Positions 1 through 27,409 of a DNA stretch of 27,409 bases are shown here, in pieces. Made by a program: the position numbers and the translations under genes. The stretch comes from Candidatus Peregrinibacteria bacterium. GTDB lineage: Bacteria > Patescibacteriota > Gracilibacteria > UBA1369 > UBA12463. The stretch lies in contig JAHFJT010000002.1 in NCBI GenBank assembly GCA_023245695.1, positions 1 through 27,409 of the forward strand, written 5' to 3'. Position 1 is the first letter of the stretch. Every line of letters begins with the position of its first letter. Below the pieces are notes generated by a model that did not search any database, had not been told where the DNA came from, and saw only the letters and a list, made by a program, of their open reading frames with translations.

Positions 1-409
1 TTTGCATTTTTTCTCGTACAAGTGTCGCGCTGATACTCAGCCGCTTCTCTACAGAGTGTACCGTATGTTTTCCATTTTTCTTAAACAATCTTTTGGTCGT
101 CCCTGAGCCGGTATAGACTGTCTCAAAAGGAGGCGTGAGTCGTTCTACATGCTCGACCCACTTGTCGTCATTGTGGATATCCCGCACGGGAATAATGGCG
201 TACCGCTCACGCGAAATGCCCGCCTCTTCGAGTGAGGCATCGATCATGGTGTACCGTTCGCTGCCAGTGAATGGATTCTCAGAAGTTCCATGATCTTCTG
301 CAGAACCGATCACGATAATGACATGTTTCTCGTGTTTGAGAACTTGCTTCAACGCGTCCAGGTGTCCGAGGTGAAATGGTTGGAAGCGGCCAAGGTACAT
401 TCCTGACAT
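1..409 (-). CDS. nadM: Nicotinamide-nucleotide adenylyltransferase (archaeal/NadM-type); 3' end runs off the window
   Basis: Not in the ORF track. Manual translation from the ATG at 409: MSGMYLGRFQPFHLGHLDALKQVL...IGSAE...ENPFTGSER...SISATLVRE. It has the HxGH motif and the GRFQPFH, NPF and ISAT motifs of NMNATs, and lies directly downstream of nadE. Confidence 0.85.
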   Translation of the reverse strand, partial: MSGMYLGRFQPFHLGHLDALKQVLKHEKHVIIVIGSAEDHGTSENPFTGSERYTMIDASLEEAGISRERYAIIPVRDIHNDDKWVEHVERLTPPFETVYTGSGTTKRLFKKNGKHTVHSVEKRLSISATLVREKMQ

Positions 410-466
410 GGGGTGATGTTAGAGTAAACATTTCGGGGATCGGGCGGCGTAGCGACGTGGGCGTCG

Positions 467-1234
467 CTATACTCGGGTGATTTTGATCACGGGAATTGGC
501 GAGGTCTTGTGCTTATTTTCTTCAATGCGTCGAAGGGTTCGATTGAGGGTGCTTGGATTCATGCCTTTCTCAAGCAGTTTTTCGAAACCGATCTCATGTT
601 GTTTGAGAATTGGATCGAGCTCGTTGTAGGTCGCACCGAGTTCACTTTCGTCGGTCTGATTTGGCATGAGTTCGGCGGAAGGTTTCTTTTCGATGAGTTC
701 ATCTGGGAGTCCAATGTAGCGAGAAACCGCATACACATCTTCTTTGTAGAGGTCGGCGATCACCTCGATATCGGCAGCAAAGTCACCAAACTTCGTTCCA
801 TATCCGAGCATAATTTCACTTTTATTCGAGGTTCCGAGTACGAGCGCGTTGAAGGTATTGGCATAGTGATAGAGCATCGTCATGCGAACTCGTGGCTTCA
901 CATTCATCTGGGCGGTTGGATTTCCTTTCCATGGAAGCGTGCCAAAATCCATGAGAAACTTATTAATCTGAACGGTGTGAAACTTCACCCCAAGAAAGTC
1001 ACAGAGCGTTCGAGCGTGAAACGTGTTTTCTTCGCGGGTCACATTTTTTTCTGGCATGAGAAGTGCAGTGACGTTGTCGGCGCCAAGGGCGTCGACGGCG
1101 ATTTTCAAGGTAAGGGCGGAGTCGATTCCACCGGAAACTCCGAGAACGGCCTTCGTAAAATTATGCTTCTTGAAGTATTCCTGAAGCCCGCTGACGAGCT
1201 GTTCGTAGATCTGGGCAAGTTGAGTCTGGTCCAT
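467..1234 (-). CDS. nadE: NH3-dependent NAD+ synthetase
   Basis: LGVSGGIDSA ATP-PPase loop, NVKPRVRM, GTSNKSE, GYGTKFGD, PSAEL..QTDE motifs; single domain with no glutaminase. Confidence 0.95.
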   Translation of the reverse strand: MDQTQLAQIYEQLVSGLQEYFKKHNFTKAVLGVSGGIDSALTLKIAVDALGADNVTALLMPEKNVTREENTFHARTLCDFLGVKFHTVQINKFLMDFGTLPWKGNPTAQMNVKPRVRMTMLYHYANTFNALVLGTSNKSEIMLGYGTKFGDFAADIEVIADLYKEDVYAVSRYIGLPDELIEKKPSAELMPNQTDESELGATYNELDPILKQHEIGFEKLLEKGMNPSTLNRTLRRIEENKHKTSPIPVIKITRV

Positions 1235-1306
1235 GATGAAAGGTGTTATGGGAGTCGGAATAGCGTGAGTGAAAGTGCGCGTTTCTGCGCTGGGATATCG
1301 TACCGA

Positions 1307-1765
1307 TTATGCGTATTTTTTCAAGGCGCGTTTGATGTCGAGGTTTTCAGCTTTTTTCTTGAGGTCGTCACGTCGGTCGTGCATCTTTTTGCCCCTGCAG
1401 ACGCCAATCAAGATCTTCACGAGATTTTTTACACCGTAGATCTCGAGAGGAATAAGGGTGATGCCTTTCTGGGACTGAAGCTGTTCTAGCTTCAAAAGCT
1501 GCTCGGTGTGGAGCAGGAGCTTGCGAACGCGGGTCGGTTCGACGGGATTGTGGTCGTATTTGTAGTTGGTGACGTAGACATTCCGGAGCCAGGCAGCTTT
1601 ATTTCCAATGTCGACGTAGCTTCCTTTGAGATTCACTTGGCCAGCTTTGACAGACTTGACCTCGCCGCCGGTGAGCTGGACTCCAGCTTCAAATTTCTCG
1701 AATATTTCGTAGAAGGCGTAGGCTTTCTTGTTTTTGGCGTAACTGGTATCGATAGGCTTGGGCAT
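1307..1765 (-). CDS. smpB: SsrA-binding protein SmpB
   Basis: NKKAY..YEI.EKFEAGVQLTGGEVKS, RKLLLH, RGKKMHDRR motifs. Start moved to MPKP (1765) because the longer ORF start precedes the conserved N-terminus. Confidence 0.95.
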   Translation of the reverse strand: MPKPIDTSYAKNKKAYAFYEIFEKFEAGVQLTGGEVKSVKAGQVNLKGSYVDIGNKAAWLRNVYVTNYKYDHNPVEPTRVRKLLLHTEQLLKLEQLQSQKGITLIPLEIYGVKNLVKILIGVCRGKKMHDRRDDLKKKAENLDIKRALKKYA

Positions 1766-1827
1766 GGGCGTAGTGTAACGGTTTGGAAGATTGGCGGCAA
1801 ATCGTGGTCGTTTGAAGCACAAACAGC

Positions 1828-1855
1828 TTTACAAGACGCTCAATTGTGATACAAT
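1828..1855 (+). promoter_or_regulatory. Sigma70-like promoter of the VirD4-like gene
   Basis: TTTACA (1828-1833), 16-nt spacer, TACAAT (1850-1855) with extended-10 TG at 1847-1848. Confidence 0.6.
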
Positions 1856-1891
1856 AGAGTTCTACGGTGTCAACACCCTCTATTCGATCTC

Positions 1892-4135
1892 ATGGCTAAG
1901 CTACGATATCTTCACATTATTGTTCCACAAGGTTCTCCTGACACTCCCAAGATTGAGGAAAAGTTTCAGGGGCTCCTTTTGAATCTGCGAAATACGGTTA
2001 TGGGTAAGCGATTTTCTTTTGAGTACTTTGGTCACGCGCAGTACGCATACTTTTTTGTGGTGGTGGAGGAGTACTTGAAGGAGACGATCGAGTCGCTCAT
2101 TTATGCGATGTATCCAGATGCTGAAATTCAAGAGACCGAGGACTACGTGAAGCAGTTCAATCCAAAGGGACAGGCGCTTGCTGGTGCCGATATTTTGCTC
2201 CATCATGCGGATGTGTATCCGATCAAAACCTACTCGGATTTTGGTGAGGATAGTATGTCGCGTTTGTTTTCGGTGATCTCAAAAATCAGTGCGAAGGATC
2301 AGGTCTGGGTGCAGATCGTGGTTGAGCCGACGGACGATTCTGCGGGCTTTTTCTTCAAGAGAAACTGGCGTCATCGCTTCGCGAACTTACACCATTTTTT
2401 CAGTATTAAGGATCGTTTTCGTGCTGGTGGTCGAAGTGCGATCAGTGAATTGCGTCACCACAAGTCTCATGAAAAGGACTCAGAGAAGCCATTCCGCGTG
2501 GGTATCCGATGTGCCTACATTGCCGAGACGCATGAAGATGCTGATCGAAAACTTGAGGCCGTGATTAATAGTTTTTACCAGTTCAACGATAGTGATATCA
2601 ATGAATTTCACGCGCATCGAACGCACGATCTCAACTCGTTTATGCGTGCATATAAGGGCCGAACGTTGGGTGAAGGATTCACCATGTCGGCCAAGGAAAT
2701 TGCGACGTTGTACCATATTCCGAATGCGGATTTTGTTCCGCATATCGTTCACGTCCAAGCCCGAAAAGCTGATCCGCCACAGGATTTGCCGCGTTCTGGT
2801 GAGCCAGATGTGAGTGGATTTGGTGTGACGAATTACCATAATAATTTCGTGCCGTTTGGTATTCGACGCGCGGATCGACGACGACATTTGTATGCGGTGG
2901 GTAAGTCTGGTTCTGGTAAGAGTAAGCTCTTGGAGCTGCTCATTATTCAGGATATCAAAGATGGAAAGGGTTTCGGTGTGCTGGATCCGCACGGTGATCT
3001 TATCGATAATATTATGCGGTACATTCCGCCGGAACGTGTGAAGGATGTGATTCTTTTTGATCCTGCCGATACGGCATTTCCGATTGCGTTCAATCCGCTG
3101 GAGTCGATCGATGACGCGTACAAGATGCAGGTGACGATTGGATTTTTGGATATTTTCAAGAAAGTGTTTGGTGACAACTGGACGTACCGACTTGAGCACG
3201 TGCTTCGATATACGACGCTCGCGCTTTTGGATAGCCCAAATACGACGATCCTCTCGATCATGAAGATGCTCACGGATAAGAATTACCGACAGAAGATTGT
3301 GTCGAGAATTCAGGACTCGGTGGTGAAGAACTTCTGGGTTTCTGAGTTTGCGGCGTGGTCGGAAAAGTTCGACTCTGAAGCCATTACACCGCTTCTCAAT
3401 AAAGTGGGTCAGCTCGTCGCGACGAATATGGTTCGAAATATTATTGGTCAGCCACAGACGAAGTTTAATCTTCGAGATGTGATGGATAACAAAAAAATCT
3501 TGCTCTTGAAGGTCTCGAAAGGTCTGCTCGGTGAGGAAAACTCGGGTTTGATCGGTTCGATGGTGATTACGAAGTTGTTCCAGGCAGCGATGAGTCGCGC
3601 GAATATTCCGGAGGAGCAGCGTGAGGATTTTTACTTTTACGTGGATGAGTTCCAGAACTTTGCGACAGATACCTTCTCGGAAATTCTTTCAGAGGCTCGA
3701 AAATATCGCTTGAATCTCACAATTGCGCATCAGTATATGGGCCAATTGAGCGAGGTCGTTCGAAAGACGGTCTTCGGTAATGTGGGTTCGATGGTGAGCT
3801 TTCGTGTGGGTGCGGATGATGCCGCGGTGCTCGAAGGTGAGTACACTCCCGTCTTCAAAGTTCGAGATATTATCAATCTCGGTGTCCGAGAATTCTATAC
3901 CAAGATGTCGGTGAATGGTGAATTGCGAGAGGCCTTTTCTGGCCGTACGCTCAGCGTTCCACCCGTTGAAAATGACCAGACGGCTGAAATTATCCGACTC
4001 TCTCGTGAGAAGTATTGCGCCCCAAAAGCTGAAGTCGAAGAGATGATGCTTCGTTGGGACGAGAGCGCTTCAGCCCCTCCAAAAGCCGAGGAGGTCGCGC
4101 AGATGGAGGAGAAGGTTGAGGAGCCGATTATTTAG
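1892..4135 (+). CDS. VirD4/TraD/TrwB-like (HerA-FtsK superfamily) coupling-protein ATPase with N-terminal extension
   Basis: Walker A GKSGSGKS, LDPHGDL, Walker B YVDEFQNF, SEARKYRLNLTIAHQY, FGNVGSMVSFRVG motifs. Confidence 0.85.
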   Translation: MAKLRYLHIIVPQGSPDTPKIEEKFQGLLLNLRNTVMGKRFSFEYFGHAQYAYFFVVVEEYLKETIESLIYAMYPDAEIQETEDYVKQFNPKGQALAGADILLHHADVYPIKTYSDFGEDSMSRLFSVISKISAKDQVWVQIVVEPTDDSAGFFFKRNWRHRFANLHHFFSIKDRFRAGGRSAISELRHHKSHEKDSEKPFRVGIRCAYIAETHEDADRKLEAVINSFYQFNDSDINEFHAHRTHDLNSFMRAYKGRTLGEGFTMSAKEIATLYHIPNADFVPHIVHVQARKADPPQDLPRSGEPDVSGFGVTNYHNNFVPFGIRRADRRRHLYAVGKSGSGKSKLLELLIIQDIKDGKGFGVLDPHGDLIDNIMRYIPPERVKDVILFDPADTAFPIAFNPLESIDDAYKMQVTIGFLDIFKKVFGDNWTYRLEHVLRYTTLALLDSPNTTILSIMKMLTDKNYRQKIVSRIQDSVVKNFWVSEFAAWSEKFDSEAITPLLNKVGQLVATNMVRNIIGQPQTKFNLRDVMDNKKILLLKVSKGLLGEENSGLIGSMVITKLFQAAMSRANIPEEQREDFYFYVDEFQNFATDTFSEILSEARKYRLNLTIAHQYMGQLSEVVRKTVFGNVGSMVSFRVGADDAAVLEGEYTPVFKVRDIINLGVREFYTKMSVNGELREAFSGRTLSVPPVENDQTAEIIRLSREKYCAPKAEVEEMMLRWDESASAPPKAEEVAQMEEKVEEPII

Positions 4136-4160
4136 TTGCGACTTTTCGGCGCATTTTAGT

Positions 4161-5837
4161 TTAGTACACCGCCTCCAGATAACACTTCTCGCAATACACG
4201 ATTTCTGGGCGATCCGGGGCGTAGGTGGTCTCGATAGGCTTGCTGCAGTGCATGCAGGTGCGTGCGTAGAGGCGCGGAGGGTTACGGAGGGTCATGCGTT
4301 CGCCATGACGGCAATCCGGGCATTTGTGGGGGATGGGAAGGTTGATGTTGCGAAGACGATTGAGTTCTTGAGGGATGATGCGATAGTTTTTGCCACAGTT
4401 TTCGCAGGCGAGGAGTTCTTTGGTGATCGTGTCGGGAGCGTCAGCGATCCTTTCTGGAATTTGATACGTTTGTGGTTTGTAGTCTTTCTGATCTGGATCT
4501 TTCCAGTGCATGCCACGTGCGAGAGCGACGTCTTTGGTAAGCGGAACGTAGTCTTGTGCGACGGTTTCGTTGTAGCCGTAAGGTGAGTGCCACATCGGGA
4601 ACATTTGTCCCCATTCGCCGGTTTTTATCATGTGCGCGATGATCGGTGGAACGAGTTCTTCGTACTGTTCTTTGGTGTACTGTTTGTTGAAGATGCAGTA
4701 CTGCTTTTTTCTCAAGCCGCTGCAGCCAAAGAGGTTTGATGAGTTGAAACAGAACTCGCTGTAGGCGACGTTCTGGCTGTGAAATACATAGAGTGAAAAG
4801 ATGACGTTGTAGGTTTCGATCGTACCCATAACCTGATAGTTGAGCTCGGGCTTGAGGTACATATTGCTGCAGTCGATGAGGTCTTTCACATTCACGCCGA
4901 CTTTGATGTACTTACAATCCTGGCTGTCGTTGACGTCGTAGCAGTCCGTGCAGTTCTGGGTGTTCGTCAAAAAGTCACCACTGGAGTTTTCGCTGTTGAT
5001 GATGTTGGCGTACTTGTGGATGCGCTTTTTTCTGAGATCGCTAATGATTTCCTTCGCTTTTTGAACCGCGTTGTGCGAGCCAAGAAATTCCTGAACTTTT
5101 TGGGTGTAGAGCTCTTTGCTGACGGGTTCATTCATGAAGTAAAACTCTTTGTTGTTGAGGTTTGTGGAGAGGAAGCAGTTTCGGCAGCCTTTGAGATTTT
5201 CTGAGAATCCGCAGTCATACGAATTTTGGCTATACGATGTGTAGATGCAGTTGTTGCAGTTTTTGACGTAGAAACATTCGTAGAGAAGTTCCGAGTCGTA
5301 GACATAGTCGGAGTCCATGATATCTCGGGAGTTCTGGACCAATTTTCCGTAGTAGCAGTCTTCTGAATTTTCTGAGCAGTTAATGAGATGGCAGTTTTTG
5401 CAGTAGCCGGTTCCGGTCGTGTATTGGCAGTTTTCGTTACCGATCTGGATGAGATTGACGTGAGGAATTTTGGCGGAGAGTTCGTTGAACTGTTCGAAAA
5501 ATGGCCGGCTGAAGTCAAAATCCTGACCATACGAGAGGCCGTCCCAGTTTTCACTCCACCACTCTTCGTGGGTGTAAATTCTATATTTCTTACCCCACTC
5601 GGTATCTGGAGAGTAGAGAGCAATGAGCGGTTTTCCCGTCACGGCTGAGACATTGTGATACATATTCTGCTCATTACGGTGCACGGTTCGGAGTGCGAGT
5701 CGGCATGATGGACAGTTCGTCGGTGCAGGAATCTCAAATGTCTGCTCGCCAATTTTTGGTGCAATTTTCTTGAGGAACTCGAGTTCTTGATTCGTGATTT
5801 CGTAGGCGGATTGGCAGGTGGTGCAGGTGGAGGTCAT
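4161..5837 (-). CDS. Cys-rich zinc-ribbon / repeat protein of unknown function (family common in CPR), copy 1
   Basis: N-terminal CxxC and CPSCR, FDFSRPFFEQ, many NC/DC/SxxC repeats, LFGC.GL.KKQYCI.NKQY, GEWG..FP, C-terminal CxxC pairs ending YCEKCYLEAVY. Start set at MTSTC (5837) by alignment with copy 2. Confidence 0.8.
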   Translation of the reverse strand: MTSTCTTCQSAYEITNQELEFLKKIAPKIGEQTFEIPAPTNCPSCRLALRTVHRNEQNMYHNVSAVTGKPLIALYSPDTEWGKKYRIYTHEEWWSENWDGLSYGQDFDFSRPFFEQFNELSAKIPHVNLIQIGNENCQYTTGTGYCKNCHLINCSENSEDCYYGKLVQNSRDIMDSDYVYDSELLYECFYVKNCNNCIYTSYSQNSYDCGFSENLKGCRNCFLSTNLNNKEFYFMNEPVSKELYTQKVQEFLGSHNAVQKAKEIISDLRKKRIHKYANIINSENSSGDFLTNTQNCTDCYDVNDSQDCKYIKVGVNVKDLIDCSNMYLKPELNYQVMGTIETYNVIFSLYVFHSQNVAYSEFCFNSSNLFGCSGLRKKQYCIFNKQYTKEQYEELVPPIIAHMIKTGEWGQMFPMWHSPYGYNETVAQDYVPLTKDVALARGMHWKDPDQKDYKPQTYQIPERIADAPDTITKELLACENCGKNYRIIPQELNRLRNINLPIPHKCPDCRHGERMTLRNPPRLYARTCMHCSKPIETTYAPDRPEIVYCEKCYLEAVY

Positions 5838-5974
5838 GGGAGGGTGAGTAGATGTTCTAAGCATGTATTAAGGCTTTATTTTGCATAAAAGTCAACCTTT
5901 CGTTGGAAACTTTCGACATTCATTGTCTTATTATTTTGCTTTGATTAAGGCTATTTTTTACGGTATTATCTTTT

Positions 5975-6002
5975 CTGACGAAACTTTTCCACACAATATA
6001 AT
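5975..6002 (+). promoter_or_regulatory. Putative promoter of TrmB-like regulator 1 (very short leader)
   Basis: CTGACG (5975-5980), 16 nt, TATAAT (5997-6002); ATG follows 9 nt after the -10 box. Confidence 0.45.
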
Positions 6003-6011
6003 CTTACTCTT

Positions 6012-6785
6012 ATGATCGCACAACTTCTCAAACTTGGACTCACTTCGAAAGAGGCGGCGGTGTATATGGCGCTGATGGGGCTTGGGGTGAGTTCGCCGGT
6101 GTCGACGATTGCGAAGAAGGCAAATGTGAATCGAACGACGACGTACGATATTCTTGAGATTCTCCTCGAAAAGGGTTTGGTAATTGGTCAGAAAAAGAAG
6201 TCGAGCCAGTACTATGAGGCGCTTCCTCCAGAAAAAATTGTGTCGTATTTGAAAGAGCAGAGTGAGCGATTTTCTCATTTGGCGAAAGAGGCAGAGACGA
6301 TACTTCCAGAATTGAATGCGCATTATAATGCCTCTGGTAGGCCAAAAGTGTACTTTTATGAAGGCGACGAGGGGTTGATTCGTGTCTACGAAGAGACGCT
6401 TACTTCGCATGAAGAGATCCTTGCGTATGCTTCTGATCAGGCTAATCAGGATGCCATTCCATGGTATTTCCCGCAGTACTATAAGCGCCGTGCCGCGAAG
6501 AAAATTCCAATTCGTGCGCTCTTTCCGGATACGCCAAAGGATCGTGAACGCCACTCTTTGGATGGAGATGAATTACGCCGTAGTCGATTATTGCCTAAAA
6601 ACAAGCTTGATTTCACACCTGAGATTAATATCTTCGACAACAAAATCATGATTGCCGACTGGAAAGAAAAGCTCGGAATTGTTATCGAGAGCGAGGAGAT
6701 CGTGAAGGTCTTCAAACAGACCTTTGAGCTGGCCTGGGAGGCTTCGGAGAAGTATCACCGGAAAGTGATGGGTAAGAAAGATTAG
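6012..6785 (+). CDS. TrmB-family HTH transcriptional regulator, copy 1
   Basis: N-terminal LGLT.KEA.VY.AL..LG..PVSTIAKKA.VNRTT.YDIL..L..KGLV winged HTH; C-terminal V.FYEG.EG and EINIFDNKI...W.E...I.IES..I...FKQ.FEL.W domain. Confidence 0.85.
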   Translation: MIAQLLKLGLTSKEAAVYMALMGLGVSSPVSTIAKKANVNRTTTYDILEILLEKGLVIGQKKKSSQYYEALPPEKIVSYLKEQSERFSHLAKEAETILPELNAHYNASGRPKVYFYEGDEGLIRVYEETLTSHEEILAYASDQANQDAIPWYFPQYYKRRAAKKIPIRALFPDTPKDRERHSLDGDELRRSRLLPKNKLDFTPEINIFDNKIMIADWKEKLGIVIESEEIVKVFKQTFELAWEASEKYHRKVMGKKD

Positions 6786-6918
6786 TTTGCTGATTTTAAA
6801 ATATTATTTTTTATTTTCAATCTCTTTTTTGCTTTTATATAAGCCATTTTTTCATTTGTAATCTTTTTGTAAGAGGTTTGTAATGTTCATTTGATAGTGT
6901 TTGTTTTGTCAGATGCGT

Positions 6919-6990
6919 GGGGAAGCCTCTAGGTGAGGACGACGTTCTCGACAGACGTCTAGGCGGGTTCGAATCCCGTCTTCTCCACCA
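6919..6990 (+). tRNA. Non-canonical 72-nt tRNA(-like) gene, anticodon CGA, acceptor with G3:U70 and A73, encoded CCA
   Basis: Acceptor GGGGAAG/CTTCTCC (7 bp, G3:U70) + A + CCA. D-arm CCTC-TAGGT-GAGG with no 8/9 connector. AC linker. Six-bp anticodon stem GACGTT/GACGTC around loop CTCGACA. Three-nt variable loop TAG. T-arm GCGGG-TTCGAAT-CCCGT. Confidence 0.75.
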
Positions 6991-7010
6991 ACTTCTGACA
7001 ATAGTCGACA

Positions 7011-7043
7011 AAAAGGAGAGCGATTAACTCGCTGCTCCTTTTT
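7011..7043. terminator. Bidirectional rho-independent terminator between the tRNA-like gene and Cys-rich copy 2
   Basis: AAAAGGAG-AGCGA-ttaac-TCGCT-g-CTCCTTTTT hairpin with A and T tracts on both sides, between convergent genes. Confidence 0.75.
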
Positions 7044-7050
7044 GTTATAA

Positions 7051-7066
7051 GACGTTCTCGACAGAC
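7051..7066 (+). repeat. 16-nt direct repeat of the anticodon arm of the tRNA-like gene
   Basis: GACGTTCTCGACAGAC at 7051-7066 is identical to 6941-6956. Confidence 0.9.
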
Positions 7067-7084
7067 ACCTATATTATACCACAC

Positions 7085-8761
7085 CTAATATACCGCTTCA
7101 AGATAGCACTTTTCGCAGTAGATCGTTTCAGGGCGGTCAGGGGAGTAGGTGGTGCGAATAGGAGTGCTGCAGTGTGAGCAGATTCGATCGTAGAGCGTGC
7201 GGAGGTTGCGGGATGCCCTTCGTGTCGTGTTGCGGCACTTGAAGCATCTGGAGGGGATTGGGAGGCCTTGGGCACGGTAGAACTCGAGCTCTTGAGGGAT
7301 GATTTTGAAGTTGGATTGGCACTCGACGCAGCCAAGGATTTCCTGCGTGATAGTATCTGGCACTTGAGAGATGAGATCGGGGATGACGTAGGTCTGTGGA
7401 ACCTTTTTCTTGTCTTCGTCGCGCCAGGTGAGGCCTTGGGCGAGAGCTTGTTCTCGGGTGAGAGGTTCGTAGTCCATCGCCATCGACTCGTTGTACGCAT
7501 ACGGTGAAAGCTTGGCAGGGAAGTGGTCACCCCATTCGCCGGTTTTACGCATCCAGTCGATAATTTTCGGGACAAGTTCTTCATATTCTTCCTTGGTGTA
7601 CTGCTTGTTCAAGATACAGTACTGTTTGCGTTTCATGCCAATACAGCCGAAAAGATTGGCGCTATAGTGACAGTGATTGGAGTAGAGAATGTTGCTGTTG
7701 TTGTCGAGGATGTTGATACTGAAGAGGACGTTCTGAATTTTGTAGCCGCTGTTTGAGCTCTCGTAGACGAGCTCGGCGAAGTCACCAATTTCGTCGCAGT
7801 CACGGGAGTCTTTGATGTCGGAGCCGAAGACTTGATAGAGGTATTTTCCATCACGGACGTCGTTGCAGTCGAATGATTCCTGGAGGTCTTTTGAGTTGTA
7901 GATGTAGTCGCCTGAGACGTTCTCGTTCTGGATGCCGTGCATGTATTTCTTCGGAAACTGCGTTTTGATTCGAGCAAATTCGCGTTTGTAATGTTCGACA
8001 TTCTGGCTGGAAGCGAGCTGGGCCATGAGGGTTTCGTACTCTTCTTTGGTGCCCTGGCGGTTGTAGATGAAGTACTCTTTGTGCTGCTGGTTGAAGGACA
8101 TGAATGAGTGTTTGCAACCTTCGCAGTTGTCGAGAAAGGCGCTGTCGTAGCACTGTGAAGAGTTGGTGATAAACTTGCAGTTGTAGCAGTTTTTGCAGTC
8201 GATGGCTTCGTAACAGAGCTCGGTATCGCGTGCACGATAGCAGTCCATGCAGTTGGTCGTGTGATTTGTGCTGTAGGAGTAGTAGGTGTCCCGGCAGTAG
8301 TCGGCGTCGAACATGAGGTAGCAGTTTTTGTTCTTGCCGGCGTAGTTGGTGTAGTCGCAATTTTCGTCGTAACGGAAGCCTGTGAAGAGACTTGGGCGCG
8401 GAACTTTCAAGAAAAGCTCTTGATACTGCTCAAAGAAGGGACGTGAGAAATCAAACTCCTGGCCGTACGTTGCGGCGTCCCACTCGTCACTCCACCAGAA
8501 CTCCTGATTGTACACTTTGTATGGTGAAGATGGATGTACATTGGAGAGCATGTCCTGACCGGTTTTGTCGCACTTTCTTTTGTAGAGATTGATCTGGTTG
8601 ATATGCGACTGACGTCTGATTTGTCGGCAATTCGGACAGAGGGTCGGCGGGGGAATAGGCTGCTTGATACCCCTATATTCTGGTGCGACTTTTTCGAGAA
8701 ACGCGAGGTCGTCGTCGGGAATGTCGAATGGCGTGTGGCATTTTTGGCATTGAGGATTCAT
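7085..8761 (-). CDS. Cys-rich zinc-ribbon / repeat protein of unknown function, copy 2
   Basis: Same architecture and motifs as 4161-5837 (CPNCR, FDFSRPFFEQ, NLFGCIGMKRKQYCILNKQYTKEEYEELVP, GEWG..FP, YCEKCYLEAVY). Confidence 0.8.
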   Translation of the reverse strand: MNPQCQKCHTPFDIPDDDLAFLEKVAPEYRGIKQPIPPPTLCPNCRQIRRQSHINQINLYKRKCDKTGQDMLSNVHPSSPYKVYNQEFWWSDEWDAATYGQEFDFSRPFFEQYQELFLKVPRPSLFTGFRYDENCDYTNYAGKNKNCYLMFDADYCRDTYYSYSTNHTTNCMDCYRARDTELCYEAIDCKNCYNCKFITNSSQCYDSAFLDNCEGCKHSFMSFNQQHKEYFIYNRQGTKEEYETLMAQLASSQNVEHYKREFARIKTQFPKKYMHGIQNENVSGDYIYNSKDLQESFDCNDVRDGKYLYQVFGSDIKDSRDCDEIGDFAELVYESSNSGYKIQNVLFSINILDNNSNILYSNHCHYSANLFGCIGMKRKQYCILNKQYTKEEYEELVPKIIDWMRKTGEWGDHFPAKLSPYAYNESMAMDYEPLTREQALAQGLTWRDEDKKKVPQTYVIPDLISQVPDTITQEILGCVECQSNFKIIPQELEFYRAQGLPIPSRCFKCRNTTRRASRNLRTLYDRICSHCSTPIRTTYSPDRPETIYCEKCYLEAVY

Positions 8762-8801
8762 TGAGGGGTGAGATTATCTAAATATGAATTATATATATTC
8801 A

Positions 8802-9233
8802 CTATTTTTTTGAAGCTGGTTGTTCTAAGCGAGCACGTATGTAGTTAATCAACTCATCAGCACTTTCTACATTTATTCTTTCTGCTTCCCCATTAATCCT
8901 TACTGCTACGGCAGGCGCTATCATGTCTTTATTTTCTAGACATCTTTTGATACATCGTTGGCCGCTTAATATTGCTGGATATACGCCGTTTATTTGTACA
9001 AATCTTTCTTTTTTGCTTGTTTGTATGGTTTCTGCTGTATCGATATCTTTTTGTTTCAATTCGCCTACGTCGCAGCGATTCCCGAGCTGTGCTAATACAT
9101 CTTCCCCATATGATTTAAGCTCAATGCTTGTCATTCCGTAATCTTCTCTCATTCTTCTGTTCCAATCTCGGCTGAAACAATTTAGCGAAGTACAAAATGT
9201 TATTTCTATTGGCCTTTCATCCTGTGTTTCCAT
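8802..9233 (-). CDS. Small Cys protein, possible thioredoxin-like [2Fe-2S] ferredoxin
   Basis: C-x4-C (CTSLNC) near the N-terminus and C-x3-C followed by P-x-V (CIKRCLENKDMIAPAVAV); visibly more AT-rich than its neighbours. Confidence 0.5.
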   Translation of the reverse strand: METQDERPIEITFCTSLNCFSRDWNRRMREDYGMTSIELKSYGEDVLAQLGNRCDVGELKQKDIDTAETIQTSKKERFVQINGVYPAILSGQRCIKRCLENKDMIAPAVAVRINGEAERINVESADELINYIRARLEQPASKK

Positions 9234-9272
9234 GGGATTTCTTGGTAAAGAGTTCGATCAACTTAAGAGTAT

Positions 9273-9301
9273 ATTGTATTGCACAATTCTATATTTGTCA
9301 A
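9273..9301 (-). promoter_or_regulatory. Sigma70 promoter of the 8802-9233 gene
   Basis: Minus strand TTGACA (9296-9301), 17 nt, TACAAT (9273-9278). Confidence 0.75.
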
Positions 9302-9329
9302 TTATCCTTGAATCTACTTTCTATATATC

Positions 9330-9358
9330 TTGTTTTTCCCTTGTATTTGAGCTATAAT
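9330..9358 (+). promoter_or_regulatory. Sigma70 promoter of TrmB-like regulator 2
   Basis: TTGTTT (9330-9335), 17 nt, TATAAT (9353-9358). Confidence 0.55.
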
Positions 9359-9396
9359 ATACTTGTCAGATAACTTTGACACTAAAACAAATTTTT

Positions 9397-10152
9397 ATGC
9401 TATCAGCCAGCGATCCACTTTCACTTCTCAAACAGCTTGGGCTTACAAAGCAGGAGTCCGACGTCTTCCTTCTCTTGCTTGAGTTAGGCGCGTCACCCGT
9501 GAGTACGATTGCGCTGCGAGGGCGAATGAAGCGAACGAATCTCTATAATATTTTGGCGAAGCTTGCGGAACGTGGCTTGGTGACGGAGTTTCTGAAAGGT
9601 CGGGTGCGGTACTTCCAGGCGACGGAGCCGCACAAACTCCTCTATCTTCAGGAGCAGCAAAAGAAAAAGCTGGACCAGAATATTGCGTCACTTCGCGAGA
9701 TGTTGCCGTTATTTGAGAATATGAAAAATCCTTCACTTGATAAGCCGCGCGTGAAGTTTTATCAGGGGAGTGATGGAATCGAGACGGTGCTGACGCAGAT
9801 TCTTGCGAAGGAGTCGTTTGATTGTTACTTCAATCCGGATATTGTGTATGCGGTTTTTCCTTATGCTGTTCAGGAATTTCTCATGGAGAGTGCGAAGAAA
9901 AAACTGCATATTCGCGAGCTTGTGGTTTCGGGAAAAATGGCGAAGGAGTACGTAAGTCACATCAAAAATCCAAATCATCAGTACAAGATTCTTCCCAACG
10001 AGTTCCAGTTTGAGACGGATAACTTTATCTTTGGAAATAGCGTGGTTTTCATCTCATATCGTGAAGAGCAGATCGCGGTGATGATCGAGAGTGCGGATAT
10101 TGCCCGGACGCAGCGAATGGCGTTTGAGCTTATGTGGAAGGCCGTTCGTTGA
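9397..10152 (+). CDS. TrmB-family HTH transcriptional regulator, copy 2
   Basis: LKQLGLTKQES.VF..LLELG.SPVSTIA......RTNLYNIL..L..RGLV HTH; PRVKFYQG..G and IES.DIA.TQR.AFELMW C-terminus; paralog of 6012-6785. ATG at 9397 preferred over the TTG at 9376. Confidence 0.85.
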   Translation: MLSASDPLSLLKQLGLTKQESDVFLLLLELGASPVSTIALRGRMKRTNLYNILAKLAERGLVTEFLKGRVRYFQATEPHKLLYLQEQQKKKLDQNIASLREMLPLFENMKNPSLDKPRVKFYQGSDGIETVLTQILAKESFDCYFNPDIVYAVFPYAVQEFLMESAKKKLHIRELVVSGKMAKEYVSHIKNPNHQYKILPNEFQFETDNFIFGNSVVFISYREEQIAVMIESADIARTQRMAFELMWKAVR

Positions 10153-10173
10153 GGTGTGTGGTTGAAGCGTGAT

Positions 10174-11019
10174 TTAGCCTGCTCCCATGAGAATCTTCAC
10201 CACTTCTACGAGACCCCAGAGACCGAGACCGATGAAGGCGACACCTCCGAAGAGGGAGATGATCGGGTTTTTGACGGCTTTGATCGTGTGCTGCGGAGAG
10301 ACGTAGAGGAGGATATTCAAAACCATGTGGCCGAGGAAGACGCCGATCGCAAATCCAAAGATATTGACGATGTCGAAGAGGGGAAGGTAGCCGGCGAAGT
10401 CGTCGAGACCGAGGATAAATGGGATCAGGATGGCGGTCATGAGAAGTGGAAAGAATGGCTGCTCTTTCACATTTTTCATGCTCATGCTTGGCATGATTCG
10501 GCTCAGTACCGGAGAGAGAAACTTGTTGATCGGTTTGAGAATTTTTTCGATGGCAATCGCAGCGTGGGCGTACCATGCTTTTCTGGTCTGTCCGTTTCCA
10601 GTCTCTTCATGAGCATGTTCAAGGCCATCTTCCGCGAGTTTGAAGAGGACGAGGGCCGCGACGAGAATCATCAGCGCAGAGAGCCAATGGATGTTTTTGA
10701 AGAGAGCCCAGAGGAGGATGATCACAAACGTCCCCATGGCATTTCCGAGGGCGGTACCTACTTCGATCGCGATGCGGCTTTTCCAGCTGTTGTTGGTCTT
10801 CATCAAATTTCCGATGTAGATCGCGAAGTCGATGGAGGTTTTGAGGTAGATTGTAAGGCCTACGATGACATCAACCGCACGAAGGCTCAGCGAAATATTG
10901 GTTCCCAGTGCTTGGTTAACAAGCGTAATTTCGAGCCAGAGGAAGCCAATGAGCACTCCACATACTGCGAAGGTAAGAGCAATAGGAAGGATCTGGTTTT
11001 TGAGTACGGACGTGTTCAT
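10174..11019 (-). CDS. Multi-pass membrane protein, CadD/LysE-superfamily-like transporter
   Basis: About 7 hydrophobic segments; YLKTSIDF and LGLDDFAGYLPLF resemble the two CadD repeat motifs (T(S/A)(I/V)D and GxDNIxxYxPxF). Confidence 0.55.
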   Translation of the reverse strand: MNTSVLKNQILPIALTFAVCGVLIGFLWLEITLVNQALGTNISLSLRAVDVIVGLTIYLKTSIDFAIYIGNLMKTNNSWKSRIAIEVGTALGNAMGTFVIILLWALFKNIHWLSALMILVAALVLFKLAEDGLEHAHEETGNGQTRKAWYAHAAIAIEKILKPINKFLSPVLSRIMPSMSMKNVKEQPFFPLLMTAILIPFILGLDDFAGYLPLFDIVNIFGFAIGVFLGHMVLNILLYVSPQHTIKAVKNPIISLFGGVAFIGLGLWGLVEVVKILMGAG

Positions 11020-11024
11020 AGGGA

Positions 11025-11843
11025 TTATTTTACTTCATACGCTAATTCTTTTGTAGTGCCATTCGCGAGCGTCACCACAATCTTATTCTTTCCTTTTGGC
11101 CAGTCGTTCGTTGGCTTCGTGAACTGGAAGCGGGTACTGAATTTAGCTCCTGTGGTTGATTTGTGAATAGGGAGGGTCTGTTCGATATTGTCCCCGGTGT
11201 CGATATGGACGATTTTTACATTGGCCGCAACGGTGTCAGCTGACTGCGTGGTGAATACCGAGACAAAGATGGAGCTCGCGGTTGAGGCAATAGTTTTTTG
11301 TGTTACGGCAAATCCATCGGCATCAAAAGCATCTCCTGCCCGGATTTCTTTGATGGTTGCTGTTGTATCGTCTTTTCCGGTGGTAGCATCGGTCGTGAGT
11401 GCTGGTGCTGCATCTTTGATATCAAGCGAGTAGAACTTCCAGTCGTCACCTAGCTTATACAGGAGCATGGTGTACGGTACTTGATGCTGTGAGGCGTCGG
11501 TTAAGATTCCTTCCACGGTGGCACTCGTGTCATCGTGCTTTGCGGTGGAGAGAGTAGTGGAGGTGTAGGTGGTGAGAATAGGCATCGCTTTTGCGAGATT
11601 CTCGAGATCTGTTTTCTTGGAGGTTTTTTTGAACTCTGGATCAGCATCGTTGTAGATAGCGTCGAAATTTCCGCTCTTGAACTGTGAAAGGATGAGGTCG
11701 TTCTTTGCATGAATGGCATCACCGTCTTTATTGTAGTCGCCCCCGAATACCATGAGGCCGACAAATGCTACGACGAGCACACCAAGAATAATGCCGAGAA
11801 TTTTCCAGATGGAAGTTTTTCCGGTAGGAGAAGTAGAGTCCAT
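11025..11843 (-). CDS. Membrane-anchored exported protein of unknown function
   Basis: One N-terminal TM helix (ILGIILGVLVVAFVGLMVFG), then a Thr/Asp/Lys-rich alpha/beta domain and a beta-rich C-terminal domain. Confidence 0.7.
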   Translation of the reverse strand: MDSTSPTGKTSIWKILGIILGVLVVAFVGLMVFGGDYNKDGDAIHAKNDLILSQFKSGNFDAIYNDADPEFKKTSKKTDLENLAKAMPILTTYTSTTLSTAKHDDTSATVEGILTDASQHQVPYTMLLYKLGDDWKFYSLDIKDAAPALTTDATTGKDDTTATIKEIRAGDAFDADGFAVTQKTIASTASSIFVSVFTTQSADTVAANVKIVHIDTGDNIEQTLPIHKSTTGAKFSTRFQFTKPTNDWPKGKNKIVVTLANGTTKELAYEVK

Positions 11844-11908
11844 ACAAAATGAGGGGTAAGGATAAAGCTACCTATGTTGTACGGCATTTTCCTCTTTTTT
11901 CCAAGAAA

Positions 11909-12523
11909 TTATGCGAGTTTTTTCCGTTCACTGAGCTTGATTCGTAGGTGATTCAGTCCAAGTACTGCGAGACAGATAAGCGCTCCGACCATTGCCATGC
12001 CCATGTCTTTCTGGGTGTCCCACACATCACCCTGTGCTCCAACGAAGTAGGTGTCGAGATTCGGACCGAGGCTTGCTACGGAAAGCCACTCCATGATTTC
12101 ATAGACGGCTGAGGCACACATGACCAGAGAGAATCCGAAGAAGTAGGCGAAGAAGCCCTCCATTTTTACGACTCTTTTCATGAATTCGTAGACCGGGTAC
12201 ATGAACATGGCGCCAAATAAAAAGTGCACCAGGCGGTCATACATGTTCCTATTGCCGCCAAGGATTTTTTCGAGCGTGTAGCCGAAAGGTACTTGCGTAT
12301 ACGCATAGTGTGAGCCTGCGAGATGGAAGACGAGAAATATGGTTATGACGGTGTATGATGCGCTGGAAAATTTGAAGTGTCTTGCGGTGATGCACAAAAT
12401 GCCCACAAATAAAAAGACGAGAAAATTCTCCAAGAGCCACTCTTCGATATGGGTAGGATGGATGGCTGCCCAGGTCCAGACAGCGAGAAATATAAAGGCG
12501 AGAATTTTTTGGTACCGTGTCAT
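11909..12523 (-). CDS. DUF2238 (YjdF-like) inner-membrane protein
   Basis: W.LEN, H..GSHY.Y..VPFG, RN.YDRLVHF.FG, YEI.EW, G.QGD.WDTQKDM motifs. Confidence 0.85.
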   Translation of the reverse strand: MTRYQKILAFIFLAVWTWAAIHPTHIEEWLLENFLVFLFVGILCITARHFKFSSASYTVITIFLVFHLAGSHYAYTQVPFGYTLEKILGGNRNMYDRLVHFLFGAMFMYPVYEFMKRVVKMEGFFAYFFGFSLVMCASAVYEIMEWLSVASLGPNLDTYFVGAQGDVWDTQKDMGMAMVGALICLAVLGLNHLRIKLSERKKLA

Positions 12524-12587
12524 GTTGCTTTGGACATTAAGAGGTTATTGTACCATACCTCTTCCATAAGCAAAATGGTGCAATTCC

Positions 12588-13001
12588 TTATTGTACTAGC
12601 TTGTTTTCGATACGTTCGTGGAATCCCGTTCGTTCTTTTGTTATTTTCTCTGTAAGCTCTGAGCTGAATGCAAAGCGCTTTCCGGCTACTTCGTCTTCCG
12701 TAGCTTCTTGTATTTCGATTTCGCCTCGGGCGAGCTGGCCGTTTGTGAGTGATCGCATACCCTCCACACCTTTTATTTCCATCAAAAGCGAGACGCCTTG
12801 GCGTCCATTCATATCCTGATCTCGAAATGTGTTCCGTTCTCCAACACGAGCAAATTCCCATGCGCTCCAGGATGGTTCGTGTCCGGTTCTGACAGGAAAT
12901 GGTGATCGAAGTTTTACAGCTGCTCCAAATACGAGCGCTTCGGTGGTTGTTATTTTTCCCTCTGCTGGGGTTCCTGCTGAGGTATTTTGGTGGGTTTTCA
13001 T
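12588..13001 (-). CDS. Hypothetical protein (137 aa)
   Basis: ORF starting MKTHQ, just downstream of the tRNA-Ser 3' end, with a C-rich leader like other genes here; no recognisable motif. The longer ORF start lies inside the tRNA and was rejected. Confidence 0.45.
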   Translation of the reverse strand: MKTHQNTSAGTPAEGKITTTEALVFGAAVKLRSPFPVRTGHEPSWSAWEFARVGERNTFRDQDMNGRQGVSLLMEIKGVEGMRSLTNGQLARGEIEIQEATEDEVAGKRFAFSSELTEKITKERTGFHERIENKLVQ

Positions 13002-13089
13002 TTGGGAATGAAAGGGGATGGGGTCGGGAACTATCCGGCCTAATCGCCGGATTTGCGCTCCAGCTTGGCTTTCGCAAGCTTTGCGCTGT

Positions 13090-13179
13090 TGGCGGAGAGG
13101 GGGAGATTCGAACTCCCGAGAGCCTTGCGGCTCTGGCACTTTTCGAGAGTGCTCGTATCAACCACTCACGCACCTCTCC
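13090..13179 (-). tRNA. tRNA-Ser(CGA), canonical long variable arm
   Basis: Reverse complement: GGAGAGG/CCTCTCC acceptor, G73, CCA; D-loop GAGTGG; anticodon stem GCACT/AGTGC with loop CT-CGA-AA; variable arm AGAGCC-GCAA-GGCTCT; T-loop TTCGAAT. Confidence 0.95.
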
Positions 13180-13228
13180 GTATTGATGAGCTTCGCTCGT
13201 TGCGCGTGGCAGTATGCCATGGGTTTAT

Positions 13229-13582
13229 CTACCGGTGAAGGGCAATCTTGGCTTTAAGCTGATTTTTTCCGGGAGCTTTGCCCTTAGAGGATGTGTACGG
13301 GGTGACCTCTTTTTCGATTCGGTCTTTATCGTTTTTCGCTTCTTCTATGTCGTAATCTGCCTGTAGATTAATCCAAAATTCCGCGGACATATTGAAGTAT
13401 TTTCCAAGACGAATTGCGGTGTCTGGCGTTATGGCACGTTTCCCTCGTACAATTTCGGAAATTCTTATAGGTGATACGCTTGTGTCTTTCGCTAGGCGAT
13501 ACATTGATATTTTCATCGGAATAAGAAACTCTTCGTTAAGAATTTTTCCTGGGTGAATATTGGGAATTTTCTTTGGTCGCAT
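13229..13582 (-). CDS. higA: HigA-family addiction-module antitoxin (HTH)
   Basis: IHPGKILNEEFLIPM.IS.YRLAK, RISEIVRGKRAITPDTAIRLGKYF..SAEFWINLQ..YD motifs. Confidence 0.92.
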   Translation of the reverse strand: MRPKKIPNIHPGKILNEEFLIPMKISMYRLAKDTSVSPIRISEIVRGKRAITPDTAIRLGKYFNMSAEFWINLQADYDIEEAKNDKDRIEKEVTPYTSSKGKAPGKNQLKAKIALHR

Positions 13583-13585
13583 GGT

Positions 13586-13870
13586 TTATGGGTGATAGTC
13601 TATAATTTCTACGTTGTATGCATTGTTATTGTGCCATTCGAAGCATATTCGCCACTGTTTGTTGATGCGTATGCTGTACTGCTCTTTTCGATTTCCCTTT
13701 AATTTTTCTAAGTGATTTGATGCTGGTAGCCTTAGTTCATTCATGGTGGGTGCAGCATTGAGTATTCGAAGCTTCAGTCGTACCCTTTCCTGAATTAATG
13801 GCGGTATTTTTTCTGACCACTCCGCGTTAAATATTTTTTCTGCTTCTTTGGATTTGAAATTTACAATCAT
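13586..13870 (-). CDS. higB: HigB/RelE-family toxin
   Basis: MIVNFKSKEAEKIF...P.SNHLEKLKGNRKEQYSIRINKQWRICFEW...AYNVEIIDYH; toxin upstream of antitoxin. Start at 13870. Confidence 0.92.
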   Translation of the reverse strand: MIVNFKSKEAEKIFNAEWSEKIPPLIQERVRLKLRILNAAPTMNELRLPASNHLEKLKGNRKEQYSIRINKQWRICFEWHNNNAYNVEIIDYHP

Positions 13871-13885
13871 TGTCTCACTGGTTAT

Positions 13886-13923
13886 ATAGTATCGCGTCTC
13901 GATAGTATCGTCAAGCGATACTA
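13886..13923 (-). promoter_or_regulatory. higBA promoter overlapped by two tandem inverted-repeat operators
   Basis: Minus strand TTGACG (13909-13914), 17 nt, TACTAT (13886-13891). Palindromes TAGTATCG-N5-CGATAGTA (13887-13907) and TAGTATCG-N5-CGATACTA (13903-13923). Confidence 0.8.
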
Positions 13924-14040
13924 GTGTGCTTTTTGTCTGTCTCCATTCATGATACTTGTCGGTTCTAACAGGCGATTTACAAATTTTTGACATTTTTCTG
14001 ACAAATGAGGCCTTTTACCCCTCCAAAGCTGGCCCGATAT

Positions 14041-14068
14041 TTGCATTTTTGGCTTTTCTCTGTATAAT
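14041..14068 (+). promoter_or_regulatory. Putative typA promoter
   Basis: TTGCAT (14041-14046), 16 nt, TATAAT (14063-14068). Confidence 0.6.
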
Positions 14069-14116
14069 CTCCGAGCTTTGAGGCGCTGTAGCCTCGATCG
14101 AAACAACCCCTTTTTT

Positions 14117-15922
14117 ATGCAGAAAATTCTCAATATTGCCATCATCGCGCACGTCGATCATGGAAAAACAACTCTTACTGATCACCTTTTGAAGCAAGGA
14201 GGTGCTTTTCGTGAAAATGAAGAGGTCACTGATTGTGTCATGGATAGCAACCCGCTCGAACGAGAGCGTGGTATTACGATTTCTGCGAAGAACTGCTCAA
14301 TTCACTATAATGGTGTCAAAATCAACATCGTGGATACTCCGGGACATGCTGACTTCGGCTCTGAAGTTGAACGTGTTTTGAAGACGGTAGACTGCGTGCT
14401 TCTCCTCGTGGATGCGAAAGAAGGACCAATGCCACAGACGAAATTTGTGCTCAAAAAGTCTCTTGCTCTTGGCCTTAAGCCGATTGTGGTTATTAATAAA
14501 ATTGACCGTGCCGATCAGCGAGCTCACAAGGTTATCGATATGGTTTTTGACCTTTTCGTGGCTCTGGGTGCGAACGATCAGCAGCTCGACTTCCCAATTG
14601 TCTATACGATTGGTCGTCAGGGTCTTGCGAAGCACTCTCTCGAAGATACGACGAGCACCGATCTTACGCCGCTCTTTGAGACGATTATGAAGCATGTGCC
14701 TATCTACCCAGAAAATGGCGATAAGGTCCTTCAGATGCAGGTTTCGAACCTTGCGTACGATGACTACGTCGGACGAATCGCGATCGGACGTGTGTTTAGC
14801 GGAACGCTCGAGAAAAATAAGCCACTCGTGGTTTCTCGACGAGATGGATCGATTACAACGGCAAAACTTACAAAGCTCCTCGTCTACGAAGGTGTTCGAC
14901 AGGTAGAGGTCGATCGTGTTGAGTGTGGTGATCTCTGTGCGGTTGCTGGTATCTCGGATATCACGATTGGTGAGACGATTACCGATGCTGCCAACCCAAC
15001 TCCAATGCCACTTATCGAGATCGATGAGCCGACACTTGAGATGAACTTCCTCGTGAATAACTCTCCATTTGCTGGTAAGGAAGGAAAATTTGTTACCACA
15101 CGACATATCCGAGAACGTTTGGATCGAGAACTTCAAACCAATGTTGGTTTGCGAGTGACTCCCCTGGAAGGAACGGATGGATTTACCGTTGCGGGGCGCG
15201 GGGAACTCCACCTCTCGGTGCTCCTCGAAAATATGCGACGTGAAGGATTTGAAATCCAGGTTTCACGACCAGAGGTTATTATGAAAACGATCGATGGTCA
15301 GAAGAATGAGCCTATCGAATACGTCATGATCGACGTGCCAGATAACTATGCTGGTGTGGTCATTGAGCGCTTGGGTAAGCGAAAAGGTGAGATGCTCAAT
15401 ATGCAGTCAGAAAATGCACATACTCGTCTCGAGTACTACGTTCCGACTCGAGGTCTCCTCGGTTTCCGATCGGAGTTCATCATGGATACGCGAGGTGAGG
15501 GTATCATGGATCATAGCTTTTATGAGTATCAGCCGCACAAGGGTGAGATCCAGCACCGACAGAATGGTGTGATGATCTCTGGAGATACGGGAAAGACGGT
15601 TGCCTATGCTCTTTGGAATTTGCAGGAGCGTGGAAAGATGTTCCTTGGCGCTGGTATTGATATTTACGAAGGTATGATTATCGGTGAGCATTCACGTGAT
15701 AACGACCTTACGGTCAATCCATGTAAGGAAAAGAAGCTTACGAACATGCGTGCCTCTGGTACGGATGAAGCTGTTAAGCTCGTTCCACCTCAGTCTATGA
15801 ACCTGGAGCAGGCTCTTGAGTACATCGAAAATGATGAGCTCGTCGAGATCACACCAAAGTCGATCCGTCTTCGAAAGAAGGGGCTCACGGAGGGGGATCG
15901 AAAGCGAGGGTCACGGGACTAA
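14117..15922 (+). CDS. typA: Translational GTPase TypA/BipA
   Basis: [78 protein letters not shown] motifs. Confidence 0.97.
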
Positions 15923-15974
15923 TATAACGTCATGTTTGTCAGCGTTTTAGGAGCTTTATTTTTCTGCAGATATG

Positions 15975-15983
15975 TGGTATAAT
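15975..15983 (+). promoter_or_regulatory. Extended -10 promoter of the 703-aa surface protein
   Basis: TG-G-TATAAT about 30 nt upstream of the ATG at 16014. Confidence 0.55.
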
Positions 15984-16013
15984 GCAGGGATTTAAAATAT
16001 ACTCTGAAATCTG

Positions 16014-18125
16014 ATGTTTTTTGTGCCTCGACCACCCTCATCCTCTCATCAAAAGACTGTCATTGGACTGGTAATTCTCTGGGTGGCTATGTTGGGTATG
16101 TATTTTGCCCCAAAGCTTTCGAGCGTTTTTTTGCTCACTGATGTGCTGGGGAGTGATAGATCTTCTTTGAGCCAGAGCGTGGCACCTGAGGATCGAACTT
16201 TTGATACCTTAGTGCAGAGCGTGGTGTTTTCGAAGGATTTTTCTGTTTTGCATCCACTTGTCGATAAGGTGTACTCGTATGACGGCATCCTCTCTAGCTC
16301 TTCCGTGAGTGGTGCTGATGCGCCCTTTAAGGCTCATGAGAGTCGACGATATGCTATTTTGAATGAGCAGCGATTTATTGTTCGAGTGCCTTTTTCCAGT
16401 GTTCTTGATCCGGCAAGCGTGACGCTGAATTCCATTGCTCTTTATCGTAAGAAGGCCGATAGTGCCGTGAAGAGCTCTGAGCCGATTGTTCCTGTGGTAC
16501 CTGCGACTATACCTCCTGCCGTGCCCGAATCTGTACCCGTAGCTGATGTACCTAAAAATGATGAGGTTCAGGCTCAGACCCTTACTCCATCACTGCTGCA
16601 GACGGATGTATTAGGAGCGGGGGATGTGGCTCCGCCTTCTGCGCCTTTGTCGGTAGCTGTCCCTGTCCCTGCCCCTGAGCCTGTCGTTGAACCGCTTCCA
16701 GCGGTTCAACGACTTTCTTCTGAGTTGCCGCCTGCGGCGGCCCCGGCTCTCCCTCCAGATCCCGTCAAATCTGATGTCAGTGTTGTGAAGTCCGAGGTAA
16801 AGCCTGAGGTACCGCCTGAAACTACGCCCGAAGTTAAAGATGTGTCTGGGTACAAAGTTGTGGCGCCCGAGTATGTGATCGTGACGGGAAGCGAACTTAT
16901 TGCTGAGTTCCATGTTCCGTCTATAGCGTTGTATGATGGCATTATTTTGCGACAGATTAAGGCGAAGTCTCCTGGCCAGTCGATCGATTATCTGGAGATG
17001 TCACTTGCAGATTGGGGCATGCTTACGGCGAAACCGCTTTCAGGTAAAGACGATGAAAAACTTTCCGCGACCCACATGGCCACTACACACACCCTTGCCG
17101 ATCCTGCAGAGAAAGAAAAAAATGATGTTCCAGAGAAGCGGTCTTTCACCTATGAGGAAAAGACTCGGGAAGATAAGGCAAACTTGGCTCGACAGCGACG
17201 TACGGCCAATCGACGACACTTTGTAGAAACCTATTATAGCGCCGATAAAAGTGGTCATGACTTCAAGAATGTGAGCGATCAGGTTTACTATGTTGATGCT
17301 GATCTTTTTGGCGCTGGGAAGCGTGTTGTATCGACGTTGAAGGGTGCTTCATTTGGAGTTGTGGATAGCGATAGCGATCTTCTTGAGCCATCGAAGATTA
17401 CTTTTGTGGATTTGATTTTTTCTGGATCCGTGAAGTATCAGGCGATTACTACCCAGTCGTTTACGGCTGTGAATACCAATAAAGAGCGGTTTACTCCGCG
17501 AATGATTTTTATTCCGAATACGGATAACGAGGTGATTCTTGTCTTTGATCAGGGACGGGATATCGATATTCGAGCACTTGAGCTGGATAGTATTACAAGC
17601 AAAACACTTACGGATACCCCGCTTGATGGATATATTCTCCTAGAGGCACCTTCACGAAATTACGTTGAACTGACCTCAACCGTGAATCGCCACTATGAGG
17701 CATATGTGGGTAATGATGTAACCTTTACTGCTTCAAAGTTATCGCTTGGCACAGTGAGCTCTCTCGTCTCGACGAGTTCGACGATTGCGGTGAATATCTC
17801 TGATGCTGGATCTCTCAATCCGCAGTGTGCGATTCTCGTATTTGGCAATGATCTTGTGCTGGATGGAGGTGGAGGGACCGCGCCTATTAGTGGGCTGACG
17901 CTGGTTTCCAAGTCGAGTGGTGCCGTGCCTGTTGACGCGATGGTGGTGAAAAATTTTGAGCAACAAAAACAGAAAAGTTTTCTCGGGTTTGTGTATCTGG
18001 GTGATCTGGAGGTGGTGAATGCTGTGAAGACGATGTACCTGAACTTTACTTCTCCAGCAGGACTTTCGATGGGTCGATACTCGGGAGTTCTTTCTACTGA
18101 GTTACAGTGTCCAGCCGGGAAGTAG
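16014..18125 (+). CDS. Large membrane-anchored/secreted protein with Pro-rich linker and C-terminal beta-sandwich (WxL/pilin-like end)
   Basis: N-terminal TM (VIGLVILWVAMLGMYFA), Pro/Ala/Val/Glu-rich stretch at about aa 155-275, C-terminus GRYSGVLSTELQC. Confidence 0.65.
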   Translation: MFFVPRPPSSSHQKTVIGLVILWVAMLGMYFAPKLSSVFLLTDVLGSDRSSLSQSVAPEDRTFDTLVQSVVFSKDFSVLHPLVDKVYSYDGILSSSSVSGADAPFKAHESRRYAILNEQRFIVRVPFSSVLDPASVTLNSIALYRKKADSAVKSSEPIVPVVPATIPPAVPESVPVADVPKNDEVQAQTLTPSLLQTDVLGAGDVAPPSAPLSVAVPVPAPEPVVEPLPAVQRLSSELPPAAAPALPPDPVKSDVSVVKSEVKPEVPPETTPEVKDVSGYKVVAPEYVIVTGSELIAEFHVPSIALYDGIILRQIKAKSPGQSIDYLEMSLADWGMLTAKPLSGKDDEKLSATHMATTHTLADPAEKEKNDVPEKRSFTYEEKTREDKANLARQRRTANRRHFVETYYSADKSGHDFKNVSDQVYYVDADLFGAGKRVVSTLKGASFGVVDSDSDLLEPSKITFVDLIFSGSVKYQAITTQSFTAVNTNKERFTPRMIFIPNTDNEVILVFDQGRDIDIRALELDSITSKTLTDTPLDGYILLEAPSRNYVELTSTVNRHYEAYVGNDVTFTASKLSLGTVSSLVSTSSTIAVNISDAGSLNPQCAILVFGNDLVLDGGGGTAPISGLTLVSKSSGAVPVDAMVVKNFEQQKQKSFLGFVYLGDLEVVNAVKTMYLNFTSPAGLSMGRYSGVLSTELQCPAGK

Positions 18126-18147
18126 GTTTTTGTGTGGGCATCTCTTT

Positions 18148-18831
18148 TTATGGTTGCCCGTCGATGATCGTGATCGTCATGGTGCTTGAGTAGCTTCCAA
18201 GTGCGCTATTTTGAGGAAGGAGGAGTGTCGCTCGATCAAACCGGAGATGGCCAATATTTGTACATGAAGCACTACTTTCTACGAGAATATTTGAGGATGT
18301 AGCGCCAGTTATGCTGTAGTTGGTGCCACTGTTCGTGAGATTGCTATTGAGGGTGTACGTGCCTGGGGTTGCTCCTGCGCAGCTACTTGGATCAATGCTA
18401 ACTGTTTTTGTCATATCATCATTGCCGATGGTTGCGGTTGCTGCCTGACCGTTCGTATAGGTTCCTATGAGCTTGAAGTTATTCGCTGGAAGGGCTGCTT
18501 GCGACTGAGAGTCTCCGGTGTAGGTGAAGTCTGTCATACTGAGCGTGATATAAAATCCGGCGGTTGCGGTGTCGTCCGCATACTCGATATAGTCGTTATT
18601 TGGATTGCTCGTCCAGCCGAGGTTGAGATTTTGATTCATAATAGGAGCCGATGGGAAGTTCAGCCCAGAACTCCAGCTTCCATGGAGCGCCATGGTCAGT
18701 TGACCTGTGACGTATATTTCGATGGGAATATCTGATGCAGAAGCGGTTTTTGTGGTGAGAATTCCCAGACTTATTAAAGCTATCACGAGCCAGATGAGAG
18801 GTGTTTTGGCTGTGTGTGTGGTGGTGAGCAT
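18148..18831 (-). CDS. Secreted beta-rich protein, WxL/pilin-subunit-like
   Basis: Signal peptide ending ASA, Thr/Ser/Asn-rich, DYIEYADD...GFYITLSMTDF, two Cys, C-terminus GSYSSTMTITIIDGQP. Confidence 0.65.
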   Translation of the reverse strand: MLTTTHTAKTPLIWLVIALISLGILTTKTASASDIPIEIYVTGQLTMALHGSWSSGLNFPSAPIMNQNLNLGWTSNPNNDYIEYADDTATAGFYITLSMTDFTYTGDSQSQAALPANNFKLIGTYTNGQAATATIGNDDMTKTVSIDPSSCAGATPGTYTLNSNLTNSGTNYSITGATSSNILVESSASCTNIGHLRFDRATLLLPQNSALGSYSSTMTITIIDGQP

Positions 18832-18835
18832 TTTG

Positions 18836-18864
18836 TTGACTTTAGTTGGTATCTATTGTATAAT
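18836..18864 (+). promoter_or_regulatory. Near-consensus sigma70 promoter of the 18961 gene
   Basis: TTGACT (18836-18841), 17 nt, TATAAT (18859-18864). Confidence 0.75.
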
Positions 18865-18960
18865 GGGAGTGATCTTGAAATAGGGTTTTCTGGGATGCGC
18901 GCCTAGATAAGCACTATCTCAACTCACTCATTTTTTTACTTCATTATAACAAAAAACAAA

Positions 18961-19614
18961 ATGAAAAATAAGTTTTTGTCTTTTGCTCTCCTTACTGCGG
19001 TCGCTGCAACTTTCTTGGTTCCAAGCGCAGTATTCGCAGACACTAACACTGCTTCTGTCAGTGTTTCAGCAGATACGACTTTCACTATGGCTCTTACGGG
19101 TCAGGCTAAGGCTCCTACATTCTCTGTAGCTGCTTATAGTTCACAGGCTTCTCATAACAAGACTTGGGATGCTTCAACTGGTACTGACTATATTACCGTT
19201 GTTGATTACACAGGTGCTCAGTCTGGTAAGGATGGTCACCACATCAATATCGCTCTTAACCGAGCTACTTGGTGGTATAGCGGCGCAGATGCTGCTAAGG
19301 CTACTCGAGTTGGTGTTTTCACTGGTTTCACTGCTATTCCTAACGATAAGATCCGTCTCTATGTCCGAGGTGGTACTACGAGCTATACTTTCACAGCTAA
19401 GGATACTAACCTTTGTTCTGCGGTCGGTTCTACATCCATTGGCAATATTGTCTTGAGTAAGACAGGTACTACTTCATGGGCTACTACAAGTAATACTTGC
19501 CCAGGTACAACTGTTTACAAGCCTGTCAGCGCTCAATTGAAGGTTGCTACAAACGGTCTTGGTAACGGATCATACACGATCTCTGGTACAGTCACATTGG
19601 TTGATGGTCAGTAA
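18961..19614 (+). CDS. Secreted beta-rich protein, WxL/pilin-subunit-like, probably highly expressed
   Basis: Signal peptide MKNKF...AVFA, DYITVVDYTG, two Cys, C-terminus GSYTISGTVTLVDGQ; codons strongly skewed to NNT (GCT/ACT/GGT/TCT). Confidence 0.7.
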   Translation: MKNKFLSFALLTAVAATFLVPSAVFADTNTASVSVSADTTFTMALTGQAKAPTFSVAAYSSQASHNKTWDASTGTDYITVVDYTGAQSGKDGHHINIALNRATWWYSGADAAKATRVGVFTGFTAIPNDKIRLYVRGGTTSYTFTAKDTNLCSAVGSTSIGNIVLSKTGTTSWATTSNTCPGTTVYKPVSAQLKVATNGLGNGSYTISGTVTLVDGQ

Positions 19615-19653
19615 TTTGATCGTCGTTGATATATAACGCGCACAAAACGAATG

Positions 19654-19685
19654 GCCCCTCCTGATTTCAGGAGGGGCGATTTTTG
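19654..19685 (+). terminator. Rho-independent terminator
   Basis: GCCCCTCCTG-attt-CAGGAGGGGC followed by gatttttt. Confidence 0.8.
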
Positions 19686-19723
19686 ATCTCGCTTCATCAT
19701 CCGAAAATCAGTAGAATATCGCC

Positions 19724-21001
19724 GTGATTCCAAAAAAAGTTACGGTTATCGGGTTAGGGTATGTTGGTCTTCCGCTCGCGTGTGCGATTGCGAAGACGAA
19801 GCTCTTCAATGTATGTGGCTACGAAATTAGTCCCGAGAAGGCTGCGCTGATCCAAAAGGGCATCTCGCCTATTGAAGATGAGGTTGCTCGCAAGCTCCTG
19901 CCCAAGATCAAGCTTACCGTAAGTACGAGTGATGAGATTTTGAGAGATTCTGATTTTATCATTGTATGTGTGCCGACACCTGTGAAAAATAATAAGCTTC
20001 CCGATCTGACTCCGGTCAAGTCCGCGACGCGGTCGATCTTGAAGTACCTTCGCAAAGGTCAGTGCATTATCATCGAGTCCACGATCAATCCCGGTGTGTG
20101 TGAAGAGATTGTGCTGCCGATTCTTGAGAAGTCTGGCCTGAAGGGTGGCCGAGATTTTGAGCTTTCTCACTGCCCTGAACGTATCAATCCTGGCGATCCG
20201 ACGTGGGATGTGAATAATATTCCTCGAAACATCGGCTCCTTGACCGAAAAGGGCAACGCGCGCGTTGCAGCTTTTTATCGATCGTTTTTGAAGGGCGAAG
20301 TGAGAGAGGTGAGTAATCTCAAGGTGGCAGAGGCAACCAAGATTATTGAAAATACCTTCAGAGATATCAATATTGCCTATGTGAATGAGCTGGCGAAGTC
20401 TTTCGACCTTATGGGCATCGATCTCCTCGAGACGATCCATGCGGCCTCAAATAAGCCATTTGCCTTCATGCCTCACTTTCCGAGCTGTGGCGTGGGTGGA
20501 CACTGTATTCCGGTGGATCCTTACTATCTCATCACTCGGGCAAAAAAGGCTGGGTTCAATCACAGCTTTTTACGTAAGGCACGTCAGGTGAACAACTCGA
20601 TGCCACACTATGCCGTGAGTCTTCTTGAGGCAAAAGTGAAGGAGGCGGGGCTGGTCTTTTCTAAGGTAAAGATCGGTGTGCTCGGCCTCTCCTACAAGGC
20701 AAATATTGGTGATCTTCGGGAGAGTCCATCGTTGGAGATTCTCGAAATTTTGGCGTCAAAAAAAGCTCACGTAAAGGTCTTCGATCCGCATGTTCCAGTG
20801 AAGAGTGATGTGAAGACGCTTGATGAGCTCTGTGCCTGGGCGGATGTCTTGCTGCTCGCGACTGGACACCGGGAGTTTGCCGCGGTTCCGGCGGCGTTTT
20901 TCAAAAAACATGGTATCCGCGTGATCCTGGATGGCAAAAACTGCCTCGACAAAAAAGCTCTCCTGAAAGCAAGGATTGTCTATAAGGGTATTGGCCATTA
21001 G
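19724..21001 (+). CDS. Nucleotide-sugar (UDP-GlcNAc/ManNAc/GalNAc) 6-dehydrogenase, WecC/WbpO/TviB family
   Basis: VIGLGYVGLP Rossmann motif, IVCVPTP, IIESTINPG, HCPERINPG, AEATKIIENTFRDINIA, GVGGHCIPVDP, GLSYKANIGDLRESP; GTG start. Confidence 0.92.
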   Translation: MIPKKVTVIGLGYVGLPLACAIAKTKLFNVCGYEISPEKAALIQKGISPIEDEVARKLLPKIKLTVSTSDEILRDSDFIIVCVPTPVKNNKLPDLTPVKSATRSILKYLRKGQCIIIESTINPGVCEEIVLPILEKSGLKGGRDFELSHCPERINPGDPTWDVNNIPRNIGSLTEKGNARVAAFYRSFLKGEVREVSNLKVAEATKIIENTFRDINIAYVNELAKSFDLMGIDLLETIHAASNKPFAFMPHFPSCGVGGHCIPVDPYYLITRAKKAGFNHSFLRKARQVNNSMPHYAVSLLEAKVKEAGLVFSKVKIGVLGLSYKANIGDLRESPSLEILEILASKKAHVKVFDPHVPVKSDVKTLDELCAWADVLLLATGHREFAAVPAAFFKKHGIRVILDGKNCLDKKALLKARIVYKGIGH

Positions 21002-22203
21002 CCTCTTGGTTTCCATCTGAAGTTTTTCAAGTTTTCTTTGAACGTGATGTGGTATCGGATGTCCTTCCATATTACGATGCTGTATACGCCTCCCGTAACA
21101 GCTAGAATTATCCTTATGCTTGTTAGTTCCGGGTTTCCAAATAGTACATTTGCAATCGTCAAAGCTTGAAGTGCGGCAATCAATATTCCGATTGAGATAT
21201 GTATTTTTGATTTTATGATGCTAAAAATATTTGTTATTGCTATCGGAAAAACCACGGTGAGAGGTAAGAATATTCTTCCAATGTCTGTTGCAAAAAAGAG
21301 CGATATTATACCACCTAGGCCGAGTAGTACGAGTGGGATATATAAAAACTCGAATTGTTTTTTTGGTGCTACTAAAATTCCAAGGATGCCCAATAGCCAC
21401 AGGAAGCTCCATGCCCCAAAAAGATTCATCGCAATGTCCTTTAAATTTTGGTTTACGGCTGATATTTTTGTCGATTCGATCAGATACTTACTATAATCTC
21501 CCGACGAAAGTGCAATGTGGGTTACTGCATATGTGCTGATCCCTGCTATCACTGCCCATGCACCTTTTTTTCGATCTTGCGTTAGGAACCATAGTGGCGC
21601 TAGAAATAGGGTGGATTCATGCGAGAGAATTCCTACAACAAGCGCAATCATGTATGGAATAAAGCGTTTTTTTATTCCAAAAATAATCATAAGCGCCATC
21701 ATGCATATAGAAAAACTCGAGGGTAAATATGGGTTGTGAAATTGATAAAGTTGCCACAGGCTTGAGTAGTACATGCCTATTCCTATGCAAAGTGCCGAGA
21801 GTGATAGATTCCAAATTCTTCCTATCCAAAAAAGGCAGATATATAGACAGAAGAGACTTACATAGGTGATGATTTTTAGCGCTGATACGCTCTCTAATGG
21901 GAGGATGCTTGCTAGTGCAGGTACTAATATTCTATATCGAAATGGTGGTGGAACTTTTGAGTAATTCTTCTCAACCATGTCCATGTAGTAATTTGAGTCG
22001 CCTCGTATAGAAAGGTATGGGCTGGTTGTATCGGCCTGTCGTTGAAGTACAAATATGTGCCCAAATAATACGAGGAGGGCTGATATGCACACAGAGAAAA
22101 GTATATATTTTCTCTGTGTATTTTTTTTGCTGTTCATTTCCATGGCGTGGAGTTGTATGACCGAGTTTGTATCCATGTTATCAGTTGTGCGCTTGGTCTC
22201 CAA
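20998..22203 (-). CDS. Multi-pass membrane protein, probable GT-C-fold glycosyltransferase; true start may be at 22176, 22143 or 22137
   Basis: About 10 hydrophobic segments, acidic motif after TM1 (RGDSNYY), PPFRYRILVP, HES; AT-rich and antisense to the operon. Confidence 0.6.
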   Translation of the reverse strand: METKRTTDNMDTNSVIQLHAMEMNSKKNTQRKYILFSVCISALLVLFGHIFVLQRQADTTSPYLSIRGDSNYYMDMVEKNYSKVPPPFRYRILVPALASILPLESVSALKIITYVSLFCLYICLFWIGRIWNLSLSALCIGIGMYYSSLWQLYQFHNPYLPSSFSICMMALMIIFGIKKRFIPYMIALVVGILSHESTLFLAPLWFLTQDRKKGAWAVIAGISTYAVTHIALSSGDYSKYLIESTKISAVNQNLKDIAMNLFGAWSFLWLLGILGILVAPKKQFEFLYIPLVLLGLGGIISLFFATDIGRIFLPLTVVFPIAITNIFSIIKSKIHISIGILIAALQALTIANVLFGNPELTSIRIILAVTGGVYSIVIWKDIRYHITFKENLKNFRWKPRG

Positions 22204-22223
22204 GTATGCTATTCTGCCCTTAT

Positions 22224-23180
22224 ATGAAACTCGCGATTCTCATTCCGGCGCTCAATGAAGAAAAGACTATTGCAGAAGTGATCGATGCGATTCCTCGAGC
22301 TTTTGATGGTCTTGATGAGCGACAGATTATTGTCGTGGATGATGGATCTTCCGATGCTACGGGTGAGATTGCACGTGCGCATGGAGCTATTGTTTTGCGT
22401 CACAAAAAAAATATGGGAGTTGGGAAATCTTTTCAGGATGGCCTTGAAAAGGCTCTTGAGCTGAAGGCGGATATTCTTGTGACGATCGATGCAGATCGAC
22501 AGTTTGATACGGAAGAGATTCCGAAGTTGCTCAAGCCAATTCTTGATGGAGAGGCAGATTTTGTCACAGGAAGCCGATTTCTCGACTCGTCGTTTACGCC
22601 TGGAAATATGCCATGGATCAAGCAGTGGGGGAATCATCGTGTGGCTGAAATTATTTCATGGGCGACAGGTAAAGAGTTTTATGATGTGAGTTGTGGTTTT
22701 CGAGCGTATGGATCTGAGGCGATGCTCCGGTTGAATTTATTTGGACGGTTTACGTATACCCAGGAGACGTTTTTGGATCTTTCGTTCAAGGGTCTGCACA
22801 TGATTGAGGTTCCTGTGACGGTTCGCTACTTCGAGGGTCGAAAATCGCGTGTGGCAAGCAGTATTCTGGGATATGCGCGAAAATCAGCGAGCATTATTTT
22901 TCGGGCGATCAAGGACTATAGCCCGTTGAAATTTTTTGGTTGGTCGGGTGTGGGTATTTTTCTTGTTGGACTTGGGCTCGATATCTTTACGATCGTTCAC
23001 TATTATCAGACTGGCACTTTTTCCCCGTATAAAGCCGTTGCTTTGACGGGTGCATTTCTCAATGCGATTGGTATCATGGTGTTTTTTATCGGTATTCTTG
23101 CTGATCTGATCGACAAAATTCGACTCACGCAAGAAAAGGTTCTCTACTACGAAAAAAAGCGACGTTATGAACAGCGATAG
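22224..23180 (+). CDS. Glycosyltransferase family 2 (DPM-synthase-like) with two C-terminal TMs
   Basis: ILIPALNEE, VVDDGSSDAT, N.GVG, IDADRQ (DxD), DFVTGSRF, DVSCGFRAY, IEVPV motifs. Start MKLAIL at 22224. Confidence 0.92.
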   Translation: MKLAILIPALNEEKTIAEVIDAIPRAFDGLDERQIIVVDDGSSDATGEIARAHGAIVLRHKKNMGVGKSFQDGLEKALELKADILVTIDADRQFDTEEIPKLLKPILDGEADFVTGSRFLDSSFTPGNMPWIKQWGNHRVAEIISWATGKEFYDVSCGFRAYGSEAMLRLNLFGRFTYTQETFLDLSFKGLHMIEVPVTVRYFEGRKSRVASSILGYARKSASIIFRAIKDYSPLKFFGWSGVGIFLVGLGLDIFTIVHYYQTGTFSPYKAVALTGAFLNAIGIMVFFIGILADLIDKIRLTQEKVLYYEKKRRYEQR

Positions 23181-24297
23181 CCTTCCTCGAGTTCGTACAG
23201 TGTATGTGGTGCTTGGTACCAAAGCGCAACTAATTAAGATGGCGCCGGTAATGGTTGAGCTTCAGAAGAGAGGAGTACCATATCGGTTTATTTTGACGGG
23301 TCAGCATCGCGAGACGATGGATGAACTTTTGAAAAATTTTGGCATACGGCACCCCGATAGTACGCTTTACGATGGCCCAGATATTACTGGGATATTCCAG
23401 ATGATCGTTTGGATGGTGAGGATTTTGTGGAAAATTTTGAGAGATCGACGAGCGATTTTTGGCGCAGATGTACGTCCTGACGATGTGGTTTTGACCCATG
23501 GAGATACATTTTCGACGCTATTGGGTGCGCTCATGGGTCGATGTGCTCGGATTCAGGTGGCGCATGTGGAGTCGGGTTTGCGCTCGTTTCATGTGTTTCA
23601 TCCTTTTCCTGAGGAGCTTACGCGTTTGATGGTTTTTCACCTTAGTGATCTGTATTTTTGTCCTGGGGACTGGGCGGTTAAGAATCTCGCGTCGTATAGA
23701 GGCGTGAAGGTGAATACCCAGCTCAATACCCTCTACGACTCACTGAGGCTCATTGAAACGCTTGAGCCAAGCTCTACTCTGCGGATTCCTGATGAGCTCT
23801 TTTGTGTGTTTTCCATTCATCGATTTGAGAATATTTTTCAGCAGAAGCGATTTCAGGAGATTTTGCGATATCTCGCGATGACGGCACAGCACATAAAAGT
23901 TCTTTTTATTCTCCATCCACCTACGGTCCAGCAGCTCAAGAATTTTGGCTTGATGGAGGGGCTGAAGATGGAGACTGGAGTAGAGCTACGCCCTCGTTAC
24001 AACTACACAGACTTCATTAAGCTGGTGCAAAAAAGTGCGTTTCTGGTGACGGATGGAGGTAGTAATCAGGAAGAGTGTTTTTATATGGGTAAGCCTTGTT
24101 TGCTCATGCGAAAGGCTACGGAACGCCATGAGGGCTTGGGCGAAAATGTGATGCTGTCTGAGTATGATGAGGAGAGAATTCTGCATTTTGTGCAGCACTA
24201 TCAGGAGTATCAACGTGCGCCAGTTTCTCTCGCTGCTTCACCTTCTGAGGTGATCGTTCGCACACTGTATCCGTCGCTTTATCATGATGAGGTATGA
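23167..24297 (+). CDS. wecB: UDP-N-acetylglucosamine 2-epimerase (non-hydrolysing)-like
   Basis: GTKAQLIKMAPV, TGQH, THGDTFSTL, HVESGLRSF, FPEE, SIHRFEN, VTDGGSNQEE...GKPCLLMR..TER.EG motifs. Confidence 0.85.
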   Translation: MNSDSLPRVRTVYVVLGTKAQLIKMAPVMVELQKRGVPYRFILTGQHRETMDELLKNFGIRHPDSTLYDGPDITGIFQMIVWMVRILWKILRDRRAIFGADVRPDDVVLTHGDTFSTLLGALMGRCARIQVAHVESGLRSFHVFHPFPEELTRLMVFHLSDLYFCPGDWAVKNLASYRGVKVNTQLNTLYDSLRLIETLEPSSTLRIPDELFCVFSIHRFENIFQQKRFQEILRYLAMTAQHIKVLFILHPPTVQQLKNFGLMEGLKMETGVELRPRYNYTDFIKLVQKSAFLVTDGGSNQEECFYMGKPCLLMRKATERHEGLGENVMLSEYDEERILHFVQHYQEYQRAPVSLAASPSEVIVRTLYPSLYHDEV

Positions 24298-26210
24298 AGA
24301 TTAGCATCGTTACTCCGGCGTACAATGAAGCGAAAAATCTCGATCGGTACTTCGAGGCGATAGCTCGAATCGAATATCCGAGAGAGCATTTTGAGGTTGT
24401 GATTGTGAATGATGGGTCGTCAGATGGAACGTTGGATATGATCAATGGCTGGATCGCAAAATTACCCCAAATAGCGATGCGAGTCGTGACTTTGACTCAG
24501 AATCGTGGGCGCGCGGTAGCGCGCGAGGAAGGGGCAAAAGCAGCGCGTTACGATAGTCTCTTTTTCCTTGATGTAAAGTGCGAGGTTCATGATGATACTC
24601 TGAAGGCACTCAGCGATATCGATTATCCCGTCGTGAATTGTCATATTGTTCACTCCACGGATACCTGGTTTGAACGGTTTTTTTGGCTTGTGAGAAGGAA
24701 GATTTACAGACATGCAGCGAATGATACCTACATTACGAAGGAGAATTTTGATCATATGGCGAAGGGCGGCACGTTTTTTTGTCAGAAAGAGATTTTTCTC
24801 CGTTCTCAGATTGCCAACAAGGAAGATACACGCAATTCAGATGATACGAAGCTGCTCTGGAATATTGTTCAGACTACCCCGATCCTGAATACGGATCGTG
24901 TGAAAGTGACCTATCATCAGCGCGTTACATTTGTGGAGAATATGCTGCATCTTTTCCAACGTGGTCCAAAGTTTGTGGATTACTACTATGCTCCTGGAAG
25001 AAGATATTTTTTCTTGCTTAATGCGGTTTTGTGTCTCACCCTTACTATTTTGACAGTATTGATATTGCGACCTGAGTGGTTGCTACAGTGTTTTGCTGTA
25101 GTTGTTTTGAGTGATTTTTTAGTTGCTTGCTATTTGAGTGCGCGAGTAAGAGATATAGGCCTCACGATGCTTATGTTTCCACTATGTGGTGTGGCATTTT
25201 TTATTGGAGTCTTTCGAGGCCTTATAAAAAAACGCGTCGTCATGATGCTGGTCATGGTTTTGCTGGTCGGGGTGATGGTTGCGTATTTGTACATCAATCG
25301 TACGATCTTTACCCAGCTTTATCAGCTTCAGCCTATATATCTTCTTCCAATATTTTTTGGTTTTATCCTCCAGCTATATTTGAATGGATTGGTTTTTAAG
25401 ATTCTCATGGAGCCTTTTTCAATTCATTTGAGGGAGTATTTTTTGCTTTCTGCTGCATGTTCATTTGTTAATCTTATCTCACCTTTCAGTGCTGGCTCGG
25501 GCATGCGTGCGCTCTATATGCGTAAAAAATATCATCTCTCATACAGTGTTTTTTTTAGTGTGCTTCTCGGTAATTATGTTATTGGATTTTTGGTAAATTC
25601 ACTGTGCGCTTTGGGATTATTCTATTTTGTGTATGCTCTAACTGGTCTCGTAAATTGGCCAGTTACACTTTTTTTTCTGGCTATGCTCTGCGGCTCACTT
25701 GGTCTTATGGTTGTACCGAATCTTCACCGTTTTTTACCTATTTTTTCCGTGGGATATCTTGGGCGGCTTATTGAGGGTTGGACGATAATTCGTCGATTTC
25801 CGTCTGTGATTTTTAAAATTGCTGCCGTCGGTATTCTTCTTTTGCTTGTTTCTGCTGGAATCAACATGCTTACGTTTCGTGGTATTGGTATTGAAATTGA
25901 TCCGCTTCGAGCTCTTTACATGGCTGTTGTCAATACACTCCTGGTGTTTATTAATATTACTCCTAGTGGCATTGGGGTTTCGGAGGGTCTTTTTGTCCTT
26001 TCGGGGCAACTCATTCATGTGTCGCCCGGAGTAAGTTTGATTGTGGCACTTATTCAGAGGGCCGTTAATACCCTGGTGCTTGTCTCTTTCGGCTCTTTTG
26101 CGAGCTATAGGCTCTCGATAAATAGTAAACATGTCAATGATATTATTGCTTATCCTCCTGCGGAAACTTTAGGCGATCAGTCCCATGGTGTTGTTGAAAA
26201 TTTGAAATAA
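24294..26210 (+). CDS. Fusion of a GT2 domain and a lysylphosphatidylglycerol-synthase-TM (UPF0104/flippase-like) domain
   Basis: N-terminal SIVTPAYNE, VNDGSSDGT, NRGR..ARE.GA..A.YD; C-terminal ~9 TMs with SPFSAGSGMRALY and ITPSGIGVSEG motifs; one continuous frame. Confidence 0.8.
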   Translation: MKISIVTPAYNEAKNLDRYFEAIARIEYPREHFEVVIVNDGSSDGTLDMINGWIAKLPQIAMRVVTLTQNRGRAVAREEGAKAARYDSLFFLDVKCEVHDDTLKALSDIDYPVVNCHIVHSTDTWFERFFWLVRRKIYRHAANDTYITKENFDHMAKGGTFFCQKEIFLRSQIANKEDTRNSDDTKLLWNIVQTTPILNTDRVKVTYHQRVTFVENMLHLFQRGPKFVDYYYAPGRRYFFLLNAVLCLTLTILTVLILRPEWLLQCFAVVVLSDFLVACYLSARVRDIGLTMLMFPLCGVAFFIGVFRGLIKKRVVMMLVMVLLVGVMVAYLYINRTIFTQLYQLQPIYLLPIFFGFILQLYLNGLVFKILMEPFSIHLREYFLLSAACSFVNLISPFSAGSGMRALYMRKKYHLSYSVFFSVLLGNYVIGFLVNSLCALGLFYFVYALTGLVNWPVTLFFLAMLCGSLGLMVVPNLHRFLPIFSVGYLGRLIEGWTIIRRFPSVIFKIAAVGILLLLVSAGINMLTFRGIGIEIDPLRALYMAVVNTLLVFINITPSGIGVSEGLFVLSGQLIHVSPGVSLIVALIQRAVNTLVLVSFGSFASYRLSINSKHVNDIIAYPPAETLGDQSHGVVENLK

Positions 26211-26254
26211 TGGTAAAATATCACGAATTCGTACCTACTCCTCACCCCTTCATT

Positions 26255-27409
26255 ATGTCTTCAGAGCCAGCTGTGCGACCCCCTCGATCAACTTTTTGGA
26301 ATCTCGTTGCCCTGTCCGAGATTGTTTTTGTGGTGAAAGCTCTCATCAGTCTTACTCGAAAAATACCTTCAGTTTTGCCGGATGAGGTATGTGTTATCCA
26401 GCGAGCACTGCACTTCAGTCAGACGCTTAGAATCGATACGTGTGAGGCTATTAGTGGGCTCCCTGGAGGTGATCCGCTGCCTTTCTACTCTATTGTTGTT
26501 TCACCGGTGTATCGTTTTTTTCATGGCTTAACGGCATTTCATGTTGCATTGATTGTGAATGCATTTCTCGTGGCTACCCTTGTCTTCCCGCTCTACGGTA
26601 TTCTTAAGCGTTTTGTGGCGAGTGCAAAAGCACTATATCTGAGTATTATTGTTATACTTTTCAGTGCTCAGATCGTGATATTTGATTCGACCATGATGAC
26701 CGAGACCATCTTTATCGTGCTGAATGTTTGGTTTACGTATTTTTACTTGAAGTCATTTGAGGAGCATCGCTGGAGCAATAAGCTGATTGCGGTACTCATT
26801 GCAATAGGAGCTGCATTGGCCCGCCCCTTTGGCTTCATCGTTCTTATATCGATGATGGTTAATGAAGCTATCCAAATGAAGGGCAAGGAGCGAAAAATTC
26901 TTTTACCGGCACTTGGGCTTGTGGCAGTTATATTCACGGCTGTTACCCTCATATTTTTTAATCCCAATATGCTGGCCAAGTTGTGGAGCTACACCGCTTT
27001 CCTTACTCATATCGATGGATGGAAAAATATTGCCCTCGCACTTGTTGAGCAGGTTAATAGCTTCTCGCTTGCAACCTTTTTGATTCCATTGATTGTCTTT
27101 TTTGCCTATATTGGCGAGAGAGATTCGAAACCACTCAATGCGATTCGCTGGTATTTGATCGCATATATTACGCTTAATTTTCTTATCAGTGCGCAGCATA
27201 TCTATGGGTATCTCGTTGCTGAAACTGATCCTGGCCTCTTGACTCGCTATATTAATTCCGCACTTATTTATATCTATATTTTTTCTTTTGCCTTTTTCTT
27301 GCGATATGATCGGTTTGAGTTTACTAAAAAAACTACCTTTATTTCAGCTCTTTTTATTATTCTTCTGCTGTTTTTGCCGACTGGATTCAAGCACAGCTTA
27401 AGTCCGGAT
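26255..27409 (+). CDS. GT-C-fold (PMT/ArnT-like) membrane glycosyltransferase; runs off the window
   Basis: Not in the ORF track (no stop). Manual translation MSSEPAV...VLPDEVC...PLPFYS...MMTETIF...LARPFG...TRYI: DE after TM1, P.Y, MTE, RP and RY motifs, many TMs; extended -10 TGGTAAAAT at 26211-26219. Confidence 0.75.
   Translation, partial: MSSEPAVRPPRSTFWNLVALSEIVFVVKALISLTRKIPSVLPDEVCVIQRALHFSQTLRIDTCEAISGLPGGDPLPFYSIVVSPVYRFFHGLTAFHVALIVNAFLVATLVFPLYGILKRFVASAKALYLSIIVILFSAQIVIFDSTMMTETIFIVLNVWFTYFYLKSFEEHRWSNKLIAVLIAIGAALARPFGFIVLISMMVNEAIQMKGKERKILLPALGLVAVIFTAVTLIFFNPNMLAKLWSYTAFLTHIDGWKNIALALVEQVNSFSLATFLIPLIVFFAYIGERDSKPLNAIRWYLIAYITLNFLISAQHIYGYLVAETDPGLLTRYINSALIYIYIFSFAFFLRYDRFEFTKKTTFISALFIILLLFLPTGFKHSLSPD

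What the first reader, a model, noticed from the sequence alone, without database searches (positions are those of the whole stretch)
6919..6990. Non-canonical tRNA with a serine anticodon (CGA), alanine identity elements and a tRNA-Pyl / mito-tRNA-Ser(UCN)-like fold
Seen in sequence: a fully paired 72-nt cloverleaf with encoded CCA, in its own AT-rich intergenic slot with a terminator. It has no nucleotides between acceptor and D stems, a 4-bp D-stem with a 5-nt AGG loop, a 6-bp anticodon stem, a 3-nt variable loop, loop CU-CGA-CA (pyrimidine at 37) and a canonical TTCGAAT T-loop. Established knowledge: this compact geometry typifies tRNA-Pyl and mammalian mitochondrial tRNA-Ser(UCN); bacterial SerRS needs a long variable arm, which is absent; G3:U70 plus A73 are the AlaRS determinants, also used by tmRNA. 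A normal long-arm tRNA-Ser(CGA) lies at 13090-13179, so this RNA is not needed to decode UCG. Inference: it may be (a) an Ala-charged UCG reader causing programmed Ser-to-Ala mistranslation, (b) the substrate of a dedicated synthetase encoded elsewhere, (c) a tmRNA-like tRNA domain without an mRNA domain, binding SmpB (smpB is 5 kb away), or (d) a non-translational aminoacyl donor or regulator. Intact pairing in all four stems argues against simple decay.
Basis: partly seen in the sequence, partly recalled or inferred. Interest (0 to 1): 0.88.

Follow-up and report, generated by a model that had tools for sequence, protein, structure and literature searches.

The report
Alanine-type tRNA mimic with private antisense RNA
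The odd "tRNA-Ser(CGA)" is probably not a codon reader but one member of a conserved family of alanine-type tRNA look-alikes in ultra-small groundwater bacteria, each encoded beside its own small RNA that matches its anticodon-like arm, a two-RNA module I found in no paper or RNA database searched.

Summary
The 72-nt cloverleaf at 6919-6990 is real and as described. It is not a lone oddity. The genome holds two paralogs, and a covariance model finds about 150 members in 61 of 151 genomes of the order (Peribacteria/Peregrinibacteria MAGs). In 45 aligned members G2-C71, G3:U70, A73 and the D-loop GG are invariant. The "anticodon" takes 11 different triplets and differs between genes at the same syntenic locus. 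Position 37 is C in 40 of 45. The loop is a YUNR U-turn.

Most loci also carry a copy of nt 26-37 of the arm. It is placed so that a strong promoter starts a ~57-nt RNA (window about 7066 to 7010, minus strand) whose first bases pair with the loop and the 5' strand of the stem. This partner co-varies with the arm and appears in three gene arrangements.

Best reading: an alanine-acceptor tRNA mimic gated by a private antisense RNA. What the mimic does is unknown. A decoding role, a tmRNA/SmpB role, a tRNA-Pyl kinship and an att remnant are not supported. No expression data were found. Earlier agents of this scan reported the same module in other CPR genomes; I found it in no paper or in Rfam.

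The parts
6892..6900 (+). Predicted extended -10 (TGaTAGTGT) of the tRNA-like gene (RNA1). The start site is predicted near 6906-6908, at the start of the leader helix.
   Evidence: Read. A -10-like hexamer at a comparable distance was picked in 37 of 41 family loci, 19 of them with TG. This is a consensus match only.
6906..6913 (+). Leader strand (TTGTCAGA) of a leader-trailer helix that would bury the CCA end in the primary transcript.
   Evidence: Fold with flanks. 33 of 41 loci have a helix of at least 8 bp, with very different sequences from locus to locus. The mismatched-locus control is high (41%), so the support is moderate.
6919..6990 (+). RNA1: 72-nt alanine-type tRNA-like RNA. It has G1-C72, G2-C71, G3:U70, A73, CCA, a compact D arm with GG, a 6-bp arm with YUNR loop CTCGACA, and a canonical T arm.
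   Evidence: model scores of 85.4 bits (R1) and 77 bits (R2); covariation; column counts.
6994..7001 (+). Trailer strand (TCTGACAA) of the leader-trailer helix, starting 3 nt after the CCA.
7010..7045 (.). Intrinsic terminator shared by the two convergent RNA genes: an A-run, a hairpin and a T-run, readable on both strands.
   Evidence: The terminator scan finds it on both strands, core 7019-7033; sequence.
7051..7066 (-). Second copy of RNA1 nt 23-38 (GACGTTCTCGACAGAC). On the minus strand it is the 5' end of RNA2, complementary to the loop and the 5' strand of RNA1's arm.
   Evidence: The exact 16-mer occurs only at 6941 and 7051 in the 1.04-Mb genome. 31 of 41 loci have such a copy of at least 9 nt. 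The 31 ordinary tRNAs of this genome have at most 8 nt.
7073..7101 (-). RNA2 promoter: TTGAAG (7101-7096), 17-nt spacer, TG, TATAAT (7078-7073). The predicted start is at about 7066.
   Evidence: Promoter scan: 10 of 12 matches with TG. All 32 loci with a second copy have a -10-like hexamer within the searched window, with a gap of 5-7 nt to the antisense block in 27 of 32 and 22 with TG.
7010..7066 (-). Predicted RNA2, about 57 nt: a 16-nt antisense 5' tail followed by the terminator hairpin.
   Evidence: Inferred from the promoter, the terminator and the repeat. Predicted duplex with RNA1 is -30.7 kcal/mol, against -10 to -15.6 with non-cognate family members. No transcript data.

Best explanation
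The locus holds a two-gene RNA module.

RNA1 (6919-6990) is a tRNA-shaped RNA. It keeps everything AlaRS needs (G3:U70, A73, G1-C72, G2-C71, CCA) and a normal T arm and elbow. Its core is compact and its 6-8-bp arm ends in a YUNR U-turn loop rather than a decoding anticodon loop.

RNA1 is transcribed from its own promoter. In the precursor the leader pairs with the trailer over the CCA end (inferred). RNase P and 3' trimming would release the 72-nt form, which AlaRS could then charge (inferred, not shown).

RNA2 (about 7066 to 7010, minus strand) starts from a near-consensus convergent promoter. Its first base, a G, pairs with C37 of the loop. Pairing then runs through nt 26-37, and in this copy through nt 23-38. 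This opens the arm, as in the hok/Sok and IS10 RNA-IN/RNA-OUT type of 5'-tail-to-loop pairing. RNA2 would therefore sequester RNA1 or mark it for decay and set the level of free RNA1 (inferred).

The CGA triplet is one variant of the pairing loop, not a serine anticodon in use. Free RNA1 most likely acts through its alanine-acceptor and T-arm half, on AlaRS, EF-Tu or an aminoacyl-tRNA-using transferase. That activity is unknown.
For: Family and structure:
- Two paralogs in this genome, at C72:11527-11597 and C44:3514-3583.
- Model R2 matches 61 of 151 genomes of the order, with 1-9 matches each.
- Strong covariation in all four helices.
- In 45 members G3:U70, G2-C71, A73 and the D-loop GG are each 45 of 45, and 44 of 45 have no nucleotide between acceptor and D stems.

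Loop:
- U33 in 40 of 45, purine 35 in 45 of 45, C37 in 40 of 45, and 11 different triplets at nt 34-36.
- The syntenic recJ / DHH-gene locus holds members with different loops, with triplets TAT, CGT and TGA.

Partner RNA:
- 31 of 41 loci have an arm copy of at least 9 nt downstream, against 1 of 41 upstream and 2 of 41 reverse-complement in the controls.
- Identity between the two copies is 32 of 32 at nt 33-37 and 27-31 of 32 at nt 26-32, falling to background by nt 22 and nt 43.
- A minus-strand -10 sits 5-7 nt from the block in 27 of 32 loci.
- The tool scan of the window agrees.
- The same logic holds where RNA2 lies upstream and divergent with its own terminator (L049, L050, L066), or in tandem on the same strand (L073, L076).
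- Cognate duplexes average -26.3 kcal/mol and non-cognate ones -11.3.

Control and background:
- The 31 ordinary tRNAs of this genome have no such copy.
- YUNR loops and convergent antisense pairs are established antisense features (PMC7430163).
Against: There is no evidence of transcription, processing or charging. Contigs of three metatranscriptomes from the same groundwater study hold nothing from this stretch, though contigs cannot show absence.

Promoters and start sites are consensus matches only.

The sequences come from related genomes, so the shuffle statistics overstate independence.

About a quarter of loci lack the canonical partner. Some have a partner antisense to the acceptor strands instead, and for L067 none was found.

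AlaRS itself is missing from this 86%-complete assembly.

ARAGORN accepts the window's copy as a tRNA, and a 6-bp anticodon stem is tolerated in tRNA-Pyl, so decoding is not excluded by geometry.
Confidence: 0.78

Rival explanations
1. RNA1 is a working Ala-tRNA that reads UCG (and, in paralogs, other codons). It causes programmed Ser-to-Ala mistranslation, and RNA2 acts as its off-switch.
For: ARAGORN accepts it as a tRNA. It has a 7-nt loop with U33 and a full Ala identity set. Non-canonical tRNAs with G3:U70 insert Ala in E. coli (PMC5389517).
Against: Position 37 is a pyrimidine in 43 of 45 members. Stems run 6-8 bp. The triplet is not conserved between genes at the same locus, and position 35 is always a purine, as a YUNR turn needs. 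A normal tRNA-Ser(CGA) is present.
Confidence: 0.07
2. RNA1 is a non-ribosomal alanine carrier for FemX-type peptidoglycan bridge transferases. It would be comparable to the non-proteinogenic tRNA-Gly species of Staphylococcus (own knowledge), with RNA2 tuning its supply.
For: Two FemAB genes lie in this genome. A FemAB gene sits directly next to a family member in G006 and in G011. Only the acceptor, T-arm and elbow half is conserved.
Against: FemAB is in 144 of 151 genomes of the order, but the RNA family is in about 61, so presence does not track. Most loci have unrelated neighbours. This reading gives no reason for several paralogs, each with a private antisense RNA.
Confidence: 0.12
3. 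The module is an RNA-only poison and antidote pair, like a type I or type VIII toxin-antitoxin system. Free, charged RNA1 harms translation and RNA2 neutralises it.
For: The genes are convergent and share a terminator. A YUNR target loop meets a 5' antisense tail. RNA2's -10 hexamers are nearer to consensus than RNA1's. Partners are orthogonal within a genome. There are several copies per genome. These features resemble bsrG/SR4 (PMC7430163).
Against: No toxicity data exist. Copies at recJ are syntenic across families, so they look like stable residents rather than come-and-go elements. A later check recorded in this scan priced this reading at 8 in 100 on another genome.
Confidence: 0.09
4. 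RNA1 is a tmRNA-like tRNA domain that works with SmpB in ribosome rescue without a tag.
For: It has a GGGG...CTCCACCA acceptor, and its T arm resembles that of ssrA. smpB is in the window.
Against: The tmRNA model gives 30 bits, below the gathering score of 47 and below the 36.4 bits of this genome's ordinary tRNA-Ala(GGC). A full ssrA with a tag ORF exists. RNA1 has a D stem and a long arm where SmpB sits on tmRNA (own knowledge). smpB is not a neighbour at other loci.
Confidence: 0.03
5. RNA1 is a decaying tRNA-Ala pseudogene or an integrase att remnant, and the 16-nt repeat is a recombination scar.
For: There is a direct repeat of part of a tRNA-like gene. A T4SS coupling-protein gene lies nearby. 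Some loci carry truncated acceptor and CCA copies.
Against: Pairing is intact and compensatory changes are seen across the order. The repeat always abuts a promoter at a fixed distance. It also occurs as an inverted copy or an upstream copy with its own terminator. No integrase was seen in the genes checked around it.
Confidence: 0.01

Closest known systems
Canonical bacterial tRNA-Ala and the AlaRS minihelix rule (G3:U70, A73)
   Same: It has G1-C72, G2-C71, G3:U70, A73, an encoded CCA, a 7/5 acceptor/T arrangement, a TTCRANY T loop and a D-loop GG.
   Different: It has no nt 8-9, a 3-6-nt D loop, a 6-8-bp arm, C37, a variable triplet, a leader-trailer helix and a private antisense gene. This genome's two tRNA-Ala genes score 51.1 and 42.6 bits on the family model, against 56-77 bits for the three members.
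allo-tRNAs and other irregular tRNAs with G3:U70 (Mukai et al. 2017, PMC5389517; review PMC7609411)
   Same: These are non-canonical tRNA-shaped RNAs with AlaRS marks and varied anticodons. Some are thought to be non-translating or regulatory and to be linked to toxin-antitoxin loci.
   Different: allo-tRNAs have 8/4 or 9/3 acceptor/T branches and long variable arms. This family is 7/5 with a 2-3-nt variable region. No partner antisense RNA is described for allo-tRNAs.
Antisense pairs that use a YUNR U-turn loop and a single-stranded 5' tail (hok/Sok and IS10 RNA-IN/RNA-OUT from own knowledge; bsrG/SR4 in PMC7430163)
   Same: The target loop is YUNR. The antisense RNA pairs from its 5' end and zips into one strand of the stem. 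The genes are convergent and share a terminator. The antisense promoter looks stronger. Partners are orthogonal.
   Different: The target is not an mRNA, and no peptide ORF is present. RNA2 is mostly trans-type, made from a repeat rather than from overlap, and it keeps working in divergent and tandem layouts.
tmRNA tRNA-like domain
   Same: It has alanine identity, a GGGG start, a CTCCACCA end and a similar T arm.
   Different: It has no mRNA-like domain and no pseudoknots, and it has a full D stem and arm. It falls below the Rfam threshold. A separate ssrA lies on C138.
tRNA-Pyl and mammalian mitochondrial tRNA-Ser(UCN) compact cores
   Same: It has a short or absent acceptor-D linker, a small D loop, a 6-bp stem and a 3-nt variable region in the window's copy.
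   Different: It keeps G18-G19 and a canonical T loop. It has no CUA anticodon, and no PylS was found. Its identity marks are those of AlaRS.
Putative tRNA-CCG with G3:U70 in Clostridia, read as CGG = Ala (bioRxiv 10.64898/2026.04.02.715157)
   Same: It carries a non-alanine anticodon on a G3:U70, G1-C72 body.
   Different: That case is a canonical tRNA replacing the normal CGG reader in a clade-wide code change. Here the normal tRNA-Ser(CGA) persists, the triplet varies, and there is a partner RNA.

Membership tests
Decoding elongator tRNA | Standard core (nt 8-9 linker, 5-bp anticodon stem) and purine at position 37 | tested here: not met
   44 of 45 members have no linker nucleotide. Stems are 6-8 bp. 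Position 37 is a purine in 2 of 45.
Decoding elongator tRNA | Anticodon conserved among orthologs | tested here: not met
   The recJ / DHH-gene locus carries TAT, CGT and TGA at nt 34-36 in L020, L036, L047 and L063. There are 11 different triplets in 45 members.
Decoding elongator tRNA | Recognised by tRNA finders and models | tested here: inconclusive
   ARAGORN calls the window's copy but not its two paralogs. The Rfam tool returned no tRNA-model hit even for the normal tRNA-Ser, so that model could not be used.
AlaRS substrates (tRNA-Ala identity) | G3:U70 wobble pair with A73 and a free CCA end | tested here: met
   G3:U70 and A73 are each 45 of 45, and CCA is 41 of 45. These are sequence marks only. 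Charging itself was not testable with these tools.
tmRNA | Score at or above the Rfam gathering score, with an mRNA-like domain holding a tag ORF and pseudoknots | tested here: not met
   30 bits against a gathering score of 47, and only the ends align. The true ssrA at C138:6660-7069 scores 99.5 bits and has a tag ORF.
tRNA-Pyl | CUA anticodon, loss of G18-G19 and the T-loop consensus, PylS in the genome | tested here: not met
   The triplet is CGA, and GG and TTCGAAT are present. The PylS model gives 26 bits against a cut-off of 178.
allo-tRNA | 8/4 or 9/3 acceptor/T branch and a long variable arm | tested here: not met
   The arrangement is 7/5 with a 2-3-nt variable region in all aligned members. 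The definition is from PMC5389517.
Bacterial Y RNA (YrlA) | Ro60/Rsr (TROVE) protein in the genome, with the tRNA-like module closed at the acceptor end | tested here: not met
   No TROVE match in this 86%-complete genome. The acceptor end here is open, with CCA.
Type I toxin-antitoxin | Small toxic peptide ORF in the target RNA | tested here: not met
   I read the predicted RNA1 transcript in the window and compared two other loci. The only ORF, a 7-codon one, is absent from L019.
Antisense pair with U-turn target loop | YUNR loop in the target; a co-varying complementary 5' tail with its own promoter and terminator in the partner | tested here: met
   U33 in 40 of 45 and R35 in 45 of 45. Identity profile and promoter spacing. 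Three gene layouts. Transcripts were not observed.

The most novel reading that the evidence does not exclude
The module is a poison and antidote pair made only of RNA. Once processed and alanylated, the tRNA mimic would disturb translation, by entering ribosomes, by misinserting alanine, or by tying up AlaRS or EF-Tu. Its private antisense RNA would cover the loop to disarm it. Each paralog would be a separate, non-cross-reacting pair.
Probability: 0.09. Interest if true: 0.95.

Novelty: new variant of a known kind. Interest (0 to 1): 0.78.

Why it matters
If the two RNAs are made and interact as predicted, some of the smallest known bacteria keep several copies of a chargeable tRNA look-alike. 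The "anticodon" of that look-alike has been turned into a docking site for a dedicated antisense RNA. That would be a form of control over a tRNA-shaped molecule I found in no paper searched.

It also matters for annotation. tRNA finders will report members of this family as extra tRNA-Ser, Thr, Leu and so on, which could lead to false inferences of codon reassignment or mistranslation in CPR genomes.

The function is open: an alanine donor, a translation modulator or an RNA-only addiction module. All three can be tested directly with a 250-bp fragment in a laboratory strain.

Tried and rejected
- Rfam: nothing at gathering score in the window. Below threshold there were only tmRNA (30 bits), permuted tmRNA (17 bits) and chance hits.
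- Expression: DNA runs of a groundwater study hold the stretch. Three metatranscriptomes from that study, kept as contigs, hold nothing. This is uninformative, not negative.
- Pseudoknot between the loop and the leader or trailer: it is striking in a few loci (L018, L020, L021, L031 in the leader; L022 in the trailer). Over all loci it is no better than mismatched controls, 47% against 42% with at least 6 bp, so I do not claim it.
- FemAB presence or absence as a test of the cell-wall idea: FemAB is almost universal in the order (144 of 151), so the test is uninformative.
- MprF C-domain, RqcH/NFACT and TROVE/Rsr: not found in this 86%-complete genome.
- PylS: not found.
- Other genomic targets of RNA2: the 16-mer is unique to the two sites. 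Six further 10-mer matches include a repeated palindrome on C74 and C131 that looks unrelated.
- Cys-rich neighbour protein: no hit above any curated cut-off in Pfam or NCBIfam, and only unnamed CPR clusters in the Atlas.
- Literature: four searches for tRNA-like RNAs in CPR, Peribacteria or Peregrinibacteria, or with antisense partners, found no description.

Full report
**1. Observation.**
ARAGORN reports a 72-nt tRNA-Ser(cga) at 6919-6990 (+) and a normal long-arm tRNA-Ser(cga) at 13090-13179 (-).
- acceptor GGGGAAG/CTTCTCC with G3:U70, A73 and encoded CCA;
- no linker before the D arm, which reads CCTC-TAGGT-GAGG;
- a 6-bp stem with loop CTCGACA;
- a 3-nt variable region;
- a canonical T arm.

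The gene lies in an AT-rich gap and is followed by a terminator that reads on both strands. All 32 ARAGORN-called tRNA genes of this genome encode CCA, so the encoded CCA is the genome's usual style.

Rfam gave no hit at gathering score. Below threshold the best match was tmRNA at 30 bits, through the acceptor and T arm only. The Rfam tool also returned no tRNA-model hit for the normal tRNA-Ser, so the general tRNA model could not be used as a test.

**2. It is a family.**
The window is contig C20 of a 1.04-Mb, 86%-complete assembly. A tmRNA-model search of the genome found the true ssrA on C138 (99.5 bits, with a tag ORF). It also found two further tRNA-like elements that ARAGORN does not call, at C72:11527-11597 and C44:3514-3583. 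Both have the same GGGG...CTCC-A-CC(A) acceptor with G3:U70, compensatory changes in the rest of the stem, and a similar T arm.

A pattern search and two covariance models recovered many more copies in related genomes. Public records holding identical copies are titled Candidatus Peribacteria and Gracilibacteria MAGs.

With the second model, at a threshold just above this genome's tRNA-Ala (51 bits), 61 of 151 genomes of the order have 1-9 matches each. Eight families have matches (for example f1 12/15, f7 15/22, f19 10/11). In eleven other families none was found in those searched. By my count about 13 of the listed matches are 75-78 nt long and are probably tRNA-Ala.

On 42 model-aligned sequences (41 family members plus one ordinary tRNA):
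- 92.7% of cells pair, against 63.9% in shuffles;
- 20 of 23 pairs show changes on both sides;
- the covariation score is 0.733, against 0.186 in shuffles and 0.10-0.17 for slid partners.

The genomes are kin and the alignment was fitted to the model, so these numbers overstate independence. The acceptor stem pairs in 100% of cells while its positions 4-7 vary freely.

**3. What is conserved and what is not.**
Counts in 45 members:

| Feature | Count |
|---|---|
| G3:U70 | 45/45 |
| G2-C71 | 45/45 |
| A73 | 45/45 |
| G1-C72 | 43/45 (two have U1-A72) |
| CCA | 41/45 |
| no nucleotide between acceptor and D stems | 44/45 |
| GG in the D loop | 45/45 |
| T loop TTCRANY | all |
| U33 | 40/45 |
| purine at 35 | 45/45 |
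| C37 | 40/45 (purine in only 2) |
| A38 | 44/45 |

The arm, by contrast, is free. Stems run 6-8 bp, and the three bases at the anticodon position take 11 forms (TGA 15, CGA 7, TGT 7, CGT 4, and others).

U33 and R35 fit the YUNR U-turn motif, though position 32 is a pyrimidine in only 22 of 45. This motif is shared by anticodon loops and by the target loops of antisense RNAs (PMC7430163).

One locus lies between recJ and a second DHH/DHHA1 gene. It is syntenic in three genomes of this genus and in one genome of another family, yet its members carry different arms and triplets. So the triplet is not under codon-specific selection. The alanine-acceptor half is.

**4. The partner RNA.**
It is not a peculiarity of this locus.
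- In 31 of 41 loci an exact copy of at least 9 nt of the locus's own arm (median 12, up to 18) lies 47-67 nt after the CCA in nearly all cases. The controls give 1 of 41 upstream and 2 of 41 in reverse complement.
- The 31 ordinary tRNAs of this genome have at most 8 nt.
- Position by position, the two copies agree in 32 of 32 loci at nt 33-37 and in 27-31 of 32 at nt 26-32. Agreement falls to background by nt 22 on one side and by nt 43 on the other.
- Next to the copy, on the opposite strand, all 32 loci have a -10-like hexamer within the searched window. Most read TATAAT or TACAAT, and 22 have an extended TG. The gap to the antisense block is 6 nt in 19 loci and 5-7 nt in 27.
- In the window the tool's own scan finds TTGAAG, a 17-nt spacer, TG and TATAAT at 7101-7073 on the minus strand, 10 of 12 matches. 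This puts the start at about 7066, the last base of the repeat.

The predicted RNA2 is therefore about 57 nt long: a 16-nt 5' tail complementary to RNA1 nt 23-38, then the shared terminator. Its first G pairs with C37, which explains the odd pyrimidine at position 37.

The same design appears in other layouts. In L049, L050 and L066 RNA2 lies upstream and divergent, with its own terminator. In L073 and L076, from a genome outside the order, it lies downstream on the same strand, with its own promoter and terminator, so the DNA repeat is inverted. In L066 RNA2 is antisense to a shortened copy of RNA1 that includes the acceptor strands and the CCA end. L051, L060, L061 and L065 carry similar shortened copies, and a partner promoter is evident for L051 and C72.

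Predicted duplex energies average -26.3 kcal/mol for cognate pairs and -11.3 for non-cognate pairs, including pairs within one genome.

**5. Flanks of RNA1.**
An extended -10 (TGaTAGTGT, 6892-6900) would start transcription at the leader strand TTGTCAGA (6906-6913). That strand pairs with TCTGACAA (6994-7001), just after the CCA. Comparable helices with unrelated sequences occur in 33 of 41 loci. The mismatched control is high (41%), so I rate this as moderate support. RNA1's -10 hexamers look further from consensus than RNA2's.

**6. Context.**
Neighbours differ between loci. The three copies in this genome sit by a TrmB-type regulator and a Cys-rich protein, by purH, and by a glyoxalase-family gene. 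The TrmB and Cys-rich pairing recurs at 7 of 41 loci, some of them in other families. A FemAB gene adjoins the RNA in two genomes.

Genome inventory:
- smpB and ssrA are present;
- there are two FemAB genes;
- no MprF C-domain, NFACT or TROVE was found, and no PylS;
- AlaRS is missing from this assembly but is present in all 8 same-genus genomes.

**7. Interpretation.**
- *Shown in silico:* a conserved, structured, alanine-marked tRNA mimic, and a co-evolving adjacent unit with the signals of a small antisense RNA gene.
- *Inferred:* both are transcribed. RNA2 attacks the U-turn loop from its 5' end and unzips the arm, as Sok does on hok mRNA and RNA-IN on RNA-OUT (own knowledge; YUNR and convergent pairs in PMC7430163). 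This lowers the level of active RNA1. The leader-trailer helix keeps the precursor uncharged.
- *Unknown:* what free RNA1 does.

The rival readings are weighed in their own sections: a decoding Ala-tRNA, an alanine donor for Fem enzymes, an RNA-only toxin-antitoxin pair, a tmRNA-like rescue factor, and a pseudogene or att scar.

**8. Comparison and novelty.**
The family fails the defining features of canonical elongator tRNA, tmRNA, tRNA-Pyl, allo-tRNA (PMC5389517), YrlA and type I toxin mRNAs. It meets those of an AlaRS substrate (sequence marks only) and of an antisense target with a U-turn loop. Rfam 15 has no family for it, and four literature searches found none. The nearest recent item is a canonical tRNA-CCG with G3:U70 in Clostridia, which has no partner RNA.

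After reaching this reading I looked up the scan's earlier notes. More than ten earlier agents reported the same kind of module in other CPR genomes. A later check on one of them kept the observation (88 in 100) but priced the poison-antidote reading at 8 in 100. Those notes are not independent evidence.

**9. Limits.**
There are no transcript, processing or charging data. Promoters are consensus matches. The census thresholds sit close to the tRNA-Ala scores. The sequences are related to one another.

Noticed in passing
G000 contigs C72:11527-11597 (-) and C44:3514-3583 (+): These are two paralogs of the tRNA-like gene that ARAGORN does not call. C44 ends in ACA instead of ACCA and has a canonical arm-type partner. 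C72 has a longer convergent partner unit carrying a 10-nt match antisense to its 3' acceptor strand and CCA.
   Followed up: partly
window 4161-5864 (-), 6012-6785 (+), 7085-8761 (-), 9376-10152 (+): A module of a Cys-rich ~560-aa protein (no Pfam family) plus a TrmB-type regulator is duplicated here. One or both of these genes flank the RNA module at 7 of 41 loci, including loci in three other families of the order. The -35 of the RNA2 promoter overlaps the last codons of the 558-aa ORF.
   Followed up: partly
window 13229-13993 (-): A HigB-like toxin (PF05015) and an HTH antitoxin pair lie directly beside the normal tRNA-Ser(CGA) at 13090-13179.
   Followed up: no
window 1892-4135 (+): A 747-aa protein has weak VirD4/TraG-type coupling-protein domains (T4SS-DNA_transf, TraG-D_C).
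   Followed up: no
G000 contigs C74 near 217 and C131 near 1269: Two homologous intergenic regions carry a palindrome, TCTGTCAATTTT(T)CTCGACAGA. The C131 copy shares 14 nt with RNA1's arm. It looks like an operator in a repeated gene region and probably has nothing to do with RNA2.
   Followed up: partly
L078 (G004:C40:2851-2948): This family member has an insertion of about 26 nt inside the T loop. It still scores 59-63 bits.
   Followed up: no
L041 (G006:C2, FemAB ORF at 1-888, RNA at 975-1046) and G011:C50:119-945: A FemAB-family gene lies directly next to a family member in two genomes. By my rough estimate chance alone would give about 0.2 such cases in 41 loci.
   Followed up: partly
L051, L060, L061, L065, L066 (downstream or upstream of the RNA gene): Shortened copies of the tRNA-like gene keep the acceptor strands, the arm 5' strand with its loop, and the CCA, but lack the T arm. 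They suggest that RNA2 genes arose from partial duplicates of RNA1 read in antisense.
   Followed up: partly
window 6793-6820 (-): A second promoter-like site (TTGAAA, 16-nt spacer, TAAAAT) points into the 3' end of the TrmB gene. It may be chance.
   Followed up: no
window 13090-13179: The Rfam tool returned no general tRNA-model hit for this normal tRNA-Ser; the best match was tRNA-Sec at 37.7 bits. So a missing tRNA hit from that tool says nothing about whether an element is tRNA-like.
   Followed up: no
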